In this document: piece after piece, positions 1 through 64,000 of the stretch | How the letters are laid out: each line of letters starts with the position of its first letter | Position numbering within the stretch: position 1 is the first letter of the stretch | From: a phage | Sequence record: PZ445436.1 | Strand: one strand, 5' to 3' | Length of the DNA stretch: 64,000 nucleotides | Notes under the pieces: model-generated | The model's input: only the letters and a program-made list of their open reading frames with translations | Databases searched by the model: none | What the model was told of the DNA's origin: nothing | Position numbers and translations under genes: made by a program

Positions 1-365
1 TCTGAGAAGGCACCAGGAAAAAGAGCATTCAAATTAAATTGACGATTCAACAGAGCGTCAATAGAATCACCCAATGCTGTAACAGCTACAAAATTATAAT
101 CTTCTTTTAATTTGTTAATTACACACAGGGCATCTTTATATGGAGACAAGTAACGAATAAAATCTGAACGATTGTATTTTTCAATTAGCTTAACGCCAAG
201 CTCTTCATCGCAATTAAATAGTTTACCTGGAGAGATAAATTTCTCATCTTGGATCATTTTTAAAATATGTTCCAACGGAAGATTATATTTCTGAGCAAAA
301 TAAGGAAGACCTGATTGCCAGCTTAAACATACTCCATCAATATCAGTTAAAATAGTAGGCTTCAT
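1..365 (-). CDS. HAD-like hydrolase-like protein, N-terminal ~121 aa only (gene runs past window start)
   Basis: ATG at 363-365 overlaps stop of the next ORF (ATGA); open frame to position 1; N-terminus MKPTILTDIDGV resembles the HAD DxDx(T/V) motif; absent from ORF track because truncated. Confidence 0.4.
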   Translation of the reverse strand, partial: MKPTILTDIDGVCLSWQSGLPYFAQKYNLPLEHILKMIQDEKFISPGKLFNCDEELGVKLIEKYNRSDFIRYLSPYKDALCVINKLKEDYNFVAVTALGDSIDALLNRQFNLNALFPGAFS

Positions 366-826
366 AGAGAGTCTCTTAATAGGTTTAACACATCAATAAA
401 TTCAGCTTCGGTTAGTATTGTATCATCTTTTGTTAGACCACTAGCCATGCTGTGCTTCAAAACTTTTCCTTTCGAGGCTTGTAATGCATCACGAAAGCCC
501 TTGTTTTGGATCGCTGCTTCAAAATATGCATTTGTGTATAATTCTTTCCACGCCGGGGAGTATCTTGAAAACGGAACTCCAATCCAGAAGAGGGTCCCAC
601 GGTCCTGAGCTCTGGCATAAGACCTTCCAGCTTGTTGGGCGGCAAGCCCGGATAACCCAAATATACGACGTTGTTGTTCAACATTTTTCACCTTACACCC
701 TTGGAGGAATCCTTCAAGACCTCCAAATTGAATACCATCCATAACGAAAGGCCATTGGGCGAAATTACTTAATGCACATGATGGCCACCTAAAATTGCTT
801 CTAATCTCTAACTCAGACATTTTCAA
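362..826 (-). CDS. NADAR/YbiA-like (DUF1768) protein
   Basis: 154 aa; segments LSNFAQWPFVMDGIQFGGLEGFLQGCK and YFEAAIQNKGFRDALQASKGKVLKH align by eye with E. coli YbiA (FSNFAAWPIKVDGKTWPTSEHYFQAQK; KFEQHAELRALLLATAPAKLVEH). Confidence 0.6.
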   Translation of the reverse strand: MKMSELEIRSNFRWPSCALSNFAQWPFVMDGIQFGGLEGFLQGCKVKNVEQQRRIFGLSGLAAQQAGRSYARAQDRGTLFWIGVPFSRYSPAWKELYTNAYFEAAIQNKGFRDALQASKGKVLKHSMASGLTKDDTILTEAEFIDVLNLLRDSL

Positions 827-1019
827 TGCTTATAATTTCAACATCAGCCCAATGACCATAGCAAGGAAGACGAAATTCAACTGGCCAGTTAGGGTCCTTT
901 TCTAATATAATAGACTCAACTCGTGGTTCTTCATGTTCATCAGTATATGGATTTTTATCTGTTACTTTATATGTGACCTTAATGTACTGAATTCCAAAAA
1001 TCTTATTAATTATATTCAT
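813..1019 (-). CDS. hypothetical small protein (T4 30.x-region type)
   Basis: 68-aa ORF, same strand as neighbours, overlapping start/stop arrangement. Confidence 0.5.
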   Translation of the reverse strand: MNIINKIFGIQYIKVTYKVTDKNPYTDEHEEPRVESIILEKDPNWPVEFRLPCYGHWADVEIISIENV

Positions 1020-1213
1020 ACTAATTCCTTTAATCCGTAGATAGGAGATAATTCATCACCCATACGAAGGTCTTCATTTCCATCCACCCAGGAAACAATA
1101 TAAGCCTCTTTTATTTGAACACCACTCCATTTAAATGGAGGTAGAACCTTAGAAATTAATCCAGGTATACCAATTCCCTTTAATTCAACAGTTTGACCTA
1201 AAAAGAATTTCAT
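1016..1213 (-). CDS. hypothetical small protein
   Basis: 65-aa ORF, 4-nt overlap with neighbour. Confidence 0.5.
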   Translation of the reverse strand: MKFFLGQTVELKGIGIPGLISKVLPPFKWSGVQIKEAYIVSWVDGNEDLRMGDELSPIYGLKELV

Positions 1214-1500
1214 TAGAACCTCATCTGAAAACCGTGCGATTTAACATTACCGCCGCCAATATCAGAAATATTAATTTCACGCGCAATTGAAGGGTCAATG
1301 TCAATTTCACGATTGAGTTTAGTGATAGCTAAAGTATCGCGCCCATTTACAGTACGGAACTCTAAAGGACAAACCACATCAACGTAGTTTTTAATCGATT
1401 CACTAGTAGGCTGCAAATGAGCAGGAAGGTCTTTGGGCGCCTTTGAGAAAACCACTTCACAGAAATTTTTACGGGTATCAAAATAAGTAGTCATAAACAT
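1213..1500 (-). CDS. hypothetical protein
   Basis: 95-aa ORF; ATG 1498-1500 preceded by GAGGA SD and an upstream hairpin. Confidence 0.55.
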   Translation of the reverse strand: MFMTTYFDTRKNFCEVVFSKAPKDLPAHLQPTSESIKNYVDVVCPLEFRTVNGRDTLAITKLNREIDIDPSIAREINISDIGGGNVKSHGFQMRF

Positions 1501-1516
1501 GGTATTTTCCTCAGTA

Positions 1517-1532
1517 AGGGGCCGAAGCCCCT
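1517..1532 (-). other. intercistronic CUUCGG-tetraloop hairpin
   Basis: AGGGGC-UUCG-GCCCCU upstream of the SD of ORF 1213..1500. Confidence 0.6.
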
Positions 1533-1541
1533 CATTTTATT

Positions 1542-1907
1542 TTAAATATCAAATTCATTAAGAACTACATCAAAGATTGCTTCGAGATGTTCAGGTTTAG
1601 CTCTGTTACTCAGAATATGACGAATCCAAGTTTTAACCAAAAGCTTGCGATTAGCACCATTCCAGCAAGGATGAGTCCCTAAATCGCGTTGACGAAAATC
1701 ATCATCCAGAGCGATTTTAAAGTTGGAACCTTCCATTGTGATTGAAACCGTGATGCCATTTTCAAATCGCATATAAACGTAATTAGGAGTCATATACTGT
1801 TCAATTTCGCATACTGATCCATTTTGATGTTTCCAAAGGCAAATAGTATCAATAGAACCTGCAATACCATTAGAAACATATTTACGTTCAAAGTTGATGT
1901 AGTTCAT
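1542..1907 (-). CDS. hypothetical protein
   Basis: 121-aa ORF; early-type promoter immediately upstream. Confidence 0.55.
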   Translation of the reverse strand: MNYINFERKYVSNGIAGSIDTICLWKHQNGSVCEIEQYMTPNYVYMRFENGITVSITMEGSNFKIALDDDFRQRDLGTHPCWNGANRKLLVKTWIRHILSNRAKPEHLEAIFDVVLNEFDI

Positions 1908-1944
1908 TTTTGTTCTCCGAGATGTTTAATTGCGGTACAGGTAT

Positions 1945-1973
1945 ATAATATCATATCCTGTACCAAAGTAAAC
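1945..1973 (-). promoter_or_regulatory. T4 early-type promoter (GTTTAC, 17 nt, TATTAT)
   Basis: -35 at 1968-1973, -10 at 1945-1950 on minus strand; flanked by inverted repeat GGTACAGG/CCTGTACC. Confidence 0.6.
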
Positions 1974-1975
1974 AA

Positions 1976-2308
1976 TTATTTTACTACTTTCCAATGCTGC
2001 ATGTCAAGTTTACCAACTTTTTTCATCTTCTCAATTAAGCGTTCGGCACGTTGGCGAGCTGTAACATAATGCCATTCGCCTAATTCATTTTGTTCAATTT
2101 TTCCAACGATTACTGTATTCAATTCATAAATCCAACCAGTAAAGAAATTATGAACTTGAATTGTAAAGGTGAAATCTGTTCCCATACCTTCTGTTGTTTC
2201 TACTTCAATAATATCACCTTCAACTGCCATTAAGAACCACATAGTTTCATCATATTTACCATTGAAGCATTTAGTTTTAACTGCAGCGTTCAGATTAATC
2301 GTTTTCAT
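1976..2308 (-). CDS. hypothetical protein
   Basis: 110-aa ORF; early-type promoter upstream. Confidence 0.55.
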   Translation of the reverse strand: MKTINLNAAVKTKCFNGKYDETMWFLMAVEGDIIEVETTEGMGTDFTFTIQVHNFFTGWIYELNTVIVGKIEQNELGEWHYVTARQRAERLIEKMKKVGKLDMQHWKVVK

Positions 2309-2335
2309 TTTATTCTCCTTTGTTTGTGTAAGATA

Positions 2336-2365
2336 ATACTATCACAAAGGAACCATACTGTAAAC
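2336..2365 (-). promoter_or_regulatory. T4 early-type promoter
   Basis: GTTTAC, 18 nt, TAGTAT with TGA upstream. Confidence 0.5.
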
Positions 2366-2380
2366 AACTTTGTGCAATCT

Positions 2381-2413
2381 TTGGAAAATAAAAAAGGACT
2401 CCCGAAGGAGTCC
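2381..2413 (-). terminator. rho-independent terminator
   Basis: GGACUCC-UUCG-GGAGUCC then UUUUUUAUUUU right after stop of the 30.9-like ORF. Confidence 0.7.
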
Positions 2414-2418
2414 TCAAC

Positions 2419-2595
2419 TTATGCTTTCTGCTTACCAAAACGAGAAGCATCATCTCGAAGAACCGCACGTGCTCGGCGCATGATCTTCTCAACAGTTTGA
2501 TTGATACGAGAGTTCGACCCACGCTTGTAGCCAGCGCGTTTAGAATCACCAACTTTCTTTTCAACTGCTTTCTTTGCTTTAACTTGTTTTGCCAT
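2419..2595 (-). CDS. small basic protein (T4 30.9-like by position)
   Basis: 58 aa from internal ATG 2593-2595 (MAKQVKAKKAVEKK...); terminator hairpin directly after stop; track ORF 2419..2637 has an unsupported 14-aa extension. Confidence 0.45.
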   Translation of the reverse strand: MAKQVKAKKAVEKKVGDSKRAGYKRGSNSRINQTVEKIMRRARAVLRDDASRFGKQKA

Positions 2596-2882
2596 TATAA
2601 ATTCTCTTTTAAATGAAAATGCAGGACTTATTGGCATTGCCTGCGCAAGCCCTCAAGGGGAACATAGGTTTTGAATATTTACCGACAGGATAACCATAAA
2701 CCCGTCATCATACCACCAAGACTTACACAGATAACACTTTTCTGACGCATGATAGTAACATTCAAGAGGTACACCATAAAACTGCCGGGGTCTTAAAACT
2801 ATAATGATTCGCAAATCATTAATCAGACAGTTCGATGGCTCCTCGTTTTAACTTCACACTAAGGCAGTGAATCTCCAATAAA

Positions 2883-3131
2883 TTACTTCAATGTTACCAC
2901 AAAGTGACGAACTGCTTTTCGTGCAGCAGAAGCCAAAGGCTTAGCATATTTAAGTTCATCTTTTTCCTGAAGCTCAGCAGCTAATGCAGTTTGAGCAGGA
3001 TTCAGATGTTTGAAATAACGCAGGATTTCAAGAGCTTCGGCTTCAACATCAATAGATGCGCCATAGTTTTCGTGACCATTATTCCATGCGTTTCGTTGCA
3101 GTTCAAGAGCGTGTTGTAATTGTTTAATCAT
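2883..3131 (-). CDS. rIII: rIII lysis-inhibition accessory protein
   Basis: 82 aa, T4 rIII length and position just downstream of gene 31; late promoter motif upstream. Confidence 0.8.
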   Translation of the reverse strand: MIKQLQHALELQRNAWNNGHENYGASIDVEAEALEILRYFKHLNPAQTALAAELQEKDELKYAKPLASAARKAVRHFVVTLK

Positions 3132-3270
3132 TTAAAAATTCTCGTTAGAGATTAAAACTCGGTAGTCACGTTCTTCTGAATTTCATCTTCTTTCGACAGA
3201 TCTCTCAGTTGTAGACTACCACATAGAATTGTTCGGTTAACTTATTATTCCGACACCCAATTCATATTAT

Positions 3271-3278
3271 TATTTATA
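3271..3278 (-). promoter_or_regulatory. late promoter motif TATAAATA upstream of rIII
   Basis: exact TATAAATA on minus strand in the 31-rIII gap. Confidence 0.55.
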
Positions 3279-3614
3279 TCACTTATAAAGACACGGAATA
3301 GCTTTATAGTGACAAGTAACGAATTTTTGTTTAATTTCTTTTGGCTGCTTAAGACCCAGAGCTACAAAAGGATGCGGAACATTTCGAATTTGACCAACTG
3401 GAAGAGAAGTCAAATCACCAACTTCGCAGAAACCTTCAGGAACATCAGGACCGACAGAGTGAACTACACACAGTTCAGGAACTTCACCTTGAACACGTTT
3501 ACCAATAATAAGTCCTGATTCTGTAACTTCTTCATCACCGGCTTGTGCAGGTTCAGAAACTAAAATAACATATTCACCGACAGCACGAATTGGTAGCTGT
3601 TGTACTTCAGACAT
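3279..3614 (-). CDS. 31: gp31 co-chaperonin (GroES analogue) for capsid protein folding
   Basis: 111 aa, sequence matches T4 gp31 as recalled; MotA-box middle promoter upstream. Confidence 0.9.
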
Positions 3615-3644
3615 CGTTTTTCCTTTTTGTTAACAGATGAATTA

Positions 3645-3669
3645 ATAATAACAAATAATTCTTAAAGCA
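3645..3669 (-). promoter_or_regulatory. MotA-dependent middle promoter for gene 31
   Basis: AAATGCTTTAA MotA box, 12-nt spacer, TATTAT. Confidence 0.65.
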
Positions 3670-3670
3670 T

Positions 3671-3979
3671 TTATTTACCAATAAATTGAAGCAAATGCTC
3701 AACTTTCATACCATTAACGGAAATCAATTTGTCAATAGAAAAACCTCGCCACGCACCAAGCTCAACATCAAATACTGGAATCATATCAGTAGATTCTTTC
3801 CGGGTAGATTCAGTCAATTTACCAGTTTGCATGGTTGGCATAAAGTCTGCGTCGCGAGTACCTTTCATAGTACGAATAGTACCATCAGACTTTTCAAAAA
3901 CTACGTTTGAAACACCCATGGACAGTTTAGTTTTCAAAATTTCACGAATTGCTACTTTCTGCTCAGTTGTCAGTTTCAT
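3671..3979 (-). CDS. hypothetical protein (31.1-like by position)
   Basis: 102-aa ORF. Confidence 0.5.
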   Translation of the reverse strand: MKLTTEQKVAIREILKTKLSMGVSNVVFEKSDGTIRTMKGTRDADFMPTMQTGKLTESTRKESTDMIPVFDVELGAWRGFSIDKLISVNGMKVEHLLQFIGK

Positions 3980-4216
3980 TTATTTACCTATTACAGTTTT
4001 AATATGAGTTGTTCCACGTTCTTTAAGGGTGGAAAGTAATTTTTGGCATTTTTCTAAATCAGATTTCCAACTATATGGTTTATCAATACAAACCCAATTT
4101 GTCTTATAATACTGTTTCCATTTAGAGAAAAAATATTTCTTATACTCTACAGCAAACGAGATGTTCTCATTAGAATAAGAACTAATTGCTGTAAGCTTTA
4201 CCAAACGAAATTTCAT
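3980..4216 (-). CDS. hypothetical protein (31.2-like by position)
   Basis: 78-aa ORF abutting neighbours. Confidence 0.5.
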   Translation of the reverse strand: MKFRLVKLTAISSYSNENISFAVEYKKYFFSKWKQYYKTNWVCIDKPYSWKSDLEKCQKLLSTLKERGTTHIKTVIGK

Positions 4217-4797
4217 TATTCACCACAGAATTCGTTGATATTTTCCCAGTTTAACTTATTCAAGTTTTTCTTAGGAACATTAAACACTTCAATACCCGCA
4301 TTTCGCAGAATATCATCCCAGCCAGGTTTATTTTTATCGTATGTTTCGCAATAAACCAGCTTTTTAATGCCAGATTGAGCTATCGCTTTTGCACAATCTG
4401 GGCAAGGAGAAAGTGTTACATACATAGTAGCACCTTCAATAGAAGAACCATTTCGTGCAGCAAACAAAATTGCATTTAGTTCAGCATGAATTTCATTTTT
4501 AGACGACCATTCAGAGTGAGCGCTACGGTGTTCTTTCGCCAAAACAAAACGATCAGTTGAACCAAATGATACGCATTCAGACTTATGGCCTTGAATGATA
4601 GTGTGTTTAGGCTTATTCAGCAACCAACCTTGCTCAGCAGCATAATCACAACAGTTCACACCCCCTGCGGGTGAACCATTATACCCAGTAGAAATAATAC
4701 GTCCATTCTTTTCAATTACTGCTCCTACCTTCCAAGAGCAACATTTTGATTCCTGCGATACTAAATATGCAATTTGAAGTACTGTACTCGCTTTCAT
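4216..4797 (-). CDS. cd: dCMP deaminase
   Basis: 193 aa; cytidine/dCMP deaminase zinc motifs (HAELNA ... PCPDCA). Confidence 0.9.
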   Translation of the reverse strand: MKASTVLQIAYLVSQESKCCSWKVGAVIEKNGRIISTGYNGSPAGGVNCCDYAAEQGWLLNKPKHTIIQGHKSECVSFGSTDRFVLAKEHRSAHSEWSSKNEIHAELNAILFAARNGSSIEGATMYVTLSPCPDCAKAIAQSGIKKLVYCETYDKNKPGWDDILRNAGIEVFNVPKKNLNKLNWENINEFCGE

Positions 4798-5132
4798 TTC
4801 ATAATCACCAGATAAGCAGATTTAGCAGTTTCAACACGATAAATTTCGTGACGAAGTTTAGTTATACTTTTAATAACAGAACTAATTATATTCTGCCCAT
4901 CTTTAAAGCGGTTTTTCTTATCAATAAAAATTGCGCCAACCATCTTTTTGTGAAGCTCAACTGGATACTTCGTCACAATAATAGCATCATATACAGAAGG
5001 ATGAATACTATTCACCAGAGTGTCATTCATTAAAGTTATTCTAATGAACTGTGCTGTTTCAGAATCAAGCGCTCTATGATCGCCAGTATCATTTTCAAGA
5101 CAATTATCAATTATATCAGTTAAATTCATCAT
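4794..5132 (-). CDS. hypothetical protein
   Basis: 112-aa ORF, ATGA overlap with cd. Confidence 0.5.
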   Translation of the reverse strand: MMNLTDIIDNCLENDTGDHRALDSETAQFIRITLMNDTLVNSIHPSVYDAIIVTKYPVELHKKMVGAIFIDKKNRFKDGQNIISSVIKSITKLRHEIYRVETAKSAYLVIMK

Positions 5133-5365
5133 AGTACGCCATACACCCTTTGTGCTTCAACTAATCCATCAAAATCCAATTTAAGATGCGATATTTGATC
5201 GCCATCGCCTGGATTCACAATTACTAATACTGAACGAGGAGTTTCGGTAATAACACGAACCGATGTTTCAGGAAATCGTTCAGAAACCTTATTTACTAAT
5301 TCCTGCGCAAATAGTTTAACTTTTTCTTGGAATTCTTTAACAGTAATTGGTTTTTCACTTAGCAT
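5129..5365 (-). CDS. hypothetical protein
   Basis: 78-aa ORF. Confidence 0.5.
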   Translation of the reverse strand: MLSEKPITVKEFQEKVKLFAQELVNKVSERFPETSVRVITETPRSVLVIVNPGDGDQISHLKLDFDGLVEAQRVYGVL

Positions 5366-5886
5366 GTTGATCCCAGCTCCTTACTTTCAACATTTTTAAC
5401 TAATTTGACAGAAACTAATTCAGCATCTTGAGTAATCATTACCGGACCTTCTTCATACTCTTCAAGATATTCTAGAGCTTTCTTTTTAGCTTCTTCCTTC
5501 GTATCAGTTTGAGCATAGATATAAAACATACAACCAGTAATACCTACTACTTTCCACTTAATTTCTTTATCAGCTTTAATTTCAAATTTACTGACAGAAT
5601 CATCTTTTTGAACTTCTTCGAAAAAAGAATATTCTAACATATAAGCAATTGAAAATAACGGGCTATCTTTATAGGATTCGCCCATTACATCAATAGCTTT
5701 ATACCAACAGTCATCAATTTCGCGTTTAATGCTAATAACATTCTTTGCAGGGTCAATTTTTACTTTAAATAAATTTTCCCCAATAAACTGGGCAATTCGT
5801 TTATTAGCCCCGCAAGTTTCATTAAAAATATCTTTATACCCAGTTTTAAAGCGATAAACCTTATCTTCTTCAAACCATTCGCTCAT
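5359..5886 (-). CDS. hypothetical protein
   Basis: 175-aa ORF; early-type promoter upstream. Confidence 0.55.
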   Translation of the reverse strand: MSEWFEEDKVYRFKTGYKDIFNETCGANKRIAQFIGENLFKVKIDPAKNVISIKREIDDCWYKAIDVMGESYKDSPLFSIAYMLEYSFFEEVQKDDSVSKFEIKADKEIKWKVVGITGCMFYIYAQTDTKEEAKKKALEYLEEYEEGPVMITQDAELVSVKLVKNVESKELGSTC

Positions 5887-5916
5887 TTCAATTTCCTCAT
5901 TTGTTTTGGTAGAGCT

Positions 5917-5946
5917 ATAATATCACAACTCTACCGTAAAGTAAAC
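5917..5946 (-). promoter_or_regulatory. T4 early-type promoter
   Basis: GTTTAC, 18 nt, TGATATTAT. Confidence 0.55.
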
Positions 5947-5948
5947 CA

Positions 5949-6224
5949 TTAAATCGCTTTGAATTCCGCAGTTTGAGATTCAAAGCGAATGTCGCCTTTG
6001 ATAACTAGCTCAGCATCAAGACCGAATACGACAATGATATGTGCTGAACCTGGATACAACGTAATTGCAATAGAATCCACCTGGCCTGGAAGCAAAGTAT
6101 TCAATACATGAGTCACTTGAGCATGAATTCGAAGCTCAGCTGCGTTATCAAGCTTTTCAAACATATTATTAGCAATAATTTGACTAAACACTACTTCTAC
6201 GATTTTAGAATAAGTCGGAAACAT
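5949..6224 (-). CDS. hypothetical protein
   Basis: 91-aa ORF. Confidence 0.5.
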   Translation of the reverse strand: MFPTYSKIVEVVFSQIIANNMFEKLDNAAELRIHAQVTHVLNTLLPGQVDSIAITLYPGSAHIIVVFGLDAELVIKGDIRFESQTAEFKAI

Positions 6225-6226
6225 AT

Positions 6227-6427
6227 TTACCTCACATAATTTTCTTCAAGCCAATCAATAACATCCAACGCATTATCAAAAGTTGAACCATCTACTTTGT
6301 CTTCTGTTTCATAATCAAGAACATCTAAGCCTAATCTTCCGTTAACAATAGGCCATAGACAAAATAGATATTTCTTTTCTTTTTCAATTTTATCACAAAG
6401 ACGATAAATCTTTTCTAGGTTATTCAT
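6227..6427 (-). CDS. hypothetical protein
   Basis: 66-aa ORF. Confidence 0.45.
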   Translation of the reverse strand: MNNLEKIYRLCDKIEKEKKYLFCLWPIVNGRLGLDVLDYETEDKVDGSTFDNALDVIDWLEENYVR

Positions 6428-6616
6428 AAGTTTTCCACGGTAAAGGCAGTTTAGTTTTCTTTACTACTAGTTCAACATCGGGATTCTTTTCTCTCAATTT
6501 AAGACATTCCTCCCAAGCTCTGATTTCACTAGTGAAAACACAAAATTGACCATTACTAGTACCAACTAAACCGCTATTTACAATAACAATAGCCCAAGTT
6601 TCATGATGCAAAGCCA

Positions 6617-6617
<1 letters not shown>
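6420..6617 (-). CDS. hypothetical protein
   Basis: 65 aa from ATG 6615-6617 (AGGAG SD upstream; 1-nt overlap with pseT stop); longer track ORF would overlap pseT by 31 nt. Confidence 0.45.
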
Positions 6618-7820
<1,203 letters not shown>

Positions 7821-7824
<4 letters not shown>

Positions 7825-8051
7825 TTATTTTTCTCAACCAATGATTGAATATAATCGTGTAGGTCTTTAGATGCTTTGCCCCACTTATTTTGATATTCAT
7901 TTTTAAGATTAGCACGTGATTGAGCTAATAAAACATCATTAGTTGGAGGTAAAGATTCCAACCGCTGAATCTGGCGTCCATAAATCATTGCAGCCATCTC
8001 GGATTCATAAATCAATCCTTTGAGATGTTCAAATTGATGCCATGAAATCAT
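7821..8051 (-). CDS. hypothetical protein
   Basis: 76-aa ORF. Confidence 0.5.
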
Positions 8052-8347
8052 TTACATTTATCCTCTTTTAACTCTTGACGATAATAACATATCATAGTTT
8101 TCTGGTCATGTACATATCGTTTTACATCATTAAGCCAAATACGAAATTCCTGGGAATCTTCAAATGGCATACCGACCCAAGCTTTACCATCAATAACTTT
8201 AACTTGCCAAGATAGTTTAGCTTCATCATATGACTTTATTTGTACAGGCCAATTAGGATGAACTGTTTCTTTCTTTACTTCTAGAGGCTTTGTCGAACAA
8301 CCAACTAGAAGACCAATAGATAATATTACTGCTGATAGTTTAATCAT
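8048..8347 (-). CDS. putative lipoprotein
   Basis: 99 aa; N-terminal signal with lipobox LLVGC. Confidence 0.5.
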   Translation of the reverse strand: MIKLSAVILSIGLLVGCSTKPLEVKKETVHPNWPVQIKSYDEAKLSWQVKVIDGKAWVGMPFEDSQEFRIWLNDVKRYVHDQKTMICYYRQELKEDKCK

Positions 8348-8697
8348 TTAGAAAGGTCCTGGATGTCTTCTGCGAACTTGTTGAAGGAGTTGTTGATTTG
8401 TTTTTCAACCAATCCTGGCTTATGAGCCACCACATCCGCCTTCTTTGCGTCTTTGCGCAGTTTTTCATTTTCACGCTCAATAGCAGCAATTGCCTCACGA
8501 TTTTTATTATTCATCGCATCAATATAATTATACTGAATTCGCAAATTATTTAATGCTAAGGCGTTTTCATTGGCTGTTTTTGTAATTTCAGTAACTGATG
8601 TTTCTAATCTTTCTACCTTATTTTTTAAAATAATAGATGTTCCGCCAAATGCTATTACAAGTAATAGCAATCCAGCTGTAAAATTACTTACATGCAT
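8344..8697 (-). CDS. hypothetical membrane-anchored protein
   Basis: 117 aa; N-terminal hydrophobic helix then charged coiled-coil-like region. Confidence 0.5.
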   Translation of the reverse strand: MHVSNFTAGLLLLVIAFGGTSIILKNKVERLETSVTEITKTANENALALNNLRIQYNYIDAMNNKNREAIAAIERENEKLRKDAKKADVVAHKPGLVEKQINNSFNKFAEDIQDLSK

Positions 8698-9191
8698 AAA
8701 GTTTTAATAACCTCTATAATATCGTCTTGAGAAAGACCGTTAATTAAAATATGATGTTCAGCTGGAGATTTAGAAATTTTAAAGCATGCCTCAACATCTT
8801 CTGCCATATCCGATGCACTACGATTTGGATTACTAATACCAAGGCGGTGTTTTCCCGTCAAAGGATTAACGATGATATAGCATTTGCAGCTATTGATATG
8901 AACATTTGGTTGAGTCTGATTAATGAACACTTCACAATCATACTTAGCGAGTTGATTTTCTAAAAAGACTTTCATCTCTTCAACCGCATCAGGAAGCATA
9001 TCACGGGCTTGCTCAAGACGACGATTTCGATATTCTTTAATGGTCGTTTTCCGCTTGACTTGCTTAGCTAAATCTTTCTTAAGATCAGTGATATATCCAA
9101 CTCGACGATTTCCTTTGAATACAGAAATCCCATCTGTAGTATCACCGTATGCTTCAACGACCATTTCAGTAGTAATAAGCTGCAAATCCAT
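8688..9191 (-). CDS. alc: Alc, inhibitor of host transcription on cytosine-containing DNA
   Basis: 167 aa from second ATG; T4 Alc length and position between 63 and pseT region; early promoter upstream. Confidence 0.75.
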   Translation of the reverse strand: MDLQLITTEMVVEAYGDTTDGISVFKGNRRVGYITDLKKDLAKQVKRKTTIKEYRNRRLEQARDMLPDAVEEMKVFLENQLAKYDCEVFINQTQPNVHINSCKCYIIVNPLTGKHRLGISNPNRSASDMAEDVEACFKISKSPAEHHILINGLSQDDIIEVIKTLCM

Positions 9192-9222
9192 CATAAAGTC
9201 CTCATGTTATGTCAGTAAGACT

Positions 9223-9252
9223 ACTATAACACAACACGAGGGACTTGTAAAC
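9223..9252 (-). promoter_or_regulatory. T4 early-type promoter upstream of alc
   Basis: GTTTAC, 18 nt, TGTTATAGT. Confidence 0.6.
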
Positions 9253-9255
9253 AGC

Positions 9256-10843
<1,588 letters not shown>

Positions 10844-10870
10844 AATAAAATGGGCCTTGCGGCCCACTCC

Positions 10871-12049
10871 TTAAAAATATTTTTTAAAACTCATCATAAC
10901 TTTATCATCAACATCATTATCAATCTGTGCAACAAGGTAAGATGACAGTTCTACTTCTTGTGGCGCGGATTGAACATTATCAGAATTAAGATATTCACGA
11001 ATCCAAGGATACGGATGTTTAACCGGAGCATCAGTAATTGGGCACGGAAGACCACACTGTTTCATACGAGATACAGTTAAGTAATCAATAAAGCTCCACA
11101 TGCTATTTGTATTTAATCCAGGAACATCGCCATCTTTAAATAAATGAACTGCCCAATCTTTTTCTTGGCGGTTAACTTCCATGAAAATATCAACTGCTTC
11201 TTGTTCACACTCTTTGGCAATTTTAACCCATTCATCACCATCCGTGCCAAGTTGAAGTTGACGAATAATATATTGTGTACCTTTAAGATGAAGCTGCTCA
11301 TCACGTGCAATGAACTTCATAATCTTGGCATTACCTTCCATGATTTCCATGTTCTTATGGAAGTTAAAGGTACATGCGAAAGATACATAAAAACGAATAG
11401 CTTCCAATGCGTTGATTACATGCAGACAAAGGTAAAGAGAACGCATTAGTTCGTATTTGCATTCTTCTACATGCATAAGGCTATTTGAATATGCGTCCAA
11501 ATCATATTCATTCTCTGAAAAACACCTAAAAATTTCTTTTGCGTTTTCCCATTCACGAGTTTTCTCAATAACATCATCATAATAACGACCAATAGATTCA
11601 GCACGTTTCATGATAGCTTTATCTAATACAATCTCATCAAATACCTTTGACGGGTCAGTATAAAGATTTCGCATAATATGAGTGTATGAACGGCTGTGAA
11701 TAGTTTCACTAAAAGTCCATGTAGCAACCCATGTATCAAGGCTTGGGTCTGAAATTAATGACATAAGTACAGCAGACGGTGCACGACCCTGAATGCTATC
11801 TAGAAGTGATTGATACTTCAGGTTATTAGTAAAAATATCTTGCTGATACTGAGGAAGCTTGTTAAATTGTGCAGCATCCATCATCAAGTTTACTTCTTCA
11901 GGACGCCAGAAAAATGACAATTGCTTTTCGGTTAAATCTTCAAAAACTTTATGGCGTTGAATATCATAACGCGCAATACCAAGACCTGAACCGAAGAACA
12001 TAGGTTCTTTTAAAACATCAACTGGATTTGTATTAAAAACTGTGCTCAT
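10871..12049 (-). CDS. nrdB: ribonucleotide reductase small subunit
   Basis: 392 aa continuous ORF with class Ia R2 features; no intron interruption. Confidence 0.95.
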   Translation of the reverse strand: MSTVFNTNPVDVLKEPMFFGSGLGIARYDIQRHKVFEDLTEKQLSFFWRPEEVNLMMDAAQFNKLPQYQQDIFTNNLKYQSLLDSIQGRAPSAVLMSLISDPSLDTWVATWTFSETIHSRSYTHIMRNLYTDPSKVFDEIVLDKAIMKRAESIGRYYDDVIEKTREWENAKEIFRCFSENEYDLDAYSNSLMHVEECKYELMRSLYLCLHVINALEAIRFYVSFACTFNFHKNMEIMEGNAKIMKFIARDEQLHLKGTQYIIRQLQLGTDGDEWVKIAKECEQEAVDIFMEVNRQEKDWAVHLFKDGDVPGLNTNSMWSFIDYLTVSRMKQCGLPCPITDAPVKHPYPWIREYLNSDNVQSAPQEVELSSYLVAQIDNDVDDKVMMSFKKYF

Positions 12050-12100
12050 AAATTTTCCGCTTAGTTAATAGATAGTGACTCGTCCATGAGTCAAATTATA

Positions 12101-14365
12101 TCATAATTTACAGGATGAACAATCTTCAGCTTTTGGAGTTTCTATTTCATAATCATCAGTACCAGAACCGTCACGTGTATTATGATAATAGAAATTTTTT
12201 CCGCCAAAATACCAAAAATACAAAAGGTCATCAATCATTATTGACATTGGAACCTTGCCTTTAGGGAAGATTTGGGGGTCATAGTATGTATTCGCCGAAG
12301 CTGATTGACAAACCCATTTCAGCATAATAGCTACCTGCGTAAGATAAGGTTTATTACCTTTCTTAGCTAATTTCCATGTATAGTCGTAAAGGTCTATGTT
12401 ATGCTCAATATTGGGCACGACCTGATTAAAGGAGCCCTCTTTTGATTCTTTAACAGAGACTGGTCCACGTGGAGGCTCGATACCGTTTGTACTGTTAGAA
12501 ACTTGGGAAGATGACTCACATGGCATAAGTGCTGATAATGTACTATTACGGATGCCAAAGAGCTTAAGGTCTTCCCGCAGCGCCGACCAGTCACAAACGT
12601 ATTTTGGAGCTGCGATTTGGTCAATCTTTTTATTGTACCAGTCGATAGGTAATTCGCCTCGAGACCAACGAGTGTCTGAATAATATTCGCAAGGTCCTTT
12701 TTCTTTGGCGAGCTTAATGGATGCTTTAATGAGTCCATACTGTAATCTCTCAAATAGTTCATGTGTTAAATCGTTAGCATCTTCATAAGAAGCAAAGTTA
12801 CTTGCCAGCCAAGCTGCATAGTTAGTAACACCTACACCGAGGTTACGACGCTTTTTAGCTTTTTCTGCTTCAGGAACTGGATATCCTTGGTAATCCAAAA
12901 GATTATCAAGAGCACGAACTTGAACTTCTGCTAATTCATTAATTTTATCTTGGTCTTGCCAATCGAAGTTATCCAGCACAAATGCAGATAACGTGCACAA
13001 TCCAATTTCAGCATCGGGGCTATTCACATCATTTGTTGGAATAGCAATTTCACAGCACAAGTTACTCTGACGAATAGGTGCCTTTTCACGAATAAATGGA
13101 GTATAGTTATTCGTATTATCAATGAACTGTACATAAATCCTTGCTGTTCCTGAACGTTCAGTCATGAGCAATTCAAATAGTTCACGGGCTTTAATACGCT
13201 TTTTACGAATATTAGGGTCTTTTTCTGCTGCTTCGTATAATTCACGGAAACGGTCTTGGTCTTTAAAATAAGAATAATAAAGCTCTCCACCCATTTCATG
13301 TGGACTGAACAAAGTAATGTAATCGTTCTTTCCAAAACGTTCCATCATCAAATCATTCAGCTGAACACCATAATCCATATGACGAATGCGGTTTTCTTCT
13401 ACGCCTTTGTTATTTTTCAAAACGAGAAGATTTTCAACTTCCAAATGCCAAATAGGATAATAAGCAGTAGCAGCGCCGCCACGAATTCCACCCTGTGAAC
13501 ATGATTTAACTGCAGTCTGAAAATGTTTCCAAAAAGGAATAACACCGGTATGGCGTACTTCACCCATGCCAATCTTAGAACCTTCGGCACGAATCATACC
13601 AACGTTAATACCAATTCCAGCGCGTTTAGAGATATATTCAACAATTGAAGCGGAAGCCTTATTGATAGACTTTAATGAATCACCTGCCTCAATAACAACA
13701 CATGAACTAAACTGTCGAGTCGGAGTACGGCAACCAGCCATAATAGGAGTTGGCAGTGAAATCTGTCGAGTAGATACCGCTTCATAAAAACGGATAACAT
13801 GTTTTAATCTATCAACAGGTTCATCTTGATGCAATGCCATTCCAATAGTCATAAATGCAAACTGTGGAGTTTCATAAATTTGACCAGTGGTTTTATCTTT
13901 AACTAAATATTTTTCTTTTAATTGCATCGCCCCGGAATAAGTAAATTCCATATCCCGTTCGTGCTTAATTTTTGATTCTAAAAATGTAATTTCTTCTGCT
14001 GAATATTTTGACAATAATTCAGGGTCATATTTACCTTCATTTACACAGTAAGAAATATGGTCAATAAATGAACGTGGTTCATACTGCCCATAAACATGCT
14101 TACGAAGAGCAAACATTAAACAGCGTGCAGCTACGTATTGATAATCAGGCTCTTCAACTGAAATAGAATTCGCAGCAGCCTTAATTACAATGGTTTGAAT
14201 GTCATCAGTGGTCATTCCATCACGGAGATATGATTTAATATTTTCATATAATTCATAAGGATCTACTGATGTTCCCTCAGCTGCCCAAGATAAAACTTTA
14301 ATAATTTTTTGTGGGTCAAAGCTCTGAGAAACACCACTACTTTTGATAACATTAATTAATTGCAT
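12101..14365 (-). CDS. nrdA: ribonucleotide reductase large subunit
   Basis: 754 aa; ATP-cone N-terminus, active-site region NLCCEI, C-terminal CSSCKL redox tail. Confidence 0.95.
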   Translation of the reverse strand: MQLINVIKSSGVSQSFDPQKIIKVLSWAAEGTSVDPYELYENIKSYLRDGMTTDDIQTIVIKAAANSISVEEPDYQYVAARCLMFALRKHVYGQYEPRSFIDHISYCVNEGKYDPELLSKYSAEEITFLESKIKHERDMEFTYSGAMQLKEKYLVKDKTTGQIYETPQFAFMTIGMALHQDEPVDRLKHVIRFYEAVSTRQISLPTPIMAGCRTPTRQFSSCVVIEAGDSLKSINKASASIVEYISKRAGIGINVGMIRAEGSKIGMGEVRHTGVIPFWKHFQTAVKSCSQGGIRGGAATAYYPIWHLEVENLLVLKNNKGVEENRIRHMDYGVQLNDLMMERFGKNDYITLFSPHEMGGELYYSYFKDQDRFRELYEAAEKDPNIRKKRIKARELFELLMTERSGTARIYVQFIDNTNNYTPFIREKAPIRQSNLCCEIAIPTNDVNSPDAEIGLCTLSAFVLDNFDWQDQDKINELAEVQVRALDNLLDYQGYPVPEAEKAKKRRNLGVGVTNYAAWLASNFASYEDANDLTHELFERLQYGLIKASIKLAKEKGPCEYYSDTRWSRGELPIDWYNKKIDQIAAPKYVCDWSALREDLKLFGIRNSTLSALMPCESSSQVSNSTNGIEPPRGPVSVKESKEGSFNQVVPNIEHNIDLYDYTWKLAKKGNKPYLTQVAIMLKWVCQSASANTYYDPQIFPKGKVPMSIMIDDLLYFWYFGGKNFYYHNTRDGSGTDDYEIETPKAEDCSSCKL

Positions 14366-14682
14366 AAGTCCTCAACTTGAAAATCGTCTTTAAACAATCG
14401 GTTAACTATATGAGCTATTATATCACCATGACACGGCTTTGGTTTACATGTGCATCCTAGCCTCATTCCACGTAAAGGCTCTAAATGTGCTTTAGTTATT
14501 TCTCCGGATTTAATTCGACGTATAAAATCTTTTTTGAATAATTCAATGGCAGCCTCCCGGCTGCCAGCATCTTTACCGACGTAATTTCCCCAAAATGTAC
14601 CACGGTGAATATTAACATCAAAGTCGGATTTATATTTATTCACTACCCGGCATAGACGGCCCGGTTGGTAATAATTCTTCAT
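14356..14682 (-). CDS. hypothetical protein (nrdA.1-like by position)
   Basis: 108-aa ORF; Cys/His cluster [11 protein letters not shown]; start uncertain (47-nt overlap with upstream ORF). Confidence 0.45.
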
Positions 14683-14899
14683 ATTGTTTTTCCGTTAATA
14701 CAGTAATATCATAGTAACAATCGGAAGAAGTTTTAACTGTGGAAATTTTATTGTCAAAATACTCACGAGTCATTTTATGAGTATAATATTTTTTACCATA
14801 AATGGTAATAGGCTGTTCTGGTCCTGGAACTTCTAACTCGCTTGGATTAGGAAGTGTAAAAAGAACGACACCAGAAGTATCTTTAAATCGTAAAATCAT
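14636..14899 (-). CDS. hypothetical protein (nrdA.2-like by position)
   Basis: 87-aa ORF, ATGA overlap with td stop. Confidence 0.45.
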
Positions 14900-15756
14900 A
14901 TTGCCATTTTCCCTTTAATTGCTGGATGCGATTCATAATTTTCAAGGATAAAATCTTTCGGTTTCATGTATTCAGTTAACCAGTAAAGCTGTGTTTCGGT
15001 GTCACAATTTTCAAACTCTATAGGCCAATCAATTTTAAGTTCACACAGTTCTTTAGGCTCACGACGTAAAATTTCTTTACATTGCTCAGTATGATTCATA
15101 TAGATGTGAGTATTACCACCAGAAAATATCAAATCTCCTGGGATAAGATTACACATCTTAGCCACAATATGCGTCAAGGCAGCGTACGAGGCAATGTTGA
15201 ACGGCAAACCCAAGAAAACATCTACACTTCTTTGGTACCATTGTAAATCAAGATAACCATTACGCACATTAAACTGATAGAACATATGACAGGGCGGTAA
15301 TGCCATTTGATTGATTTCAGCTGGATTCCATGCTGAAACGATTTGACGTCGATCAGTTGGTAATTTTTTAATACGATCAATAGTTTCAACTAATTGATCC
15401 ACACCACCGAAATCACGCCATTGTTTACCGTATATAGGACCAAGTTCACCACTATGATATCCTAGGTCTTTAGCTTGGTTTTCATAATTGTCATCCCAGA
15501 TAGTTTTACCTTGAATAAGACTACCGTGAGTAAGAAGACGTAAATCATTAACATTGGTAGAACCGGAAATAAACCATAAAAGCTCAGCAATGCATGCATT
15601 CCAGGCGAGCTTCTTAGTTGTTACTGCAGGAAAACCTTTAGTTAAATCCCAGCGTAATTTAGTACCGAACAAAGCAATTGTTCCTGTGCCCGTTCGGTCA
15701 TCGGTTTCATAGCCATTTTCAAAAATGTCTTTAATTAAATCTTGGTATTGTTTCAT
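14896..15756 (-). CDS. td: thymidylate synthase
   Basis: 286 aa continuous ORF; ThyA motifs (active-site PCH); no intron. Confidence 0.95.
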
Positions 15757-15801
15757 TTAGTACCTTATATAAATTATAATACATTTTATGAAGCTGAATA
15801 A

Positions 15802-16149
15802 TCAATACGGTTTAGCATCAAATTTTCTCTCAATTTCAGGTGTGAAATATAATTCTTTACCGCGTTTGGAAAAGCGACCAATAATATGATAATTATTCTC
15901 ATCAAACGTAATATTACCAATATCCATAGCTTTCAACCAAATATCGATATTTCTATCCAGCTTTATGTCAAAATTCCAATACGGAGAACTATTACCGAAA
16001 ATACTGCAAGCGGATTCAGTGAAACAACTGCTATAAATCTTGTCTTTAGGAACTACTAATTGATAGACACCTTTAATAAACTGAGGACCTTGCCATTTTG
16101 GCTGTTTCGTGTCTTTTTCTAATAGAATAGGGTAATAATTAAAATTCAT
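15802..16149 (-). CDS. hypothetical protein
   Basis: 115-aa ORF. Confidence 0.5.
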   Translation of the reverse strand: MNFNYYPILLEKDTKQPKWQGPQFIKGVYQLVVPKDKIYSSCFTESACSIFGNSSPYWNFDIKLDRNIDIWLKAMDIGNITFDENNYHIIGRFSKRGKELYFTPEIERKFDAKPY

Positions 16150-16168
16150 ATTTCCGCCACGCGTTATT

Positions 16169-16989
<821 letters not shown>

Positions 16990-16998
16990 TATATTTCC

Positions 16999-17241
16999 TC
17001 AAACAGACTTTTTCACAATTTTCCAATCAGCTTTAAACTGATCGACGTCAGAATGATAAATCCAAAATCCTGCGCTTTCACCGTCTTCATAAAGCGGACA
17101 CCCATCACATTCATCTTCCCATCCCATGCCACGTAAAAGGTGTTCAGCTTTTTCAACAAGTTCAGAATCTTTACCGATGATATTAAAATACCATTTACCT
17201 CTAACTTCCGAATCTTTGATGCTCTGACGTTGTAATCTCAT
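16999..17241 (-). CDS. hypothetical protein
   Basis: 80-aa ORF; early promoter upstream. Confidence 0.5.
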   Translation of the reverse strand: MRLQRQSIKDSEVRGKWYFNIIGKDSELVEKAEHLLRGMGWEDECDGCPLYEDGESAGFWIYHSDVDQFKADWKIVKKSV

Positions 17242-17267
17242 TTTATTCTCCTCAAGTTGATAAGGCT

Positions 17268-17297
17268 ATAGTATCATTACCATAGCCCGTTGTAAAC
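17268..17297 (-). promoter_or_regulatory. T4 early-type promoter
   Basis: GTTTAC, 18 nt, TGATACTAT; -10 flanked by GGCTAT/ATAGCC inverted repeat. Confidence 0.6.
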
Positions 17298-17299
17298 AA

Positions 17300-17560
17300 T
17301 TATTTTTGAATTTTATCGAGCCACTTACCAAGCTTAATCATTTCTTTAGTAGCCTTTTCCATACTTCTGAACTTGACCAATAGAGGATAGGTATCGACAC
17401 CCATAACTAAACTGGTTACAAGACTGTGTTCACCCACAAGCCATAACGAATACGTTTGAATATCGAGCCCGTAATTTCTGTCTTTATGGACCCGTACACC
17501 CATCACTTCAAATTTCTCACTAGCTTTTTCTACCGCATCCAGGAAATCATCTTTAGTCAT
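17300..17560 (-). CDS. hypothetical protein
   Basis: 86 aa from ATG 17558-17560 (avoids 41-nt overlap of longer track ORF). Confidence 0.45.
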   Translation of the reverse strand: MTKDDFLDAVEKASEKFEVMGVRVHKDRNYGLDIQTYSLWLVGEHSLVTSLVMGVDTYPLLVKFRSMEKATKEMIKLGKWLDKIQK

Positions 17561-17561
17561 A

Positions 17562-17942
17562 TTAGGCCTTAAAAGTTTTTCGCAAAAGTTCAATGATTTC
17601 ATCTACATTGTTTTCGTCAACAATGCAGTGAATTTTTGTTACGCCAGAAACCTTGTCTTTGACTTCATCTTCTTCAGAAGTCGGTTCTTTATACTCACGA
17701 AAACAATGAAATTCATCTTCGCAAATTTCTAAAAGTCTATCTTTGAGGTAAAAATGCTTTCCATTTGCGCATTCAATGTGTTTTACTGCTTTATATCCAT
17801 TAGCGACGGAAACTTCTTTAACTTCAAACCATCCGCCATTATCTCGAATAGCTTTAACGATTGATGAATTAGAACGTGGGCTATAATTAATAAATGTATC
17901 AATAAGTCTTGGAACAAGTTCATACTTTTTGCCAATATACAT
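17562..17942 (-). CDS. hypothetical protein
   Basis: 126-aa ORF; GAGGAAA SD; hairpin upstream. Confidence 0.5.
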   Translation of the reverse strand: MYIGKKYELVPRLIDTFINYSPRSNSSIVKAIRDNGGWFEVKEVSVANGYKAVKHIECANGKHFYLKDRLLEICEDEFHCFREYKEPTSEEDEVKDKVSGVTKIHCIVDENNVDEIIELLRKTFKA

Positions 17943-17956
17943 TACGTTTCCTCATT

Positions 17957-17977
17957 TTGATAGGGGCTTGATAGCCC
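17957..17977 (-). other. intercistronic hairpin
   Basis: AAGGGGC / GCCCCU stem with 6-nt loop, upstream of SD. Confidence 0.5.
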
Positions 17978-17985
17978 CTTGATAA

Positions 17986-18213
17986 TTATTGTTCAATCAG
18001 TCCCATGTAAAATTCTGCGTCTTCGGCATCCATGCCATCACAATATTCATTAGCCATAAAGCGGGTGAGGTCTTCAAGAGGACCTTCAACAACAATTTGA
18101 ATACTCCAAAATTTAGAATCTTGCACGCTTGTGATACTAAGTTCAGGATAACGATTACGAATAATTTCTTCAATATATTCAAAATCAACAACATCAATAT
18201 CAACTTTAGCCAT
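17986..18213 (-). CDS. hypothetical acidic protein
   Basis: 75 aa from ATG 18211-18213 with AAAGAGGAAA SD; early promoter -10 lies inside the longer track ORF. Confidence 0.5.
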
Positions 18214-18256
18214 ATTATTTTCCTCTTTAATCATCAGCAGTATTGCCGATAGTTGT

Positions 18257-18286
18257 ATAGTACCATGGAAGGACAAGGATGTAAAC
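18257..18286 (-). promoter_or_regulatory. T4 early-type promoter
   Basis: GTTTAC, 18 nt, TGGTACTAT; A/T-rich UP region. Confidence 0.65.
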
Positions 18287-18317
18287 CGTTTTGTGAAAAA
18301 ATTTTTGAAATAAAAAA

Positions 18318-18341
18318 AGGGGACCTCTAGGGTCCCCAATT
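18318..18341 (-). terminator. rho-independent terminator after gene 32
   Basis: GGGGACCC-UAGA-GGUCCCC followed by UUUUUUUAUUU. Confidence 0.75.
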
Positions 18342-18359
18342 AATTAGTAATATAATCTA

Positions 18360-19268
18360 TTAAAGGTCATTCAAAAGGTCATCCAGGTCCGTGTCATCAG
18401 CACTAGATGAACTGCCAGAGCTTGAGCTCATAAAATCATCTTCAGTTTTTGTATTGAAGTCATCAACATTGAATGCATCCAAATCATCAGCAACTTTATC
18501 AGCTTTCTTAGCAGCAGTTGCAGCGGCACCGCCCATCACAGCAGTTCCCATGACTTGACCGAATTTAGTGCTCAGTTCTTCAAACGATTTGAATTTATCT
18601 TTAGAAGTCATTTCAGAAAGGTCAACCATTTGTTCGAACAGTTCTTTCTGGAAAGATTCATCGTCAATGTTTGGAATCGCAGATTGATTCAGGAATTTAG
18701 ATTCGTCGTAGTTACTAAAACCAGAAACTTGTTTAACTTTCAGTACAAAGTTAGCACCTTCCCACGGACAAGTTACATCAACCGGAGTTTCACCCATTTC
18801 AACATCAACTGCAATCATTGCGTTGATTTTATCCCAGATTTTCTTACCGAAACGGTATTTAAATACTTTACCTTCATTTTCTGGAGCAGCTGGGTCTTTT
18901 ACAACAAGAATGTTAGCCCAGTAAGAAGTTTTACGTTTAACAAGACTGTACTCTTTATTGTCAGTGTTGTACAGATCATTTTTACTGATGTACTGACATA
19001 CTGGGCAAGAATCGTAATCACCGTGGGTAGATGAACAGTTTTCAATATACCATTTACCATTTTTCTTGAAACCATGATTTACAAGAATTGCGAATGGTGC
19101 TTGTTCATCATTTTTAGACGGAAGAAAACGAATTACTGCTTGACCGTTACCCGCATTGTCGAGTTTCAGTTTCCACTCGCCTTTATCTTCAGAAGAAAAA
19201 CCACCTTTATTTCCAGCCAGTTTAGCCATTTGTGCAGCGAGTTCAGCAGTAGATTTACGTTTAAACAT
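18360..19268 (-). CDS. 32: single-stranded DNA-binding protein gp32
   Basis: 302 aa; matches T4 gp32 as recalled incl. acidic C-terminus; leader pseudoknot and terminator present. Confidence 0.95.
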
Positions 19269-19335
19269 TTTTATTTCCTTTTTAATTTAATTAACAGTTG
19301 GTGCTATGACGATGTATGACCTCATAGCTGGTCAG
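19269..19335 (-). promoter_or_regulatory. gene 32 mRNA leader: H-type pseudoknot plus A/U-rich operator for translational autorepression
   Basis: minus-strand CUGACCAGCUAUGAGGUCAUACAUCGUCAUAGCAC (stems UGACC/GGUCA and GCUAUGA/UCAUAGC) then UUAAUUAAAUUAAAAAGGAAAUAAAAAUG. Confidence 0.7.
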
Positions 19336-19351
19336 TGAGATAATTATAATC

Positions 19352-19359
19352 TATTTATA
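19352..19359 (-). promoter_or_regulatory. late promoter motif TATAAATA upstream of gene 32
   Basis: exact match on minus strand; MotA-box-like TGCTTAT and a TATAAT also nearby. Confidence 0.5.
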
Positions 19360-19367
19360 ATAAGCAA

Positions 19368-20021
19368 TTAATACTTGCAAGATTTCACAGTTTCAATAAA
19401 AACTTTTTTAGCTTCCTGTGAATCAATATTTAAAATTTTTCTATAAGCCTTTAACTTTATAGAATAATTATTCCAGACTAAATTATCAGTCTGTTCATCA
19501 TGTTTATCAATTATATTTAAAAATGAATCAAGCAAGATAAACGTCTCAAACGAAATTATGTTCGATTGCAGAAGTTTAAAAATATAACTTGATTGAACCT
19601 TTGGATTATATTCAAAGATTTCTTTAAAAGCAGAAACTTCAACTTTTTTACTAAAATAATAAATGTTGCGAATATCTTCTTCAAACTTAAATTTAATTTG
19701 CTTTAAGCGTCCGATATATTCACGATAAAACACAAGTGCATCAGCGTCAGAGATGTCGCCAATCCAAGCATCTTGGTTAGCAACCAAATTACTTATAAAG
19801 ATTAAAGCAAGTTCCTTTAATTTATATTTTTCTGATAACTTCTGGAAAAAATACTTATCCCTTCGCTTTTGATAAGCGGCATCAGACACCCGCATGCACC
19901 AATTATACTTAATTACATCATACTTTCCATTCATATGCTGTTTTATCATTAAGTATAATTTATAAACTGATTTACCATCAATGTATCTTTCACCACCAGC
20001 AGGCATGCGGAGTTTAATCAT
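19368..20021 (-). CDS. 59: gp59 helicase loader
   Basis: 217 aa, T4 gp59 length and position. Confidence 0.9.
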   Translation of the reverse strand: MIKLRMPAGGERYIDGKSVYKLYLMIKQHMNGKYDVIKYNWCMRVSDAAYQKRRDKYFFQKLSEKYKLKELALIFISNLVANQDAWIGDISDADALVFYREYIGRLKQIKFKFEEDIRNIYYFSKKVEVSAFKEIFEYNPKVQSSYIFKLLQSNIISFETFILLDSFLNIIDKHDEQTDNLVWNNYSIKLKAYRKILNIDSQEAKKVFIETVKSCKY

Positions 20022-20356
20022 AGTAGAAAATCTAATGTATTAGTTTTTTCACAACGAACAACAGAAGGACGTAAAAGATTTTCGTCAATAGCTTCTGACT
20101 GAATTTTTTCAATTATACCCGAAGGAATAAATTTAGCAAATTGAGTTTCAGGAATAGAGTTTTCTTCCAAGAATGCTGTCGTAGCTTCAAGATAACTCAT
20201 TCCAAACTCTTCTACCATTTTTTCAATAATAAATCCATTTTCTTGACGATCAAGAAGCTTTGCTATTTCATCCTTTTCTTTCTTGATTGAAAGTTCTTTT
20301 TCTGAAAGACCGGTCTCATCGACCGGACGAATATCATTTAGAGAAAACTGTGTCAT
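20018..20356 (-). CDS. 33: gp33 late transcription co-activator
   Basis: 112 aa from ATG 20354-20356 (MTQFSLNDIRP...). Confidence 0.85.
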   Translation of the reverse strand: MTQFSLNDIRPVDETGLSEKELSIKKEKDEIAKLLDRQENGFIIEKMVEEFGMSYLEATTAFLEENSIPETQFAKFIPSGIIEKIQSEAIDENLLRPSVVRCEKTNTLDFLL

Positions 20357-20603
20357 AAAGTTCAACTACCTCTTCAGTTTCAGCTTCAAACACATCACGG
20401 TTATCTTTATGATACAAAGCTAACAGACGATTAAACATCTTACCATCAACGCCAAGTTCATCTTTAGCACGAATTCGAATATCTTTAATCAGTTCATTAT
20501 AACCGGAAATTTTCAGTTTATGATCAGATGCCTCTTTAATAAATTTAGCCAAGTCTTCGCCATGGATAGCTTCATCAAATTCAACCATTTCTTTTTTAGC
20601 CAT
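20334..20603 (-). CDS. dsbA: DsbA double-stranded DNA-binding protein
   Basis: 89 aa, T4 DsbA length and position between rnh and 33. Confidence 0.75.
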   Translation of the reverse strand: MAKKEMVEFDEAIHGEDLAKFIKEASDHKLKISGYNELIKDIRIRAKDELGVDGKMFNRLLALYHKDNRDVFEAETEEVVELYDTVFSK

Positions 20604-20611
20604 TATTCACC

Positions 20612-21529
20612 TCAAAATTCATTAATGCTATTAATTAATTTAGAAAGACCCGCTTTTACAAAATATGAATAAATTTTGCCACGCGGTGGTAATTTATATG
20701 AATTATAGTAATTCACAATGTTTGAAGCAATATTATCAGGAATATAATCAAAATCAATTAGAACTAAATTTTCTTTATAACGATTATATTCAGATTCTGT
20801 GAGAAGCACCTTAGCTTGCTCACGGTCATTAGCAATAGCTTCAACGATTGAAGTTTTCATCGAAGGAGTTCGTTCACCTTCAACTTTGGTAAACCAAAAG
20901 TCAGATCGTACTTTAACTGAAGCAACGTTATCCTTTTTGTCGCCTTTAAGGATTTTAGTCATACAGTCAATTTCAGCAGAACCGCTTTTAATTTTAACCC
21001 ATTTCTTATGCATCGGCGACCATTGCTTAACATTTGGGTATTTGTGAAGCTGTGTAAAGTCACCATCCGATGAAATGATTAAAATCTTGTGTCCTTCTAA
21101 AGAGAACTTTTTAACAAGAACAGCAATGTGGTCATCTGCTTCATACTTATCAATATCCATAACAATGTATGGCATATAAGCTTTCAATTCATCTATAACT
21201 TTATGGCTGGATTCAAAATAACCTTCCCAGTCCCAAGTCGATTCTTCTCGTGCTTTTCCACGGTTTTTCTTATAATAATAAGCGAAATCACGACGCCAAT
21301 ATCCAGATTTCGCATTATCAATACACAGTACAATTTTAGTGTATCCAAGCGTTTTTGCTTTTTTGACATTAAACTTAATTGAGTTCAATATCAAATGACG
21401 AACCATTGATAAATTAATTTTTTCTTTATCTGGGAAGTTTACTAAAGCAGTTGAAAGCGCAATTTGACTAAAGTCAATAAAGCAAATTCCTTCTTTGTAA
21501 TCTTCATCCAACATCATTTCTAAATCCAT
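20612..21529 (-). CDS. rnh: RNase H (5'-3' exonuclease, FEN-like)
   Basis: 305 aa from ATG 21527-21529 (MDLEMMLDEDYKEG...); own early promoter upstream. Confidence 0.9.
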   Translation of the reverse strand: MDLEMMLDEDYKEGICFIDFSQIALSTALVNFPDKEKINLSMVRHLILNSIKFNVKKAKTLGYTKIVLCIDNAKSGYWRRDFAYYYKKNRGKAREESTWDWEGYFESSHKVIDELKAYMPYIVMDIDKYEADDHIAVLVKKFSLEGHKILIISSDGDFTQLHKYPNVKQWSPMHKKWVKIKSGSAEIDCMTKILKGDKKDNVASVKVRSDFWFTKVEGERTPSMKTSIVEAIANDREQAKVLLTESEYNRYKENLVLIDFDYIPDNIASNIVNYYNSYKLPPRGKIYSYFVKAGLSKLINSINEF

Positions 21530-21558
21530 ATGAACCTCGTTCAATTAGTGAGATTTTT

Positions 21559-21588
21559 ATTATATACCATCCAAATCTTAAAGTAAAC
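21559..21588 (-). promoter_or_regulatory. T4 early-type promoter for rnh
   Basis: GTTTAC, 18 nt, TATAAT. Confidence 0.65.
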
Positions 21589-21591
21589 AAG

Positions 21592-21599
21592 TATAAATA
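21592..21599 (+). promoter_or_regulatory. late promoter TATAAATA for gene 34
   Basis: exact TATAAATA about 35 nt before ATG; AGGAG SD. Confidence 0.75.
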
Positions 21600-21633
21600 C
21601 TTATTATTGAAAACACAATAGGAGCCCGGGAGA

Positions 21634-24600
21634 ATGGCCGAGATTAAAAGAAAGTTCAGAGCAGAAGATGGTCTGGACGCAGGTGGTGATAAAATAATCA
21701 ACGTAGCTTTAGCTGATCGTGCCGTAGGAACTGACGGTGTTAACGTTGATTACTTAATTCAAGAAAACACAGTTCAACAATATGATCCAACTCGTGGATA
21801 TTTAAAAGATTTTGTAATCATTTATGATAACCGCTTTTGGGCTGCTATAAATGATATTCCAAAACCGGCAGGAGCTTTTAATAGCGGACGCTGGAGAGCA
21901 TTACGTACCGATGCTAACTGGATTACGGTTTCATCTGGTTCATATCAATTAAAATCTGGTGAAGCTATTTCGGTTAACACCGCAGCTGGTAATGATATTA
22001 CATTTACTTTACCATCTACCCCAATTGACGGTGATACTATCGTTCTCCAAGATATTGGAGGAAAACCTGGAGTTAACCAAGTTTTAATTGTAGCTCCGGT
22101 GCAAAGTATTGTAAACTTCAGAGGTCAACAGGTACGTTCAGTACTAATGACTCATCCAAAGTCACAGCTAGTTTTAATTTTTAGTAATCGTCTGTGGCAA
22201 ATGTATGTTGCTGATTATAGTAGAGAAGCTATAGTTGTAACACCAGCAAGTCTCTATCAGGCGCAATCTAATGATTTTATCGTACGTAGATTTACTTCTG
22301 CTGCACCAATTAATGTTAAACTTCCAAGATTTGCTAATCATGGCGATATTATTAATTTCGTTGATTTAGATAAACTGAATCCACTTTATCATACAATTGT
22401 TACTACATACGATGAAACGACTTCAGTACAAGAAGTTGGAACTCATTCCATTGAAGGCCGTACATCAATTGACGGTTTCTTGATGTTTGATGATAATGAG
22501 AAATTGTGGAGATTGTTTGACGGGGATAGTAAAGCACGTTTACGCATTATAACGACTAATTCTAATATTCGTCCAAACGAAGAAGTCATGGTATTTGGTG
22601 CGAATAACGGAACAACTCAAACAATTGAACTTCAGCTTCCAACTAATATTTCTGTTGGTGATACTGTTAAAATTTCCATGAATTACATGAGAAAAGGACA
22701 AACAGTTAAAATCAAAGCTGCCGGTGAAGATAAAATTGCTTCTTCAGTTCAATTGCTGCAATTCCCAAAACGTTCAGAATATCCACCTGAAACTAAATGG
22801 GTGACTGTTCAAGAATTAGTTTTTAACGGTGAAACTAATTATGTTCCAGTTTTGCAACTTGCTTACATAGAAGATTCTGATGGAAAATATTGGGTTGTGC
22901 AACAAAATGTTCCAACTGTAGAAAGAGTCGATTCTTTAAATGATTCTACTAGAGCAAGATTAGGCGTAATTGCTTTAGCTACACAAGCTCAAGCTAATGT
23001 CGATTTAGAAAATTCTCCACAAAAAGAATTAGCAATTACTCCAGAAACATTAGCTAACCGTACTGCTACTGAAACTCGCAGAGGTATTGCAAGAATAGCA
23101 ACTACTGCTCAAGTGAATCAGAACACCACATTCTCTTTTGCTGATGATATTATCATCACTCCTAAAAAGCTGAATGAAAGAACTGCTACAGAAACTCGCA
23201 GAGGTGTCGCAGAAATTGCTACGCAGCAAGAAACTAATGCAGGAACCGATGACACTACAATCATCACTCCTAAAAAGCTTCAAGCTCGTCAAGGTTCTGA
23301 ATCATTATCTGGTATTGTAACTTTTGTATCTACTGCAGGTGCTACTCCAGCTTCTAGCCGTGAATTAAATGGTACGAATGTTTATAATAAAAACACTAAT
23401 AATTTAGTTGTTTCGCCAAAAGCTTTGGATCAGTATAAAGCTACGCCTACTCAACAGGGTGCAGTAATTTTAGCCGTTGAAAGTGAAGTAATTGCTGGAC
23501 AAAGCCAAGAAGGATGGGCAAATGCTGTTGTAACGCCAGAAACGTTACACAAAAAGACATCAACTGATGCAAGAATTGGTTTAATTGAAATTGCTACGCA
23601 AAGTGAAGTTAATACAGGAACTGATTATACTCGTGCAGTCACTCCTAAAACTTTAAATGACCGTAGAGCAACTGAAAGTTTAAGTGGTATAGCTGAAATT
23701 GCTACGCAAGTTGAATTCGACGCAGGCGTCGACGATACTCGTATCTCTACACCATTAAAAATTAAAACCAGATTTAATAGTACTGATCGTACTTCTGTTG
23801 TTGCTCTATCTGGATTAGTTGAATCAGGAACTCTCTGGGACCATTATACCCTTAATATTCTTGAAGCAAATGAGACACAGCGTGGTACACTTCGTGTAGC
23901 TACACAGGTTGAAGCTGCTGCAGGAACATTAGATAATGTTTTAATAACTCCTAAAAAGCTTTTAGGTACTAAATCTACTGAAGCACAGGAAGGTGTTATT
24001 AAAGTTGCAACTCAAGCTGAAACCGTAGCTGGAACATCAGCAAATACTGCTGTATCTCCAAAAAATTTAAAATGGATTGTCCAGTCTGAACCAACATGGG
24101 CTGCTACTACGGCGATTCGTGGATTCGTTAAAACTTCATCCGGTTCTATTACATTTGTTGGTAATGATACAGTTGGTTCAACACAACCTTTAGAATCATA
24201 TGAGAAAAATAGCTATGCAGTATCACCATATGAATTAAACCGTGTACTTGCTAACTATTTGCCATTGAAAGCTAAAGCCGTAGATAGTAATTTATTAGAT
24301 GGCCTAGATTCATCTCAGTTCATTCGTAGGGACATTGCACAGACGGTTAATGGTTCACTAACCTTAACACAACAAACGAATCTGAGTGCCCCTCTCGTAT
24401 CATCTAGTACTGCTACGTTTGGTGGTTCAGTTTCGGCAAATAGTACATTAACTATTTCTAATACTGGAACGGCAACTCGTCTGATTTTTGAGAAAGGACC
24501 TCAAACTGGAACTAACCCAGCGCAGACGATGACTATTAGAGTTTGGGGAAATCAGTTTGGTGGTGGATCAGATACAACACGTTCTACTGTATTTGAAGTT

Positions 24601-25503
24601 GGTGATGAAACATCTAATCACTTTTATTCTCAACGTAATAAAGATGGGAATATAACGTTTAGCATTAATGGTACTGTGATGCCAATAAATGTTAACGCTT
24701 CAGGCACGTTAAATGCGAATGGCGTTGCAACATTCGGTCGTTCAGTTACTGCTAATGGCGAATTCATCAGCAAGTCTGCAAATGCTTTTAGAGCAATTAG
24801 TGGTGATTACGGATTCTTTATTCGCAATGATGCTGCTACCACCTATTTTATGCTCACTGCATCCGGTGATCAGACTGGCGGATTTAATGGATTACGTCCT
24901 TTAGCTATTAATAATGCATCTGGCCAAGTAACGATTGGTGAAAGCTTAATCATTGCCAAAGGTGCTACTATAAATTCAGGTGGTTTGACTGTTAACTCGA
25001 GAATTCGTTCTCAGGGTACTAAAACATCTGATTTATATACCCGTGCGCCAACATCTGATACTGTAGGATTCTGGTCAATCGATATTAACGATTCAGCCAC
25101 TTATAACCAGTTCCCAGGTTATTTTAAAATGGTTGAAAAAACTAATGAAGTGACTGGACTTCCATACTTAGAACGTGGCGAAGAAGTTAAATCTCCTGGT
25201 ACACTGACACAGTTTGGTAACACACTTGATTCGCTTTACCAAGATTGGATTACTTATCCAACGACACCAGAAGCGCGTACCACTCGCTGGACCCGTACAT
25301 GGCAGAAAACTAAAAACTCTTGGTCAAGTTTTGTTCAGGTATTTGACGGAGGTAACCCTCCTCAACCATCTGATATTGGCGCTTTACCATCTGATAATGC
25401 TACAATGGGGAATCTTACTATTCGTGATTTCTTACGAATTGGTAATGTTCGCATTATTCCTGACCCAGTGAATAAAACTGTTAAATTTGAATGGGTTGAA
25501 TAA
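21634..25503 (+). CDS. 34: long tail fibre proximal subunit gp34
   Basis: 1289 aa; late promoter TATAAATA 35 nt upstream; internal repeated motifs typical of gp34. Confidence 0.95.
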   Translation: MAEIKRKFRAEDGLDAGGDKIINVALADRAVGTDGVNVDYLIQENTVQQYDPTRGYLKDFVIIYDNRFWAAINDIPKPAGAFNSGRWRALRTDANWITVSSGSYQLKSGEAISVNTAAGNDITFTLPSTPIDGDTIVLQDIGGKPGVNQVLIVAPVQSIVNFRGQQVRSVLMTHPKSQLVLIFSNRLWQMYVADYSREAIVVTPASLYQAQSNDFIVRRFTSAAPINVKLPRFANHGDIINFVDLDKLNPLYHTIVTTYDETTSVQEVGTHSIEGRTSIDGFLMFDDNEKLWRLFDGDSKARLRIITTNSNIRPNEEVMVFGANNGTTQTIELQLPTNISVGDTVKISMNYMRKGQTVKIKAAGEDKIASSVQLLQFPKRSEYPPETKWVTVQELVFNGETNYVPVLQLAYIEDSDGKYWVVQQNVPTVERVDSLNDSTRARLGVIALATQAQANVDLENSPQKELAITPETLANRTATETRRGIARIATTAQVNQNTTFSFADDIIITPKKLNERTATETRRGVAEIATQQETNAGTDDTTIITPKKLQARQGSESLSGIVTFVSTAGATPASSRELNGTNVYNKNTNNLVVSPKALDQYKATPTQQGAVILAVESEVIAGQSQEGWANAVVTPETLHKKTSTDARIGLIEIATQSEVNTGTDYTRAVTPKTLNDRRATESLSGIAEIATQVEFDAGVDDTRISTPLKIKTRFNSTDRTSVVALSGLVESGTLWDHYTLNILEANETQRGTLRVATQVEAAAGTLDNVLITPKKLLGTKSTEAQEGVIKVATQAETVAGTSANTAVSPKNLKWIVQSEPTWAATTAIRGFVKTSSGSITFVGNDTVGSTQPLESYEKNSYAVSPYELNRVLANYLPLKAKAVDSNLLDGLDSSQFIRRDIAQTVNGSLTLTQQTNLSAPLVSSSTATFGGSVSANSTLTISNTGTATRLIFEKGPQTGTNPAQTMTIRVWGNQFGGGSDTTRSTVFEVGDETSNHFYSQRNKDGNITFSINGTVMPINVNASGTLNANGVATFGRSVTANGEFISKSANAFRAISGDYGFFIRNDAATTYFMLTASGDQTGGFNGLRPLAINNASGQVTIGESLIIAKGATINSGGLTVNSRIRSQGTKTSDLYTRAPTSDTVGFWSIDINDSATYNQFPGYFKMVEKTNEVTGLPYLERGEEVKSPGTLTQFGNTLDSLYQDWITYPTTPEARTTRWTRTWQKTKNSWSSFVQVFDGGNPPQPSDIGALPSDNATMGNLTIRDFLRIGNVRIIPDPVNKTVKFEWVE
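23041..24070 (+). repeat. intragenic repeats in gene 34
   Basis: about 8 copies of motif (I/V)TPKxL...R.ATE..RG(I/V)AEIATQ.E...G at protein level. Confidence 0.6.
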
Positions 25504-25511
25504 GAGGTATT

Positions 25512-26627
25512 ATGGAAAAATTTATGGCAGAGTTTGGACAAGGATATGTCCAAACGCCGTTTTTATCGGAAAGCAATTCAGTAAGATATAAAATAAGCAT
25601 AGCGGGTTCTTGCCCGCTTTCTACAGCAGGACCATACGTTAAATTTCAGGATAATCCTGTCGGAAGTCAAACATTTAGCGCAGGCCTTCATTTAAGAGTT
25701 TTTGACCCTTCTACAGGAGCATTAGTTGATAGTAAGTCATATGCTTTTTCGACTTCAAATGATACTACATCAGCTGCTTTTGCTAGCTTCATGAATTCTT
25801 TGACAAATAACAGAATTGTTGCTATATTAACTAACGGAAAGGTTAATTTTCCTCCTGAAGTAGTATCTTGGTTAAGAACCGCCGGAACGTCTGCTTTTCC
25901 ATCTGACTCTATATTGTCAAGATTTGACGTATCATATGCTGCTTTTTATACTTCTTCTAAAAGAGCTATCGCATTAGAGCATGTTAAATTAAGTAATAGA
26001 AAAAGCACAGATGATTATCAAACTATTTTAGATGTTGTATTTGACAGTTTAGAAGATGTCGGAGCTACCGGGTTTCCAAGAAGAACGTATGAAAGTGTTG
26101 AGCAATTCATGTCAGCGGTTGGTGGAACTAATAACGAAATTGTGCGTCTACCAACTTCAGCTACTATAAGTAAACTCTCTGATTATAATTTAATTCCTGG
26201 TGACGTTCTTTATCTTAAAGCCCAGTTATATGCTGATGCCGATTTACTTGCTCTTGGAACAACAAATATATCTATCCGTTTTTATAATGCATCTAACGGA
26301 TATATTTCCTCGACACAAGCTGAGTTTACTGGACAAGCTGGGTCTTGGGAATTAAAGGAAGATTATGTAGTTGTTCCAGAAAATGCAGTTGGATTTACGA
26401 TATATGCACAAAGAACTGCTCAAGCTGGACAAGGCGGTATGCGAAATTTAAGCTTTTCTGAAGTATCAAGAAACGGCGGCATTTCAAAACCTGCTGAATT
26501 TGGCGTCAATGGTATTCGTGTTAATTATATCTGTGAATCTGCTTCACCTCCGGATATAATGGTACTTCCTACGCAAGCATCGTCTAAAACTGGTAAAGTG
26601 TTTGGGCAAGAATTTAGAGAAGTATAA
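25512..26627 (+). CDS. 35: long tail fibre hinge connector gp35
   Basis: 371 aa directly after 34. Confidence 0.9.
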   Translation: MEKFMAEFGQGYVQTPFLSESNSVRYKISIAGSCPLSTAGPYVKFQDNPVGSQTFSAGLHLRVFDPSTGALVDSKSYAFSTSNDTTSAAFASFMNSLTNNRIVAILTNGKVNFPPEVVSWLRTAGTSAFPSDSILSRFDVSYAAFYTSSKRAIALEHVKLSNRKSTDDYQTILDVVFDSLEDVGATGFPRRTYESVEQFMSAVGGTNNEIVRLPTSATISKLSDYNLIPGDVLYLKAQLYADADLLALGTTNISIRFYNASNGYISSTQAEFTGQAGSWELKEDYVVVPENAVGFTIYAQRTAQAGQGGMRNLSFSEVSRNGGISKPAEFGVNGIRVNYICESASPPDIMVLPTQASSKTGKVFGQEFREV

Positions 26628-26632
26628 ATTGA

Positions 26633-26660
26633 GGGAGCCTTCGGGTTCCCTTTTTCTTTA
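26633..26660 (+). terminator. terminator-like hairpin after gene 35
   Basis: GGGAGCC-UUCG-GGUUCCC then UUUUUCUUU; overlaps the gene 36 late promoter. Confidence 0.55.
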
Positions 26661-26666
26661 TAAATA
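26659..26666 (+). promoter_or_regulatory. late promoter TATAAATA for genes 36-38
   Basis: exact TATAAATA 24 nt before gene 36 ATG. Confidence 0.75.
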
Positions 26667-26689
26667 CTATTAAAATAAAGGGGCATACA

Positions 26690-27355
26690 ATGGCTGATTT
26701 AAAAGTAGGTTCAACAACTGGAGGCTCTGTCATTTGGCATCAAGGAAATTTTCCATTGAATCCAGCCGGTGACGATGTACTCTATAAATCATTTAAAATA
26801 TATTCAGAATATAATAAACCGCAGGCAGCTGATAACGATTTCGTTTCTAAAGCTAATGGTGGTACTTATGCATCAAAGGTAACATTTAACGGCGGCGTCC
26901 AAGTCCCGTATGCTGTAAACAACACAAACCCATGCGGTATTTATCCAGGTAACGGTGATAATGCTACTTTTGCTGTAGCAAATATTGATATTGTTTCGTG
27001 GAATGGTATTGGTTTTAAATCATCGCAGGGTTCAGCAGCCCGAACTGTTGTAATTAATGCACGTAATGGTGATATTAGCACAAAAGGTGTTGTGTCTGCG
27101 GCAGGTCAAGTAAGAAGTGATGCAGCTGCTCCTATAGCAGCGAATGACCTTACTAGAAAGGACTATGTTGATGGAGCAATAAATACTGTTACAGCAAATG
27201 CGAACTCTAGAGTGTTGCGTTCTGGCGACACTATGATAGGTAATTTAACCGCGCCAAACTTTTTTTCACAGAATCCTGCGTCTCAACCTTCTCACGTTCC
27301 GCGATTTGATCAAATCGTAATTAAGGATTCTGTTCAAGATTTCGGCTATTATTAA
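26690..27355 (+). CDS. 36: long tail fibre distal connector gp36
   Basis: 221 aa; own late promoter. Confidence 0.9.
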
Positions 27356-27363
27356 GAGGACTT

Positions 27364-30300
27364 ATGGCTACTTTAAAACAAATACAATTTAAAAGAAGCA
27401 AAACTGCAGGTCAACGTCCTGCTGCTTCAGTATTAGCCGAAGGTGAATTGGCTATAAACTTAAAAGATAGAACAATTTTTACTAAAGATGATTCAGGAAA
27501 TATCATCGATTTAAGCATTTCTGCTGGTGGTAATATCAGTGGTAATATTACTCAAACTGGAGATTATTTACAGAACGGTACATACAATCTCAATGGAAAT
27601 CAGTTTGTTTATGCAGGAAAATATATTGAATTTTTACCTAAAACAGCTGGTAATGGTGCGTGGGCAAATCAACACCTAAATAAAGCTCCTATCTTTACAG
27701 ATTTAAGTTCAACTACTTCTATTTCAGAATATCATCCACTCATTAAGCAACGCTATAAAGATGGAACTTTTTCAGCGGGTACATTGGTTGCTGAAGGCAG
27801 TTTTAAAATTCATTTTATGAATGAATCTGGTGATTCGAAATATTGGACGTTTCGCCGTGACGGTGGATTTACTGTTGACAATGGAGGTTTAGCAGTATCA
27901 GGTGGTAGTATAACCACAACCGGAAACATCGCCGCGATCGGAAATATTACTTCGCCCCAGATTAATACTAAAAATATTATTTTAGATACAAAGGCATTCG
28001 GACAGTATGATTCACAGTCATTAGTTCAATATGTTTATCCTGGAACAGGTGAAGAAAATGGTATAAACTATCTTCGTAAAGTTCGAGCTAAATCAGGCGG
28101 AACTATTTACCATGAAATCGCTTCAGCTCAAACTGGTAAGAATGATGAAATTTCTTGGTGGACCGGAAATACACTTACTACTAAATTAATGGGTCTTCGT
28201 AATGATGGCGCAATGGTATTACGTCGTTCACTTGCTATTGGCACAATTACCACTGATGAAAATACTAACAACTACGGTTCTCCTACTCCAATGGGAGAAA
28301 GATATATTGCTTTGGGCGATGCTGCAACCGGTTTAAAATACATTAAGCAGGGTGTTTATGATTTAGTAGGTAATTGGAATTCTGTTGCTTCTATTACTCC
28401 TGACAGTTTCCGTAGTACTCGTAAAGCGTTATTTGGTCGTTCAGAAGACCAAGGTGGAACATGGATTATGCCTGGAACGAACGCTGCCTTTTTATCAGTC
28501 CAAACACAGGCTGATGAAAACACTGCTGGAGACGGTCAAACCCATATTGGATATAACTCTGGCGGTAAAATGAACCACTATTTCCGTGGTAAAGGAAAAA
28601 CTAATATTAATACTCAAGAAGGCATGGAAGTTAACCCGGGTATTTTGAAATTGGTAACTGGCTCTAATAATGTAATGTTTTATGCTGATGGCGGTATTAC
28701 ATCTGTTAAGCAGCTTTCAATATATAACGGCATATATTTAGCAGCTAATAATTCTACTGCTGGGCTAACATTCGCTCCAACTACTACAATTGATGGCACT
28801 AAGCAAATTTTGTGGGAAGGCGGTACTCGTGCTGGTCAGAATAAAAGCTATGTAACTGTTAAAGCATGGGGTAATTCATTTAACGCATCTGGCGATCGTA
28901 ATCGTGAAACGGTTTTTGAAGTAGCTGATGGACAAGGATATTATTTTTATTCACAGCGTGTGGCTCCAAGTGGCTCTGAAACTACTGGGCCTGTTGTAAC
29001 CCAGTTCAATGGACAAGTTAATGCTAGAGGAAGTATTATTACTGACGGAAGTTTTAAAGTTAATGGATTAAGCACTTTAGTCGGTAATGTTACTATGTCT
29101 AATGGTTTGTTTGTCCAAGGTGGTTCTTCTATTACTGGACAGGTAAAAATTGGTGGAACGGCTGATGCATTAAGAATTTGGAATGCTGAATACGGTGCTA
29201 TTTTCCGCCGTTCAGAAGCGTCATTACATATTATCCCTACTCCTAAAGATGCCGGTGAAAGCGGTGGAATAAGTAATCTCCGCCCACTTAGTATTAGCCT
29301 TAATAATGGTATGGTGCAAATGCGTCATTCCGTTACATTAGGTGATGATGGTGCAGGCGGTAATATGGTGACGGTTGATAATGATTCTAAAGTTATGGTA
29401 ATGACGACTAATAGCCGTATTAGTCCTAACTTCCGTATGCAAATTGGACAGTCGTCTTATATTGATGTGGAATGTACTGATGCTGTGAGACCTACTGGAG
29501 CCGGTTCTTTTGCTTCACAGAATAACGAAAACGTTCGCGCTCCGTTCTATATGAATATTGATAGAACAGATACAAGCACTTATGTTCCTATTGTGAAACA
29601 AAGATACGTTCAAAATAATAGTTGCTATTCTATTGGTACTTTAATTAATGGTGGTAACTTTAGAGTTCATTATCATGAAGGCGGTGACGGCGTTTCTACT
29701 GGTGCTATTATAAAGGATCTTGGATGGGAATTTAATAAAAACGGTGATTTTTATTCTCCTGGTAAATTAGGCGCTGGAAATATTAGAATAGGTACTGATG
29801 GTAATATTACTGGCGGAACTGGTAACTTTGCTAACTTGAACACAACTATCGAATCATTAAAAACCGATATTGTTTCAAGTTATCCTATTGGAGCTCCTAT
29901 TCCATGGCCTACAGATACTCCTCCTAATGGTTACGCTATTATGGAAGGACAGACTTTTGATAAGTCTGCATACCCAAAATTGGCTATAGCTTACCCATCT
30001 GGAGTAATTCCTGATATGCGCGGGCAAACTATCAAAGGTAAACCAAGCGGTCGTGCTGTGTTAAGTGCAGAAGCTGATGGTGTTAAGGCTCATAACCATA
30101 GTGCTTCAGCATCTAATACTGATTTAGGTACTAAAACTACATCAAGCTTTGATTATGGCACTAAGACGACAAGTAGCTTTGACTATGGCACTAAGACTAG
30201 CAATACCACAGGTAACCACTCTCATACTGTAAGCGGTACTACGAGTTCTGCTGGTGCACACCAACATGCGCGCTCAGGTCCTCAGATACAAGCCGGCATA

Positions 30301-30636
30301 CCCAATAACATATTCTATGACGGATATAATAGTGTAGGTGCAAACGCCAACGCTAAATTCACTGGAACCGTGAACGGTGCTACTGCATGGTCGAATATAG
30401 CCAAAACTTCTTCAGACGGTGCTCATACTCATACTTGGTCTGGTACTACAAGCACTACAGGTAACCATGCTCACACAGTAGGTATTGGTGCTCATACCCA
30501 TACTGTAGGTATCGGTGCTCATACCCACACGGTAGCAATTGGCTCGCATGGTCATACTATCACTGTAAATAGTACAGGTAATACAGAAAACACGGTTAAA
30601 AACATTGCTTTTAACTATATCGTTCGTTTAGCATAA
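27364..30636 (+). CDS. 37: long tail fibre distal subunit gp37 (receptor-recognising tip)
   Basis: 1090 aa; C-terminal His-box repeats (GNHSHTV, GAHTHTV) as in T4-type gp37 tip. Confidence 0.95.
30127..30204 (+). repeat. tandem 30-nt repeat in gene 37 ([10 protein letters not shown] x2 plus partial)
   Basis: units 30127-30156 and 30157-30186 encode identical peptide with 7 synonymous differences. Confidence 0.7.
30481..30561 (+). repeat. His-box repeats in gene 37 tip region
   Basis: GIGAHTHTV x2 then AIGSHGHTI. Confidence 0.7.
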
Positions 30637-30663
30637 GGAGAGGGGCTTCGGCCCCTTCTAAAT
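30637..30663 (+). promoter_or_regulatory. gene 38 split ribosome-binding site
   Basis: GGAG 23 nt from ATG with AGGGGC-UUCG-GCCCCU hairpin in between. Confidence 0.7.
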
Positions 30664-31215
30664 ATGAAAATATATCATTATTATTTTGACACTAAAGAAT
30701 TTTACAAAGAAGAAAATTACAAACCGGTTAAAGGCCTCGGTCTTCCTGCTCATTCAACAATTAAAAAACCTTTAGAACCTAAAGAAGGATATGCAGTTGT
30801 ATTTGATGAACGTACTCAGGATTGGATTTATGAAGAAGACCATCGCGGAAAACGAGCATGGACTTTTAATAAAGAAGAAATTTTCATAAGTGACATTGGA
30901 AGCCCGGTTGGTATAACTTTTGATGAGCCCGGCGAATTTGATATATGGACTGATGACGGTTGGAAAGAAGACGAAACATATAAGCGAGTTTTAATTCGTA
31001 ATAGAAAAATTGAAGAATTATATAAAGAGTTCCAAGTTTTAAATAATATGATTGAAGCTTCTGTCGCCAATAAAAAGGAAAAATTTTATTATAAAAACCT
31101 TAAGCGGTTCTTTGCTCTTTTAGAAAAGCATGAGCATTTAGGCGGTGAATTCCCTTCATGGCCTGAAAAAGAACGGAAACCTTGGTATAAGCGTTTATTC
31201 AAGCATTACGTATAA
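30664..31215 (+). CDS. 38: gp38 tail fibre assembly chaperone (T4 type)
   Basis: 183 aa, matches T4 gp38 as recalled; split RBS hairpin between SD and ATG. Confidence 0.85.
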   Translation: MKIYHYYFDTKEFYKEENYKPVKGLGLPAHSTIKKPLEPKEGYAVVFDERTQDWIYEEDHRGKRAWTFNKEEIFISDIGSPVGITFDEPGEFDIWTDDGWKEDETYKRVLIRNRKIEELYKEFQVLNNMIEASVANKKEKFYYKNLKRFFALLEKHEHLGGEFPSWPEKERKPWYKRLFKHYV

Positions 31216-31235
31216 ATATCTTAAAAGGAGGGTCT

Positions 31236-31892
31236 ATGGCAGCACCTAGAATATCATTTTCGCCCTCTGATATTCTATTTGGTGTTCTAGATCGCTTGTT
31301 CAAAGATAACGCTACTGGGAAAGTTCTTGCTTCCCGGGTAGCTGTCGTAATTCTTTTATTTATGATGGCGATTGTTTGGTATAGGGGAGATAGTTTCTTT
31401 GAGTACTATAAGCAATCAAAGTATGAAACATACAGTGAAATTATTGAAAAGGAAAGAAATGCACGCTTTGAATCTGTCGCCCTGGAACAACTCCAGATAG
31501 TTCACATATCATCTGAGGCAGACTTTAGTGCGGTGTATTCTTTCCGCCCTAAAAACTTAAACTATTTTGTTGATATTATAGCATACGAAGGAAGATTACC
31601 TTCAACAATAACTGAAAAATCACTTGGAGGATATCCTGTTGATAAAACTATGGATGAATATACAGTTCATTTAAATGGACGTCATTATTATTCCAACTCA
31701 AAATTTGCTTTTTTACCAACTAAAAAGCCTACTCCCGAAATAAACTACATGTACAGTTGTCCATATTTTAATTTGGATAATATCTATGCTGGAACGATAA
31801 CCATGTACTGGTATAGAAATGATCATATAAGTAATGACCGCCTTGAATCAATATGTGCTCAGGCGGCCAGAATATTAGGAAGGGCTAAATAA
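31236..31892 (+). CDS. t: holin
   Basis: 218 aa; N-terminal TM segment VAVVILLFMMAIVWY then large periplasmic domain; T4 T holin length. Confidence 0.95.
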   Translation: MAAPRISFSPSDILFGVLDRLFKDNATGKVLASRVAVVILLFMMAIVWYRGDSFFEYYKQSKYETYSEIIEKERNARFESVALEQLQIVHISSEADFSAVYSFRPKNLNYFVDIIAYEGRLPSTITEKSLGGYPVDKTMDEYTVHLNGRHYYSNSKFAFLPTKKPTPEINYMYSCPYFNLDNIYAGTITMYWYRNDHISNDRLESICAQAARILGRAK

Positions 31893-32165
31893 TTATTTGT
31901 TCGTATACATCTCTAGATATCGATATACACCCTCAAAACCCTCGTTGAATTCGTCGATGAGGGTTTTCTTATCTTCTTGAGTTAATTCAGAAACAATTTT
32001 ACGGAATGAATTCTGATTTAATTTTCTACCTTCATGCGTTACTCCAATCTCATTCAGAAATGCAATAAAATTAGCACGATTTTCAACAATATCTTCTCTG
32101 GAAAATTTAATCAAAATAGACGCAACAGTAATAATTTCACGCACAACTTCAACAGCATTATTCAT
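31893..32165 (-). CDS. asiA: anti-sigma70 factor AsiA
   Basis: 90 aa from ATG 32163-32165 (…VREIITVASILIKFSREDIVENRANFIAF…); early promoter at 32209-32237 shows longer track ORF is an artefact. Confidence 0.9.
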   Translation of the reverse strand: MNNAVEVVREIITVASILIKFSREDIVENRANFIAFLNEIGVTHEGRKLNQNSFRKIVSELTQEDKKTLIDEFNEGFEGVYRYLEMYTNK

Positions 32166-32208
32166 AATATTCCAACTCAATAAGATTAGCCATTTATTCA
32201 ATAAGTTT

Positions 32209-32237
32209 ATTATAACAAACCTATTCTTCTTGTAAAC
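32209..32237 (-). promoter_or_regulatory. T4 early-type promoter for asiA
   Basis: GTTTAC, 17 nt, TATAAT; about 45 nt upstream of asiA ATG. Confidence 0.7.
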
Positions 32238-32345
32238 TACTTTGTACAACTTTTTCTGGATTTGTATAACCTTGTCCCAAGAATTCTGCAGCTGTCTGGG
32301 CTTCTCTAAGACGTTCTGACTCAACTACTTGCTCAAGATTATGAC

Positions 32346-32660
32346 TCATAGGAGTTCCTCTATGCAACTATCATTATCCTTATAGCTATCAATATAGTCC
32401 TGTAGGTCAAAGAAAGCCATTTCATATTCTAGAGCTTTAAGAGCTCGTTCTTCGGTGTAGTCAGAACCGAAGACAATAATGATTTCACCAGGCCAGTTGC
32501 GGTCGAAGTCGACACTAAAAGGAATACGAGAACATACTTCGTCTGCCATATCTGCAATAACATTGCGATACACATTCTTGTTAACACGATAGAGCTCTGC
32601 GAGTTCTTCACAGCGAATAACCAGTTCAGTGGCAGGAGTTTCTTTTATTTTAGTAAGCAT
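32346..32660 (-). CDS. acidic protein, Arn-like (anti-restriction DNA mimic) by position and composition
   Basis: 104 aa, strongly acidic C-terminal half; sits where T4 arn lies next to asiA; sequence identity not verified. Confidence 0.4.
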   Translation of the reverse strand: MLTKIKETPATELVIRCEELAELYRVNKNVYRNVIADMADEVCSRIPFSVDFDRNWPGEIIIVFGSDYTEERALKALEYEMAFFDLQDYIDSYKDNDSCIEELL

Positions 32661-32769
32661 AATCTTTACCCTTATGTTTCTGTTTGCGTTTAGATTGAAG
32701 TTCTACTTTCTTCTTGTCTTTATGGACAGAAGCCTTATTAAAATCATGCTTTGCTACGAGATTATTCAT
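32650..32769 (-). CDS. possible 39-aa lysine-rich small protein
   Basis: ATG 32767-32769 to TAA 32650-32652, overlapping both neighbours; MNNLVAKHDFNKASVHKDKKKVELQSKRKQKHKGKDYAY; below track size cutoff. Confidence 0.3.
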   Translation of the reverse strand: MNNLVAKHDFNKASVHKDKKKVELQSKRKQKHKGKDYAY

Positions 32770-33037
32770 CTTCCAATTTCCTTAATTGATATTGCAAAGA
32801 GCTAATAATTTCTTCGTTCATTTTAGTATACATATCACGTAAGAAAGGTTTTAGTCCATCACGAATAATAGCTAATGTATCGCCTTTAGCTAAATTAATC
32901 AGATAAGGATGGTCCAAAGCATCCCAACCAGGTTGATTAGCATACATCCCGTAATCCTTTTCCATCATATGGTTAAGACGTTTAATTTCTTGAATACGAT
33001 TTTCAATAGCGTCTTTCTGGAGTTGTTTATTATTCAT
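32762..33037 (-). CDS. hypothetical protein
   Basis: 91-aa ORF. Confidence 0.5.
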   Translation of the reverse strand: MNNKQLQKDAIENRIQEIKRLNHMMEKDYGMYANQPGWDALDHPYLINLAKGDTLAIIRDGLKPFLRDMYTKMNEEIISSLQYQLRKLEDE

Positions 33038-33498
33038 TAGTAAAGGTCCTCAGAGTAAAGTTCTTTTTCACTACCACCACGTTCAATACGTACTTGTCCA
33101 GCGTAAGTTGCAATAATCATTGCTTCTTCACGTGTCCAATAATTACTATATTGGTCAATAAACCCTTGGTCATCATCACAAACTTGTTGAGTAACTAATT
33201 GAGGTTTAACTACATCTAAAACTTCGGCCATATCTTTAGAATAATGACGAGCACCTGGAATAATAAGAGTTCGTCCATCTTTTAATTTAAACCGATTAGC
33301 AGCACATACAATTCGTCGTTGATACTTTTGGTTTTCATCCCAGTACGCAGTCTGCCAACAGATTTCAGGAACTTCTTTCAGAATATCTTCTTCTGTGCAT
33401 TTATAACCATGCGCTTTAAATTTTTCAACAAGACTTTCTGGAGTTTCACGAGATAAAGGAACATTTAACATTTTTAAACGATTAATAAATGGGTTCAT
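33037..33498 (-). CDS. hypothetical protein
   Basis: 153-aa ORF. Confidence 0.5.
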
Positions 33499-33824
33499 TT
33501 AAACCATCCTTTAATACGTTGCCACAAAGTTTTCTGCTGAGCTTTGTTAACACCAATTGAACGAATAACTGGTTGAGATTCCTGGAATTCTTTATAATCA
33601 GCAAGGTAAATTTCGTAAGCTGCATCCGTAAATGAACTTATCGCTGCCATAAAATTATTGCGAATACCTACTGGAGCATCTTTACTTTCACGAATAATCA
33701 TGTATTTACCAGTCTTAATCTTTACGATAGTTCCAAGATAAGCTCCATGATACCAGATGTCCCAACCCTCTTGAGTGGGTTCTGCGCAACGACGAAGTTC
33801 ATTAATAATTTCTAACTTGTTCAT
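33495..33824 (-). CDS. hypothetical protein
   Basis: 109-aa ORF. Confidence 0.5.
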
Positions 33825-33834
33825 TATTTATTCC

Positions 33835-34470
33835 TCACAGTTCAGATGCTACAGTGATTACTGCTTCAATGTTTTCTGCCGAACGTTTAATGTCAAGATA
33901 CACATTACCGTTTTTAGCGATTTTACATGACATTCCGATGTCAGTAAATTTCTGAATATGATGTTCCATCATTTTGTATCCAAAAATTCGCATGTTTCCA
34001 TTGTTGTTAATTTCAAAATTACGAATTCCGTGAGTGCGTTTTTCTAAAATAGCGAGATAGTTACTGCGATAAGTTTCAACCTTTTTAAGAACAAATCCAT
34101 TTTCATCTAAAAGTTTTAACATGAGGTCTTTATCTTCTTCCATATCGGAAGTAATCTCACGAGCTTTACGAGTTGCTCGTTTTTTCAGCAGTTCCGGAGC
34201 ATTTTCTTGTGCGTATAAAGTTGCTGCATTTGAAATAATATCCTGAGCTTCACCTGTAATGATTAATCCATCACCAGATTTCTCCACCAAGCCTTTTTTA
34301 ATCAATACCCCAATATTACTATTAACTACTGCGTTACCTAAATCTGGATGCACCTCACGAACTTCTGCAGCTGTAATGAAATCTTTCTTAGCAATAGTAA
34401 TTAAAATCGCAGCAGTTTTTTCATTCAGAACATCGTTAGAAGCTTTGATGATGTAAGTTACTTTAGACAT
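33835..34470 (-). CDS. motA: MotA middle-transcription activator
   Basis: 211 aa, matches T4 MotA as recalled; early promoter and upstream terminator. Confidence 0.9.
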   Translation of the reverse strand: MSKVTYIIKASNDVLNEKTAAILITIAKKDFITAAEVREVHPDLGNAVVNSNIGVLIKKGLVEKSGDGLIITGEAQDIISNAATLYAQENAPELLKKRATRKAREITSDMEEDKDLMLKLLDENGFVLKKVETYRSNYLAILEKRTHGIRNFEINNNGNMRIFGYKMMEHHIQKFTDIGMSCKIAKNGNVYLDIKRSAENIEAVITVASEL

Positions 34471-34511
34471 TTTCTAATCTCCGTAATTCTGTATCAGTAG
34501 TTGATAGTTGT

Positions 34512-34541
34512 ATAGTACCACAGTATGCTTTGGTTGTAAAC
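34512..34541 (-). promoter_or_regulatory. T4 early-type promoter for motA
   Basis: GTTTAC, 18 nt, TGGTACTAT. Confidence 0.65.
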
Positions 34542-34571
34542 CGTTTTGTGAAATTTTTTTTTTTTTGAAAT

Positions 34572-34597
34572 AAAAAAGGGAGAGCCGAGGCTCTCCC
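34572..34597 (-). terminator. rho-independent terminator after gene 52 / small ORF
   Basis: GGGAGAGC-CUCG-GCUCUCCC followed by long U tract. Confidence 0.75.
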
Positions 34598-34602
34598 TAA
34601 AA

Positions 34603-34752
34603 TTACTGCATGACTGTGATAACTGTCATGATAACACGTTGAATTCCGAACGCAAGAAGACCTCCTGCTACGGCTGGAACAACACCTAAACCCGCCAGTA
34701 AAATGCTACCAGATACTAATGCAGCGCTTGTAATACCAATGAATGGACTCAT
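34603..34752 (-). CDS. possible 49-aa hydrophobic peptide (52.1-like by position)
   Basis: ATGA overlap with gene 52 stop; MSPFIGITSAALVSGSILLAGLGVVPAVAGGLLAFGIQRVIMTVITVMQ; terminator right after stop. Confidence 0.4.
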   Translation of the reverse strand: MSPFIGITSAALVSGSILLAGLGVVPAVAGGLLAFGIQRVIMTVITVMQ

Positions 34753-36077
34753 TTGATTTCCTCTAAATCTTTGGTGTATTCGGTAACTACATCAGTAGTT
34801 TTCCAATATTCATTTTCTTCTTTTTTAGCTTTAGCTTCTTCAGCAAGTTTCTTTGCTTCGTCGGAAGTCATATGAAAAATATTCATTCCAACTAATTTAT
34901 CAACATAAGAAGAATACATCTCAATTTTAGAAAGTTCTTCGGTCAGTTCTTTACGAGTTTTACCCTGTACAACAATTTCACCTGAAATTACTTTCTTAAT
35001 GAAATGCGCCTTGGCAAAGGCTAAACGAAAAGCTGACTCAGTTTCTTTAATTTTGTTATCAATTCGTTTTTGGACATAAGTTTTACGAACTTCGACGAAG
35101 TCTTTGATTAAATCAACTACGTTATCGTAAACTTGCAGTTTTCCTTTCTCATTAATAACCGTAATATTCTGAGAACGACGCTCAATCAACCCAAAGTCTT
35201 TCATAATTTTTGCATGGCGTTCTTCTTCGTTATCGCTCAAAGAATATTCTTTACGGAATTTAACTTTGAAGCCAAAGCCATGCTCACCACAAGCATCATC
35301 CCATGTAATGAAGCCTTTATCTTCAAGTGGGTCTAAGATTTTACTCACATAAGTTTCACGATCATACTTATACGGAATCTCAGTGATATTCATTTGAGTT
35401 CGTGAAGTAAACTTGTACGTTCCACGAATTTCATATTGACCGTCAATCTCAACGACTTCACCACGAAATTCTGGGAATTCTACCTTCGGTTTAGTTACTT
35501 TCTTTCCTTGAATAGCTTGCAGTACAGCTTTCTTGACAGAAGAAACACTATGAGGAAGAATGTAAGTTGCATAACCAGTTGCAATACCGGAAACGCCATT
35601 AAGAAGAACAGTAGGAATAATAGGCAAATAGAAAGCAGGCGGAATGTGTTCTTTATCTTGATGTACCGGAGCATATTCAGTATCTTTATACACGTTATAG
35701 AAATTTTTACTTATACGAGCAAAAATATAACGACTCGCCGCTGCCTTTTGAACGGTACGAGAACCAAAGTTTCCTTGACCATCTAACAGAGGAAAGTTAT
35801 TATTCCAAGTGTTAGCCATCAAAGCTCCCGCATCTTGCGCAGAGTTTTCGCCATGGTGATATCCAAGGTCCGCTACACCACCTGCGATAGAAGCGAGCTT
35901 ATGAAACTTATCTTTATTTCCTCGTGCCAAATCAAGAGCTCGAGCAATAACAAATCGTTGAACTGGCTTAAATCCATCAATCATATTTGGGATAGCACGA
36001 TTTTCAACCGTGTACATAGCATAAGCCAATGCTTCATTATCAATGATACTTTTTAAATCGCGATTATTCAGTTGCAT
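34749..36077 (-). CDS. 52: DNA topoisomerase II medium subunit gp52
   Basis: 442 aa; GyrA/ParC-like N-terminal breakage-reunion domain. Confidence 0.95.
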   Translation of the reverse strand: MQLNNRDLKSIIDNEALAYAMYTVENRAIPNMIDGFKPVQRFVIARALDLARGNKDKFHKLASIAGGVADLGYHHGENSAQDAGALMANTWNNNFPLLDGQGNFGSRTVQKAAASRYIFARISKNFYNVYKDTEYAPVHQDKEHIPPAFYLPIIPTVLLNGVSGIATGYATYILPHSVSSVKKAVLQAIQGKKVTKPKVEFPEFRGEVVEIDGQYEIRGTYKFTSRTQMNITEIPYKYDRETYVSKILDPLEDKGFITWDDACGEHGFGFKVKFRKEYSLSDNEEERHAKIMKDFGLIERRSQNITVINEKGKLQVYDNVVDLIKDFVEVRKTYVQKRIDNKIKETESAFRLAFAKAHFIKKVISGEIVVQGKTRKELTEELSKIEMYSSYVDKLVGMNIFHMTSDEAKKLAEEAKAKKEENEYWKTTDVVTEYTKDLEEIK

Positions 36078-36081
36078 AAAT

Positions 36082-36222
36082 TTACCATACTAGTGAATGT
36101 AGTGCCATAATAACATCAGAAATGAAAAGCACGACTTGAATTAATCCGAACATTATTCCGTAATATAACGCTATCAATAAAATAGCAAGGGCTAATGAAT
36201 AGCCCAAGATTTTCTTAATCAT
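36082..36222 (-). CDS. possible 46-aa membrane peptide
   Basis: MIKKILGYSLALAILLIALYYGIMFGLIQVVLFISDVIMALHSLVW; overlaps neighbour by 8 nt. Confidence 0.35.
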   Translation of the reverse strand: MIKKILGYSLALAILLIALYYGIMFGLIQVVLFISDVIMALHSLVW

Positions 36223-36370
36223 TAGATAACAACACAAATGTTAAATATGCACACATACCCTGAGCTAAAGCTTGCGAAAACACACTGCTGGCATCGATAC
36301 AGATAGTTAAAACACATGCTACTATCCAACAAATAAATGAAATAACTCCTAATAATTTTGCGATATTCAT
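36215..36370 (-). CDS. possible 51-aa membrane peptide (ac-like by size and position)
   Basis: GAGGAAAAT SD then ATG 36368-36370; MNIAKLLGVISFICWIVACVLTICIDASSVFSQALAQGMCAYLTFVLLSND. Confidence 0.4.
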   Translation of the reverse strand: MNIAKLLGVISFICWIVACVLTICIDASSVFSQALAQGMCAYLTFVLLSND

Positions 36371-36377
36371 ATTTTCC

Positions 36378-36458
36378 TCACTGGCGTCCGAAGACGCCTT
36401 TAGTTTTAAGATTATTACGATAGAACTGCATCACGTGTTCGTTGTGGAAATTACTCAT
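36378..36458 (-). CDS. stp: Stp peptide (26 aa)
   Basis: Encodes [26 protein letters not shown], matching T4 Stp as recalled; 1-nt overlap with ndd stop. Confidence 0.8.
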
Positions 36459-36916
36459 TAATATGCCTGCAAAACGAATTTAAAATTATCAGCCAACATA
36501 CGGTTCATTTCTTCAAGTGTTTGATACTCAGAATGATGATTACGAGTAAACGCCAAAGCTAACTGACCTTTTCCAAATCCCGTCGTCAGAGGTTTCATCT
36601 TAGAAGCAGGCAGATAAAATACTGTGTATGGAACATTGTTATTTGCAATAGTACGTGCAAGCTGAGACCGACGTTGACGAATATGACTTAGAACTGCACT
36701 GAATCCTTGCTTAGAACGCTGATTACCTACATAAAATCGTGCAGACACACATGGATTACTAAATGGACGACCATCTAATTTACTTACTAAAAAGTAAAAT
36801 CCAGGTTTAGACAAAATGTCTTTGTGCGGAGTTCCCAAAAACCATTCACCGCCCTTGATTGTACCAATAACAGTTGCGCCTGCATTGTTCAGATCAGTAA
36901 CAGTCATGTATTTCAT
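36458..36916 (-). CDS. ndd: Ndd nucleoid disruption protein
   Basis: 152 aa from ATG 36914-36916 ([18 protein letters not shown]...) with GAGGAAA SD. Confidence 0.85.
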
Positions 36917-36976
36917 ATTAATTTCCTCTAAATTATTTTCTACTCCAAGGCCGCATGAATACACGCGGCCATTAAA

Positions 36977-37192
36977 TTAATCGTCGCAGTCGACGCTCAA
37001 TTCCCAAAACTCTTCTACGGTATAAGTTTCAGTATCATTTTCAATACAGAAACGTTCATTACTATTGTTTGCTAAAGTAGCATTAACTGTCATTTTTTCG
37101 CTAGTGCTCTTAAGAGGTGAAATGCGAATTAACTGATCACCATTATCTAAACAAAAAATTTCACCAACTTTTACATCTTTAAAAATTTTCAT
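36977..37192 (-). CDS. hypothetical protein
   Basis: 71-aa ORF, GAGGTGA SD. Confidence 0.5.
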   Translation of the reverse strand: MKIFKDVKVGEIFCLDNGDQLIRISPLKSTSEKMTVNATLANNSNERFCIENDTETYTVEEFWELSVDCDD

Positions 37193-37200
37193 AATTCACC

Positions 37201-37308
37201 TCAAGGAGTATAAAATCCGAATGCAGTTGTTGACCATCCCATCCAATATGGAAAATTTGCACCAATGTAAAACATAAGAATATAAAACCAAATGTTTAGT
37301 AAATTCAT
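37201..37308 (-). CDS. possible 35-aa hydrophobic peptide
   Basis: MNLLNIWFYILMFYIGANFPYWMGWSTTAFGFYTP; start shares 1 nt with upstream stop. Confidence 0.35.
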   Translation of the reverse strand: MNLLNIWFYILMFYIGANFPYWMGWSTTAFGFYTP

Positions 37309-37526
37309 TATTTTACACCATTCCAAATTGTTTCAACCACAGATTTTAAACCATTTTGATGAATATCAATTCCGACTACTGTCATCAAATAGATTCCAAC
37401 TACAACTGAACCCAAGGCAAAAATCAGCATGAAAATGAATAAAGCCGGAAAAATATTATCGAAAAACCATTCAATAAATGTAAAAGCACTGCGTTTACGC
37501 TTCATATTTTCCTCACATAAATCCAA
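37308..37526 (-). CDS. small membrane protein
   Basis: 72-aa ORF with central TM helix. Confidence 0.5.
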   Translation of the reverse strand: MDLCEENMKRKRSAFTFIEWFFDNIFPALFIFMLIFALGSVVVGIYLMTVVGIDIHQNGLKSVVETIWNGVK

Positions 37527-37626
37527 AGTAAACGTTTAATACATCAATCATTAAAACGATTGGGAATATACTCAAAACTATTAGTATTATAACTACATTC
37601 CATATAGCTTTAACAATCTTTTTCAT
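37513..37626 (-). CDS. 37-aa membrane peptide
   Basis: GGAGGA SD then ATG 37624-37626; promoter at 37655-37684 lies inside the longer track ORF 37513..37761. Confidence 0.45.
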   Translation of the reverse strand: MKKIVKAIWNVVIILIVLSIFPIVLMIDVLNVYFGFM

Positions 37627-37654
37627 TTTCTGTTCCTCCGTAGTTGATAGGGTA

Positions 37655-37684
37655 ATAGTACCACGGAAGAACAGTCTTGTAAAC
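37655..37684 (-). promoter_or_regulatory. T4 early-type promoter
   Basis: GTTTAC, 18 nt, TACTAT; conserved downstream block CAACTATCAACTACGGAGGA. Confidence 0.6.
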
Positions 37685-37691
37685 AACTTTT

Positions 37692-37790
37692 TTAAAAATA
37701 TTCGTAATAAATGTGAATACCAACTACTACCGCTGAAACCTGTGCAACCCACCACGCACAAGCAATAAGTACAGAATTCAAAATTTTCAT
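37692..37790 (-). CDS. possible 32-aa membrane peptide
   Basis: GAGG SD; MKILNSVLIACAWWVAQVSAVVVGIHIYYEYF. Confidence 0.35.
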   Translation of the reverse strand: MKILNSVLIACAWWVAQVSAVVVGIHIYYEYF

Positions 37791-37873
37791 AATAACCTCA
37801 TCACAAAAGTAAATGTTAAACAAATTAATGGAATACTAATTAACCAAACAAAACACCACCATAATGAACTCAT
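37787..37873 (-). CDS. possible 28-aa hydrophobic peptide
   Basis: ATGA overlaps at both ends; MSSLWWCFVWLISIPLICLTFTFVMRLL. Confidence 0.3.
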   Translation of the reverse strand: MSSLWWCFVWLISIPLICLTFTFVMRLL

Positions 37874-38133
37874 AGTTCAATCTCAATGATTTCCAGGTGT
37901 TTTTGTTTTATTGCCTTTTTAACACAATCATGGACTAAATATGACCATGAATCATTATATTCTCCATTAACTAATCGTTGGAGATCTTCACGTGATGATA
38001 AGTAAGGTTGATCTGATTCCCATTTTGATAAAAATACTGCAGTAAAAATATCTCCTTCACCTGTAGTTGAAGTCGTAAATGCAATAAATTCACCGGTAAT
38101 TTTATGTTTAGCGTAATAAAATTTAAATTTCAT
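37870..38133 (-). CDS. hypothetical protein
   Basis: 87 aa from ATG 38131-38133 with GGAGGAG SD; early promoter lies inside the longer track ORF. Confidence 0.5.
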   Translation of the reverse strand: MKFKFYYAKHKITGEFIAFTTSTTGEGDIFTAVFLSKWESDQPYLSSREDLQRLVNGEYNDSWSYLVHDCVKKAIKQKHLEIIEIEL

Positions 38134-38160
38134 TTTTACTCCTCCGTAGCTGATAGTTGT

Positions 38161-38190
38161 ATAGTACCACGGTCCTTGTGGTATGTAAAC
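38161..38190 (-). promoter_or_regulatory. T4 early-type promoter
   Basis: GTTTAC, 18 nt, TGGTACTAT; same conserved downstream block. Confidence 0.6.
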
Positions 38191-38207
38191 CATTTTGTGA
38201 AATTTTT

Positions 38208-38765
38208 TTAAATGGAAAGATACCATCCGTTGTAGTTGCTTTTTCTTACAACCTTACGAAGGTCTTCTCTGTCACCGATGAACTTCGGAGTGTACTGGAT
38301 GACACCTGGATGAATTTCTTTAGTGTTGAATATAATTATACAGTCAGCGACTTGATGATTTAGAATGGGCCCTAGATTTATTCCAGAACCGTATGGATAC
38401 TCTCCGCTGCATCCTGTTGTTACAGAAATCCAACGTGAGTCAGTTTGGTGTGTCTTAACTTCTACACGAAGCCCGCAGTATCTTGGATGCGCCAATACAT
38501 CCCATGCGTATGTATACGGGTCATTAACATCCTCTTGGCCTTTATTAACATACCCGCTTAACCAATCTGCTACAAAAAATTCTGCGTACACAGCGATACG
38601 ACATCTTTCAATAACTTCTGCTTTATCCTGGTTCGGGTTTTGTTTTAAAGAGTATCTTGCTGTATCAGCAATTTTGACCTTCATTTCACTAGTCAAGTCA
38701 CTGTTCGATAGGGTAAATGTCGGAATCTGAAATAGTCTCTGTAAACCCGGATTCGTTTTCTGCAT
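38208..38765 (-). CDS. denB: endonuclease IV
   Basis: 185 aa, T4 DenB length and position upstream of ndd cluster; AAGGAAAG SD. Confidence 0.75.
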   Translation of the reverse strand: MQKTNPGLQRLFQIPTFTLSNSDLTSEMKVKIADTARYSLKQNPNQDKAEVIERCRIAVYAEFFVADWLSGYVNKGQEDVNDPYTYAWDVLAHPRYCGLRVEVKTHQTDSRWISVTTGCSGEYPYGSGINLGPILNHQVADCIIIFNTKEIHPGVIQYTPKFIGDREDLRKVVRKSNYNGWYLSI

Positions 38766-39027
38766 TTAGACTTTCCTTTTTACCACTGAGATAGGCGTTA
38801 TATACTTTAAGAGTGCCATAATAAATTCGGTCATTTTCATCTAAAGACTCGCGGTCAAGTTCATCGAGCTCCTTTTTATCCATGACTATAACATCATTAC
38901 AGTAAAGAAACCCAAGTTTTTCGTGACCAAACTCAAATTTATTACAGTACACAATATTAGCGTGATGATTTCCGTGCAGTTTAATCTCTTTTATGTCGGA
39001 ATCACCGATATTCATACAATAAATCAT
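38698..39027 (-). CDS. hypothetical protein
   Basis: 109-aa ORF, overlaps denB start by 68 nt. Confidence 0.45.
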   Translation of the reverse strand: MIYCMNIGDSDIKEIKLHGNHHANIVYCNKFEFGHEKLGFLYCNDVIVMDKKELDELDRESLDENDRIYYGTLKVYNAYLSGKKESLNAENESGFTETISDSDIYPIEQ

Positions 39028-39038
39028 AATTTTTCCTT

Positions 39039-39068
39039 AAAACAAAAGGGCCGAAGCCCTTTTGTTTT
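39039..39068 (-). other. long intercistronic hairpin (13-bp stem, UUCG loop)
   Basis: AAAACAAAAGGGC-UUCG-GCCCUUUUGUUUU overlapping upstream stop codon, followed by AAGGA SD. Confidence 0.6.
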
Positions 39069-39261
39069 ACTTGAATTGTGCAATTCTTTTCTCTAGACAT
39101 TCAGCATAAGATTTCATTGAGATGAACTGTGAAAGTAGCAGTTCTTGCTCAACTGCACTAACTGTTAGAAACTTTGCGCTTTCTAAAAATTTACTCAGTG
39201 CATTAATTTTGAGCATTAATTGATCGTATTCTTCTTTTACTCGTGCTTGATAACCTAACAT
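39067..39261 (-). CDS. hypothetical protein
   Basis: 64-aa ORF flanked by CUUCGG hairpins. Confidence 0.45.
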   Translation of the reverse strand: MLGYQARVKEEYDQLMLKINALSKFLESAKFLTVSAVEQELLLSQFISMKSYAECLEKRIAQFK

Positions 39262-39275
39262 AATTTTCCTTAGTT

Positions 39276-39291
39276 AAGGGCCGAAGCCCTT
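39276..39291 (-). other. CUUCGG hairpin immediately after rIIB stop
   Basis: AAGGGC-UUCG-GCCCUU then SD of next ORF. Confidence 0.6.
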
Positions 39292-40228
39292 ATTTAAATT
39301 GTTCAGTAACGTCTTCAACTACTTCGTATTGGCAGGTACGCATTTTAGCATCGTTGTAATCAATCGGAATTGATACTACATCACGCGGATGTACTTTAAC
39401 TTTTACGACTCGGCTGGTTGAACTGCCAAAGTGACGAATATAAGATTTAGAACACACATGCAGACCACGAGAACAAGTTTGTGTATCATCGTCATTCACA
39501 CGAGTACGCGGCATTTTAACTACTTTACCAGGACTGTTATCAAAGGTGTTTGAGTGACAGTCAAAGTAGTTGTCACGAACTACTTTCCAAGCATAGAAGT
39601 AACCATCTTCTGTAATTTCAATATCGTTTGCTACCAAGAAATCAAAGAGTCGAGATACCGCTTTTTGGCTTGGGTTTTCCAACAGATTTTCCAAGAACGG
39701 AAAATAAAATTCAAAGTTTTCGCCTTTTTCCATCGAGTCAAGAATACGATCAACCAAACCAGACCGCAATTCAATATTTTGATAGAACAAGCTTCCACCT
39801 TCAATTCGAACATCGCCGGAAATATATTTTTCAACAGCACGACGAACATTAATTTTTTGTGCCGCTTCTTCCAGCTTATCTGCTACAAGCAGATTAAGAA
39901 TTTCCTGGAAGTTTGAATGAGTATTAGGAGTTGCGTTATAAGTTACACCGTCAACAGTAATTGAAATGAATTTTTTAGATGCATTCCAAATAATGTCAGA
40001 TTTAGCAACTGGAGCAATAACTGCATCGCTATTAACTTTAATTGTAATATCACCGCTAATAGTAACTTTAGAGCGTTTAGCTTCTTCAGCATTTTTCAAA
40101 ACACGACGAATTGTGTCAACCGATACACCTTGCCAATCAGCCAATTCCTGTTGGGTGTAATTACCACTTGAATACAGCTTAACAATTTCAGCTTGTTCGT
40201 TTTTGGTCAGGCATTTAATATTGTACAT
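39290..40228 (-). CDS. rIIB: rIIB rapid-lysis protein
   Basis: 312 aa, matches T4 rIIB as recalled. Confidence 0.9.
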   Translation of the reverse strand: MYNIKCLTKNEQAEIVKLYSSGNYTQQELADWQGVSVDTIRRVLKNAEEAKRSKVTISGDITIKVNSDAVIAPVAKSDIIWNASKKFISITVDGVTYNATPNTHSNFQEILNLLVADKLEEAAQKINVRRAVEKYISGDVRIEGGSLFYQNIELRSGLVDRILDSMEKGENFEFYFPFLENLLENPSQKAVSRLFDFLVANDIEITEDGYFYAWKVVRDNYFDCHSNTFDNSPGKVVKMPRTRVNDDDTQTCSRGLHVCSKSYIRHFGSSTSRVVKVKVHPRDVVSIPIDYNDAKMRTCQYEVVEDVTEQFK

Positions 40229-40239
40229 AATTTTCCTTA

Positions 40240-42417
40240 TTAGGCCGCAAGGGCCTTCATAGTTTTAGCGATTTGGGAAACTTCATCATCACTTAAAGAG
40301 TTGCGATAACCGATGAAGTCGGAAACAATACGGAATTTCTTGGTAAACTCAGCAACCATTTTATCACTGTTTTTTGAAGCATTATTTGATAGTACATCAA
40401 AAAGATTAGTTACTGTCCAGATGTCATGACCGATGGTATCTTTTCCACCATTAAAATATACGCCGCGCAATGAACTAACTATATTAGCGAGTCGTGTATA
40501 TTCTTCAGAAACTTCATCTGTACTGAAGTACTTCATCATAAAATCTAGTTCAGGATACTTAATAATTTTATCAATATATCGTTGAGCTGAACTTGAATAA
40601 CCTACATACTTATCATAATCTACATCATCAAAAGCATCTACATATAAATCACGCAAAGCTTCAAAAATACATTGGCACTGACCGAGTTCTTTTACCTTTT
40701 TCTGTAAAAGCGGACGAATAACATAAAATTCATTAATGCCAATAAGATTAGCCATACGAATCAAAATATTCATAGATGGATGACAAAGCGATGTAGTACC
40801 ATCCATAGAGAAAATATCAGAACGATGCATATACGCTACATAACCAGTAATTTCATCTGCTTCTGACGTGAGTGTAAATAGTTCCTCTTTTTCCCATCGC
40901 CCATCTTTAATTTCAAATTTAAATGCTGTAGCAGCTTTAGGACGAGGAGCTTTACTTTTAACTACCTTTGGAATATAGCTTTTAACTAAAGCTTCAATTT
41001 CTGACAAATAATGAATGTTAACTTCATCACTTTCAAACATTGCCATAATATCAGGTAGTAAATCAATCTGCGATTCTACTTCCGGATTAATAAACAGAAG
41101 ACGCTCATTGTGATGAATATTTAAGGTGTTATTAAATTCACTATCATCTAATGCACGTGCTAATCCACGGACAATATTAACACGATTTTTAATATTATCA
41201 ATAACAATATTAATTTTTGTCGTATTAATACCAAACAGACGATAACTTGATGCAACGGCTGAAGTTTCATGACTTTGCTTAATACGCTTCAGTCGAGGGT
41301 CAAGATTTACTTCATACACCACGCCTGCATTACATAACTTACTGTCAGGTTCAAACATGCTCTGCATTTTCTTATATGACAGATTTTTAGTCGTGAATTT
41401 GACTGAATTACTAATCATATAATCTCGAGCAGAATACCCCATCTTCATCAATTCACGATATGTATGACGAGGAGATGTAGATTCTTTAAATCGTTTTACA
41501 TCTTCATTAAATGCTTTCTCACTGAGTTCTTTAACTCGTTCAATAATATTTTTACGAGTACGATCATCTAGTGAAAGAGCCTCACGAGATGGAGCAATAT
41601 CAAGTGAACCCATTGGAAACTTAATGTAATTCACTTCATTGCGGATGCTTAGCCAGTTACGGTCTCTAATAACACCATCGATAGGATAAACAATACCGCC
41701 ATAGATAGCATATAATCCACCACGATCTGGCCAGTATCTTTCTGGATTTACGCCATAATAATCATCAAAATCCGGAAAATAATCAATTTCGCGGTCAAGA
41801 CCATTAATGATAGCCAAATCTTTGAACGGTCGCATGATATAAGAAACTTCATAAGCAAAGTTTCTAAAGTCTTTTTCTTCAACTGGAACTACGATTTCAA
41901 TACCAGTTTTATCATCTGGACCCATTTCTTTTACGAATGTAGGTTTAATCTGTGGGCCATCACCATCCATGTAAGCTACATAACCACGAATTTCACCTTT
42001 ATGATACGAAGTAATACTAAACGTATCAGTATAACTAAACGGAGATTTAGAACCTAAACCAAATCCGCCAATGAAATCGTTAGATTCAGCCTTAGATGAA
42101 CTGAAGTATGAATTATACAGTCCAGGAGAATTATCATCACCCTGAATATCAAAATCACTCATACCCGGACCAAAATCTCGGCAAACAAATCGCGGGTCTA
42201 ATCGTCCTGGAACTTGAATGATAAATTTTTCAGGATTTCCATTGAGAGCATGGGCATCAATCATGTTAGTAATCAATTCACGAACTACTGCGCGAATCTT
42301 GTTTGTATACAAATCAGATGACAGAATTTTAAATACTTTAGGAGACGCTGTGATGCTAAATGCTTTTGATTTAGAACCATTACCAAGAATTGTTTCTTTT
42401 TCAGTGGTGATAATCAT
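40240..42417 (-). CDS. rIIA: rIIA rapid-lysis protein
   Basis: 725 aa, T4 rIIA length; N-terminal GHKL-type ATPase-like region. Confidence 0.95.
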
Positions 42418-42427
42418 AATTTCCTCA

Positions 42428-42631
42428 TTAATTCATATTACGCTTAATAACTTCAGCAACTTCTAGTAGTTCATCTTTAGTTGCGGTGTCGGATTGAATT
42501 TTATCTCTAATATCTTTAAAGCGGTTTTTAAATTCTTCGGCTTCTCCCATATCGAAAAAGCGTTGAATGATTCTATATTCTCGATGAACTGCTTTATCAA
42601 AAAGCTCTAAATTTACTTTATATGATTTCAT
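42428..42631 (-). CDS. hypothetical protein (rIIA.1-like by position)
   Basis: 67-aa ORF; early promoter upstream. Confidence 0.5.
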
Positions 42632-42656
42632 TTCAATATCCTCATTTGCCCAATTA

Positions 42657-42686
42657 ATTATACCACATCCTTGTGGTAAAGTAAAC
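42657..42686 (-). promoter_or_regulatory. T4 early-type promoter (rIIA.1/rIIA transcription unit)
   Basis: GTTTAC, 18 nt, TGGTATAAT. Confidence 0.65.
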
Positions 42687-44506
42687 TACTGGCTCATCCA
42701 TTCTTTACGAAGGTCAGCATTATCTCCCATGAGCATTTCAAAAAGCTCTTTCCAGTTCTCAGGAAGTTTAACAACATCATATACTGGGTTTTGAATCATC
42801 TCACGATATTCAGATTTTTCCAAAGAGCCAAGTCCCTTAATATAACGGATGCTATGTTTAGGTAGAGCATCTTTGGCACTCTCATATTCAGCGACTGTAT
42901 AAAACCATTCTTGTTTTTTACCGACCTGAGCGATGATTACAGGAGTTTTGACAAAGCGAATTCGTCCTTGCTCAAACAATTCTGGCCAATTACTAAAAAA
43001 CCCGAGCAGAGAAGGATAAATGCTTCCTAGACCATCATGGTCAGCATCAGTCATAATAGCAATATTATGATAATTCAAGTTTTCAGCTTTTTCACCAAGA
43101 ACTAATCCAGTGATTGCGCAAATATCAAATAGTTCTTTATTTTTAAGCATATCAGCATATGACATACCCCAACTGTTGAGAACTTTACCACGCAATGGAT
43201 AACCACCATGAAGTTCTTTATCACGAACATCAATAAGATATCCGATAGCAGAATCACCCTCAGTCAAGAAAAGAGTAGTATCAGCATCTTTACCGCAAAG
43301 ATTCGCTTTGATATGTTTATGAACCTTAGCTTTAGAAGCCTTTTTAGCTGCTTTAGTTTCTGCTGCTTTTTCTGCCGCCAATTTACGAGCCAAAGCAGCT
43401 TCAATAATCGGCATTAGAATTGCTTCATTATTTAGAATAGCACGTGAAATCTTTTTAGCATCAAGTTGAATATGACTACGGATTTCACCAAATGGAGAAG
43501 TCAAACGCTCTTTAGTTTGAGAATCAAATCGCATGTTTTTCATATCACGGACAAACATAACGATAGTCAAACATTCTTTGACACGTGCTTTAGTTACATC
43601 AATTTTGAACTTACGTTTGATTTGTGGAATAAGGTCTTCACAAATATCATCCATAACACAGTCAATGTGATGGCCACCATTCTTAGTATGAATGTTATTG
43701 ACGTATGTTAATTGACGAAAACCATCTGGTGAACGACCAACCGCAATAGAACAATTTTCTTGTTCTTGAACGATAGCATGTTCATCATACTGTCGTGCGT
43801 ATTTCTTAAAATTACCCTGAACCTTTTTACCATTAAAGGTAAATTGAATATCAGGATAAACAACAGCAAGTGTCTGGAGACGATCCAGTGTAATGTCAAG
43901 ATAAACTTGGGACAGCTCATTAGTTTCAAATGACATAAAATCTGGAATGAAAGTAACACGAGTTCCTTTCCATTTTCCAGGAATAGTTTCCCAGGATTTA
44001 TTTTCCATGCCATTTGAACAACGAACTACAATATTATTTTGACCATCGCCAGTTTCACCGACAAACATCACAGAAAAAATGTTAGTTAAACTAGAACCAA
44101 CACCATTCATACCACCGGTGACACGTTCTTTATCATCACCAAAGTTACCACCCGCTTTTGGAATAGTCCAAGCAGCAACTGGACCAGGAATTTCTTCACC
44201 GGTAGGTGTTTTAACCATCGCTTGTGGAATACCACGACCGTTATCTTCAACTGTTACTTGATTGTTTTTGATAGTAACATTAATTTTATTTGCGAATTTA
44301 AACTTAGTACGAATACCTTCATCTACTGAGTTATCGATAATTTCATCAATAAGCTTAACAAGACCAGGTACATACTGAACACTTTCCCATTTACCAAACA
44401 GAAAGCGCTCATGCATTTCATTAGCAGAAGAGCCAATATACATGCCGCTACGCTTTTTGATATGTTCAATATCGCTCAGAATTTTAATTTCATTCTTAAT
44501 CATCAC
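42686..44506 (-). CDS. 39: DNA topoisomerase II large (ATPase, GyrB-like) subunit gp39, unsplit
   Basis: 606 aa continuous ORF with GHKL ATPase and Toprim regions; corresponds to T4 gp39 plus gp60 as one protein. Confidence 0.9.
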   Translation of the reverse strand: MMIKNEIKILSDIEHIKKRSGMYIGSSANEMHERFLFGKWESVQYVPGLVKLIDEIIDNSVDEGIRTKFKFANKINVTIKNNQVTVEDNGRGIPQAMVKTPTGEEIPGPVAAWTIPKAGGNFGDDKERVTGGMNGVGSSLTNIFSVMFVGETGDGQNNIVVRCSNGMENKSWETIPGKWKGTRVTFIPDFMSFETNELSQVYLDITLDRLQTLAVVYPDIQFTFNGKKVQGNFKKYARQYDEHAIVQEQENCSIAVGRSPDGFRQLTYVNNIHTKNGGHHIDCVMDDICEDLIPQIKRKFKIDVTKARVKECLTIVMFVRDMKNMRFDSQTKERLTSPFGEIRSHIQLDAKKISRAILNNEAILMPIIEAALARKLAAEKAAETKAAKKASKAKVHKHIKANLCGKDADTTLFLTEGDSAIGYLIDVRDKELHGGYPLRGKVLNSWGMSYADMLKNKELFDICAITGLVLGEKAENLNYHNIAIMTDADHDGLGSIYPSLLGFFSNWPELFEQGRIRFVKTPVIIAQVGKKQEWFYTVAEYESAKDALPKHSIRYIKGLGSLEKSEYREMIQNPVYDVVKLPENWKELFEMLMGDNADLRKEWMSQ

Positions 44507-44556
44507 TTATCCTCGTTTGGTTTCGGGAATATTATACTCCGGTAATCATAAAGCTA

Positions 44557-44574
44557 AAGGCCCGAAGGCCTTTT
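44557..44574 (-). other. hairpin upstream of gene 39
   Basis: AAAGGCC-UUCG-GGCCUUU; U-rich on both strands. Confidence 0.5.
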
Positions 44575-44842
44575 ATTTAAAACGAATAGTTGAATCCTTA
44601 AAGAACAGCCCAGAACATACTGTTCCTTCTACTTTCTGCCCAGTAGGTCCAACAGCACGAAATCCAGTATGTTGGAAATCATTTTCAGAGCAACCGAACC
44701 AGTTATATCCAGTGATTTCAATATTCGTAAAACCACTTGATGATAAAATTTTAGTTGCATTATCAGCATCAGTGCATCCTACTAAAGATACTGCTAATAC
44801 TAATGCTGCGATAGAACGATTAACATATTTCATAATTTTCAC
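44573..44842 (-). CDS. putative lipoprotein
   Basis: 89 aa; signal peptide with lipobox LVGC. Confidence 0.5.
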   Translation of the reverse strand: MKIMKYVNRSIAALVLAVSLVGCTDADNATKILSSSGFTNIEITGYNWFGCSENDFQHTGFRAVGPTGQKVEGTVCSGLFFKDSTIRFK

Positions 44843-45210
44843 TTAAATTTAATGGCTTGAAGGAGACTAATAATTCTTAAACGGCTTCTTTCATCTTTAA
44901 CTGTAAAAGAAAGAGGGTCGCCAGATTTCATAGTAATAGTGCATTCAAAATCAAAATCTTCTGTGACTTCTTCGAAGAAGTCAAATTCTTCATCATAAAT
45001 TAGAACACTACTTTGCAGACTGTGGAGAGTTTTTCCAGCATTTCCAGATGCTGTACCAATCATTGTAACATTATGACCTTTCATATCTTCAACGATAAAT
45101 TCGTTTGTCAATATTACAGCATTAATAGAACTATTCCTATTACTAACAGAAAGTAGAAATTTCTGTTCTTCACCTTCACGAATACGATATTTCTTACCAA
45201 TTTTAAACAT
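44839..45210 (-). CDS. hypothetical protein
   Basis: 123-aa ORF. Confidence 0.5.
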   Translation of the reverse strand: MFKIGKKYRIREGEEQKFLLSVSNRNSSINAVILTNEFIVEDMKGHNVTMIGTASGNAGKTLHSLQSSVLIYDEEFDFFEEVTEDFDFECTITMKSGDPLSFTVKDERSRLRIISLLQAIKFK

Positions 45211-45212
45211 AA

Positions 45213-45389
45213 TTACCCTTTAAGTAAGTCGTAAAAACCACCATTCACATGCTTAGGAGCAGAAGGCCGACGAGTAGACAGACGATGACATTTAGGGCAA
45301 ACATCATTTTCTCGTTCAGAAATCTTTTTAATTTTTTCATATTCATGCCCGCAATCTTCGGATTGGCATTTATAATCATACATTGGCAT
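45213..45389 (-). CDS. possible 58-aa zinc-ribbon protein (FmdB-like CxxC...CxxC)
   Basis: MPMYDYKCQSEDCGHEYEKIKKISERENDVCPKCHRLS...; below track cutoff. Confidence 0.4.
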   Translation of the reverse strand: MPMYDYKCQSEDCGHEYEKIKKISERENDVCPKCHRLSTRRPSAPKHVNGGFYDLLKG

Positions 45390-45391
45390 AA

Positions 45392-45817
45392 TTATTCCTT
45401 AAAATGTGCTTTCAACATCTGATACAAGGACCATGCATGTTCATTATTTTCAATAGTAACTTTCATGACCGGGAATTCTGTGAAATCTTCTATTTGTTCT
45501 TGCTCTTTCTCTTCCTGCTCTTGCTCTTCGGCTGCCTGGTATGGATTTTCCACTTCATCAAAGAACACAGCTTCGCTCGTTGAAAGCCAGATAAAATCTT
45601 CATCCAAAATATCTTTACCAGAAGATAACGCCAATTTTCCACTAGATGTCACAAGTTTAGTAGGACGACCAAGATAGTCAATATCTGTAACTCTAAAAGG
45701 TTCCATACCAAGACGACGTGCATAAATTCCGTTTTCAGTATGGTCCTTGATAAAATCTTCTTGAGCTTGTTTATTTTTAAATTGATACCATTTATTAACT
45801 TCAAATTTAATAGCCAT
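45392..45817 (-). CDS. hypothetical acidic protein (goF-like by size and position)
   Basis: 141-aa ORF. Confidence 0.4.
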
Positions 45818-46032
45818 TAATAAGTTTCCTTCCAGTAAGTTGTGCCATCTTCAGTAATTTCACGAAATACACCGTAAATTGGTTGTTTATCACCAACCTT
45901 TTCATACACATAAACCGAAGTCAAGTGAGTAAACTTAACGGTATGTTCTTTTTGAACTACTACCAAATCTGGATCGAATAGTACATCTTCAAATTCGTCA
46001 TTAGTGCAATTCTGAACAATTTTACGTTTCAT
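45817..46032 (-). CDS. hypothetical protein (cef-like by size and position)
   Basis: 71-aa ORF. Confidence 0.4.
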
Positions 46033-46045
46033 TACAATTTCCTCA

Positions 46046-46327
46046 TTAATTGAACAGTGGAGCGATGCGTTTCAGAAGAGTAGCAGCACCTTTAGCGAAT
46101 TTTACATCATGAAAAACAGTTTCTTCTTCCGTTACAACACGAGCTTTAATGTTTTCACAATCCCAATTTTTGCGAACAATCTTCAAAAGCTGCAGTAAAT
46201 CTTTACATTCAGCAATATCGATAACACATCCACGAGAATCTTCCATTATCGCACGATAACCGTAAGCCATACCATAATCATTGAAAGATTGCTCGATGAT
46301 AATTAAATTTTCCATTTTATTCTCCAA
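46046..46327 (-). CDS. hypothetical protein
   Basis: 93-aa ORF. Confidence 0.5.
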   Translation of the reverse strand: MENKMENLIIIEQSFNDYGMAYGYRAIMEDSRGCVIDIAECKDLLQLLKIVRKNWDCENIKARVVTEEETVFHDVKFAKGAATLLKRIAPLFN

Positions 46328-46412
46328 GTTGTTTTCTGTATCAGTAGTTGATATTGATATAGTACCATAATCAACTACTGATGTATATAGTTTTATGAAA
46401 AAATTTTAAACT

Positions 46413-46904
46413 TTATGCATAGCGAGCTTTGCTATAGTGTTTAATCCAACTTTCAGGAATGACTTTGTATGTTCCTAAAAATACCGCGTTGTATAACTTA
46501 ACGCCATCTTCTACCCATTGATCAGTAATGTATGCACACATAGCGCGAGTACGGTTAACAACACCTTCCTCACCTTCAGTAAATTCAAACTCATAAGGAG
46601 CAACGAACTTAATAGCCTGACCGAGTTTCCACTTAAAGTCTACACCTACATGCGAAGTATCAATCGTTTCAATTCCTTTAGCAGGAACAGCTTTCAAAAA
46701 CGCAGATTCAAGAAATTTCGCACGAACATAGCCAAACTGAGGTTTAGACTTTCCATCTTTAGGAATGATACGCACTTTTACTTCAGAATCTTCATCTTTA
46801 ACACCGTGTTTAAGCTGAATGCTTACAACTTCGACCAATTTTCCTGCCGCTTTAGAGCGGGATTTATCAGATACACGAGCTAATTCACCAATATTAATAA
46901 TCAT
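46413..46904 (-). CDS. hypothetical protein (motB-like by size and position)
   Basis: 163-aa ORF; C-terminal motif DQWVEDGVKLYNAV shared with next ORF. Confidence 0.45.
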   Translation of the reverse strand: MIINIGELARVSDKSRSKAAGKLVEVVSIQLKHGVKDEDSEVKVRIIPKDGKSKPQFGYVRAKFLESAFLKAVPAKGIETIDTSHVGVDFKWKLGQAIKFVAPYEFEFTEGEEGVVNRTRAMCAYITDQWVEDGVKLYNAVFLGTYKVIPESWIKHYSKARYA

Positions 46905-46948
46905 AGTTATCTCTCACTTGTTAAAAAGATTTTATACTCCACGGGACC

Positions 46949-46978
46949 ATTATACTCTGGTCCCAAGAGTTTGTAAAC
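46949..46978 (-). promoter_or_regulatory. T4 early-type promoter
   Basis: GTTTAC, 18 nt, TATAAT; -10 inside GGGACCA/TGGTCCC inverted repeat. Confidence 0.6.
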
Positions 46979-47415
46979 TAGCTTACACGAACATTAATCA
47001 CTGCGCTGCGAGGAACTACAGAGTACTCTCCAGCATGAACTACGTTCAGAAGTTCAACACCATCTTCAATCCACTGATCAGTCACCCATCCACCCACAGG
47101 ATTCGCGAATGGACGACGAATATAAACTGCCTTACACAGTAGATCAGTTGGATCTTCAGGTTTTTCAATTTCTGTCAATAGACTAAAATCTTTTTCATAA
47201 ATAATAAGCGGTGATACCATTCCATAATAGTTTCTAATTTCAATATACATCATACCGATAAGAATTCCGCTATTAACACTAATAACAGTAAAAGGATATC
47301 CGCCAGTTAAAGCAAGAAGTTCACAAAACTTATTATGAGCTGTATTAGACAGTACCGGAAAATTCTTAATTTCATCAAATTTTTTCAATTGATAAACAGC
47401 ATTATTTTTAATCAT
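46978..47415 (-). CDS. hypothetical protein, paralogous C-terminus to 46413..46904
   Basis: 145 aa; DQWIEDGVELLNVV. Confidence 0.45.
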   Translation of the reverse strand: MIKNNAVYQLKKFDEIKNFPVLSNTAHNKFCELLALTGGYPFTVISVNSGILIGMMYIEIRNYYGMVSPLIIYEKDFSLLTEIEKPEDPTDLLCKAVYIRRPFANPVGGWVTDQWIEDGVELLNVVHAGEYSVVPRSAVINVRVS

Positions 47416-47425
47416 AATTTTCTCT

Positions 47426-47938
47426 TTAATCTAAGGTAATAAAGCCTTTTAATTCGGCATGCGATTTGCGGAACATTACTTGATGTCCGCCAATGATAAC
47501 TTGGTCATCTGGCACTTCATAAATCGCAATGTACATTCCACGTTCTTTTAAGTCTTCACGCTCTTCTCGAGTGAACCATCTCATCATATCATATTCACTA
47601 GCGAAAGCAAAATGATATAATGCAATAAACCATAATGGAATATAATTTTCAATTCGTGAATAATCTTTATTCCATTTAGTTTTAATAACATCATTAGCAT
47701 TTTCAACTAATAACTTATCATCGTGTGGAATAGGAATACTTTCATGGCTTTCATAATTATCGCTATGATGATGAAATGATGATGAATTAATACCACAAAA
47801 TTTTAACCAAGTTCGAGTTTTCATAGAATCAAATCCACGATAAGGAGTTGATTGAACGCATAACTCTTGCCTAATTTTCATTATACCACTATCATCATTT
47901 AATGCACTAAACGATGATTCAACACGATAAATTTTCAT
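47426..47938 (-). CDS. hypothetical protein
   Basis: 170 aa from ATG 47936-47938 with GAGGA SD; promoter -10 lies inside longer track ORF. Confidence 0.5.
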   Translation of the reverse strand: MKIYRVESSFSALNDDSGIMKIRQELCVQSTPYRGFDSMKTRTWLKFCGINSSSFHHHSDNYESHESIPIPHDDKLLVENANDVIKTKWNKDYSRIENYIPLWFIALYHFAFASEYDMMRWFTREEREDLKERGMYIAIYEVPDDQVIIGGHQVMFRKSHAELKGFITLD

Positions 47939-47965
47939 TTTATTATCCTCAGTAGCTATGGTGTT

Positions 47966-47995
47966 ATAATACCACAACTAACCGAGGAAGTAAAC
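47966..47995 (-). promoter_or_regulatory. T4 early-type promoter
   Basis: GTTTAC, 18 nt, TGGTATTAT. Confidence 0.6.
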
Positions 47996-48001
47996 AACTT
48001 T

Positions 48002-48685
48002 TTATCGTTTTGTTGGAAGAGATAGAGGATCGCATTCTTCCTCTGATGGAGCATCTTCAAGACCCATAGCATATCGCAAAGCATACTTCATCATCAGGAT
48101 GTCTTTCGCACAGTCATGAATAGAATCATGCGCAACGAATCCATCTAAAGTTCCTTTTGGAAGAGGACACGTGGTCATATCACGAACAAGCAGAAGTGCT
48201 TCAATTCTGGTACGAATATCACGCTGATTCCAGAATTTACAAGGTTCTAACTTAAATGTGTCAAGCTCATTCTCGGAAACGCCGTTAAGACGTTGAATAT
48301 CGCGAATGAGATCGACTAAAATTGGAAAATCAAACGACATTCCACGGCACCAACCTTGAGATTTCCAAGGATCGATATTATGTGCATTGATGTAATCATT
48401 AAATTTTGCAATACCATCGATAGTGCTTACATCTTCATCGGATGGTGCAATATTTTTTCGAGCTTCAGGAGACTGATTTTTCCACCATTCGATAGTGCTT
48501 TTAGTAAAAAGACGATGTCCTTTTTGGCTTTTTAAATCAAATTTGATTTTAATGCCACGTGAAACTAATTCATCAAATGTTTCAACTACTTCTGGGTTAG
48601 GGTCAAAAGCAATTACAGCCAAATCAATAACAGCTGCTTTTTCACCGCTTCCCATTGTTTCAAAATCTATAATAAAATCAAACAT
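48002..48685 (-). CDS. dexA: exonuclease A (DnaQ-like 3'-5' exonuclease)
   Basis: 227 aa; N-terminal DFET exo motif; T4 DexA length. Confidence 0.85.
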   Translation of the reverse strand: MFDFIIDFETMGSGEKAAVIDLAVIAFDPNPEVVETFDELVSRGIKIKFDLKSQKGHRLFTKSTIEWWKNQSPEARKNIAPSDEDVSTIDGIAKFNDYINAHNIDPWKSQGWCRGMSFDFPILVDLIRDIQRLNGVSENELDTFKLEPCKFWNQRDIRTRIEALLLVRDMTTCPLPKGTLDGFVAHDSIHDCAKDILMMKYALRYAMGLEDAPSEEECDPLSLPTKR

Positions 48686-48942
48686 TAAATTTTCCTCGCT
48701 AAATCACGAATTTGACCTACAGTATAGTCTTGAATATAAACTTTATTGATAGGCTCATCAATAAATTTTGCCATAGATTCAATGTCTTTTTGTATTTCTT
48801 CAAGACTGTATACTATCTTTAAAGCTTTTTCGCGAATAGTAATATTTTCAGGACCCTGATTTTCTTCAATGACAGCTTTAACATTTGTCATAAGAGATTT
48901 AAACTGGTACCAACTCAACTCAATCATTAATAATCGCCTCAT
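48685..48942 (-). CDS. hypothetical small protein (paralog family member 1)
   Basis: 85 aa; shares LEEIqkDi...V.I.DY..G.I pattern with next ORF. Confidence 0.5.
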   Translation of the reverse strand: MRRLLMIELSWYQFKSLMTNVKAVIEENQGPENITIREKALKIVYSLEEIQKDIESMAKFIDEPINKVYIQDYTVGQIRDLARKI

Positions 48943-49180
48943 AAAGATAGCTAATTTCGCCTAAAACGTAATCACTGATTGTAACAGTTTTCACTTCACC
49001 GCAAAAGAATTCTAACGCAATTAAATCTCGTTCAATTTCTTCTAATTGAAGCATCAACTTATTAGATTCAATTTTTACAGTTTCACGATTTTTACCATGA
49101 GCAATTTCATAAATTTCGCTCACTTTATCTTGAAGCAGATAAAACTGATCTTTAGTTATTTCCACGAATAGCTTCCTCAA
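48920..49180 (-). CDS. hypothetical small protein (paralog family member 2)
   Basis: 86 aa. Confidence 0.5.
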   Translation of the reverse strand: MRKLFVEITKDQFYLLQDKVSEIYEIAHGKNRETVKIESNKLMLQLEEIERDLIALEFFCGEVKTVTISDYVLGEISYLYEAIIND

Positions 49181-49412
49181 ATTTAATTAGTAATTTACAG
49201 ACACTTTCATCTAGTGTAATTACCGTATCTGTATTACTGTGATATGATTGTTTTTCAATTCGTTTAATTGCTAATATAGTATCACTTATAAGATAAAGCT
49301 TATGAAGGAGCTCAGCTCCTGTTACCATAACATCGAGATTATCTTGCTTATTAGTATGCTTCCTTATACCATCTATTAGACGATTTAAATATTTTGAATT
49401 GATGTTAATCAT
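49152..49412 (-). CDS. hypothetical small protein (possible member 3)
   Basis: 86 aa, weaker similarity. Confidence 0.45.
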   Translation of the reverse strand: MININSKYLNRLIDGIRKHTNKQDNLDVMVTGAELLHKLYLISDTILAIKRIEKQSYHSNTDTVITLDESVCKLLIKFEEAIRGNN

Positions 49413-49418
49413 ATAGCC

Positions 49419-50738
49419 TCACACATAAAATACATCATAACGACCACGAGTTACACCAACATAAAGAAGTTGTTGGGCCAATTCAGCATCTGCATAATGA
49501 ATACAAGGCGTATAAATGAAAGCACGGTCTACAGACATACCCTGAGCTTTATGGAATGTTGATGCAGGAAGTGCTTTCACTTTACTAAACTGTGATTTAG
49601 CATCCCAAAAATCACTCCATGGAGCTTTTCCGCCTTTGTTCCAATTTTTATAAGTTTCTGCCGTTTTACCTAAAAATAGGTTAAACTTATACAATTCTTC
49701 ATCAGATGAAATTATTTTAATCTTTTCACGATAATATTCATCATCGCCGTAAGTTTCTACTGTTAAATCCCAATGACGAATTAAGTATTCTCCAGGAACA
49801 CCACGGGCTTTAACAAACGTTGATGTATACTCTGCTTCTATAATACGAACTAATTGTCCGTTATTAAAAATAATTTCTGACACAGGCTTTCCATCAATTT
49901 TATATGTTTTAATTAATGGTTCCTGCATTACAATAATTTCACCTACAATAAAATCTTTATCAGTTTCAAAAATCTTTTTACGAATAATGCTATTTAACTT
50001 GTCAACAGATTTATTCGTAAATGCCATTACGCGATTTTCAAACAAATCATCTAGAGATTTGACGATTGAAAAATAATTTACCATAAAATCGCGTAAAGCG
50101 GTATCACCTGTAAATCCACGTACTCCATGCCCGTCAACAACTTTATCATAAATCCACTTACCGTTGCGAACATCAGTAGCTACATCAATAATAGGAGCAT
50201 TACTGCGTTTAACTTCAGTAAGTTCACACTGATAAAAATCTTTGTGTGTAAAGAATGGACTGATATAAGCAGTATTTTCTCCTGGATCAACAGGTCTAAT
50301 TTGCTTATTATCCCCTATTCCAATTATAGTACACCAAGGTGGAATAGTTGAAAGCAGAATTTTAAATAGCTTTCTATCATACATTGACACTTCGTCGCAG
50401 ATTAATACCCTGCATTTAGCTAAATCTGGTACTTCCTTCTGTTCAAAAAGAACGTTTTCTTCATACGTAACTGGGTTAATTTTAAGAATACTGTGAATAG
50501 TACTCGCTTCTTTCCCCGACAGTTTTGAAAGAATCTTTTTAGCTGCATGTGTAGGAGCTGCCAAAATGATACCAGTTTCGCCTGTTGATATTAAAGCTTC
50601 AATGATGAACTTAGTAAGAGTAGTCTTACCGGTACCAGCAGGTCCATTAATAGTTACATGATGTTTCTTTTCTTTAATAGCCTTCATAACAATGTTAAAG
50701 GCATTTTTCTGGCCTTCGGTCAAATCATCAAATGTCAT
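49419..50738 (-). CDS. dda: Dda DNA helicase (SF1B)
   Basis: 439 aa; Walker A GPAGTGKT; T4 Dda length. Confidence 0.9.
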   Translation of the reverse strand: MTFDDLTEGQKNAFNIVMKAIKEKKHHVTINGPAGTGKTTLTKFIIEALISTGETGIILAAPTHAAKKILSKLSGKEASTIHSILKINPVTYEENVLFEQKEVPDLAKCRVLICDEVSMYDRKLFKILLSTIPPWCTIIGIGDNKQIRPVDPGENTAYISPFFTHKDFYQCELTEVKRSNAPIIDVATDVRNGKWIYDKVVDGHGVRGFTGDTALRDFMVNYFSIVKSLDDLFENRVMAFTNKSVDKLNSIIRKKIFETDKDFIVGEIIVMQEPLIKTYKIDGKPVSEIIFNNGQLVRIIEAEYTSTFVKARGVPGEYLIRHWDLTVETYGDDEYYREKIKIISSDEELYKFNLFLGKTAETYKNWNKGGKAPWSDFWDAKSQFSKVKALPASTFHKAQGMSVDRAFIYTPCIHYADAELAQQLLYVGVTRGRYDVFYV

Positions 50739-51046
50739 CGGAAAGTCCCTGCAATTGGAATACTAACAATACGCCCAGTATCTAGAATTCGTTGATATAA
50801 TCTTTGTGTATCTACATCAGGCTTAACATGTTTAACTTCTATTTTATTAAACCAAAATTTACGTGGAGTCTCAACTAATCTTGGAATTCCCTTACCTAAA
50901 GCTAGTTGATACTGCTCTTTAAGAGTGGTAAATACTTTGTCAGCAATATTCCATTCAAAAAATACAGCAGGACGATGTTCATCAAGCGGAACTGGCGCCG
51001 TAAATCCGTCTTTGTCTCGGTAAACTATCGCATATACATAAACCAT
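50735..51046 (-). CDS. hypothetical protein (dda.1-like)
   Basis: 103-aa ORF, ATGA overlap. Confidence 0.5.
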   Translation of the reverse strand: MVYVYAIVYRDKDGFTAPVPLDEHRPAVFFEWNIADKVFTTLKEQYQLALGKGIPRLVETPRKFWFNKIEVKHVKPDVDTQRLYQRILDTGRIVSIPIAGTFR

Positions 51047-51047
51047 A

Positions 51048-51794
51048 TTATCCTCGGATAAGTTTAAAAATTGAACAATTTAGCGGGTATCCTCTTTTTA
51101 ATTTGAGTTTATCAATAAATGATAAGTTTTGAAACCGCTCTACACCTTGAATAATTTTATCACACATATCATATTGCATTTCTGCTTCTGACAACTTTTT
51201 CACAGTTTTCCAATCCGAGCCTTTAAGAAGAACGTTCAATTTAACAACTTCAGCGCCTTCTGCTATACGAGAACCATCAATACGAGCTTTAAGTGCTATA
51301 ATTCTTAGCTTAATGTCAGAGGTCTGTTTTGATTTAGAAAGCTGAGAAATGTGTTCAATTCGGTTTTCACGTTTTTTCTGTATAGCTTTAATTTGATTAT
51401 AAGTCTTTTTGATTTTAGCCCATTTCTTTTCATCTAAATTTAGTTTATGAACTTTTTTCGCAGATGAACGACCAATTCGCAAAGCAAATAAATCACGCTT
51501 TTCAATCAACTCTTCTAAAGTATAATCAGAACGAAATGTATTATACTTTTTCTTTACTGCAATAACATTCCCTTTAATGTATCCAACGTTATTATCAAAA
51601 CGTTCTAATGATAATTTCTCTCCTTCAATACGATTATCAAAAGGTTCTCCCGAGTAAGCGCAAACTTTTTGATCTAAAATGTTCTTAATGTAATTGAAGT
51701 CTAAGTTAAAATCTTTAGAACGTCTTTTTGCAGATGCCTGGGTATGCTCTAGACGACGTTTAATTTTACGAATTTGGTTATTAGACAGCTTCAT
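51048..51794 (-). CDS. basic protein, Srd-like by position and size
   Basis: 248 aa between dda.1 and modA; early promoter upstream; a short HNH-like patch is present but lacks the zinc ligands. Confidence 0.4.
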   Translation of the reverse strand: MKLSNNQIRKIKRRLEHTQASAKRRSKDFNLDFNYIKNILDQKVCAYSGEPFDNRIEGEKLSLERFDNNVGYIKGNVIAVKKKYNTFRSDYTLEELIEKRDLFALRIGRSSAKKVHKLNLDEKKWAKIKKTYNQIKAIQKKRENRIEHISQLSKSKQTSDIKLRIIALKARIDGSRIAEGAEVVKLNVLLKGSDWKTVKKLSEAEMQYDMCDKIIQGVERFQNLSFIDKLKLKRGYPLNCSIFKLIRG

Positions 51795-51830
51795 ATTTTT
51801 CTCACATCTTACGGACGGTTAACTACTTAT

Positions 51831-51860
51831 ACTATAACATTTTTACTTTAACTTGTAAAC
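51831..51860 (-). promoter_or_regulatory. T4 early-type promoter for the srd-like gene
   Basis: GTTTAC, 18 nt, TGTTATAGT. Confidence 0.6.
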
Positions 51861-51874
51861 AACTTTATGAAAAA

Positions 51875-51899
51875 TGCTTTAAAACTTTCATGGTATAAT
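51875..51899 (+). promoter_or_regulatory. MotA-box middle-promoter-like motif on plus strand, antisense to modA
   Basis: AAAATGCTTTA, 12-nt spacer, TGGTATAAT; nearest plus-strand target is the antisense of modA. Confidence 0.4.
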
Positions 51900-51916
51900 G
51901 AATCTAAGTCCTTCCA

Positions 51917-52519
51917 TTATAGATTAAATCCTTCAAAATCAAGAGTATAGATAGTGTATGTTGAATACTTTTTATACTCATATCTATCCGCAATTCTAAA
52001 TACACTTCCAGCTGGTATCATTACTTCCTGTTCATCTGAAACTAATTCCATATTACGATAACGATGACTATCCGGAAACTTAAAGTTTGGATTGTATTCT
52101 TTACAGCGTAGAGCTTTTATAGCATACTCCTGGAAATTGAATACCATAGGAGCTTTGAATTCAAAAATAACTTGTGTGTTATATTCTAAACCAGAAGCAA
52201 AATGTAGAGCTATATTTTTATCATATGAAGCTGATACTACTTTATCAAATGTAATAATATCAATTCCTTGATTTAATACTTGTTTAGTCTCAGCTGGAAC
52301 ACCTCTCCAAAGAGGTTTATCGTTTGGTTCCAAACGAGATTTGATTATTTCATTTAACCAAGTATGGTCATCTGGTTTATTAGTAATACAATGAATTAAA
52401 AGTTCAATTTCAGATAAATTAAACCCTTCAGAAAGTAATTCTTCACGAATAGAAGCACGCACCGATGCATCCATTGATTTTATTTTAAAATCTTTTAGTT
52501 GCATTACTGAGTATTTCAT
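51917..52519 (-). CDS. modA: ADP-ribosyltransferase ModA
   Basis: 200 aa; ART triad-like R (LWRG), S-x-S (SAS), E-x-E (EQEVMIP). Confidence 0.8.
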   Translation of the reverse strand: MKYSVMQLKDFKIKSMDASVRASIREELLSEGFNLSEIELLIHCITNKPDDHTWLNEIIKSRLEPNDKPLWRGVPAETKQVLNQGIDIITFDKVVSASYDKNIALHFASGLEYNTQVIFEFKAPMVFNFQEYAIKALRCKEYNPNFKFPDSHRYRNMELVSDEQEVMIPAGSVFRIADRYEYKKYSTYTIYTLDFEGFNL

Positions 52520-53139
52520 TCAACTACCTCAATATCATAAACTTTAAATGTTCCAAATGAATCGTGTAATTTTTCTTTTGAAATAGAAGTTATTCTATAC
52601 TTTCCAATTGGAATCATCCATTCCTGTTCACGCACAATCATCATTAAGTTATCAGTACGCTCTGAATCTAATCCATCAGTATCTTCATACGTGTACTTAA
52701 ACTCAGTATTAGGAGAAGAAAGTATAATATCGCTGATATGGTCAGAATAATTAAAAGCTTTATTAGTTTTTAAGCGAAGTATTATTTTAGTAAAATATTC
52801 AGCGTAAGAAAAAGAACATGCTGTGAGCAAACTAGTAGTAAATGAATCTACTCTATTCGTTGAAAACACTTCTCCAACTTGTAAATCTTTAATAAGTTCT
52901 TCTGTTGATTTTGATATACCACGATATAACTGATAAGGCGATTTAGTTAAATGCTTTTTAATGATTTTATTCAATTGCCGATGAAGAGCTTCATTCTTTT
53001 TAGCTTCCATACATTGCCAAAGAACAGACTGCTCAAAATCAGTAAATTTTTCACAGACCTTTTTATACATATCATATTGAAAATCGACGCTTTCAGCTTT
53101 TATAGATAACTGTTCAACATCTGCAAGATTAATAATCAT
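52516..53139 (-). CDS. modB: ADP-ribosyltransferase ModB
   Basis: 207 aa; R (LYRG), STS-like (FTTS), ExE (EQEWMIP); early promoter and GGAGG SD. Confidence 0.8.
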   Translation of the reverse strand: MIINLADVEQLSIKAESVDFQYDMYKKVCEKFTDFEQSVLWQCMEAKKNEALHRQLNKIIKKHLTKSPYQLYRGISKSTEELIKDLQVGEVFSTNRVDSFTTSLLTACSFSYAEYFTKIILRLKTNKAFNYSDHISDIILSSPNTEFKYTYEDTDGLDSERTDNLMMIVREQEWMIPIGKYRITSISKEKLHDSFGTFKVYDIEVVE

Positions 53140-53165
53140 GATAGCCTCCGTATACTTCAGAAGCT

Positions 53166-53195
53166 ATCATATCATCGTTAGAAAGGAAAGTAAAC
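53166..53195 (-). promoter_or_regulatory. T4 early-type promoter for modB
   Basis: GTTTAC, 18 nt, TGATATGAT. Confidence 0.55.
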
Positions 53196-53206
53196 AACTT
53201 TTTGAA

Positions 53207-53389
53207 TTATTTTGCCCAGGGAGCCCAAGGCGGAGGGTCAAGATGGTATGAAGCTAGTTCTTCTAGAAGAGCATCTGGGGCTTCAATTCCATAATTCTGT
53301 AATACTATACGGTATTCTTTCTTATAATCACTAGAATCATTCTGGATATTCGTAGAATGATTATCTTCTAACATCTCAAATAAATCCAT
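53207..53389 (-). CDS. hypothetical small protein
   Basis: 60-aa ORF. Confidence 0.4.
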   Translation of the reverse strand: MDLFEMLEDNHSTNIQNDSSDYKKEYRIVLQNYGIEAPDALLEELASYHLDPPPWAPWAK

Positions 53390-53397
53390 ACTAATTC

Positions 53398-53868
53398 CTA
53401 GCGATAAAAACCAAATTGACGATTAGCTTCAATAATCTTTCTTTCTTCTTCGGACATTCTCCAACGTAGTCCAACATCAAAATGAGCCCAGACCATCTTA
53501 ACAAATGCATTTATATCTTTAATATCTTCAATAATGAATGTTTTACTTTTAGAAGGTTGACTCGCTAATTTAACTTTATCGTCTTCAAACATGTCAAAAA
53601 GACCATATTCATGAGCTCTTTTATAGCCTTTAATAGTTAAAGCTTCGGAAGAAGAAAACGGTGAATCAGTATTCTGTAAAATATCTTCAGTATGCTTTAT
53701 AATTAGAATAACATTTTCTGGATATTTTCTTTCTTTTATATCTTTAATTAAAAAATCCGGATTTTCTGCTAAAGGAATAATTAATGAGCATTTTTTATCA
53801 AGTGTATTTACTGATTTACCTTCTTTGGACATAAATTCTATTGAATATAATTTTGCTACTTCAATCAT
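53398..53868 (-). CDS. hypothetical protein
   Basis: 156-aa ORF. Confidence 0.5.
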
Positions 53869-54025
53869 GTGATTTCCTTTTGCCTACTAATGGACCGTCA
53901 GGAATTTTATTTTCCTGGATATACTTCTCATTTTCTTCCATCATTTTACTGCCAATTTTAAGAAGCAAATCCAAGGCTTCATTTGCTTTAGCCTTTGCCT
54001 CTTCTAACGTCATATCTTTGCTCAT
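53861..54025 (-). CDS. possible 54-aa protein
   Basis: ATGA overlaps at both ends; [31 protein letters not shown]... Confidence 0.35.
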
Positions 54026-54225
54026 GATTTATCACCATAGATGTCTCTCATCAATTTAAGCGCTGAGAGTTCTAATTTCTTTTCTTTCTCAGCACTAATC
54101 ATTGATTTCATCCATTCTTCCGATTCGTTCTGCATTTCTTTATTTGCTTGTTCAACCCAACCATCATCAATATACATTGAGTTTGGTCTATTGAACCATT
54201 CAAGAATCTTCTTGAGAGCTTTCAT
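54022..54225 (-). CDS. hypothetical protein
   Basis: 67-aa ORF. Confidence 0.45.
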
Positions 54226-54685
54226 TTATTTTACCTAAAACGATAGTATGGACACCGTCAAATTCATGAATTTTTAGCAAATTTGGATTTAAATTATTCC
54301 ATAAAGAGGTAATAAAATATGATAGCGCACTTTCGTCCGTAATTATAAATTTATTTCCCTTATCAATTTTCCAGTCATATATTGAATCATATGAATAGAA
54401 GGATAACGGTTTATTATTATAGTATGCTTCAGCAACATCAATATAGTTAGATTTAGTAAATGCTTGAATTGCCATAAATGGAGAATTTTGTACAGTTTCA
54501 ATAATTCCGATCTTTTTAAGTTTTATTTCAACATCTTCTGGAACTGGCATTGAAATAAAATCTTCTACTAGATACATGTCATTGTCATATCTTTTATCAA
54601 TCATTACTGCTACTGTAATTGGAACATCCTTGACAAACGCCATATTAATACTATTGATAGACATTTCAAACAAAATCGCTTCCAT
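54200..54685 (-). CDS. hypothetical protein
   Basis: about 161 aa from internal ATG ([11 protein letters not shown]...); track start is a TTG. Confidence 0.45.
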
Positions 54686-54693
54686 AATTTTCC

Positions 54694-55035
54694 TCAATCG
54701 CAAGATGTAGATGAACAACTAGAATCACAAGAACTTCCACATGAATCGCCCGTCCATACATGAACAGGAACATTGGTGTCATATGAATCAGAACTAGACT
54801 GTGTATTCTGTGCATTAGATGATGTAGTAGGTACTGACCAGCGCCAAGGATTTTTATAATATTCTTGGGCTTCTTCATAAGTCATAGTAACTGCTTCTAC
54901 TGTTCCATCTCCCATATAAACATATTCAACTACAGTTAAAGGAAGATAGTCATTTGAAATAGGAACTACACCTTCTCCCGGAGTTGTAGAGAAAAAATCT
55001 GTAAAGAAATTTTTAAACAAATTAAAGATAAACAT
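54694..55035 (-). CDS. hypothetical protein with Cys/Ser-rich C-terminal tail
   Basis: 113 aa ending [18 protein letters not shown]. Confidence 0.5.
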
Positions 55036-55241
55036 TACAAAAAGCCTCTTTTGAATTCGACTTGCTTCTCACCATAATCATATCGAATCTCTGCGTTAAA
55101 TTCAACAGAACCATCTGCGTACATCATAAATGAATGCACAACAACTTCTGTAGACCATGGTTGCAATTCATATTTCTTCATTACATGCCGTGAAATGATA
55201 ATATCTAAATCTTCATTTGGTTTAATCCAACGATTTAACAT
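55035..55241 (-). CDS. hypothetical protein
   Basis: 68 aa; GAGGAG SD; early promoter upstream. Confidence 0.5.
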   Translation of the reverse strand: MLNRWIKPNEDLDIIISRHVMKKYELQPWSTEVVVHSFMMYADGSVEFNAEIRYDYGEKQVEFKRGFL

Positions 55242-55267
55242 AGTGCTCTCCTCTATAAGATAATTCT

Positions 55268-55297
55268 ATTATACCATACTCATTTTGATATGTAAAC
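55268..55297 (-). promoter_or_regulatory. T4 early-type promoter
   Basis: GTTTAC, 18 nt, TGGTATAAT. Confidence 0.65.
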
Positions 55298-55300
55298 TGC

Positions 55301-55335
55301 AAAAACGAAAAAAGGAACCCCGAAGGATTCCTTAA
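55301..55335 (-). terminator. rho-independent terminator after soc
   Basis: GGAAUCC-UUCG-GGGUUCC then UUUUUUCGUUUUUG. Confidence 0.7.
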
Positions 55336-55338
55336 ATT

Positions 55339-55596
55339 TTAACCACCAATACCTGGAGTTGGCGTAACAGTCCAAAGACCTTCATTAGCAGTGATCCATT
55401 CAGTACGCTGATTTTCTTCATATACTGTAGAATATGCTGCTTTTTCAGAAGGGAATGTCTGATAATGAGCACCAGAAATTTTGTGAACATCAGAATAAAG
55501 AGGGAAAGCTACAGAAATTTCTTTACCCTGAATTGTACCACCATCAACTGCTTGGTCAAATGTTTTGATATTAACATAACCGCGAGTACTAGCCAT
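55339..55596 (-). CDS. soc: small outer capsid protein Soc
   Basis: 85 aa, matches T4 Soc as recalled; late promoter and terminator. Confidence 0.9.
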   Translation of the reverse strand: MASTRGYVNIKTFDQAVDGGTIQGKEISVAFPLYSDVHKISGAHYQTFPSEKAAYSTVYEENQRTEWITANEGLWTVTPTPGIGG

Positions 55597-55612
55597 GTAA
55601 TTCTCCTTTTAT

Positions 55613-55822
55613 TTAAATTACATGATTATTTATAATAAATTCTCGCGGAACGTTAAAATACCCGATTTTAGTTAATATAACAACATCACCGTTAATAATT
55701 ACCGGAGAATAATCTTCTGGAGCATTAAATTTCCAATGGGCTCTAATATTATATCCATCAGAACCAAATGCTCGAGTAGCCGGTCTCCCGGCTTTTTGCC
55801 ACGCGTAGAAATCAAATTTCAT
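55613..55822 (-). CDS. hypothetical protein
   Basis: 69-aa ORF. Confidence 0.45.
   Translation of the reverse strand: MKFDFYAWQKAGRPATRAFGSDGYNIRAHWKFNAPEDYSPVIINGDVVILTKIGYFNVPREFIINNHVI
55627..55634 (-). promoter_or_regulatory. late promoter TATAAATA for soc
   Basis: exact match about 30 nt before soc ATG; AAGGAG SD. Confidence 0.7.
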
Positions 55823-56013
55823 TTTGAATGATCTATAATTAATTTTAAATCTTCTTCACTGACAAAAATTTCGTCAGGACCTTCTATAACTTCAACCATA
55901 CGAAGTTGATTAGTTAAGAGCTCACATACGAGCTCCTTGTTATAATCTTTAAATAGCTGGTCAATACGTTTCTTATGGGCTTTCTTAAGCTGACGCTTAT
56001 TTAAACGAGCCAT
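55819..56013 (-). CDS. hypothetical basic protein
   Basis: 64-aa ORF. Confidence 0.45.
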   Translation of the reverse strand: MARLNKRQLKKAHKKRIDQLFKDYNKELVCELLTNQLRMVEVIEGPDEIFVSEEDLKLIIDHSK

Positions 56014-56531
56014 TAATAACCTCGGTCTTGACGAGCGAAGTTTTCAGCATTTTTCAGGTAATAAAGTTTAAAGATTTCTTCAGCTGACATTCCAAGAGCA
56101 ATAAATTTATTCATGAAAAAGTGAAATTGATCAATCAGTTCAAATTTAATTTCAAGTTGATCTTCAGGAGATAAGTCTTGAATTTTCTTGGATTGCATTT
56201 CAGAATAACGTTTCTTCCAAGGTTTCCATACAGCAGAAGCTTCTTTTTCACCATTACTCATACCACCAAGAGAAGTATATAGCTCGCGAGTTTCGTCTGC
56301 AATATAATCGTCTTGGTTTCGCAACCAAGCAAGAACTTCTCCTGCAGTTTCAAGTGAATCAGGATGACGATTTGTTTCTGGTTTATCATTAGCCAAACGA
56401 ATCTGTAAATGCCGCTGCATATCAAGCATAACCTGCAGTGGGTCAATATTGTGCATAATATTCTCAGCATATGCACGATTTGCTTTATCAACACCTTCGA
56501 TCAAATGAGCACATTCATTAAAGTGAGCCAT
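56013..56531 (-). CDS. 56: dCTPase/dUTPase (gene 56)
   Basis: 172 aa from ATG 56529-56531 (MAHFNECAHLIEG...); MotA-box middle promoter upstream. Confidence 0.85.
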   Translation of the reverse strand: MAHFNECAHLIEGVDKANRAYAENIMHNIDPLQVMLDMQRHLQIRLANDKPETNRHPDSLETAGEVLAWLRNQDDYIADETRELYTSLGGMSNGEKEASAVWKPWKKRYSEMQSKKIQDLSPEDQLEIKFELIDQFHFFMNKFIALGMSAEEIFKLYYLKNAENFARQDRGY

Positions 56532-56565
56532 TATTTTTCCTTTCAATTCATGGGTTAGTAGATTA

Positions 56566-56589
56566 ATTATACAATAAATATATAAAGCA
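56566..56589 (-). promoter_or_regulatory. MotA-dependent middle promoter for gene 56
   Basis: TTGCTTTA MotA box, 11-nt spacer, TATAAT. Confidence 0.6.
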
Positions 56590-56602
56590 ATAAGGAGGAC
56601 AT

Positions 56603-56803
56603 ATGGTACAAAAATTAATGGCACTTGTTAATGCCATCAAAGGTAATAAAAAGCGTATAGCTTTTACTATTTCTGCTATGGTAGGAATTTTACTCTGGAA
56701 CTTTATTTTATCACCTGTTGCAATTGCACATGGTATTAATATTCCAGTAGTTACTCTTGATACATTCGTAGATTTAGCATTTGCTTTAGTTGGGTTAATT
56801 TAA
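56603..56803 (+). CDS. possible 66-aa two-helix membrane protein on opposite strand
   Basis: TAAGGAGG 4 nt before ATG 56603; hydrophobic segments; only plus-strand ORF in the minus-strand block that does not overlap a minus gene body. Confidence 0.35.
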   Translation: MVQKLMALVNAIKGNKKRIAFTISAMVGILLWNFILSPVAIAHGINIPVVTLDTFVDLAFALVGLI

Positions 56804-57828
56804 ATCTTGGCATATTTAGATAGCCGCATTTTAGCCATCAACCCCTGCGCAATATTATTTTTCATATATTCCATAATTTGTTCAGGGGTTGCACCTTCCT
56901 TTCTAATCATATCATTAACATCTTTTGATTTCCAGGGAGATTTATCCCAAAACATAACCCTTTCTCCTGCATCAACTAATTTAGTCATTCGCTTAATAGT
57001 GTCAGGATGACGAGGTTCATTATCTAAAACCCACACTCGTCTATCTTTAAATGGAACAACTTCTAGGTCTAATTGACCACCTGTAATAGCTATACCATTT
57101 TCAATAAAAAGTGAATCTATAGGTCCTTCTAGAACATATACATCACCATCTTTAACTCGTTCAACACCGTAAATTTTTGTTGCCTCAGGATAAGCTTTAA
57201 TGGTGATATATTTTTGAGGAGCATCTTTCTTTAATGCACGTCCTTGAAAAGACTCAGCTTTTCCATTAGCATTATAAATTGGAATAACAAGACGAGGCTC
57301 AGAAATTTCCTTTTTGTATGTTCCCGGTGCTATGCTATTAACTAATTTAGGCCATTCGGTTGTAAACCAAAGATATTTCCATTTATCCTTTGGAATACAA
57401 CGAGCTTTTACATATTTTATAATTGGATGGTCTTCCGCCAGTTTATCTAATCTAACACATGACGGAAGAGATTTAATTATTTTCTTCTCAGGTTGCTTAG
57501 GAAGTTCTTTAGGTTTTTCTACTGGACGACTTTTACCTTTTTCTTTTCTTATTTCAAAGATATACTCACGATATAAATCAGGTTCAAACTCCTTTAAATA
57601 TATTCCTATCGGTGCATGATAGTTACAGTTATAACAATGAATATTTCCTTCATTATTATCACCATAATACCATCCACGAGCTTTATTCTGGTCGGTTTTT
57701 GAATCTCCACAAACAGGGCATCTAAACCGCAATTTAAAAGTTGAACTATTATTTACTTGTGTGAATTTAGGTAAATGAGCTAATGCACGGTATGCAAACT
57801 CATTATCAATCCAAGGTATTGATGACAT
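56800..57828 (-). CDS. 61: DNA primase gp61
   Basis: 342 aa; N-terminal zinc ribbon CPVCGDS...CYNC; Toprim region. Confidence 0.9.
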   Translation of the reverse strand: MSSIPWIDNEFAYRALAHLPKFTQVNNSSTFKLRFRCPVCGDSKTDQNKARGWYYGDNNEGNIHCYNCNYHAPIGIYLKEFEPDLYREYIFEIRKEKGKSRPVEKPKELPKQPEKKIIKSLPSCVRLDKLAEDHPIIKYVKARCIPKDKWKYLWFTTEWPKLVNSIAPGTYKKEISEPRLVIPIYNANGKAESFQGRALKKDAPQKYITIKAYPEATKIYGVERVKDGDVYVLEGPIDSLFIENGIAITGGQLDLEVVPFKDRRVWVLDNEPRHPDTIKRMTKLVDAGERVMFWDKSPWKSKDVNDMIRKEGATPEQIMEYMKNNIAQGLMAKMRLSKYAKI

Positions 57829-57830
57829 TT

Positions 57831-57995
57831 TTACTCTTCTTTTTCTTTAGATTCCTCTTTTTTCTTTTTAGGAATCTGTTCAGGACCTTTATTTACTACA
57901 GCACCTGATGTTGTTCCAGTAGAGATATTTTCAGGATTACCACCTGAATCTCCAGCAACCATATCTTCTTTGATAAATTCTTTATATGTTTTCAT
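57831..57995 (-). CDS. possible 54-aa hydrophilic protein (61.1-like)
   Basis: MKTYKEFIKEDMVAGDSGGNPENIS...KKKKEESKEKEE; below track cutoff. Confidence 0.4.
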   Translation of the reverse strand: MKTYKEFIKEDMVAGDSGGNPENISTGTTSGAVVNKGPEQIPKKKKEESKEKEE

Positions 57996-57996
57996 A

Positions 57997-58623
57997 TTAA
58001 CCTCTATTCATAAAAGCATTAAAAATTTGGTCATCAATAGAAACATTTACTTTAGACTGTTTTTCTGATGGTAATTCATATCCACATATTACAATTTTGT
58101 GATCAATATCAAAATACACAGAAGCAATATGATTAATGATGTTTTCAGTAAAGTCTAAATCAACATCAATATCTTTTTGACCACAGCCCAAAGGATAAAT
58201 AATGCGAGTAATTCGATTATCTTTAACAAATATTCCACCGACATACTCTGTGCTGCGTTTAAAGTCTACACGCCGACGAAATGAAAAATATTCAGGCTCT
58301 CTATGAGCTCGGCTCATAGGACACAACGAGTAACTAGAATAAGAGATGTCAAATCCTACGCCTTCAATATGAGCCAAAGTGTCATGATTAAACCAATTAT
58401 AATCGTACGCCAAATCCATTAGATTATAATATGTAAAAGGCACCGGATTAACATCATTAGTCACAAGCATGTAATTAGCAACTGCTATAATTTCATTGTT
58501 TTTAACGAATACAAACCGTGATTGATGCGAATGACCTGGACCCGCGTTTTCACGATTAATGATATAACACTGGGCACCTTTATATTTGTATGTATCTTTG
58601 CATTTGTGCATTTGATAGAGCAT
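57997..58623 (-). CDS. hypothetical protein at the 61.2 position (possible anti-DarT factor AdfA homologue, by position only)
   Basis: 208-aa ORF between sp and 61. Confidence 0.35.
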   Translation of the reverse strand: MLYQMHKCKDTYKYKGAQCYIINRENAGPGHSHQSRFVFVKNNEIIAVANYMLVTNDVNPVPFTYYNLMDLAYDYNWFNHDTLAHIEGVGFDISYSSYSLCPMSRAHREPEYFSFRRRVDFKRSTEYVGGIFVKDNRITRIIYPLGCGQKDIDVDLDFTENIINHIASVYFDIDHKIVICGYELPSEKQSKVNVSIDDQIFNAFMNRG

Positions 58624-58916
58624 TATTCACCTACCACTTCAGCGATGATATTTTTATTATTAAAGTTTTTATCGCAATACAGAACATAATTATACTGCAT
58701 TACACCACCAGACTTAAGCTGTTTTTGCACTTCGGCTTTCATTTCAGGACGATCGCGCTCAACGATATTCATAATATCTGCTTCAATTTGGGTTTCAACT
58801 TCAGTCTGATCCGCAATCATAGACCATTCGCACAAATCTTTATCATAGCCTGCCATAGCAGGCTGAGCAGCACAAGAAGCTAAAGCAAAAATTGTAGCAA
58901 AGATAAATTTTTTCAT
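58623..58916 (-). CDS. sp: Spackle periplasmic protein
   Basis: 97 aa with cleavable signal peptide; T4 Sp length and position. Confidence 0.75.
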   Translation of the reverse strand: MKKFIFATIFALASCAAQPAMAGYDKDLCEWSMIADQTEVETQIEADIMNIVERDRPEMKAEVQKQLKSGGVMQYNYVLYCDKNFNNKNIIAEVVGE

Positions 58917-58976
58917 GATAATCTCCTCAGTAGTTTATGTTTATATAGTATCTCAATTTCCAATAAAAGTAAACAG

Positions 58977-59276
58977 TTATTTTAAAATTTTTGCATAATC
59001 ACATGTTACAAACTGTTTCTCTAGCTTGACGATTTTACGAAAGTATCTTTTGCATTGGCGAATCTGTCGCTTCGTAGGACGTACAGCAAACTTAATAAAT
59101 TCCACTCGACCAAATGGAGGGCTTTCTTCTGCTGGAATATCTAACACCAATTCCCACGTATCTGCAATAAGTGCTTTGAATTGCGTATTTTTCCTGACGT
59201 TATACGGAGTAGGTTTAAATAAAACAATATGCATATTATCCTCGGCAATCCACTTCACATACTTTCTTGTCATCAA
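58977..59276 (-). CDS. hypothetical protein (61.4-like)
   Basis: ORF; true start probably internal ATG near 59234 to avoid 41-nt overlap with dmd. Confidence 0.45.
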   Translation of the reverse strand: MMTRKYVKWIAEDNMHIVLFKPTPYNVRKNTQFKALIADTWELVLDIPAEESPPFGRVEFIKFAVRPTKRQIRQCKRYFRKIVKLEKQFVTCDYAKILK

Positions 59277-59418
59277 TGAAAGCTTTAACTAATGCTTTAT
59301 TAACTTCAGCATACTGAGTAGTAGCCCATTGAACGTCATCTTTCATCATTGTGGTTTCTTTAGTAAACATGCTTTCATTCTTAAACCACCCCATAAAAAC
59401 TACCTTTACCAATTCCAT
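59236..59418 (-). CDS. dmd: Dmd antitoxin (inhibitor of host RnlA/LsoA RNase toxins)
   Basis: 60 aa matching T4 Dmd as recalled; GAGGAG SD; early promoter. Confidence 0.85.
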   Translation of the reverse strand: MELVKVVFMGWFKNESMFTKETTMMKDDVQWATTQYAEVNKALVKAFIDDKKVCEVDCRG

Positions 59419-59447
59419 AACAATCTCCTCATTTAACCAACAAGACT

Positions 59448-59477
59448 ACTATACCATAGTCTCGTTAGCTTGTAAAC
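59448..59477 (-). promoter_or_regulatory. T4 early-type promoter for dmd
   Basis: GTTTAC, 18 nt, TGGTATAGT; -10 flanked by AGACTA/TAGTCT inverted repeat. Confidence 0.65.
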
Positions 59478-60904
59478 TAAAATTTTAATTCATTCGCCAA
59501 AGCATCTAACTGAGCTCGGGTGGATTCATTTCTTTGATAGCGATTCTGTTCAGCCTGAATCTGCTGTGAACCTGCTACTTCACTCACTTCAGTTGGAGTA
59601 GAATCTTGTTCAATTTCTACCCATTTCTGATTTCCCTTTTGAACACCCATCAAAAACTTATTCCACTTATTCTTATCGCCATATCGTGATTTAATTTGCT
59701 TAATGAGTTGTTGTTCAGCAGCTGCTAGCTCCTCGGTTTCAATGACCGCAAGCATAAAATCAGCTGTTGCTGGAAGACCAGCAGATTCTGCAATATCGCT
59801 CATGTTAACATCAGAAGAATCCCAAGCCTGTTTACCAACCTGTGCTGCAGTCCAAAGAACAGTTTCGGTTTCAACAGCTAGAGCACGCAATTCCTCTGCA
59901 ATAGCTTTAACAGTTGTGTAACTATTTTCTGAATAAACTCGGATGCGACAAGATTTACAAATACCTAGATAGTCGACAATAATGATTGTTGGAACAAAAT
60001 TCTTTTTGAGCTTCAATTCATTCAATAGAGACCTGAATGTGTTAGCATCTGCCCCACCAGTAGGATACTGTTTAACGATTAAACGGCCGAGAGTAGATTT
60101 CTCACGCCATTTTTCCATTTTTCCTTTATACTCAGCGTAAGAAATATGCCCATCATCAATGTCATCAAGAGAAACATCAAGCATATTAGCATCAATACGT
60201 TTAGCACAGACTTCTTCTGCCATTTCCATGGAAATGTAAAGAACATTATGTCCGAGCTGTAAATAATCTGCTGCCAATGAACACAATCCTAATGACTTAC
60301 CAACGTTAACGCCAGCCATTAAAACGTTCAGTGTTCCAGTCTCAGCTCCGCCTTTCGTAATTTTGTTTAGAATTCTGAGTTTAAATGGAACCTTACGAGC
60401 TTTATTCATATAAGATAGCCAACGTGCTTCGTAGTCATCCATCCAATCATGACCAACGTAACTATCAAATGAAATTGATAATGCTTGGCGCATGATGTCA
60501 GGAATAGCACCAACATCCGGCATTTTCTTATTTCGTTTTTCCGGAGGAAGTTCAGCATTAGTTTGAATTTCGATTATTTTAGACGTAGCATTAAACATCG
60601 CCCTTTGCTGAACATATTTTTCTGTTTCTTTTATTAACCAACTGTGGTCTTCCGGAGAATCAGCCAGTTTTGAAATAAGTGTTTTTACACCAGAATATTC
60701 TGTTTCAGTAAATGAACTATTTTCTAATGCAACATTTAACGCATTAATAGATGGAACGCTATGATACTCATTGACATGAGATTTAATTAATTTGAATGTA
60801 TTTTTAGCTGGACCACTTTCAAAATATTCTGAATCCATATATGGCCAAACTTTTGAAAAATAAGCTTGATCAAATATGAGATGAGAAAGAATAATTTCTA
60901 CCAC
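59477..60904 (-). CDS. 41: replicative DNA helicase gp41 (DnaB family)
   Basis: 475 aa; Walker A GVNVGKS. Confidence 0.9.
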   Translation of the reverse strand: MVEIILSHLIFDQAYFSKVWPYMDSEYFESGPAKNTFKLIKSHVNEYHSVPSINALNVALENSSFTETEYSGVKTLISKLADSPEDHSWLIKETEKYVQQRAMFNATSKIIEIQTNAELPPEKRNKKMPDVGAIPDIMRQALSISFDSYVGHDWMDDYEARWLSYMNKARKVPFKLRILNKITKGGAETGTLNVLMAGVNVGKSLGLCSLAADYLQLGHNVLYISMEMAEEVCAKRIDANMLDVSLDDIDDGHISYAEYKGKMEKWREKSTLGRLIVKQYPTGGADANTFRSLLNELKLKKNFVPTIIIVDYLGICKSCRIRVYSENSYTTVKAIAEELRALAVETETVLWTAAQVGKQAWDSSDVNMSDIAESAGLPATADFMLAVIETEELAAAEQQLIKQIKSRYGDKNKWNKFLMGVQKGNQKWVEIEQDSTPTEVSEVAGSQQIQAEQNRYQRNESTRAQLDALANELKF

Positions 60905-60913
60905 ACTTACTCC

Positions 60914-61276
60914 TTAAAAGAATTTAAATTTTTTCTTTGACCTTTTATTAAATGCATCTTGCAGTTGCATTGTAATACATTTTTCTACATGAGGAGCTAA
61001 CTCAGCTTTTCTTTCTTGGTCAAGAACAGCAAAGTCCATTACAACCTTTCCATCAACCCAATCCAGTTTAGTTACATACACTATATGCGTAGAACCATCT
61101 TCTAGTTTAATGACAATCTCCTGGATAACATTTTCCATAGCAGATTTAATTATCTTAAGAGACTCATTAAAAAGACGTTCTTTTCTTTCTTCTTCCCCCT
61201 CCGAAGAGGGGGATTCATCGATAATTTCCAGATCTAAATCTAAATCATCTTTATTCATTAAATTCTTCCATATCAC
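60914..61276 (-). CDS. gp40-like head vertex assembly protein
   Basis: 120-aa acidic ORF between uvsX and 41. Confidence 0.55.
   Translation of the reverse strand: MIWKNLMNKDDLDLDLEIIDESPSSEGEEERKERLFNESLKIIKSAMENVIQEIVIKLEDGSTHIVYVTKLDWVDGKVVMDFAVLDQERKAELAPHVEKCITMQLQDAFNKRSKKKFKFF
61194..61213 (-). other. intragenic CUUCGG hairpin inside the gp40-like ORF
   Basis: CCCCCUC-UUCG-GAGGGGG, encoding SPSSEGEE. Confidence 0.5.
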
Positions 61277-62432
61277 TTAACTGTTCGAGGTCAGTTTCTA
61301 AATCAGCAGCTGATTTACTTTTACTTTCTGGAGATTTAAATTTTTCAACCTTTGAGTTAATCAATTCATCAACTTCAGCTTCAACAATTTCATTGCTATC
61401 AATAGCACCTAACTGATAAGCACGTTTAATAGCATCTCGGAATGGTTGATGCTTAAATAAAGGACCCCAGAATGTAGTGCAGTTGGTATCTTTTGCACGC
61501 CAAGATTTTTCTTCGCGAATCATCTCACCGGTTTCTTCATCAAGAAATTCACGGGCATACCAGCCATTTTTAGGTTTTACTACAAATCCTAATTCTAGAG
61601 CCATATCTAACAATCCAGAATAAGGATCGATACCACCGTCAAATTTAACATCAATAAAGAATTTACTTTTTTCTTTAACGGTACGAGATTTTTCTACATT
61701 TAGAACAAATTGATACCCCTGAAGATCAGAACCATCTTTAATCTGGCGTTTACCGATAATGAATACGGTATCAGCCGAATACATTACGCCTGTACCACCT
61801 GTCATCACGGTTTTACTAAACATTTCAATTGTTTCAATTGTATGGTTAACCGCAACGCACGGAATATTTTTAATGCTAAAATAAGGAGTAACAATACGGA
61901 ATAATGACTTCAGTGATTTAGCACGAGTCATATCTGCCACAGATTTTTCATTCAAGGCATCTTCCGTTTCTTTCTTAGAAGCCATATTACCGATTGAGTC
62001 GATGAATACAATAACCTTTTCACCACGCTCAATAGCTTCAAGCTGGTTCACCATATCAATTTTCAGCTGTTCAACTGACTGGATTGGCGTATGAATTACT
62101 CGTTCCGGGTCAACTCCCATGGATCGCAAATAAGCTGGAGTAATACCAAATTCGCTATCATAGAATAGACAAACCGCGTCAGGATATTTGTTCAAATATG
62201 CCGCAACCATAGTCAAAGACATATTTGATTTAAAGTGTTTAGAAGGCCCTGCGAAAATAGTTAAACCAGACTGCATACCGCCATCAATCGCACCAGAAAT
62301 AGCAATATTAAGCATTGGGATTTTTGTACGGATTACATCCTTTTCATTAAAGAATTTAGATGTAGTCAGTTCAGCAGTCATTTTAGAAGTGGAAGCTTTA
62401 ATCAAACGGGATTTTAAATCTGCAATAGACAT
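61251..62432 (-). CDS. uvsX: UvsX recombinase (RecA/Rad51 family)
   Basis: 393 aa; Walker A GPSKHFKS; acidic C-terminus. Confidence 0.9.
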   Translation of the reverse strand: MSIADLKSRLIKASTSKMTAELTTSKFFNEKDVIRTKIPMLNIAISGAIDGGMQSGLTIFAGPSKHFKSNMSLTMVAAYLNKYPDAVCLFYDSEFGITPAYLRSMGVDPERVIHTPIQSVEQLKIDMVNQLEAIERGEKVIVFIDSIGNMASKKETEDALNEKSVADMTRAKSLKSLFRIVTPYFSIKNIPCVAVNHTIETIEMFSKTVMTGGTGVMYSADTVFIIGKRQIKDGSDLQGYQFVLNVEKSRTVKEKSKFFIDVKFDGGIDPYSGLLDMALELGFVVKPKNGWYAREFLDEETGEMIREEKSWRAKDTNCTTFWGPLFKHQPFRDAIKRAYQLGAIDSNEIVEAEVDELINSKVEKFKSPESKSKSAADLETDLEQLSDMEEFNE

Positions 62433-62509
62433 TCATTTTTTCCATAGGCATCATTATATTTTCCTCACTGGTTAAAGATAGAGTAATTATAACACAATAA
62501 ATTTAGGCA

Positions 62510-63358
62510 TTAATCAACTGCTATTGGATGAATAGCATTAAACTTATGAAATGCTTCTGATTTTTCTTTACGCGAAACACACATGCGAAGAACCTTTAGT
62601 GGTTCGTCTTCTTCACCCAACGATTTTCGTTTTTCAATATTAGAAGTTTTCCAACGAGCTTGCTCTGGAAACTCTCTATTGATTTGCTCAAGCGCTCTAT
62701 TATGTTTAGAATTACTACGAATTGAGCTGCACCCGCCAGGAGCTTGTGCTTTTCCAGATACAACCAGATATTTGAACAAGGCCAAATGCGGATAACCTTG
62801 ATTAATTAAATTGAGAAATGCATACATATCTTCGCATAAATCAATTTTTCCATACCCAATTTGTTCTGTCGTAAGTTTTCCGAGGTCATACCATGTATTC
62901 GTGAATCCGTATGAATTTTCACGATAATTACCCCAAGATGAAGTAATTTTAAAAATAGGTAGACGAGCATGGCCATGATAATACCCGCAATCCATGGCAT
63001 CTTCAACGTATTGAATCAATTCATAGAACTGTTCACGAGTTAATTGATTAACTTTATCTACGCAGCGACGATCATCTCTCTTTCGCATTGAACTCATACG
63101 AATAGTAGTATCATCGTCAATCATCCAGATTCGTTGACCTGCATACATATCAGTAATTGCTTTACGAGTACCGGCAATTCCGTTTACATCATCAGGAATA
63201 GTTATAATTTTAGCTCTAGACCCATAAGCATCATAATAAGCTTTTTCTTCGTGTTCACGCACTACAATATGCGGTTCATAATCAGTCGGAAACATATCAA
63301 GGGCAGAAACTGCCCCGACACGTTGATAACTTGGAATTACGAATTGAATCATTTCCAC
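62510..63358 (-). CDS. putative GT-A glycosyltransferase (candidate HMC-DNA glucosyltransferase)
   Basis: 282 aa between uvsX and 42 where T4 has beta-gt; DxD-type motif RIWMIDDDTTI; does not resemble T4 beta-gt as recalled. Confidence 0.45.
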   Translation of the reverse strand: MEMIQFVIPSYQRVGAVSALDMFPTDYEPHIVVREHEEKAYYDAYGSRAKIITIPDDVNGIAGTRKAITDMYAGQRIWMIDDDTTIRMSSMRKRDDRRCVDKVNQLTREQFYELIQYVEDAMDCGYYHGHARLPIFKITSSWGNYRENSYGFTNTWYDLGKLTTEQIGYGKIDLCEDMYAFLNLINQGYPHLALFKYLVVSGKAQAPGGCSSIRSNSKHNRALEQINREFPEQARWKTSNIEKRKSLGEEDEPLKVLRMCVSRKEKSEAFHKFNAIHPIAVD

Positions 63359-64000
63359 TCACCTTTATAGTCTTTTTTCACAATATGAGTTTCGCCAGTA
63401 TTCCACCAATGATCAACCAAATAAAAATGACGAGAATATACATGAAGACTTCCAACATTCCATATAATAGAACCTGCTTTATACTGACGAGTTGAATCGC
63501 CTGCATTCAAATCAGATACTAATTTATCTAATACGTATTTTTGCCATGCATAATCATTACGGAATCCGAAGACCACGTCATTTGAGCGCATGTTAACAAC
63601 TGCATTAATTTTCTTGTCACGAATCAGATACTGTACGGTATTCGTACACATGAAATCTGACATGCCATCTTTATTGTAGTCAAACTGCATAGATGGACGA
63701 GTATAAATCATGATACCACGTCGAGAATCAGGATTTTGACCAAGTTCAGCTAAACACATATCATACTGGGCATAGTTATCTTCTGACCAAATAGCCCAGC
63801 CATAATTCGAGTTAATTTCGCCTTTAGAAGATGCTACCTGCTGCCAAATCTTTGGTGTTTCACCCGGAATATCTTTAACGAACAAACTCTTAGATTTATA
63901 CCATTCAAGTTCACGCTGAATGTATTCATCATTAAGAGCGCCAAAAATAAACGGTTCATCTGCTACAAATGATGCGCCAATAATTTCAATAGTTTTAACG
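63349..64000 (-). CDS. 42: dCMP hydroxymethylase gp42, C-terminal ~217 aa (start lies beyond window end)
   Basis: Frame stays open to window end (YKSKSLFVKDIPGE...); track ORF starts at a TTG, an artefact. Confidence 0.9.
   Translation of the reverse strand, partial: VKTIEIIGASFVADEPFIFGALNDEYIQRELEWYKSKSLFVKDIPGETPKIWQQVASSKGEINSNYGWAIWSEDNYAQYDMCLAELGQNPDSRRGIMIYTRPSMQFDYNKDGMSDFMCTNTVQYLIRDKKINAVVNMRSNDVVFGFRNDYAWQKYVLDKLVSDLNAGDSTRQYKAGSIIWNVGSLHVYSRHFYLVDHWWNTGETHIVKKDYKGEWK

Follow-up and report, generated by a model that had tools for sequence, protein, structure and literature searches.

We found that the intergenic region between srd and modA (51795-51916, 122 nt) in a 64,000-nt stretch of phage DNA (PZ445436.1; the whole stretch is called the window) holds, on its plus strand, a sequence with the architecture of a T4 middle promoter. 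The sequence points into modA, and all the genes surrounding it lie on the minus strand. We consider it likely that this is a functional promoter. Our complete reading, to which we give a probability of about 0.5, is that it is a MotA/AsiA-dependent promoter whose antisense transcription would damp modA and modB after the early phase. Because the promoter is conserved across many genera of T4-like phages, it is probably a real switch, and the sequence comparisons suggest that the switch is probably an uncatalogued one. Initiation in vivo, dependence on MotA, the extent of the transcript and its regulatory effect are inferred.

The part of the window around the promoter is 98.8% identical to and collinear with T4, and window positions there equal AF158101.6 positions plus 40,009. 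ModA and ModB were not recognized by any Pfam family. MotA and AsiA, the expected activator and co-activator, are both encoded within the 64-kb window. The srd gene has an early promoter on the minus strand, confirming the suggestion that the two promoters stand back to back; their predicted starts are divergent and ~82 bp apart. Judged by its position, the srd early promoter is probably Pe11.5 of an earlier study (PMC6024815). The coordinates of the features are collected in Table 1.

Table 1. Features of the srd-modA region and related loci. Positions are those of the window unless a locus is named; variable columns refer to the alignment of 20 Tequatrovirus sequences.
Feature	Position	Strand	Variable columns	Remark
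asiA, co-activator	~31893-32165	-		Coordinates approximate, from peptide matches
motA, activator expected at the box	33835-34470	-		ORF; homologs with Pfam PF09158 and PF09114
dda	49419-50738	-		ORF
dda.1	50735-51046	-		ORF
srd	51048-51794	-		ORF; downstream of the intergenic region
srd early promoter, TTTACA-17 nt-TGT-TATAGT	51859-51831	-		TTTACA 51859-51854, TATAGT 51836-51831
Adjacent srd leader and early promoter			34/86 (40%)	With indels
MotA box to modA stop	51870-51916		3/47	
MotA box AAATGCTTTA	51872-51881	+	0/10	Core TGCTTTA 51875-51881; centre ~30 nt upstream of the predicted start
Spacer, 12 nt	51882-51893	+	2/12 (51885 C>A, 51890 A>G)	Last bases TGG of the extended -10; TG at 51891-51892
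-10 hexamer TATAAT	51894-51899	+	0/6	Direct reading; the 12-nt spacer is within the 12 +/- 1 bp rule
Discriminator GAATCT and predicted start	51900-51907	+		Predicted start A51906 or A51907
Predicted non-coding transcript antisense to modA, possibly modB	51906-53139	+		Placed by geometry only, to a putative 3' limit
modA, RNA polymerase alpha ADP-ribosyltransferase	51917-52519	-		ORF; T4 modA region 98.8% identical
modB, ADP-ribosyltransferase	52516-53139	-		ORF; second possible antisense target
Flanking coding sequence			13-19%	
Outgroup terminated RNAs	L032 ~1378-1547; L082; L070 3440-3575	- (L032, L070)		

The plus strand of the intergenic region reads aaaaaTGCTTTAaaactttcaTGgTATAATgaatctAAg. 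In this sequence, AAATGCTTTA matches the MotA box consensus (a/t)(a/t)(a/t)TGCTTtA (PMC2988021) at 10/10 positions. The predicted start was placed by the usual 7-8 nt distance to the -10, which puts it 10 nt before the modA stop codon. The sequence in T4 itself is identical, with the -10 at AF158101.6 11885-11890 and +1 at ~11897. The original prediction had located the motif at 51875-51899. The architecture is as it described, but AAAATGCTTTA begins at 51871 (in an A-run from 51870) and TGG had been counted twice. There is no sigma70 -35: at 16-18 nt spacing upstream of TATAAT 51894-51899, 0-1 of 6 positions match TTGACA. A sigma70 promoter scan did not return the plus-strand site 51872-51899 among its hits.

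Several other signals lie close to the promoter. A 6-bp inverted repeat, ATGAAA 51867-51872 and TTTCAT 51886-51891, flanks the MotA box; Mosigvirus has a different inverted repeat, CATAAAA...TTTTATG, at the same place, and most other genera showed no such repeat. The minus strand has a perfect TATAAT at 51917-51922, which overlaps the modA stop codon (cTATAATgg) and faces srd. It is probably incidental, since the sequence upstream of it scores only 17.75 against the middle-promoter consensus. Farther away, the modB leader (53137-53171, minus strand) contains a 14-bp hairpin, TATGATAGCTTCTGAAGTATACGGAGGCTATCATG, in which the first transcribed bases pair with the Shine-Dalgarno GGAGG and with the AUG. 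The hairpin also overlaps the early promoter at 53194-53166, in its -10. It looks like an inbuilt translational damping of a toxic gene, or a target of RegB (GGAG).

How often such a site would arise in this DNA depends on how strictly it is defined. The loose pattern TGCTTNA-N11-13-TANNNT was found 10 times in the window against 4.8 expected, so its ~two-fold enrichment is by itself weak evidence. When scored with a weighted consensus, 51872-51899 was the only perfect site (22/22) on both strands of the 64-kb window (128 kb scanned), and it was one of only two plus-strand window sites scoring above 19.5. It outranks every sense-strand middle promoter in the window. The gene 31 and gene 56 middle promoters, which the site had been said to match in quality, are real sense-strand sites at ~3638 and ~56559, respectively; they score 21.0 and 21.25, compared with 22 for the plus-strand site.

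We then compared the region among relatives. In an alignment of 20 Tequatrovirus sequences (91-99% identity), the segment from the box to the modA stop was the most conserved of its neighbourhood; two of its three variable columns belong to the spacer, and the third immediately precedes the modA stop (Table 1). Because divergence within the genus is low, this conservation is suggestive, no more. Two side observations concern individual phages. In SA20RB, UFV-AREG1 and MLF4 (Tequatrovirus; L010, L012 and L021), srd measures 756 nt instead of 747 because 9 nt (plus strand, CATATTATG) are inserted close to its 5' end (window ~51786). In phage ELT1 (L014 921-1522), modA is annotated as two CDS, 921-1337 and 1358-1522, which suggests that the gene is disrupted; the boxes of the ELT1 antisense promoter are intact, with one A>G in the spacer.

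Conservation in relatives, which the original prediction had named as a check, was found well beyond the genus: the boxes are invariant in the 20 Tequatrovirus sequences and the motif is retained in many genera whose intergenic DNA is unalignable. BLAST alignment to Mosigvirus and Gaprivervirus ends at the srd leader, and the remaining intergenic DNA does not align. On the same strand, Mosigvirus carries AAATGCTTTA-13-TGT-TATAAT and Gaprivervirus carries AACGCTTTTA-12-TATAAT. Searching via Srd homologs, we found GCTT, a 12-13 nt spacer and TATAAT also in Dhakavirus, Karamvirus, Marfavirus, Gelderlandvirus and Jiaodavirus. Nine of the first ten genera sampled in GenBank had GCTT, a 12-14 nt gap and TATAAT in antisense orientation at the 3' end of the ADP-ribosyltransferase (ADPRT) gene. 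The survey was extended to 47 full-length Srd loci from IMG/VR, with a cut-off score of >= 19.5 of 21.5 on the antisense strand. A site reaching the cut-off and containing the GCTT core was present at 42/47 loci, each time at the ADPRT 3' end, and the same cut-off was reached by 16/940 (1.7%) of dinucleotide-shuffled regions. At all positive IMG/VR loci, the antisense site scored higher than any coding-strand site within 1.5 kb upstream of srd.

The pattern of conservation was examined in 32 distinct sequences from many lineages. All six positions of TATAAT are invariant, as are -6 G and -3 T, and +1 A and +3 G are found in 28/32 and 29/32 sequences, respectively. Conservation across genera extends into the beginning of the predicted transcript, which reads A-R-G-K-N-C-Y-T-T. 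The spacer sequence is free across genera, with its length held to 12-13 nt in enteric lineages. The positions -6 G, -3 T and +3 G are discriminator and start contacts of the polymerase, described in the literature on sigma region 1.2 and the core recognition element. Because the conserved positions sit at these contacts, a promoter is favoured over constraint from an RNA or a protein-coding sequence. As read from the alignments, an invariant -10 with invariant downstream positions and a free spacer of held length is the signature of a promoter. We regard this cross-genus conservation as strong evidence and as the decisive part of the case.

To which gene the element is tied can be judged from rearranged loci. 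The element follows the ADPRT gene, not srd: the Marfavirus locus has dmd between the two, and there the promoter is still found where the ADPRT gene ends. An intergenic region of just ~80 nt, filled by the element, precedes srd in Karamvirus, Gelderlandvirus and Jiaodavirus, and srd is without its own promoter in these genera. Aeromonas was absent from the host groups listed for ADPRT homologs outside the srd neighbourhood.

The element was also compared with the occurrence of its expected activator. It is absent from the three Krischvirus-type loci, and no MotA match was found on the Krischvirus-type contigs; RB49-type phages are reported to be without motA and middle promoters (PMC1524935). 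The motif-positive loci include 33 on genomes in which MotA was detected. MotA homologs were found by tblastn in the same groups, and in three cases (JIPh_Kp122, Shf125875 and PSD2002) in the same accession or phage. On these data, the distribution of the element tracks that of MotA with two exceptions, Muldoonvirus WSPA and PspYZU05. Serratia phage WSPA (L156) belongs to a MotA lineage and has ADPRT and srd-like genes, with no antisense MotA-type site; these genes are separated by 36 nt carrying an early-type promoter. Pseudomonas phage PspYZU05 has a copy with 14-nt spacing, yet no MotA was detected in it. Most enteric lineages are without the TGn extension (CGG-TATAAT), and by eye the -35 position of Karamvirus holds no usable hexamer, so an activator would be required in most enteric lineages. 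A different arrangement was seen in Erwinia phage Cronus (L155), in which the ADPRT and srd-like genes abut without an intergenic gap. A candidate antisense site there, GTTTGCTTCA-14-TATAAT-AGGGTCAAGGAG (score 20/21.5, ~2150-2225, minus strand), lies inside the srd-like coding sequence at ~codons 36-47, and may be an embedded copy of the promoter.

Copies outside the enteric phages differ in their surroundings. Acinetobacter phages and PspYZU05 (L070) have the core TGCT(T/G)TA-14-TATAAT-G(G/A)(T/A)TC. An intrinsic terminator follows after 120-165 nt, and the RNA so delimited does not overlap an ADPRT gene. The RNAs of the Acinetobacter phages and PspYZU05 share GGCGCT(T)CGCGC and ATTAGATGT(G)TTT, and had no Rfam match. 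The 14-nt spacing of these copies also fits a sigma70 -35 (TTGCTT or TTGCTG) at 16 nt. Each Acinetobacter phage genome has ~5 copies of the element. In Acinetobacter phage Minot, the neighbour of the promoter (L032 935-1378) is a Macro-domain gene (PF01661), not an ADPRT gene; it occupies the position that the ADPRT gene has in enteric phages, and its relatives are annotated as O-acetyl-ADP-ribose deacetylase. The outgroup copies may be a cassette-like relative that puts a similar core to a different use. They are a reminder that control of an ADPRT gene by antisense transcription is not necessarily the conserved function.

Downstream of the predicted start, we looked for a gene that the promoter could serve. 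The original prediction that no plus-strand ORF lies downstream holds for any ORF of note: no ATG-started ORF found within 400 nt of the start exceeds 15 aa, and in modA the longest ones on the plus strand have 35 aa (GTG) and 59 aa (TTG). No hidden small ORF was apparent, as nothing of the kind is conserved downstream of the promoter, and no tRNA or tRNA-like gene was found there. Rfam returned no family in the window region or in nine related loci. The orientation was likewise as described, with the promoter pointing into modA; because its start is 10 nt from the modA stop, the predicted transcript would be antisense to modA from its first nucleotides. No conserved terminator was found within 260 nt in any enteric lineage. 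Weak terminator-like hairpins occur in modA of the T4 type at 52301-52316 and 52320-52337; they could end an RNA of ~430 nt, although not convincingly. Folding of the first 440 nt of the predicted RNA was unremarkable (z = -2.1), and this value is not informative because the sequence codes on the other strand. The AT content downstream, 0.70-0.72, is in the normal range for the window, where the mean is 0.645 and the 95th percentile is 0.73.

The screens behind the catalogue of 58 T4 middle promoters reportedly targeted sense transcripts. The plus-strand promoter is absent from that catalogue, compiled in 2010 (Hinton 2010, PMC2988021), which has nothing between Pdda.1 (11,138) and P56/69 (16,813); the start predicted here is at ~11,897 in the same coordinates. 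The GenBank records examined, including AF158101.6 and M30001, show only CDS at this stretch and no promoter feature. The literature on T4 antisense transcripts that we consulted contained nothing relevant, and an earlier mention in older primary papers is possible. A T4 dRNA-seq preprint reports 150 start sites, 22 of them antisense. Middle promoters themselves are known; what is probably new is a middle promoter in antisense orientation without a gene to serve.

These observations are consistent with the following mechanism. MotA would bind AAATGCTTTA, and the AsiA-remodelled sigma70 holoenzyme would use TGG-TATAAT. Transcription would start at ~51906-51907 and run antisense into modA, perhaps also modB. 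Because the promoter needs early proteins, it would fire only after the ADP-ribosyltransferases have been made. The antisense transcription would then lower further synthesis of ModA and ModB at the early-to-middle switch, either by head-on collision with polymerases that started at the early promoter upstream of modB, or by pairing with the mod mRNA in its 3' part, to give an RNA duplex that would be cleaved or untranslated, or by both routes. Such an arrangement would form a feedback loop, in which ModA helps to convert the polymerase, the converted polymerase uses the promoter with MotA and AsiA, and ModA and ModB are thereby limited.

Previous studies provide the setting for such a loop. 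ModA and ModB are early proteins that are reported to be toxic or lethal to Escherichia coli when overproduced, and the modification of RNA polymerase alpha by ModA is complete by ~4 min (PMC3014915; PMC9697503). The alpha C-terminal domain is dispensable for middle promoters (PMC2988021), and the shutoff of early expression is not fully explained, with neither AsiA nor ModA accounting for it (Hinton 2010, PMC2988021). The extended -10 of T4 may let the promoter fire without MotA, which would blur the timing argument. A wider form of the proposal, in which the element is an ancient and conserved MotA-gated feedback switch of T4-type phages that ends modA/modB synthesis in the middle mode, is tentative; we regard it as possible rather than probable.

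The conserved promoter could also be real and have another role, as a barrier to early read-through from modB-modA into srd-dda.1-dda or as the source of a trans-acting small RNA. The conservation of the transcript's first nucleotides across genera would suit such a role, as would the discrete terminated 120-165 nt RNAs with shared motifs in PspYZU05 and the Acinetobacter phages. In addition, Karamvirus, Gelderlandvirus and Jiaodavirus have a promoterless srd directly downstream, and read-through into it would likewise be reduced by a convergent promoter. In T4, however, the start is just 10 nt away from the modA stop, which leaves no room for a separate RNA gene, and the enteric lineages have no terminator within 260 nt. 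Furthermore, the outgroup copies can be read as sigma70 -35/-10 promoters, and the Acinetobacter element is present in ~5 copies per genome. We therefore consider another role of the promoter rather unlikely. A role on the minus strand, or as a binding site only, seems improbable to us. Under this reading, the sequence would belong to the srd early promoter as an UP-like part, serve the modA mRNA at its 3' end, or act as a roadblock formed by MotA or polymerase. The reading draws on the MotA box, which relative to the srd early promoter lies at ~-51 to -57, a position typical of UP elements, and on the inverted repeats that bracket the box in T4 and Mosigvirus. Invariance, however, falls precisely on the -10 hexamer and the GCTT core; the spacing between them is constrained and the spacer sequence is free. 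The inverted repeat is not general among the genera, and neither strand has the shape of an intrinsic terminator. The UP-element and mRNA 3'-end candidates were rejected, as the element persists both where srd is promoterless and where dmd intervenes; its retention in Karamvirus, Gelderlandvirus and Jiaodavirus rules out that it is the upstream part of the srd early promoter.

Two further explanations concern replication and chance. A middle-type promoter without a gene downstream is also found at oriF and oriG, and the T4 origins are incompletely defined (PMC3016281), so the promoter might belong to an R-loop origin of that type and its transcript might prime the leading strand. The mapped origins are, however, oriA (near soc, several kb away), oriC, oriE, oriF and oriG, with none reported at ~11.9 kb (PMC3016281), and the DNA downstream is modA coding sequence whose AT content is merely mildly raised. 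An origin here is thus highly improbable. A chance match in AT-rich DNA, with no function, would agree with the modest enrichment of the loose pattern and with the absence of the site from the promoter catalogue. Against it stand the single perfect site in 128 kb, the 42/47 loci compared with 1.7% of shuffled regions, and the location of the motif in the most conserved segment of its neighbourhood. On the sequence evidence, chance is very unlikely, the least probable of the explanations considered.

The antisense middle promoter that we favour shares features with several known systems. Like the T4 middle promoters of gene 31 and gene 56 and PuvsX, it has a MotA box at 12 +/- 1 bp from the -10 and no -35. 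In T4 middle promoters the TGn extension is optional and the factors are phage-encoded, and both hold here. Each of the 58 catalogued middle promoters is named for the gene that it serves; the plus-strand promoter, by contrast, has no gene downstream, is directed against the early/middle coding strand and overlaps an early toxic gene at its 3' end. None of the catalogued promoters in the window comes as close to the consensus. Antisense transcription of T4 gene 32, reportedly described by Belin et al. in 1987 (cited in PMC2988021 and PMC3014915), is a precedent for antisense transcripts in T4. Lambda OOP and P22 sar are short, terminated cis-antisense RNAs made from constitutive host-type promoters in temperate phages. 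They resemble the present case in that a short promoter converges on a regulatory or toxic gene from the 3' side and the RNA is complementary to its target along its whole length, whereas here gating by phage early proteins is proposed and no terminator is evident. As at oriF and oriG, the promoter is of the middle type and its transcript, here a predicted one, is not an mRNA; in contrast to them, no origin maps here, and there is no distinct unwinding element as far as AT content, which alone was compared, can tell. The PeSL cassettes of T4-type phages, which Arbiol et al. are said to have described in 2010, consist of a promoter plus a stem-loop, with early promoters, and flank novel ORFs. 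The Acinetobacter-phage copies, with a promoter, a GC hairpin and a terminator at ~5 per genome, are similar to PeSLs; the T4 element differs from them in being single-copy, of the MotA type and tied to an ADPRT gene.

Sigma appropriation has T4 as its reference system, and for decades the T4 middle promoters have been listed as gene-activating devices. If our reading is true, the same middle-promoter machinery would also turn early genes off; in the wider form of the proposal, the element would be the first conserved cis-antisense control element in T4-type phages and one missing mechanism of early shutoff. As the -10 is intergenic, a single-site, codon-neutral mutation is possible to probe one shutoff mechanism. 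The element is also relevant to the cloning and engineering of modA and modB, and to the annotation of > 1000 T4-like genomes, in which it is unmarked.

Follow-up and report, generated by a model that had tools for sequence, protein, structure and literature searches.

A serine- and cysteine-rich C-terminal tail in Mrh.1, a DUF7206 protein of T4-like phages

Introduction

To our knowledge, T4 is the best-studied lytic phage, and about half of its genes, mrh.1 included, are without known function. A small open reading frame in a 64 000-nucleotide stretch of phage DNA (record PZ445436.1; the whole stretch is termed the window here) raises a question about one such gene, as the predicted protein ends in a low-complexity run of serines, aspartates and cysteines. 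A sequence-only reading of the window had compared this ending with metal-binding or precursor-peptide-like tails rather than with a folded domain. Here the identity of the gene, the evidence for selection on the tail and the possible roles of the tail are considered.

Results

Identity of the open reading frame

The window was identified as Tequatrovirus DNA by sequence comparison, and the open reading frame was present on the minus strand as had been claimed, with an ATG start and 113 codons before the stop. The predicted protein matched Pfam PF23836 (DUF7206) with 101 bits against a gathering cut-off of 25.6, residues 4–113 covering positions 2–107 of the 107 in the model, and it also matched phrog_2031 (E = 1.9e-32); both are catalogued families without an assigned function. 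At the DNA level the gene was ∼90–100% identical to nearly all of 501 phage records, the copy of Escherichia phage vB_Eco_EH2 being 100% identical, and the name mrh.1 is used for the matching gene in the annotations of T4 and PP01. T4 Mrh.1 (UniProt P20706) is encoded in the same mrh.2–mrh interval, has the same length and carries a tail identical to that of the window copy; the T4 genome record is 95.3% identical to the window gene in DNA, with no difference of substance.

The family core motif, E-[YW]-V-Y-[MV]-G-D-G, is represented in the window protein by EYVYMGDG at residues 37–44, and its C-terminus has the Ser-rich tail ending C-x(4-9)-C-[D/N/E]. The position between soc/mrh.2 and mrh is typical of the family and is the same in PP01, T4 and PEi20; a DUF7206 gene lies in the same soc/mrh.2–mrh setting in the context of the Mosigvirus-type protein P0120 and in a metagenomic contig. 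That the open reading frame is the T4 mrh.1 ortholog and that its tail is under selection is, taken as a joint claim, almost certain. The gene itself is not new, nor does the window copy extend the family; the contribution made here is the definition of the S-C-D...S-C-D C-terminal motif and the evidence of selection on it. The features discussed are located in Table 1.

Table 1. Positions of mrh.1, its parts and the neighbouring features (window coordinates, except for rows that name a separate locus).
Feature	Position	Strand	Basis or remark
mrh.1 CDS	54694..55035	-	113 aa + TGA stop, ATG start; T4 Mrh.1 ortholog
N-terminal Phe-rich amphipathic helix, residues 4–15	54991..55026	-	AlphaFold helix 4–15; hydrophobic moment ∼0.4
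Conserved core, residues 34–61	54853..54936	-	Beta-hairpin around EYVYMGDG, then helix
Variable Ser/Thr/Asn/Gln-rich linker, residues 62–93	54757..54852	-	pN/pS, indels, pLDDT <50 for most
Conserved C-terminal tail, residues 94–113	54697..54756	-	Family conservation, pN/pS, predicted disorder
Tail Cys codons	54739-54741, 54727-54729, 54715-54717, 54700-54702	-	Sequence
mrh.2 (68 aa)	55035..55241	-	phrog_1873; TAA stop overlaps mrh.1 ATG by one base (TAATG)
mrh (161 aa)	54200..54685	-	Pfam T4_MRH; start 8 nt past mrh.1 stop
ModA.3 (156 aa)	53398-53868	-	Pfam T4_MRH, E = 1.9e-38; 24% BLASTP identity to window Mrh
Early-type sigma-70 promoter	55268..55296	-	TTTACA, 17 nt spacer, TG-TATAAT; heads mrh.2–mrh.1–mrh unit
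Intrinsic terminator hairpin after soc	55312..55333	-	Separates soc from mrh.2 unit
164-aa variant loci	L015 556-1050, L016 556-1050, L020 501-995		fPS-90, 235Ecol030PP, G2540-3
GTG-start mrh.1 loci	L021 500-832 (Sf23), L022 456-788 (EO1)		Sequence

Cysteine content of the tail

The interval 54694–54750, to which the tail had been assigned in the sequence-only reading, corresponds to G96 to D113 plus the TGA stop. The Cys/Ser-rich tail was found there as described, but the count of five cysteines was not correct; there are four (C99, C103, C107 and C112), separated by 3, 3 and 4 residues. A stretch of 18 residues with at least four Cys occurred in five of the 173 six-frame open reading frames of at least 60 aa in the window, and the binomial expectation was ∼1.25 such stretches. 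Among the 82 window open reading frames of at least 100 aa, mrh.1 alone had at least four Cys within 18 residues. The Cys composition of the Mrh.1 tail alone is not beyond chance, and the argument for the tail therefore rests on its conservation. Other tail-bearing paralogs were sought in the window and none were found.

Selection on the tail within Tequatrovirus

Fifteen Tequatrovirus copies were compared for tail and codon differences. The tail was constant in all of them save one Ser/Gly difference at residue 106, and the entry to the tail differed only by Thr/Ala at residue 95 and Gly/Ser at residue 96. The other DNA differences in the tail were synonymous, with TGT/TGC exchanges at three of the four Cys codons and further changes of TCA/TCG, AGT/AGC, GGC/GGT and ACG/ACT. 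Nei–Gojobori pN/pS was 0.11 for the tail (residues 94–113), 0.55 for the linker (residues 63–93) and 0.05 for the N-terminal segment (residues 1–62). Variants with lengths of 109–113 aa differed by in-frame indels, which fell in the linker only. The main Mrh.1 protein cluster has 515 member sequences, and the exceptions to an intact frame were single records: a frameshifted database protein (P0006) and a metagenomic contig with an N-terminal frameshift (L007). Absence or frameshifting of the tail in close relatives, which the sequence-only reading had named as refuting its claim, was not seen apart from these two records.

A longer form of 164 aa was found in Yersinia phage fPS-90 and in Escherichia phages 235Ecol030PP and G2540-3, and belongs to a cluster of 17. 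It carries 51 extra residues directly before the tail, which is still in frame, and the variant reads, in part, YASDDTMEEIIRQPEKAGNVG...IDTAPIITATAVSSWTGDSC. The added part resembles a second, degenerate YMGDGMMEEV hairpin together with a Dhakavirus-type middle segment, and the 113-aa T4 form looks like the 164-aa gene minus these 51 residues. The two forms suggest module duplication or recombination, followed by deletion.

Two observations concern the annotation of the gene. A GTG start was found for mrh.1 in the lineage of Shigella phage Sf23, Escherichia phage EO1 and protein P0004, and owing to the GTG start the mrh.1 of phage Sa45lw has been annotated as a 70-aa protein from an internal Met. 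A 70-aa open reading frame in an alternative frame also lies inside mrh.1 (window 54666–54878, minus strand), in the frame read by the frameshifted protein P0006; it is very likely not a gene, since the synonymous third-position changes in mrh.1 would alter it.

The tail in the wider family

Word-indexed homology searches and tblastn against phages recovered Tequatrovirus copies only, the low-complexity filter having masked the tail, and an exhaustive HMMER search followed by a profile search was therefore needed to reach other genera. These searches yielded 132 Mrh.1 family proteins, and PF23836 was present in the precomputed database domains of every listed profile-search match. Besides Tequatrovirus the family includes members from Dhakavirus (JS98), Mosigvirus (SF), Kanagawavirus (PEi20) and Muldoonvirus (PS2), and from many further contigs.

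The C-terminus C-x(4-9)-C-[D/N] was found in 104 of the 108 family proteins with the core motif, representing at least five phage genera; the four exceptions were fragments or the frameshift. The first conserved Cys was followed by Asp in 95 of the 104 tails, the last residue was Asp in 102, and a Ser stood directly before both conserved Cys in 95. The rest of the protein was free of Cys in 98 of the 104. The last 25 residues of the family proteins were composed of 42% Ser, 14% Asp, 13% Gly, 8% Cys and 8% Tyr. Across 61 diverse sequences C112 was invariant and S102, C103, S105, S111 and D113 were at least 90% conserved; in the N-terminal module Y40, G42 and G44 were invariant, and K8 and F15 nearly so. 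W94, G96 and D97, at the entry to the tail, were at least 90% conserved in a 12-sequence alignment (A1). The Ser codons in the tails of distant relatives switched between TCN and AGY, which places the constraint on the protein and not on the DNA.

A typical family tail reads WTGDSSYSSYDSGSCDSSSSSCD, with two Cys the general number, and three were present in one other lineage (ESCO47). The two extra Cys of the Tequatrovirus tails sit at positions that are Ser or Tyr elsewhere. Alignment within the low-complexity tail was ambiguous, the upstream S-C-D pairing with C107 in alignment A1 and with C103 in alignment A2; the matching S-C-D context is found at C103. As read from these alignments, two Cys are family-wide and the four-Cys arrangement is specific to Tequatrovirus.

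The DUF7206 proteins of the Dhakavirus, Mosigvirus, Kanagawavirus and Muldoonvirus types (JS98 Mrh.1, for example) share with the window protein the N-terminal helix, PGEG-VPI, the YMGDG hairpin, a hydrophobic patch, the Ser-rich tail ending S-C-D...S-C-D/E and the synteny with soc and mrh. They differ from it in having two Cys, with Tyr or Ser at the positions of the extra Cys of the T4 type, and in having another middle segment, which is charged and probably helical.

Architecture of Mrh.1

The structure of Mrh.1 was predicted with AlphaFold from a 61-sequence alignment, giving a mean pLDDT of 56 in which only the hairpin and the following helix were confident. The elements of this core were strands at residues 34–40 and 46–52 and a helix at residues 53–61 (pLDDT 70–78). 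The N-terminal helix is followed by a conserved PGEGVVPI motif. No secondary structure was predicted for residues 62–113 (pLDDT ∼45–50); this, with the high Ser content of the family tail, agrees with the earlier view that the tail is not a folded domain. A PDB profile search with Mrh.1 returned nothing significant, the best match being a capsid protein with E = 0.08.

Mrh.1 has a mass of 12.6 kDa, a pI of 4.05 and three basic residues, and neither a signal peptide nor a transmembrane segment was evident from its sequence. It is an early, cytoplasmic, acidic protein of T4-like phages, and it is made of three parts: a small conserved N-terminal module, a fast-evolving linker that tolerates indels, and a disordered tail, rich in Ser, Asp, Gly and Tyr, on which purifying selection acts. 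Two Ser-Cys-Asp units make up the conserved core of this tail, and the second of them ends the protein (...S-C-D-COOH).

Gene neighbourhood

The order of genes on the minus strand is 61, 56, two small open reading frames, soc, mrh.2, mrh.1, mrh, srh, modA.4, modA.3, modA.2, modB and modA. The promoter at the head of the mrh.2–mrh.1–mrh unit agrees with the consensus at 11 of 12 positions and has an extended -10 element; a predicted early promoter is annotated at the same position in Yersinia phage fPS-90, and a terminator is annotated at the same place after soc in fPS-90 and G2540-3. The GAGG ribosome-binding site of mrh overlaps the TGA stop of mrh.1. An RNA structure over the tail and this ribosome-binding site was considered and rejected, the folding being no better than that of shuffled sequences (z = +1.0).

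The order of a DUF7206 gene followed by a T4_MRH gene is kept in Kanagawavirus (PEi20) and in a metagenomic relative, and in the P0120 context one small open reading frame lies between the two; in all three, soc precedes the DUF7206 gene, and srh and the genes for the Mod ADP-ribosyltransferases follow it. A tblastn search with the window Mrh found no match in six IMG/VR loci (L008–L013, from ∼170-kb contigs), which include ∼1.5 kb of sequence past the DUF7206 gene; in these loci Mrh may have diverged too far to be matched, or may have been replaced. ModA.3 is a paralog of Mrh, and the early unit thus carries two genes of the Mrh family.

Mrh was more variable than the adjacent Mrh.1 within Tequatrovirus, most full-length Mrh matches being 74–88% identical to the window copy and a few 91–97%; full-length Mrh.1 matches were ∼89–94% identical to the window copy. 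The fast-evolving Mrh may be the partner in contact with a variable host factor. An AlphaFold model of Mrh, sought as a possible modifying enzyme, was unusable (pLDDT 33), and PDB sequence searches with Mrh and Mrh.2 found no relatives. Residues 34–47 of Mrh.2 read VVHSFMMYADGSVE and resemble the Mrh.1 hairpin. Paralogy of this segment (SFMMYADGSVE) with the hairpin was considered and was not supported: hhalign gave a 14-residue match with a probability of 0.2% and E = 0.25, and BLASTP gave nothing.

Expression and fitness data for T4 mrh.1

The RNA of T4 mrh.1 was classed as early in a time-course study, which detected the proteins Mrh.2, Mrh and Srh and gave Mrh.1 the protein class NA, meaning not detected (PMC9697503, supplementary file 4). 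The peptides expected from trypsin digestion of Mrh.1 are of 8, 53, 4 and 49 residues, and with peptides so few and so long the absence of Mrh.1 from the T4 proteome carries little weight. In a genome-wide CRISPRi-ART knockdown screen T4 mrh.1 was scored "Semi-Fit" (score 0.79, associated value 0.069), as one of five Semi-Fit genes of purely unknown function, and mrh.2, mrh, srh and soc were "Not Fit" (PMC11879866, supplementary files 1 and 15). One publication (PMC8076793) describes Mrh as a modulator of RpoH (sigma-32) phosphorylation that forms a very large complex. For mrh.1 and DUF7206 the literature searches brought up no functional study, the mentions being confined to supplementary tables.

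Discussion

Metal ligation as the preferred reading

Thiol chemistry is implied when a cytoplasmic protein keeps invariant cysteines and is otherwise free of Cys, and our best guess from the sequence is that the tail would be a flexible, thiol- and carboxylate-bearing stretch which ligates a metal or engages a partner. Of the explanations weighed, metal ligation is preferred; it is plausible, and we hold it tentatively. The tail would be the working end of Mrh.1, its thiols and Asp carboxylates binding a metal ion, which could be Zn2+ or an Fe or Fe-S centre. In the genera with two Cys the ligation would probably be between two chains or with a partner protein, and in proteins of the T4 type a self-sufficient Cys4 site would be possible. 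The N-terminal module might supply localisation or partner binding. Host takeover or the sigma-32 pathway is the direction suggested by the constant place of the gene directly upstream of mrh, within the early unit of mrh.2, mrh.1, mrh, srh and modA/B.

In keeping with metal ligation, a carboxylate accompanies each conserved Cys, a range of spacings is tolerated, and the copies of the T4 type have gained further Cys, at a Tyr position in one case and at a Ser beside a Tyr in the other. Against it, no metal-binding domain model was matched, Pfam returning DUF7206 only and NCBIfam nothing above cut-off. The two conserved Cys are fewer than those of a classical Cys4 or Cys3His site, there is neither a CxxC knuckle nor a His, and the Cys-to-Cys spacing is 4–9; the disorder of the tail is predicted with low confidence, so that no coordination geometry can be judged.

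Alternative roles for the tail

The tail might instead be a short linear binding motif or decoy, in which an acidic Ser/Asp/Tyr stretch, ending in ...SCD with a free carboxylate, binds to a protein of the host or the phage, whether as a mimic or as a Ser/Tyr phospho-acceptor tied to the effect of Mrh on sigma-32 phosphorylation, with the Cys serving as contacts and taking no part in metal or redox chemistry. Such a role would suit a disordered tail of low complexity whose terminal motif and Trp-x-Gly-Asp-Ser entry are both conserved, and it would suit the tight linkage to mrh, given what has been described for Mrh and RpoH and for the very large complex (PMC8076793). The presence of exactly two Cys in 101 of the 104 tails of otherwise Cys-free proteins points to thiol-specific chemistry, however, and elsewhere in the tail Ser, Gly, Asp and Tyr replace one another freely; docking is also without a known partner, and we regard it as unlikely, although it is the alternative ranked next to metal ligation.

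Thiol chemistry of another kind would be at work if the conserved Cys pair formed a redox-active dithiol, cycling between dithiol and disulfide or forming a mixed disulfide with a host protein. By analogy with the tail of ribonucleotide reductase (RNR) R1, Mrh.1 might then be a decoy or substrate for host thiol-disulfide oxidoreductases. In class Ia RNR the C-terminal Cys pair of R1 (C754 and C759 of E. coli NrdA; C-x4-C-x2-COOH) shuttles electrons from thioredoxin or glutaredoxin. The Mrh.1 pair lies likewise within a predicted disordered C-terminal tail, the last two Cys of the T4 type form C107-x4-C112-D-COOH (C-x4-C-x1-COOH), and the tolerance of spacings from 4 to 9 fits a flexible loop disulfide. 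The likeness to the RNR tail is one of pattern only. An oxidoreductase or reductase domain was found neither in the protein nor next to it, and the tail is preceded only by a module of ∼60 residues that matches no enzyme family; the R1 tail, by contrast, is part of the enzyme whose active site is re-reduced by it. Redox cycling also leaves the constant Asp after and Ser before each Cys unexplained, and it is unlikely, standing after docking in our ranking.

A bolder idea, which seems to us quite unlikely, is that S-C-D...S-C-D-COOH is the reactive end of an undescribed thiol-based phage–host interaction, either bridged by a metal or Fe-S centre or by a mixed disulfide, or else presented as a modified peptide. 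In one version Mrh.1 could form a complex with a host sigma-32 or heat-shock factor, together with Mrh; in the other it could be a ribosomal peptide modified by an unrecognised enzyme, such as proteins of the Mrh family. Either version, if true, would explain the effect that knockdown of mrh.1 has on T4 fitness.

The precursor-peptide likeness put forward in the sequence-only reading would make the tail the core peptide of a ribosomally synthesised and post-translationally modified peptide (RiPP), its Cys and Ser residues being modified to azolines or azoles, to lanthionines or to ranthipeptide-type Cys-Asp thioethers by an enzyme of the host or by one of the phage that has escaped recognition, Mrh or Mrh.2 for instance. 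The small size of the protein, its Cys/Ser/Asp-rich end and the repeated S-C-D units are compatible with this, the folds of the neighbouring Mrh and Mrh.2 are unknown, and there was a weak compositional match to the FxLD lanthipeptide precursors (TIGR04363, E = 0.034). That match was the best to any NCBIfam precursor, but its 14.1 bits fall far short of the 30 set as the curated cut-off. Domains of the YcaO, LanB/C/M and radical-SAM/SPASM kinds were absent from the neighbours examined (Mrh.2, Mrh, ModA.3 and three small open reading frames without a family match, with ModB/ModA and Soc identified by the annotation of relatives) and from the genes called in three distant relatives. The conserved N-terminal module has predicted secondary structure and is not a typical leader, and the family is confined to lytic T4-like phages, in which a secreted peptide would have no obvious role. 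On these grounds the precursor-like description was not upheld, and a RiPP-like role is highly improbable.

Finally, that the tail has no function as protein, being a low-complexity accident or a stretch kept for the sake of the nucleic acid, whether as RNA structure or as part of the mrh ribosome-binding region, is hardly credible: the Cys count alone is within chance for the window and the mrh.1 stop overlaps the GAGG site of mrh, but at least five genera retain the motif in the protein while the DNA diverges, as in the TCN/AGY exchange of Ser codons, and the tail pN/pS is low.

Our ranking thus places metal ligation first, followed by docking, redox chemistry, a RiPP-like precursor and, last, a tail without protein function.

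Comparison with known systems

Of all the features of the family, which spans at least five genera of T4-like phages, the unusual tail carries the most information. If it binds a metal or a host protein, a small new piece would be added to T4 host takeover, and nothing would be overturned.

Cys/Ser-rich core peptides are known from the precursors of several RiPP classes, among them microcin B17 and other linear azole peptides, thiopeptides, lanthipeptides and ranthipeptides (freyrasin). Like Mrh.1, these are small gene products with a Cys/Ser/Asp-rich C-terminal stretch, and the likeness is compositional. Mrh.1 differs from them in coming from a lytic phage, in belonging to no curated precursor family and in having no maturase gene among the neighbours examined.

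Unstructured termini in which a few Cys serve a metal or redox role are also known, as in the metal-binding tail of SlyD, the C-terminal zinc site of SecA and the Cys pair of class Ia RNR R1, and they offer the Mrh.1 tail a possible parallel. The Mrh.1 tail has no sequence similarity to any of these and its spacing is other than theirs. It differs from them also in lacking His and CxxC, and it presents only two conserved Cys, each followed by Asp.

Follow-up and report, generated by a model that had tools for sequence, protein, structure and literature searches.

The 64-kb stretch of DNA analysed here (the window) belongs to a T4-type phage (genus Tequatrovirus) and carries, at 56603..56803 on the plus strand, an open reading frame (ORF) that is the orthologue of phage T4 gene dam.1, a conserved protein-coding gene of many T-even-type phages (Tevenvirinae plus Marfavirus). 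The gene is already known by this name, though it is uncharacterised. It is missing from the T4 reference records NC_000866 and AF158101, even though it is conserved, under purifying selection, and annotated in phage T4T and in hundreds of relatives. We are highly confident of the combined claim that the ORF is dam.1, that it is coding, and that its product is located in the membrane. In the best-studied lytic phage, the gene is a candidate, short and easily tested, for a late membrane function that is still uncharacterised. In practical terms the gain is modest, and the current understanding of T4 is unchanged.

The ORF starts with ATG and encodes 66 amino acids. It is preceded on the same strand by the Shine-Dalgarno site TAAGGAGG at 56591..56598, with a 4-nt spacer (ACAT) between this site and the start codon. 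The left neighbour is gene 56 (dCTPase/dUTPase; 56013..56531, minus strand), and the right neighbour is gene 61 (DNA primase; 56800..57828, minus strand), which converges on the ORF and overlaps it by 4 nt. The overlap is the TTAA at 56800-56803, common to both genes: the TAA of the ORF occupies 56801-56803, and the stop codon of gene 61 is the reverse complement of 56800-56802. From the start of gene 56 (56531) to the end of gene 61 (56800), the gap measures 268 bp.

An earlier note on this DNA had described an ORF with a ribosome-binding site 4 nt before its ATG, running 4 nt into the gene 61 stop codon within a gap of about 270 bp, and had singled it out as the one plus-strand ORF in the minus-strand block that lies clear of minus-strand genes. 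All of these points hold, the last in the sense that the ORF is the sole plus-strand ATG ORF of at least 40 amino acids that lies outside minus-strand ORFs in the block from approximately 32 to 64 kb. Over the 551 bases around the ORF, identity is 99.5% with phage vB_EcoM_G2133 and 98.5-99.1% with RB14 and T6. An Rfam scan of the 56-61 interval returned one chance-level snoRNA match and nothing else.

The identification with dam.1 rests on the T4T record HM137666, in which the dam.1 protein (T4Tp032, ADJ39749.1) is identical to the window protein at 65 of 66 residues (98%). The wild-type T4 records contain the same ORF, again 65/66 identical, within the 309-bp interval between dam and gene 61. 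T4 dam.1 and the window ORF share their position, strand, convergence on gene 61 and ribosome-binding site; they differ in that T4 has dam on the gene 56 side, and in the box found upstream, which is GATAAATA in T4 and AATAAATA here. In RB14 the ORF goes by the name RB32ORF030w, "similar to RB69ORF029w". The protein also matches the family phrog_2024 (hmmscan, E=1.4e-31; residues 2-66 against profile positions 1-65 of 65), to which PHROG assigns no function. When the window protein was used in a tblastn search, matches were found in 692 phage records, approximately 500 of them at 90% identity or more and 190 below 60%, mostly at about 50-57%.

The ORF is present yet unannotated in three T4 records (NC_000866, AF158101 and KJ477684) and in the records of JS98 (EF469154), JS10 (EU863409) and IME08 (NC_014260). 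Since the reference T4 records omit dam.1, any expression or proteome study mapped to the reference annotation would miss it. A search of the available literature that covered the gene names, T4 ribosome profiling, transcriptomes and re-annotation found no paper on dam.1, and no record of a transcript, ribosome footprint or peptide from it turned up.

A fixed gene beside a variable interval

T4 carries dam between genes 56 and 61, as the earlier note had stated, and the window is without it. These two facts could suggest that the ORF replaces dam, or that it is a lineage-specific novelty in the slot that dam occupies in T4, and the note had indeed described the ORF as filling that slot. The comparison with T4 goes against this description: T4 has both dam and the same ORF (65/66 amino acids), side by side, and so the ORF is not a stand-in for dam. 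Moreover, dam-plus and dam-minus Tequatroviruses alike keep the ORF, the two genes are not mutually exclusive, and Pfam and NCBIfam searches revealed no methyltransferase similarity in the ORF protein. We regard the replacement idea as already refuted and give it practically no chance of being correct.

What, then, is the relationship between dam and dam.1? The window and T4 are similar in DNA sequence up to 56571, a stretch that takes in the -10 element of the gene 56 promoter, and again from 56592, in the ribosome-binding site of the ORF. Between these two points, T4 has approximately 900 bp more, namely dam plus 112 bp upstream of it. T4-type Dam (90% identity or more) occurs in about 182 phage records, always as one copy per record, and the contiguous, dam-less 56-ORF-61 layout of the window occurs in 293 records. 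Phages T4, BF15, OMNI12 and MX01 have dam together with the ORF; in the last three of these, the interval between gene 56 and the ORF holds a 186-codon ORF in addition to dam. The same interval contains a homing endonuclease gene in fPS-90 and Mexia, and one or two small ORFs in Kanagawavirus, Moonvirus and Marfavirus. Given this varied cargo on the 5' side of the ORF (nothing, dam, an endonuclease gene or small ORFs), the interval is a hot spot for insertions, next to which the ORF stays fixed.

The earlier note had also raised the possibility that dam had simply been relocated. No dam homologue was found within the 64-kb window, so that for this stretch, which is the scope of the answer, simple relocation finds no support. 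From these sequence comparisons, the difference between the window phage and T4 looks like a presence/absence polymorphism of dam rather than a relocation. The dam gene is an accessory cassette, carried by some relatives, including T4, between gene 56 and the ORF.

Two further observations concern the DNA on the gene 56 side. The gene 56 region (56050-56571) is only about 75% identical to T4 at the DNA level, compared to 97% from 56592 onward. In the place of T4 segF, the window phage has two small ORFs (55613..55822 and 55819..56013). The divergence of gene 56 and the absence of segF fit the localized divergence that would be expected around a SegF cleavage site.

Family spread and selection on the protein

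The earlier note had left conservation in relatives to be judged from the 56-61 interval of T4-like genomes. When this interval was compared across genomes, the ORF was found in the same place in at least nine T4-like genera. It runs towards the 3' end of the convergent primase gene in Tequatrovirus, Mosigvirus, Gaprivervirus, Dhakavirus, Marfavirus, Kanagawavirus, Gelderlandvirus and Moonvirus, and in Klebsiella phage Mexia. At every locus examined, the ORF and the primase gene lie on opposite strands, and the ORF terminates at the primase stop codon or close to it. Five residues (W32, N33, P38, G44 and P48) are invariant in 12 representatives, the window protein included. A ribosome-binding site of the AGGAGG type is found at all family loci examined, with GGAGG or GGTGG in a few of them.

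The family could be widened this far only by means of a tblastn search with a tandem paralogue from Gaprivervirus, which added Dhakavirus, Marfavirus, Kanagawavirus, Gelderlandvirus, Moonvirus and Mexia. Some Gapriverviruses have a second, diverged tandem copy of the ORF, and this type of protein is the sole copy in Dhakavirus and several other genera. The second copy of Gaprivervirus is intact in UPEC01 and in two IMG/VR contigs, truncated in one case (VR20-like) and decayed in TH40; in DK-13 it is reduced to its 3' part and lies beside a homing endonuclease gene.

Members of this second type (Dhakavirus MX01 and JS98, Marfavirus, Kanagawavirus, Gelderlandvirus, Moonvirus, and the second copy of Gaprivervirus) resemble the window protein in locus, strand and match to phrog_2024. 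They also share a basic N-terminus, a transmembrane helix with the pattern WN..P and a loop with the pattern G..LP.V, at lengths of 63-74 amino acids, but their identity to the window protein is no more than 18-31%. The proteins nearest to the Gaprivervirus paralogue have an Asp in the transmembrane helix, and their C-terminal part is amphipathic and contains His, rather than being a hydrophobic acidic helix.

The limits of the family were approached in several ways. An ORF with the family motif was not found at the primase locus of Krischvirus, Slopekvirus, Acinetobacter phage Acj61 or Winklervirus CHI14, which indicates that the family is limited to a subset of the T4-like genera. In the first three of these, a gene on the same strand as the primase gene follows it within 15 bases or less (in Slopekvirus PMBT1, the dCTPase gene). 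An exhaustive phmmer search of 1.84 billion representative proteins returned only the Mosigvirus and Gaprivervirus clusters, fragments from close relatives and spurious repeat proteins. A word-indexed protein search returned only near-identical proteins, and a search for the locus in IMG/VR returned eight loci and no new lineages. Foldseek searches against BFVD retrieved mainly members of the family, among them a protein of phage CIP9 that is likely a distant member, together with weak matches to unnamed small proteins.

Could the ORF have arisen by chance, with the DNA around it conserved for other reasons? Two minus-strand signals overlap its 5' end, a terminator-like hairpin downstream of gene 61 and the middle promoter of gene 56 (described below), and the T4 reference annotation does without the ORF. 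One could argue on these grounds that conservation serves the minus-strand signals and that no protein is made. The hairpin, followed by a T-run, is at 56605..56640 on the minus strand; its stem (56640-56615) has 11 pairs and lies inside codons 5-13 of the ORF. A hairpin scan found this one site compared to 0.5 expected in shuffled sequences, the 80-nt stretch that contains it has a folding energy of -17.2 kcal/mol, and the equivalent hairpin is annotated "terminator" in the fPS-90 record.

The comparative evidence points instead to the protein. Among Tequatrovirus, Mosigvirus and Gaprivervirus, the ORF is only about 52-62% identical at the DNA level, yet the frame is open throughout, at 65-66 codons, and the Mosigvirus and Gaprivervirus proteins are 49-57% identical to the window protein. 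Between genera, the proportion of synonymous differences (pS, Nei-Gojobori) is 0.53-0.80, which is near saturation, and that of non-synonymous differences (pN) is 0.30-0.40; the dN/dS ratio, where dS could be computed, is 0.12-0.51. Within genera, dN/dS ranges from 0.16 to 0.73, with the highest values in pairs that include TH40. Twelve Tequatrovirus alleles differ at 29 sites, distributed 12/3/14 over the first, second and third codon positions. As many as 14 of these 29 sites are synonymous in the frame of the ORF, compared to 3-9 in the other five frames, and the amino-acid changes among Tequatroviruses are conservative (e.g., V/I, A/T and N/S).

Judged by these patterns of substitution, the ORF is a real gene under purifying selection at the protein level. 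The idea of a chance ORF is very improbable, considering that frame, length and the five invariant residues are kept across nine genera despite the low DNA identity between genera, that dN/dS is below 1 with synonymous enrichment in the ORF frame only, and that every family locus examined has a strong ribosome-binding site. The hairpin with its T-run, for its part, has no counterpart at the equivalent place in Mosigvirus or Gaprivervirus, the genera compared outside Tequatrovirus, and for this reason it was rejected as a conserved minus-strand structure.

Candidate late promoter and overlapping transcription signals

Early and middle transcripts of T4 all have one polarity, which corresponds to the minus strand of the window, and late transcripts can have either polarity (PMC2988020). 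Since the early and middle transcripts run the other way, dam.1, being on the plus strand, is most likely transcribed late. A box that resembles the T4 late promoter, AATAAATA, is found at 56573..56580 on the plus strand and ends 22 nt before the ATG. It matches the T4 late-promoter consensus TATAAATA, which spans -13 to -6, at seven of eight positions, with an A at -13. An A in place of T at this position is the commonest T4 variant, being present in 9 of 50 listed late-promoter sites (PMC2988020), and in related phages conservation of the T at -13 is poor (PMC1524935).

Of 11 contexts compared, at least 9 have a similar box that ends 12-22 nt ahead of the ATG, with a purine-rich ribosome-binding site (usually AGGAGG) after it. 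The exact box TATAAATA occurs at four loci from three to four genera (MX01, Marfa, Q7622 and CIP9), the form AATAAATA is shared by the window phage and Mosigvirus, GATAAATA is found in T4 and other dam-carrying phages, and CATAAATA in Gaprivervirus and Mexia. In CGG4-1 and CF1, which represent two genera with no better box, ATTAAATA was read by eye. Farther upstream of the boxes, the sequence is unrelated between genera (31% ungapped identity).

How much weight do these boxes bear? In shuffled sequences, each exact box has a probability of 0.002-0.007 and each box with one mismatch a probability of about 0.1-0.19. The box of the window, taken alone, has P=0.13, as a match with one mismatch is not rare in DNA of 75% A+T. 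Combining the loci gives p ~1e-6 if they are treated as independent, a value that is overstated because the loci are related. Within the window, four known late genes have the exact TATAAATA ahead of their start codons: gene 34 at a distance of 34 nt, gene 36 at 23 nt, t at 17 nt and soc at 30 nt.

Taken together with the strand argument, the boxes make it most likely that dam.1 is expressed late, from a candidate late promoter with a start near 56586. The gp55-RNA polymerase would transcribe the gene from the AATAAATA box at 56573-56580, and a transcript that began near 56586 would have a 17-nt leader containing the strong ribosome-binding site.

On the other strand, the same short stretch holds a sequence that fits a MotA-dependent middle promoter of gene 56. 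Its MotA box, TGCTTTA (56583..56589, minus strand; read from the sequence), abuts the ribosome-binding site of the ORF, and its -10 element, TATAAT (56566..56571, minus strand), is 11 nt away from the MotA box, with the AATAAATA box inside the spacer. At the equivalent position, the fPS-90 record annotates a "predicted middle promoter". The claim of the earlier note that sense and antisense signals overlap in this gap is borne out for the window phage, where the MotA box adjoins TAAGGAGG and the late-promoter-like box falls within the middle-promoter spacer. This is not so in T4, where dam intervenes and separates the two signals, and the overlap is therefore not a conserved requirement.

It was also considered whether the conserved ATAAATA might be a part of the minus-strand middle promoter. 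This candidate was rejected, as the placement of ATAAATA relative to the MotA box varies by genus (inside the spacer in the window phage, upstream of the box in Mosigvirus and Gaprivervirus) and its distance from the ATG stays similar.

If the candidate late promoter is used, where would the transcript end? A scan of 56300-57300, reaching 500 nt downstream, found no plus-strand terminator, and a late transcript would therefore probably continue antisense into gene 61. Perhaps the main role of the locus is then at the RNA level, with a late antisense transcript through gene 61 lowering primase expression and the peptide being secondary. The convergent, end-overlapping layout with gene 61 in almost all genera would fit this proposal, as would the failure to find a downstream plus-strand terminator. 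We nevertheless consider it unlikely: selection acts on the protein, which shows that the peptide matters, and the adjacency of ORF and primase gene is broken by the homing endonuclease gene in DK-13 and by the second copy in UPEC01. An antisense effect on primase expression that is added to a function of the dam.1 protein is possible.

Also in favour of late expression, ATAAATA, the core of the T4 late promoter, is strongly under-represented in the 64-kb window, with 15 sites compared to 37.7±5.7 expected from shuffles that preserve dinucleotides. Four of the 15 sites precede the known late genes 34, 36, t and soc. The scarcity fits selection against stray late promoters.

Predicted membrane protein and its possible roles

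The earlier note had described the product as a hydrophobic protein of two helices. The first part of this description stands, since the protein is strongly hydrophobic (GRAVY 1.25). The second part does not agree with the AlphaFold2 model (shallow alignment, pLDDT 80.5), which has three helices, at residues 2-12, 16-42 and 52-63, with a loop at 43-51. All five K/R residues are within residues 1-18, and the acidic residues of the window protein, D53 and D57, are both in the C-terminal part. The central helix, with a mean hydropathy of 2.0-2.6 in the four proteins analysed, is clearly of the membrane-spanning kind. The hydropathy of the C-terminal helix is 1.7-2.1 in the window subfamily versus 0.43 in the Gaprivervirus paralogue, and this helix may or may not cross the membrane.

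The dam.1 product is thereby predicted to be a protein of the inner membrane with a mass of about 7 kDa. Its N-terminal helix, basic and amphipathic, would lie in the cytoplasm by the positive-inside rule and be followed by one long transmembrane helix with the invariant Trp-Asn...Pro, a short conserved Gly...Pro loop, and the C-terminal helix. A signal-peptide reading, with A-I-A before H43, was also considered and seems less likely: at about 23 residues, the hydrophobic stretch is longer than expected of a cleaved signal, and Mosigvirus has not preserved the AxA motif. Sequence searches of Pfam, NCBIfam, PADLOC and PDB, along with Foldseek searches against PDB, turned up no meaningful relatives.

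What might such a protein do? Two database labels would make it a holin or a pinholin-like lysis protein: UniProt calls the OE5505 orthologue "Holin", and in the EAWsc9 record a match to the related paralogue is labelled "holin family protein". The protein is indeed small and hydrophobic, and its late-promoter-like box lies beside a strong ribosome-binding site, much as for gene t in the window. Class II holins and pinholins are of similar size, have hydrophobic helices and are likely expressed late, as is proposed for dam.1. They differ from it, however, in having a charged C-terminal tail, a match to a holin family and a neighbourhood of lysis genes. The C-terminus of the window protein is hydrophobic (…DLAFALVGLI), without the charged tail typical of holins, and the neighbours of the ORF are gene 56 and gene 61, with no endolysin or spanin gene adjoining. 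Twelve members of the family have no match to the Pfam holin families; the window protein matches no Pfam or NCBIfam family at all, and the matches of the other members are at chance level and not to holins. Moreover, the established T4 holin gene t is present in the window, at 31236..31892. The automated names given to family members also conflict with one another, including "head morphogenesis", "DNA packaging ATPase" and "dCTP pyrophosphatase". A holin function for dam.1 would seem improbable in light of these differences.

Our best guess is a late function in the cell envelope, for example in lysis timing, lysis inhibition or membrane-bound assembly, probably exerted as an oligomer or via a partner. 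We put this forward as a speculation of low confidence. Oligomerisation or binding of a partner would go through the polar residues of the transmembrane helix. Counting against such a role are the neighbours of the ORF, which are genes of replication and nucleotide metabolism on the opposite strand, and the finding of no relatives in Pfam, NCBIfam, PADLOC or PDB that would tie the protein to lysis or assembly.

A more specific proposal, which we consider speculative and rather doubtful, goes further. The dam.1 product would be a small membrane protein, made late and conserved in at least nine T-even-type genera, with an undiscovered part in one of the classic envelope processes of T4, such as the timing or inhibition of lysis, or exclusion and envelope repair. 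In the dam-less phages, late polymerase at the box could in addition contribute to shutting down the middle promoter of gene 56. The second part of this proposal derives from the location of the late box inside the spacer of that promoter: if late polymerase does bind the box in these phages, the bound polymerase could help to silence gene 56 middle transcription. In T4 records, the transcript of gene 56 is marked as the primer of the origin oriA.

The superinfection exclusion proteins Imm and Sp are, like the predicted dam.1 product, small envelope proteins of T-even phages. Their genes are on the early/middle strand, in contrast to dam.1, which is on the late strand. In the window, sp is located at 58623..58916, approximately 2 kb from the ORF.

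Follow-up and report, generated by a model that had tools for sequence, protein, structure and literature searches.

Do the small genes packed between the replication genes 41 and 61 of the phage recorded under PZ445436.1 form an anti-defence island and, if so, against which systems would they act? In the window, i.e., the whole 64,000-nucleotide stretch of DNA that was analysed, five tightly packed minus-strand genes at 57831-59418 are flanked upstream by the gene of the replicative helicase (gene 41, 59477-60904) and downstream by that of the primase (gene 61, 56800-57828), both also on the minus strand. The 41-61 region has been proposed as an "anti-TA island" (Srikant et al., 2022, PMC9391042). 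With a probability of about 0.9, the present stretch would be the orthologue of this T4 island in another Tequatrovirus; the island finding as such is already known, since it has been published for T4.

Gene content and transcription of the block

The five genes are colinear with 61.1, 61.2, sp, 61.4, and dmd of T4, and the 1588-nt block aligns with T4 NC_000866 18966-20553 at 96.7% nucleotide identity with zero indels. The order and lengths of the genes, their junctions and the promoter all equal those of the T4 arrangement 61.1-adfA-sp-tifA-dmd, with 96-99% identity at the protein level (61.1, 52/54; AdfA, 201/208; Sp, 95/97; TifA, 84/85; Dmd, 59/60), and only point substitutions separate the two versions, most of them in AdfA (7/208). 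The flanking proteins are identical to T4 gp41 and gp61 at 473/475 and 340/342 positions, respectively. Pfam and PHROG profiles match four of the five ORFs with E-values from 1e-20 to 1e-136, and 492 phage records span at least 80% of a 4.1-kb query reaching from gene 61 to gene 41 (window 56800-60904), which is far beyond chance. Gene identity, order, integrity, allele state and promoter motif are thereby established. The surroundings deviate from those of T4: dam is missing between genes 56 and 61, as are segF and segA elsewhere, and a different glucosyltransferase follows downstream of uvsX.

The junctions are very short: tifA starts 1 nt past the dmd stop, the stop of sp and the start codon of adfA share bases (ATAATG), and 61.1 begins 1 nt past the adfA stop to end 2 nt short of the gene 61 start. 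Such overlapping or 1-2-nt junctions are consistent with co-transcription and coupled translation. Antisense ORFs within the island, e.g., that of 97 residues on the plus strand at 58590-58883, are regarded as spurious, the minus-strand genes being T4 orthologues throughout, and an Rfam scan of 55000-62000 gave no match at E-values up to 1.

Upstream of dmd-tifA lies an early-type sigma-70 promoter matching the consensus (59476-59448, minus strand), with TTTACA and TATAGT hexamers separated by a 17-nt spacer and a TG preceding the -10 hexamer. With 10 of 12 consensus matches it is the best promoter-like site within 56500-61000, and T4 has the same two hexamers at the equivalent place, in agreement with the early promoter from which dmd-61.4 is expressed in T4 (Srikant et al., 2022, PMC9391042). 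These authors also mention a further T4 promoter downstream of tifA (PMC9391042). The 60-nt spacer between tifA and sp (58917-58976, minus strand), which carries the GAGGAG ribosome-binding site of sp and has a single base different from T4, yields at best a 9/12 site in the consensus scan (58943-58915). The T4 late promoter TATAAATA does not occur in 55635-64000, island included, and its total over the whole window is not above chance expectation.

The product of dmd (61.5; 59236-59418, minus strand; 60 residues) matches Pfam PF17587 (E 1.8e-45) and the PDB entry 5hy3_B "Antitoxin Dmd" (E 9.6e-37). Dmd is a protein antitoxin against the host RNase toxins RnlA and LsoA (PMC9391042; PMC5308261), which the present protein would likewise bind. 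The adjoining gene, which the earlier note had described as a 61.4-like ORF, can be named more closely as tifA (58977-59234, minus strand; 85 residues), co-operonic with dmd, directly downstream of it behind the early promoter. Its product matches the Pfam family DUF7279 (PF23945; E 1.8e-20, 73 bits, cut-off 24.5) and phrog_2375 (E 3.7e-38), and found no match among PDB sequences at E-values up to 1. The mechanically called longer ORF from a TTG at 59276 is rejected, the start equivalent to that of T4 being the ATG at 59234. T4 gp61.4 has been renamed TifA as it neutralises ToxN, the endoribonuclease of the type III system toxIN (PMC9391042), and TifA of this phage would bind ToxN in the same way. 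Wild-type T4 TifA nevertheless fails against plasmid-borne toxIN unless its gene is amplified, and not all TifA homologues inhibit ToxN equally well (PMC9391042). The product of sp (spackle, 61.3; 58623-58916, minus strand; 97 residues) matches Pfam PF25676 (E 1.4e-43) and PDB 6x6o_A "Protein spackle" (E 5e-61), and carries an N-terminal signal peptide, the mature chain in PDB 7cn6_A covering residues 23-97. Spackle works in the periplasm, where it inhibits the tail lysozyme gp5 of superinfecting T-even phages (PMC7677548), so that the protein encoded here is expected to be exported to the periplasm and to block the gp5 lysozyme of T-even phages arriving later. For all these proteins the biochemical activities are those predicted by orthology, at 97-99% identity to the tested T4 proteins.

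AdfA, AdfN and the toxin DarT1

The earlier note had raised the possibility that the 208-residue ORF (adfA; 57997-58623, minus strand) is an AdfA homologue at the position of 61.2. This is borne out: residues 1-208 match positions 1-211 of the Pfam profile AdfA (PF23813; E 4.3e-136, 451.5 bits against a curated cut-off of 27), and the gene lies between sp and 61.1/61, i.e., at the place of T4 61.2, adjoining sp as RB69 gp61.2 also does. Pairwise alignment, the check which the note had proposed, gives 97% identity with T4 gp61.2 (201/208) and about 66-70% with RB69 AdfA (143/216). RB69 AdfA belongs to the same PF23813 family; the two proteins differ in the N-terminal 55 residues and by 5 residues in the length of a C-terminal linker, the shorter one being that of the window protein. 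No PDB sequence was matched by AdfA at E-values up to 1.

His165 of the window AdfA (motif NIINHIAS) aligns with R164 of RB69 (NNINRIAS) and is thus shared with the RB69 escape variant R164H; a His is found at the equivalent position in 14 of 16 AdfA cluster representatives. In a published two-hybrid assay DarT1 was bound by the R164H variant, and the equivalent of RB69 position 164 is His in ten T-even AdfA homologues (PMC11257639). The window AdfA is therefore of the DarT1-binding allele type, binding itself being predicted by orthology: it would bind the DNA ADP-ribosyltransferase DarT1, and its His would be the residue that confers this binding in RB69. It differs from T4 AdfA at seven positions (P62, Y66, T82, A84, R108, C147, and S190), of which the first four carry the RB69 residue, and these differences could shift the activity either way.

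The gene adfN (30.3; 362-820, minus strand) encodes an intact protein of 152 residues ending in LNLLRDSL, without the frameshift truncation of the RB69 type, which matches Pfam PF08010 Phage_30_3 (E 4.3e-70) and possesses the catalytic residues E36 and K43; the adfN primers published for T4 match both ends of the gene exactly. AdfN (gp30.3) is a DNA ADP-ribosylglycohydrolase of the NADAR family, which acts on DNA and not by binding the toxin (PMC11257639). The suggestion that two candidate DarT-countering genes are present, one of them the NADAR-like gene at the start of the window, is accordingly upheld, and judged by homology the phage carries both published anti-DarT1 factors, AdfA and AdfN, as T4 does. 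Such a pairing has been published for T4 and most Tevenvirinae (Johannesman et al., 2024, PMC11257639). As with T4, the likeness lies in an intact NADAR-type orphan antitoxin and an equal two-layer anti-DarT1 arrangement, in which AdfN may back up AdfA as an enzyme that takes ADP-ribose off the phage DNA. Unlike the island genes, adfN lies outside the island, 57 kb apart in window coordinates, and its product is enzymatic on DNA.

Whether AdfA is the working factor in this pair is an evenly balanced matter, for there is roughly an even chance that AdfN alone suffices against DarT1 and that AdfA serves against another DarT homologue or is redundant. The T4 protein, to which the window AdfA is 97% identical, speaks for such a division, since T4 deleted for adfA shows no phenotype on DarTG1, whether or not adfN is present, and the authors of that work suspect residues outside position 164 of weakening T4 AdfA against that particular DarT1 (PMC11257639). 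However, in the same paper T4 AdfA given in trans rescues the growth of RB69 on DarTG1 cells, and the window protein carries the His allele required for DarT1 binding, with four of its seven changes from T4 going to the residue of RB69, whose AdfA with the His change is the variant that binds DarT1.

A capsid-related side lead in gp61.1

The 54-residue product of 61.1 (57831-57995, minus strand) matches phrog_1823 (E 7e-34) and no Pfam model. Even in distant T4-like phages the gene immediately precedes that of the primase, and with this wide conservation and constant place it can be ruled out as variable island cargo; it is a member of the same transcription unit and probably not an anti-defence gene. 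As a separate observation, gp61.1 begins with MKTYKEFIKE, which is like a capsid targeting sequence (CTS), continues with a core similar to the N-terminal arm of gp23, and ends in a Lys/Glu tail. Its leader agrees with the CTS of IPII/IPIII, MKTYQEFIAE, at 8 of 10 positions, Y4, F7, I8, and E10 included, and functional mapping has assigned targeting to residues 4 and 7 and processing to residues 8 and 10 of the CTS. The four mapped residues are thus common to gp61.1 and to the leader MKT(Y/F)xEF(I)xE of T4 IPI, IPII, and IPIII. When the window is translated in all six frames, the CTS-like motif turns up a single time, with 0.015 occurrences expected by chance, and in about 83 kb of T4 sequence it is found only in ipI, ipII, ipIII, and 61.1. 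Compared with the T4 internal proteins, which bear a CTS, are processed by gp21 and are injected, gp61.1 has only 54 residues, is encoded in a replication gene cluster and not at an ip locus, and has a body homologous to gp23 residues 66-93, its packaging being hypothetical.

Residues 2-38 of gp61.1 align ungapped with gp23 residues 57-93, across the prohead-protease site E65|A66, with E-values of 1e-8 (T4) and 6e-11 (phage 133). Profile searches gave 1.7e-7 and 2.6e-10 among the 2092 segments of a restricted six-frame database, and the gp23 similarity was found at E 3e-4 in a tblastn search of 2.3 Gb of phage sequence. Searched against 1.84 billion proteins, the gp61.1 profile returned 51 representatives, either short (50-70 residues) or of mid-length (about 80-250 residues), and no protein of gp23 length at E 1e-3, so that the gp23 similarity is significant only pairwise, in the phage tblastn search and in the six-frame database. 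The similar segment falls outside the Pfam family Gp23 because that model starts at gp23 residue 88. By implication of the alignment, a single recognition motif, aromatic-x-x-Phe-(Ile/Leu)-x-Glu, may be common to the CTS of the internal proteins and the terminal part of the gp23 propeptide. Literature searches on gp61.1, the CTS and the internal proteins found nothing on a resemblance of gp61.1 to either CTS or gp23.

It can be tentatively hypothesized that gp61.1 is a head-related peptide, namely a free-standing junction of gp23 propeptide and N-terminal arm, targeted by its CTS to the prohead core and cut by gp21 after Glu10. The leader match, the rarity of the motif, the ungapped gp23 alignment and its profile support point to this, as does a hydrophobic-x-Glu motif ahead of (D/E/A)MVAGD in most of the homologues read, with a few varying. 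On the other hand, 61.1 lies with the primase gene in the early/middle operon adfA-61.1-61, in an island devoid of the late promoter, and its invariant place beside the primase gene could instead indicate a role in replication. Moreover, long-form homologues hold the module C-terminally and not behind an N-terminal leader, gp23 stays below significance in the largest of the protein searches, and the supplementary files of a T4 virion mass-spectrometry study, in the portion available, do not mention 61.1, although this absence is inconclusive. More specifically, and less probably still, gp61.1 might be a fourth capsid-targeted peptide of T4-type phages, descended from the segment of gene 23 that encodes gp23 57-93 and provided with an IP-like leader. 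The predicted gp21 cut after Glu10 would then create an N-terminus at Asp11, detectable as the semi-tryptic peptide DMVAGDSGGNPENISTGTTSGAVVNK, and leave a conserved 44-residue mimic of the N-terminal arm ("N-fist" region) of mature gp23*, which might either fill gp23-arm sites within the head or accompany the DNA on injection. If true, this would be a new packaged component in the best-studied phage head, would tie the CTS, a tool of T4 protein-delivery engineering, to the propeptide of the major capsid protein itself, and would matter more than the island finding.

An island of inhibitors or a slot with changing content

The earlier note had located dmd, the 61.4-like ORF, sp, and the ORFs of 208 and 54 residues in this stretch, and all five are present there, on the minus strand. 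Its description as an anti-defence and exclusion island holds for Dmd, TifA, and AdfA as anti-toxin proteins and for Spackle as an exclusion protein, and fails for 61.1, which is a conserved gene and not variable cargo. The term "anti-defence island" therefore fits only three of the five genes. The preferred reading is that of small early genes on the same strand, each product of which would act alone as a stoichiometric protein inhibitor. In this, the block resembles anti-CRISPR and anti-restriction islands, where small, early and independent inhibitor genes also vary in content among related phages. Unlike in those islands, no aca-like marker regulator is seen here, the targets are toxins of toxin-antitoxin systems, and the cluster includes an exclusion gene and the conserved gene 61.1.

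Alternatively, the cluster may be a hyperplastic slot between replication genes in which unrelated accessory genes turn over, the co-location of the anti-toxin genes then being mechanistically meaningless, an explanation that is possible and held to be somewhat doubtful. The content of the slot does vary: in close relatives, e.g., CrRp10, an additional ORF of 118 residues stands between 61.1 and adfA, RB69 also bears imm, imm.1 and four other ORFs, in Aeromonas phage 31.2 nothing but 61.1 lies between 41 and 61, Klebsiella and Acinetobacter phages hold other cargo, and T2 naturally lacks adfA (PMC11257639). Spackle and Imm, furthermore, are exclusion and not anti-toxin proteins. Yet mere turnover has to account for three independent anti-TA proteins inside 1.4 kb, two of them in one operon, and for the parallel to anti-CRISPR and anti-RM islands drawn by Srikant et al. 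(PMC9391042). The slot and the functional island are in any case largely compatible views.

Taken as an anti-TA island, the block makes this phage one more T4-like phage with the standard T4 kit of Dmd, TifA, AdfA, AdfN, and Spackle, which adds little new. Such a kit may aid the prediction of host range on strains with RnlAB/LsoAB, ToxIN, or DarTG1, and the phage provides a slightly different natural AdfA allele for comparison with those of T4 and RB69.

Gene order and identities between genes 41 and 61

The window is a segment of a T4-like (Tequatrovirus) genome, and 56800-60904 matched 572 phage records by megablast, with a best match at 95-99% identity in 480 of them (the highest being 98.1%). 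Between gene 41 (helicase; 59477-60904, minus strand) and gene 61 (primase; 56800-57828, minus strand), five genes are found on the same strand, namely dmd (59236-59418, 60 aa), tifA or 61.4 (58977-59234, 85 aa), sp (58623-58916, 97 aa), adfA or 61.2 (57997-58623, 208 aa) and 61.1 (57831-57995, 54 aa). The earlier note had placed five ORFs here, and every coordinate is borne out by the ORF list and by colinearity with T4. For tifA, the T4-equivalent ATG at 59234 is preferred to the TTG at 59276, overlapping dmd, at which the mechanical ORF list begins. All five genes recur in the T4 reference record, where neither their lengths nor their spacing differ; the 1588-nt block is 96.7% identical to T4, colinear at every position and free of indels, and protein identities amount to 52/54 (61.1), 201/208 (61.2), 95/97 (sp), 84/85 (61.4) and 59/60 (dmd). 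Genes overlap or are separated by 1-2 nt, with the exception of the gene 41/dmd (58 nt) and tifA/sp (60 nt) gaps. Just 5' of dmd, TTTACA-17-TATAGT with an upstream TG (59476-59448) is the top sigma-70-type match within the 4.5-kb neighbourhood, and both hexamers are unchanged in T4. An Rfam scan of 55000-62000 returned no match. On the minus strand, 56615-56640 holds an 11-bp hairpin followed by a T-run, the sole terminator-like hairpin within 56500-61000; it sits about 160 nt beyond the stop codon of gene 61, where it could close the 41-61 transcription unit.

Full-length Pfam matches far over the curated cut-offs identify Dmd (PF17587, E 1.8e-45), Spackle (T4_Spackle PF25676, E 1.4e-43), the 85-aa ORF (DUF7279 PF23945, E 1.8e-20) and the 208-aa ORF (AdfA PF23813, E 4.3e-136); PHROGs assignments agree for all four, and solved structures were matched for Spackle (6x6o, 7cn6) and Dmd (5hy3_B). 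The 85-aa ORF had been called 61.4-like, an identity that holds but was left without its name: T4 gene 61.4 was renamed tifA once it was found to encode a protein that inhibits ToxN, an endoribonuclease (PMC9391042). Spackle acts in superinfection exclusion, by blocking the gp5 tail spike at its lysozyme domain (PMC7677548).

AdfA and AdfN, two DarT-countering genes

The 208-aa ORF, raised in the earlier note as a possible AdfA homologue, is indeed one: far from lacking similarity, it shares 97% of its residues with T4 gp61.2 and, depending on the alignment, about 66-70% with AdfA of RB69. In RB69 AdfA, position 164 is Arg; the protein gains DarT1 binding through the escape change R164H, and ten T-even homologues naturally have His (PMC11257639). 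Window AdfA has His165 in this column (motif NIINHIAS), as do 14 of 16 cluster representatives drawn from 5.8 billion proteins, the others having Asn (one) or Arg (one, the RB69-like cluster only). The family is narrow, every representative being at least about 70% identical, and its 486 phage records (tblastn) are all T-even types of Escherichia, Shigella, Yersinia, Salmonella and Citrobacter. Window AdfA differs from that of T4 at seven sites (P62, Y66, T82, A84, R108, C147, S190 in the window), the first four being RB69 residues. T4-type AdfA, it has been suggested, may be adapted to a different DarT homologue (PMC11257639), and the same caveat holds for the window allele.

The second gene is adfN or 30.3 (362-820, minus strand; 152 aa; PF08010, E 4.3e-70), whose first 30 nt and last 28 nt agree exactly with the T4 adfN primers given in PMC11257639. 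While the RB69 copy is frameshifted, window AdfN is full length. It retains E36 and K43, here taken to be catalytic; both were mutated to alanine in AdfN (E36A, K43A), from which T-even resistance to DarTG1 comes (PMC11257639). The phage carries both AdfA (PF23813) and an intact AdfN (PF08010), as the earlier note had anticipated, an arrangement already published (PMC11257639) and not new.

A plastic slot and its surroundings

What the 41-61 slot carries differs from relative to relative. In many of the close ones the query is matched in two pieces, over a stretch about 358 bp longer than the query itself. In Citrobacter phage CrRp10, the sole one of these inspected, an extra 118-aa ORF lies between 61.1 and adfA (1498-1854 of sequence L003); matching PF23813 positions 113-211 (E 2.3e-8) and phrog_4122, it is a paralogue of the AdfA C-terminal half, which includes the DarT1-binding determinant. 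The other relatives with the longer match probably carry it too; it is absent from T4 and from the window, where the equivalent site is a 1-nt junction at 57996. The RB69 slot holds imm and imm.1 together with four other ORFs, a Klebsiella Karamvirus and an Acinetobacter Lazarusvirus have different cargo, and in Aeromonas phage 31.2 the slot is reduced to 41-61.1-61. Given this variation, it is a plastic region loaded with inhibitor and exclusion genes. The T4 region with dmd, tifA and adfA was already proposed to be one that "may be an anti-TA island" (PMC9391042). As applied to the anti-defence and exclusion island of the earlier note, this label is fair for those three genes but not for 61.1, nor for sp, since sp is an exclusion gene.

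The surroundings also depart from T4. T4 has dam between genes 56 and 61, whereas window 56532-56800 lacks it, and T4 Dam as a tblastn query found no match anywhere in the window; the dam site is occupied by a 66-aa ORF (56603-56803, plus strand; phrog_2024), which T4 also has, though unannotated, at 17738-17935 (97% amino-acid identity). The T4 gene segF is missing from 55613-56531, a mosaic patch adjoining oriA, with two small ORFs of 69 aa (DUF7422) and 64 aa between soc and gene 56; the gene 56 protein (dCTPase) shares only about 70% of its residues with that of T4, while the flanks are 95-96% identical in nucleotides. In place of T4 segA and beta-glucosyltransferase, 62433-63366 has one 282-aa ORF (62510-63358, minus strand) with a weak match to TET-associated glycosyltransferase (PF20691, E 1e-9), possibly a second glucosyltransferase of the T2/T6 type. 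How DNA is modified could be relevant to AdfN, for which a preference for modified T-even DNA has been suggested.

gp61.1 and the N-terminus of gp23

gp61.1 behaves unlike the other four genes. It was found by tblastn in 1396 phage records, against 486 for AdfA, and its hosts extend to Klebsiella, Acinetobacter, Aeromonas, Enterobacter and Erwinia phages; in every distant phage inspected, Aeromonas and Acinetobacter T4-like phages among them, it is the gene immediately 5' of the primase gene. Its N-terminus, MKTYKEFIKE, shares 8/10 residues with the capsid targeting sequence (CTS) MKTYQEFIAE of T4 IPII/IPIII, including residues 4 and 7, mapped for targeting, and 8 and 10, mapped for processing (PMC9026906). 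Translated in six frames, the window contains a single instance of MK[TS][YF]x[ED][FV] (0.015 expected by chance); in the T4 sequence examined (about 83 kb), the pattern is confined to ipI, ipII, ipIII and 61.1.

Residues 2-38 also align without gaps to T4 gp23 57-93 (43% identity, pairwise E 1e-8; E 6e-11 with gp23 of Acinetobacter phage 133), a stretch crossing the prohead protease (gp21) site Glu65|Ala66 and the first 28 residues of gp23*, with CTS positions 4, 7, 8 and 10 falling on F59, F62, L63 and E65. A profile built from 16 gp61.1 homologues was run over 2092 segments of six-frame translation, taken from the window, from about 83 kb of T4 and from a single phage 133 locus; the two gp23 proteins ranked top after the gp61.1 copies (2.6e-10, 1.7e-7), followed by IPII and IPIII, not significant. 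The core (D/E/A)MVAGD(S/A)GG...I..GT..GA..NKGP is near-invariant among the homologues read, directly preceded by hydrophobic-x-Glu in most, short or long, a few varying at one position. In long forms (120-250 aa) the module is C-terminal, behind a domain corresponding to RB69ORF032c; T4 and the window retain the module alone. In RB69 (2318-2784 of sequence L002) the long-form gene appears to be split: the N-terminal third of phrog_2086 is matched by RB69ORF032c, the C-terminal module by a 92-aa gp61.1.

Residues 66-105 of gp23* are flexible and, in the unexpanded head, probably touch the scaffolding core; after expansion they form the N-arm and "N-fist", part of the Soc binding site (PMC9546572). 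It is conceivable, if on balance doubtful, that gp61.1 mimics the gp23 N-terminus and is targeted to the capsid and processed by gp21. Against a role in the head, the gene lies within an early/middle operon with no late promoter TATAAATA found nearby, gp23 was not recovered at E 1e-3 among 1.84 billion proteins, and the supplementary files of one T4 virion mass-spectrometry study, in the portion available, do not mention 61.1. Some homologues bear the automatic database name "major capsid domain-containing protein". The likeness to gp23 or the CTS was undiscussed in the literature searched, which includes only part of the older T4 literature, so that an earlier mention is possible.

Overall, the finding of the earlier note is real and its interpretation correct, and the island is the standard T4 gene set, already characterised and known, in a further Tequatrovirus; gp61.1 is its sole element possibly worth more study.

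Follow-up and report, generated by a model that had tools for sequence, protein, structure and literature searches.

A C(UUCG)G hairpin embedded in gene 40 of a T4-type phage and its counterparts just downstream of uvsX in other phage genera

The window analyzed here, a 64,000-nt stretch of phage DNA (record PZ445436.1), carries uvsX, gene 40 and gene 41 as minus-strand ORFs, with a C(UUCG)G hairpin near the start of gene 40. The motif CUUCGG at 61206–61201, a UUCG tetraloop with its C-G closing pair, is also read on the minus strand, placing it on the sense strand of all three genes. The features of the locus are as follows:

59477–60904, minus strand: gene 41, replicative helicase, GTG start (ORF list)
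60905–61262, minus strand: the "41 5′UR", 358 nt, located by its published limits of "-358 to -1 relative to the gene 41 start" (Kim et al. 2025, PMC12152347)
60914–61258, minus strand: gene 40, head vertex assembly chaperone, 114 aa, ATG at 61258–61256 (ORF list, translation)
61194–61213, minus strand: C(UUCG)G hairpin, gene 40 codons 16–22 (sequence and stem extension)
61213–61206, minus strand: 5′ arm of the hairpin, UCCCCCUC
61205–61202, minus strand: loop, UUCG
61201–61194, minus strand: 3′ arm, GAGGGGGA
61251–62432, minus strand: uvsX, RecA-like recombinase, 393 aa, stop codon at 61253–61251 (ORF list)

The ATG of gene 40 overlaps the uvsX stop (ATGAATAA), and the hairpin begins 37 nt past that stop and 45 nt into gene 40; a further 290 nt separate its end from the gene 41 start. 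The gene 40 start, the uvsX stop and the hairpin all fall within the 41 5′UR, where this is the sole perfect hairpin of −11 kcal/mol or below. The immediate region is very close to T4 (99.5% identity over 60900–61300), and across the 358-nt 41 5′UR only one base, outside the hairpin, differs from modern T4, so that the hairpin is identical in T4 proper. The window nonetheless represents a different Tequatrovirus isolate from T4: its UvsX is 100% identical to that of T2 and 90.5% identical to that of T4, and the best match to the wider region among the collection records is about 97%.

Both flanks of the locus hold something of separate interest. Upstream of uvsX, a 282-aa ORF (62510–63358, minus strand) matches Pfam TAGT (TET-associated glycosyltransferase; E = 1.2e-9) and occupies the place of segA and beta-gt in T4; this match, together with the T2-identical UvsX, suggests that the window carries a T2/T6-like DNA-glucosylation module. 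A few nucleotides past the gene 41 stop, a long hairpin (59435–59470, minus strand, −18.5 kcal/mol) is followed by AAAUGAGGAG and constitutes another intercistronic stem-loop directly ahead of a ribosome-binding site.

Read as RNA from 61213 to 61194 on the minus strand, the gene 40 hairpin is U-CCCCCUC-UUCG-GAGGGGG-A. A preliminary description of this DNA had reported a very stable CUUCGG hairpin within the gp40 reading frame, and the folding bears this out: the predicted energy is −15.9 kcal/mol, and the hairpin appears in both the MFE and the centroid structures, whether 110, 111 or 358 nt are folded. The stem, described there as a perfect 7-bp G/C stem, is indeed perfect but not purely G/C, as one of those seven pairs is U-A; a further U-A pair closes the base, giving 8 bp in all (six G-C and two U-A). 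It is the local hairpin alone that is exceptional, since the fold of the whole 110-nt region is unremarkable (z = −1.1 to −1.8). As also described, the hairpin encodes SPSSEGEE, that is, S16-P-S-S-E-G-E22(-E23) of gp40. This part of the protein is a poorly conserved acidic N-terminal extension lying outside the Pfam domain (Phage_head_chap matches residues 44–99 only). At the same N terminus, an (Asp-Leu)n repeat (codons 5–10; window 61229–61246) has an in-frame 6-nt deletion in some close relatives, and this length variation fits an extension that is translated but loosely constrained.

No U-tract follows the stem on its 3′ side (the next bases are AAGAAGAAAGAAAAGAACG), and a terminator consensus scan did not call the hairpin. 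In an Rfam 15 search the top match scored 22 bits against a gathering threshold of 80, and all matches were at chance level. The late promoter motif TATAAATA does not occur within 59.3–62.7 kb, and sigma-70-like sites around the hairpin were not above chance. A RegB endoribonuclease site was considered and rejected: the GGAG (the loop G plus the GAG of the 3′ arm) is base-paired and is not conserved, Mosigvirus having GGAAGGGG.

Extra-stable C(UUCG)G tetraloop hairpins of T4 were reportedly described by Tuerk and colleagues in 1988. The gene 40 hairpin resembles them in its UUCG loop, its closing C-G pair and its location on the mRNA strand (a historical account of the T4 hairpins is given in PMC4371310). 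CTTCGG is strongly enriched in the window, with 35 occurrences against 12.8 ± 3.2 expected (about 2.7-fold; 35 was reached in none of 100 shuffles), and perfect minus-strand hairpins of −15 kcal/mol or below number 9, against 0.45 in dinucleotide shuffles. Eleven CUUCGG motifs in the window are flanked by stems of 6 bp or more, and nine of these hairpins lie on the sense strand. The following are examples of these long-stem hairpins, together with the hairpin at the end of stp:

1515–1534, minus strand: long-stem CUUCGG hairpin
2394–2415, minus strand: long-stem CUUCGG hairpin
26631–26652, plus strand: long-stem CUUCGG hairpin
30640–30657, plus strand: long-stem CUUCGG hairpin
36383–36398, minus strand: stp hairpin, GGCGUC-UUCG-GACGCC, in the last codons (G-V-F-G-R) of the stp ORF at 36378–36458
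39038–39069, minus strand: long-stem CUUCGG hairpin
39275–39292, minus strand: long-stem CUUCGG hairpin
44556–44573, minus strand: long-stem CUUCGG hairpin
55312–55333, minus strand: long-stem CUUCGG hairpin

The eleven fall into three contexts: those with a U-run on their 3′ side (terminator-like), those with a Shine-Dalgarno sequence directly 3′, and those with neither. A U-run lies 3′ of the hairpins at 2394 and 55312 (terminators), and a Shine-Dalgarno sequence directly 3′ of those at 1515, 36383, 39038 and 39275. The last class has a single member, the gene 40 hairpin. Strong hairpins in the window are mostly intergenic, and the gene 40 hairpin is among the few within a real ORF; most of the T4-type C(UUCG)G hairpins here are intergenic with a U-run or a Shine-Dalgarno sequence on their 3′ side, whereas this one is coding and has neither. 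The stp hairpin, which the preliminary description had offered as a parallel, does lie in its reading frame, at 36383–36398 rather than 36384–36399, but its context is an ordinary end-of-ORF one: it ends 2 nt ahead of the stop, and a GAGG Shine-Dalgarno sequence and the ATG of the next gene follow directly. This is the usual T4 intercistronic layout, unlike the mid-gene location of the gene 40 hairpin. Two other strong minus-strand hairpins lie well inside ORFs, at 14547–14566 (−15.9 kcal/mol; ORF 14356–14682) and at 47086–47116 (−15.1 kcal/mol; ORF 46978–47415), and are possible further coding-embedded RNA structures.

For T4 itself the hairpin is a rediscovery, since it was annotated in 1985: GenBank X03099 (T4 uvsX, 1985) labels exactly this element "stem-loop structure pot. 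transcription terminator". The 3′ arm in X03099 is one G short (GAGGGG, X03099 350–368, vs GAGGGGG in modern T4 and at window 61194–61213). The missing G lies exactly in the G-run of the stem, its loss would put gene 40 out of frame, and the omission has the look of a sequencing compression at the hairpin. Apart from that G, there is no structural difference between the hairpin of the window and that of T4 as known from X03099 and from Hinton 1989, the latter as relayed by Kim et al. 2025 (PMC12152347). In that paper, the 358 nt upstream of T4 gene 41 served as a reporter leader; an in-vivo RNA 3′ end is placed immediately past a stem-loop in this 358-nt stretch, and the level of gene 41 mRNA in T4 is said to depend on read-through past the hairpin (both credited to Hinton 1989); more RNA ends at the stem-loop site in rho-mutant hosts; with GoF(D25Y), RNA again extends into gene 41; and the effect of GoF(D25Y) in the reporter is post-transcriptional, stabilizing RNA that carries the 41 5′UR leader. 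We infer that the stem-loop of these reports is the gene 40 hairpin, because it is the only strong one in the stretch, because X03099 marks a stem-loop at precisely this place and because the window differs from T4 there by a single nucleotide. It goes unmentioned in Virology Journal reviews of T4 mRNA decay, of late transcription and of prereplicative transcription, and a literature search for Term-seq of T4 found none.

The stem is spelled in the rarest codons of the genome: CCC provides 3% of Pro, GGG 6% of Gly and GAG 14% of Glu codons, and TCC and TCG each about 5% of Ser codons. Only two of the stem pairs consist of third-codon positions, and the chance of finding C-G at both, given the peptide, is about 2e-5. 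Each of the two shows one paired synonymous switch from C-G to U-A, in Mosigvirus (CCC/GAG to CCU/GAA) and in a Klebsiella phage (TCC/GGG to TCU/GGA, with a GGAA loop). Conservation of the stem in relatives had been set beforehand as a check on the hairpin, and it was found: wherever a lineage has the P-S-x-E-G peptide the stem is intact, with compensatory synonymous changes at both third-position pairs. The loops among these lineages are UUCG, UUUG, UCAG and GGAA, and gene 40 third positions outside the hairpin are only 44–63% conserved. Comparison among the relatives shows that it is the RNA structure, and not the gp40 peptide, that is under selection.

The formal statistics are less striking. 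In a count over the alignment, 90.8% of cells were paired, two pairs had double changes, and one shuffle in 500 exceeded the covariation score; when the C/G-rich arms are slid out of register, the scores are about as high as for the true one. We regard the formal covariation as supportive but modest, a weakness due to the shortness of the stem and the homopolymeric make-up of its arms. A metagenome scan added almost no diversity, and a broad gp40 alignment was too divergent for a pattern search.

Position proved to be more informative. We took the uvsX stop as the anchor in 19 lineages and asked for a perfect hairpin of −10.8 kcal/mol or below starting between −10 and +60 nt of that stop. Seventeen of the 19 have one, in most cases at −13 kcal/mol or below, and full folding recovered all 17. 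They comprise at least 11 non-homologous sequences and lie in gene 40, in gene 41, in unrelated ORFs or in spacers:

Tequatrovirus, Mosigvirus, Karamvirus, Gelderlandvirus: T4-type hairpin within gene 40
Marfavirus: 11-bp hairpin within gene 40, in a shifted register
Gaprivervirus: hairpin within gene 40, GCGGAGGGAGC-UAAG-GCUCCUUCUGU, encoding the peptide AEGAKAPS
Dhakavirus, Muldoonvirus: hairpin within gene 40
Slopekvirus: intergenic hairpin, UAUGGGGC-UUCG-GCCCCAUA, with a Shine-Dalgarno sequence directly after
Pseudotevenvirus: intergenic hairpin, GGGGGC-GAAA-GCCCCC
Krischvirus and a Vibrio phage: intergenic hairpins with U-tracts
An Aeromonas phage: intergenic hairpin
Sinorhizobium phiM12: hairpin within gene 41
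An Ackermannviridae phage: hairpin within an unrelated ORF
A Campylobacter phage: hairpin overlapping the uvsX stop

The two remaining lineages are an Acinetobacter phage, with no such hairpin after uvsX, and a cyanophage, which has only an imperfect long hairpin outside this definition. Since 19% of gene stops in the window are accompanied by such a hairpin, 17 of 19 is far above expectation (binomial about 5e-11, for lineages that are not fully independent of one another), and the positional evidence is stronger than the covariation evidence. The loops include UUCG and GNRA types on the sense strand, and several lineages have G-U pairs; such loops and pairs on the coding strand indicate sense-strand RNA rather than DNA as the functional form. 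Separately, Karamvirus, a Klebsiella phage and Gaprivervirus have a second stable hairpin about 35–90 nt inside gene 41 (for example CCAAGCCUUC-UUCUC-GAAGGUUUGG; −10.7 to −13.8 kcal/mol), at positions 855–879, 845–869 and 873–903 of their respective records, with only a weak counterpart in the T4-type window.

The acidic N-terminal extension of gp40, about 35 residues long, is absent from the Krischvirus, Pseudotevenvirus and Slopekvirus proteins, and there the hairpin is intergenic; in Tevenvirinae, where gene 40 begins at the uvsX stop, the hairpin is part of the coding sequence. We read this most simply as an upstream extension of the gene 40 frame over a pre-existing uvsX–40 spacer and its hairpin. 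A broader scenario, which we hold tentatively and at somewhat less than even confidence, is that T4-like phages possess an ancient post-uvsX hairpin whose sequence has turned over in place; such hairpins occur here in genera of the Straboviridae and, beyond them, in the Ackermannviridae phage, the Campylobacter phage and the rhizobiophage. Gene 40 of the Tevenvirinae would have grown over the spacer, "P-S-S-E-G-E" would be a translated hairpin, and it may be at this point that Rho and GoF variants alter the balance of helicase (gene 41) mRNA. Given the U-tracts in two of the lineages (Krischvirus and the Vibrio phage), a true terminator may have been the ancestral form. Functionally, the gene 40 hairpin appears to belong to the 3′ end of the uvsX cistron.

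Published RNA-seq, at gene-level resolution only, allows an estimate of how many transcripts pass the hairpin. For wild-type T4 in wild-type E. coli B606 at 5 min, the densities are 46.0 reads per nt for uvsX, 39.8 for gene 40 and 43.1 for gene 41 (PMC6024815 Table S1), and over six conditions the ratio of gene 40 to uvsX is 0.77–0.88 and that of gene 41 to uvsX 0.88–1.06. Judged from these densities, at least about 80–90% of transcripts read through. The substantial downstream drop expected of an intrinsic terminator is not seen at 5 min in the wild-type host, nor is any large difference in stability between uvsX and genes 40 and 41 visible in the RNA-seq density. A strong attenuator, with uvsX far above gene 41, is rejected by this nearly flat coverage, at least for the early part of infection. 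The near-flat density therefore means that the hairpin is not an efficient terminator and that 3′-end formation is a minority event early in wild-type infection. The preliminary description had considered a terminator unlikely for want of a U tract, and the bases that follow the stem, the silent scan and the coverage all agree with that judgment.

Intercistronic stem-loops that block 3′-to-5′ exonucleases are known to shape segmental mRNA stability in operons, examples being the REP elements in malEFG and the Rhodobacter puf operon. The gene 40 hairpin resembles these in lying just 3′ of one cistron, in probably having the reported T4 RNA 3′ end at its base and in coexisting with read-through; it differs from malEFG and puf in lying inside the frame of the next cistron and in the nearly flat steady-state RNA-seq at 5 min. 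We think it probable that the hairpin of the uvsX-40-41 transcript marks an RNA 3′ end shortly past uvsX and shields it, and we favor stalled exonucleolytic trimming as the way this end arises. Once transcribed, the uvsX-40-41 RNA would fold into the extra-stable C(UUCG)G stem-loop, and a minority of transcripts would end at the base of the stem. By the most likely route, decay or termination would start further downstream and 3′-to-5′ exonucleases (PNPase, RNase II) would come to a halt at the stem; weak termination induced by the hairpin may play a part too, and most transcripts would read through into genes 40 and 41. The benefit would fall to the uvsX mRNA, and the stem-loop does lie just 3′ of the cistron to be protected, 37 nt past its stop. 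Because the overlap of uvsX and gene 40 in T4-type phages leaves no spacer, the element would have been accommodated within codons 1–22 of gene 40 by means of rare synonymous codons.

The blocking of exonucleases and the benefit to uvsX mRNA are what we infer beyond the structure itself, the selection on that structure, its position after uvsX and, from the T4 literature, an in-vivo 3′ end beside a stem-loop in the stretch. Distance, sequence and coding status all vary while presence 3′ of uvsX is constant, which fits a role for which any stable structure following uvsX would suffice. Trimming is favored because there is no U-tract and because GoF(D25Y) acts post-transcriptionally. The earlier suggestion that the hairpin could be a determinant of RNA processing or stability gains support from the conservation of the stem, from the non-homologous hairpins found in the same place and from the literature 3′ end.

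A leaky terminator or pause site, at which RNA polymerase alone or with Rho, NusA or NusG would stop in a fraction of rounds and so attenuate genes 40 and 41 relative to uvsX, is the main rival but a less likely account, although it has the X03099 label "pot. transcription terminator" on its side, as well as a 3′ end directly past the stem-loop that is commoner in rho-mutant hosts (PMC12152347). Like intrinsic terminators, the gene 40 hairpin is G+C-rich (6 of 8 pairs are G-C) and lies downstream of a gene, and in Krischvirus and a Vibrio phage a hairpin with a proper U-tract occupies the homologous position. Unlike them, it has no U-tract, was not called by the scan and is read through at the rate given above; a U-tract is missing not only in the T4-type phages but in about 15 of the 17 hairpin-bearing lineages, and RNA density is almost flat across the site. 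The element might instead serve what lies downstream, as a 5′-proximal shield of the 40-41 mRNA after upstream cleavage or as a folding insulator between cistrons, in keeping with the many T4 CUUCGG hairpins directly 5′ of the next ribosome-binding site (1515, 36383, 39038, 39275) and with the Slopekvirus hairpin directly ahead of a Shine-Dalgarno sequence. We consider this improbable: the end reported at the stem-loop in the literature is a 3′ and not a 5′ end (PMC12152347), the anchor kept across lineages is the uvsX stop, whichever gene comes next, and the T4 hairpin lies 45 nt inside gene 40 rather than before its ribosome-binding site.

The remaining accounts, like the rejected RegB site, are poorly supported. 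The preliminary description had also raised a translational pause site, and a stable stem with five rare codons at codons 16–22 might indeed slow ribosomes early in gene 40 as a pause or ramp; nothing we found speaks for this otherwise, and we judge it very improbable. The equivalents lie between genes in Krischvirus, Pseudotevenvirus, Slopekvirus and Vibrio phages and elsewhere inside unrelated ORFs, and translation of gene 40 is therefore not the common factor; the rare codons are accounted for by the need for G-C pairs, and at +45 nt the hairpin is too distant from the start codon to affect initiation. Least probable of all, and largely refuted already, is the absence of any RNA function, in which case the stem would be incidental to a conserved peptide (S/T-P-S-x-E-G-E) or to a DNA-level signal, for instance a cruciform or a recombination site. 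With TCN serines, encoding S-P-S-S-E-G-E already determines six of the eight pairs, and P17, S18, E20, G21 and E22 do not vary among the closer genera. Yet Gaprivervirus, Dhakavirus, Muldoonvirus and Marfavirus have a hairpin in place with other peptides (in Marfavirus with a shifted register), the region is not part of the Pfam domain and is lacking in the gp40 of other genera, and a peptide constraint leaves aside the paired synonymous switches and the extreme use of rare codons. A role at the DNA level is equally at odds with UUCG and GNRA loops and G-U pairs, which work only in sense-strand RNA.

What is new relative to the knowledge of T4 is the family-wide conservation of position and the maintenance of the element within coding sequence. 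The comparative result, a modest one, ties the hairpin to the 3′ end of uvsX across many phage genera. The gene 40 hairpin is a clean natural case of a regulatory hairpin kept in coding sequence by means of rare codons and paired synonymous changes, and in it the long-running puzzle of rho(nusD), goF and gene 41 gains a concrete target that can be mutated.
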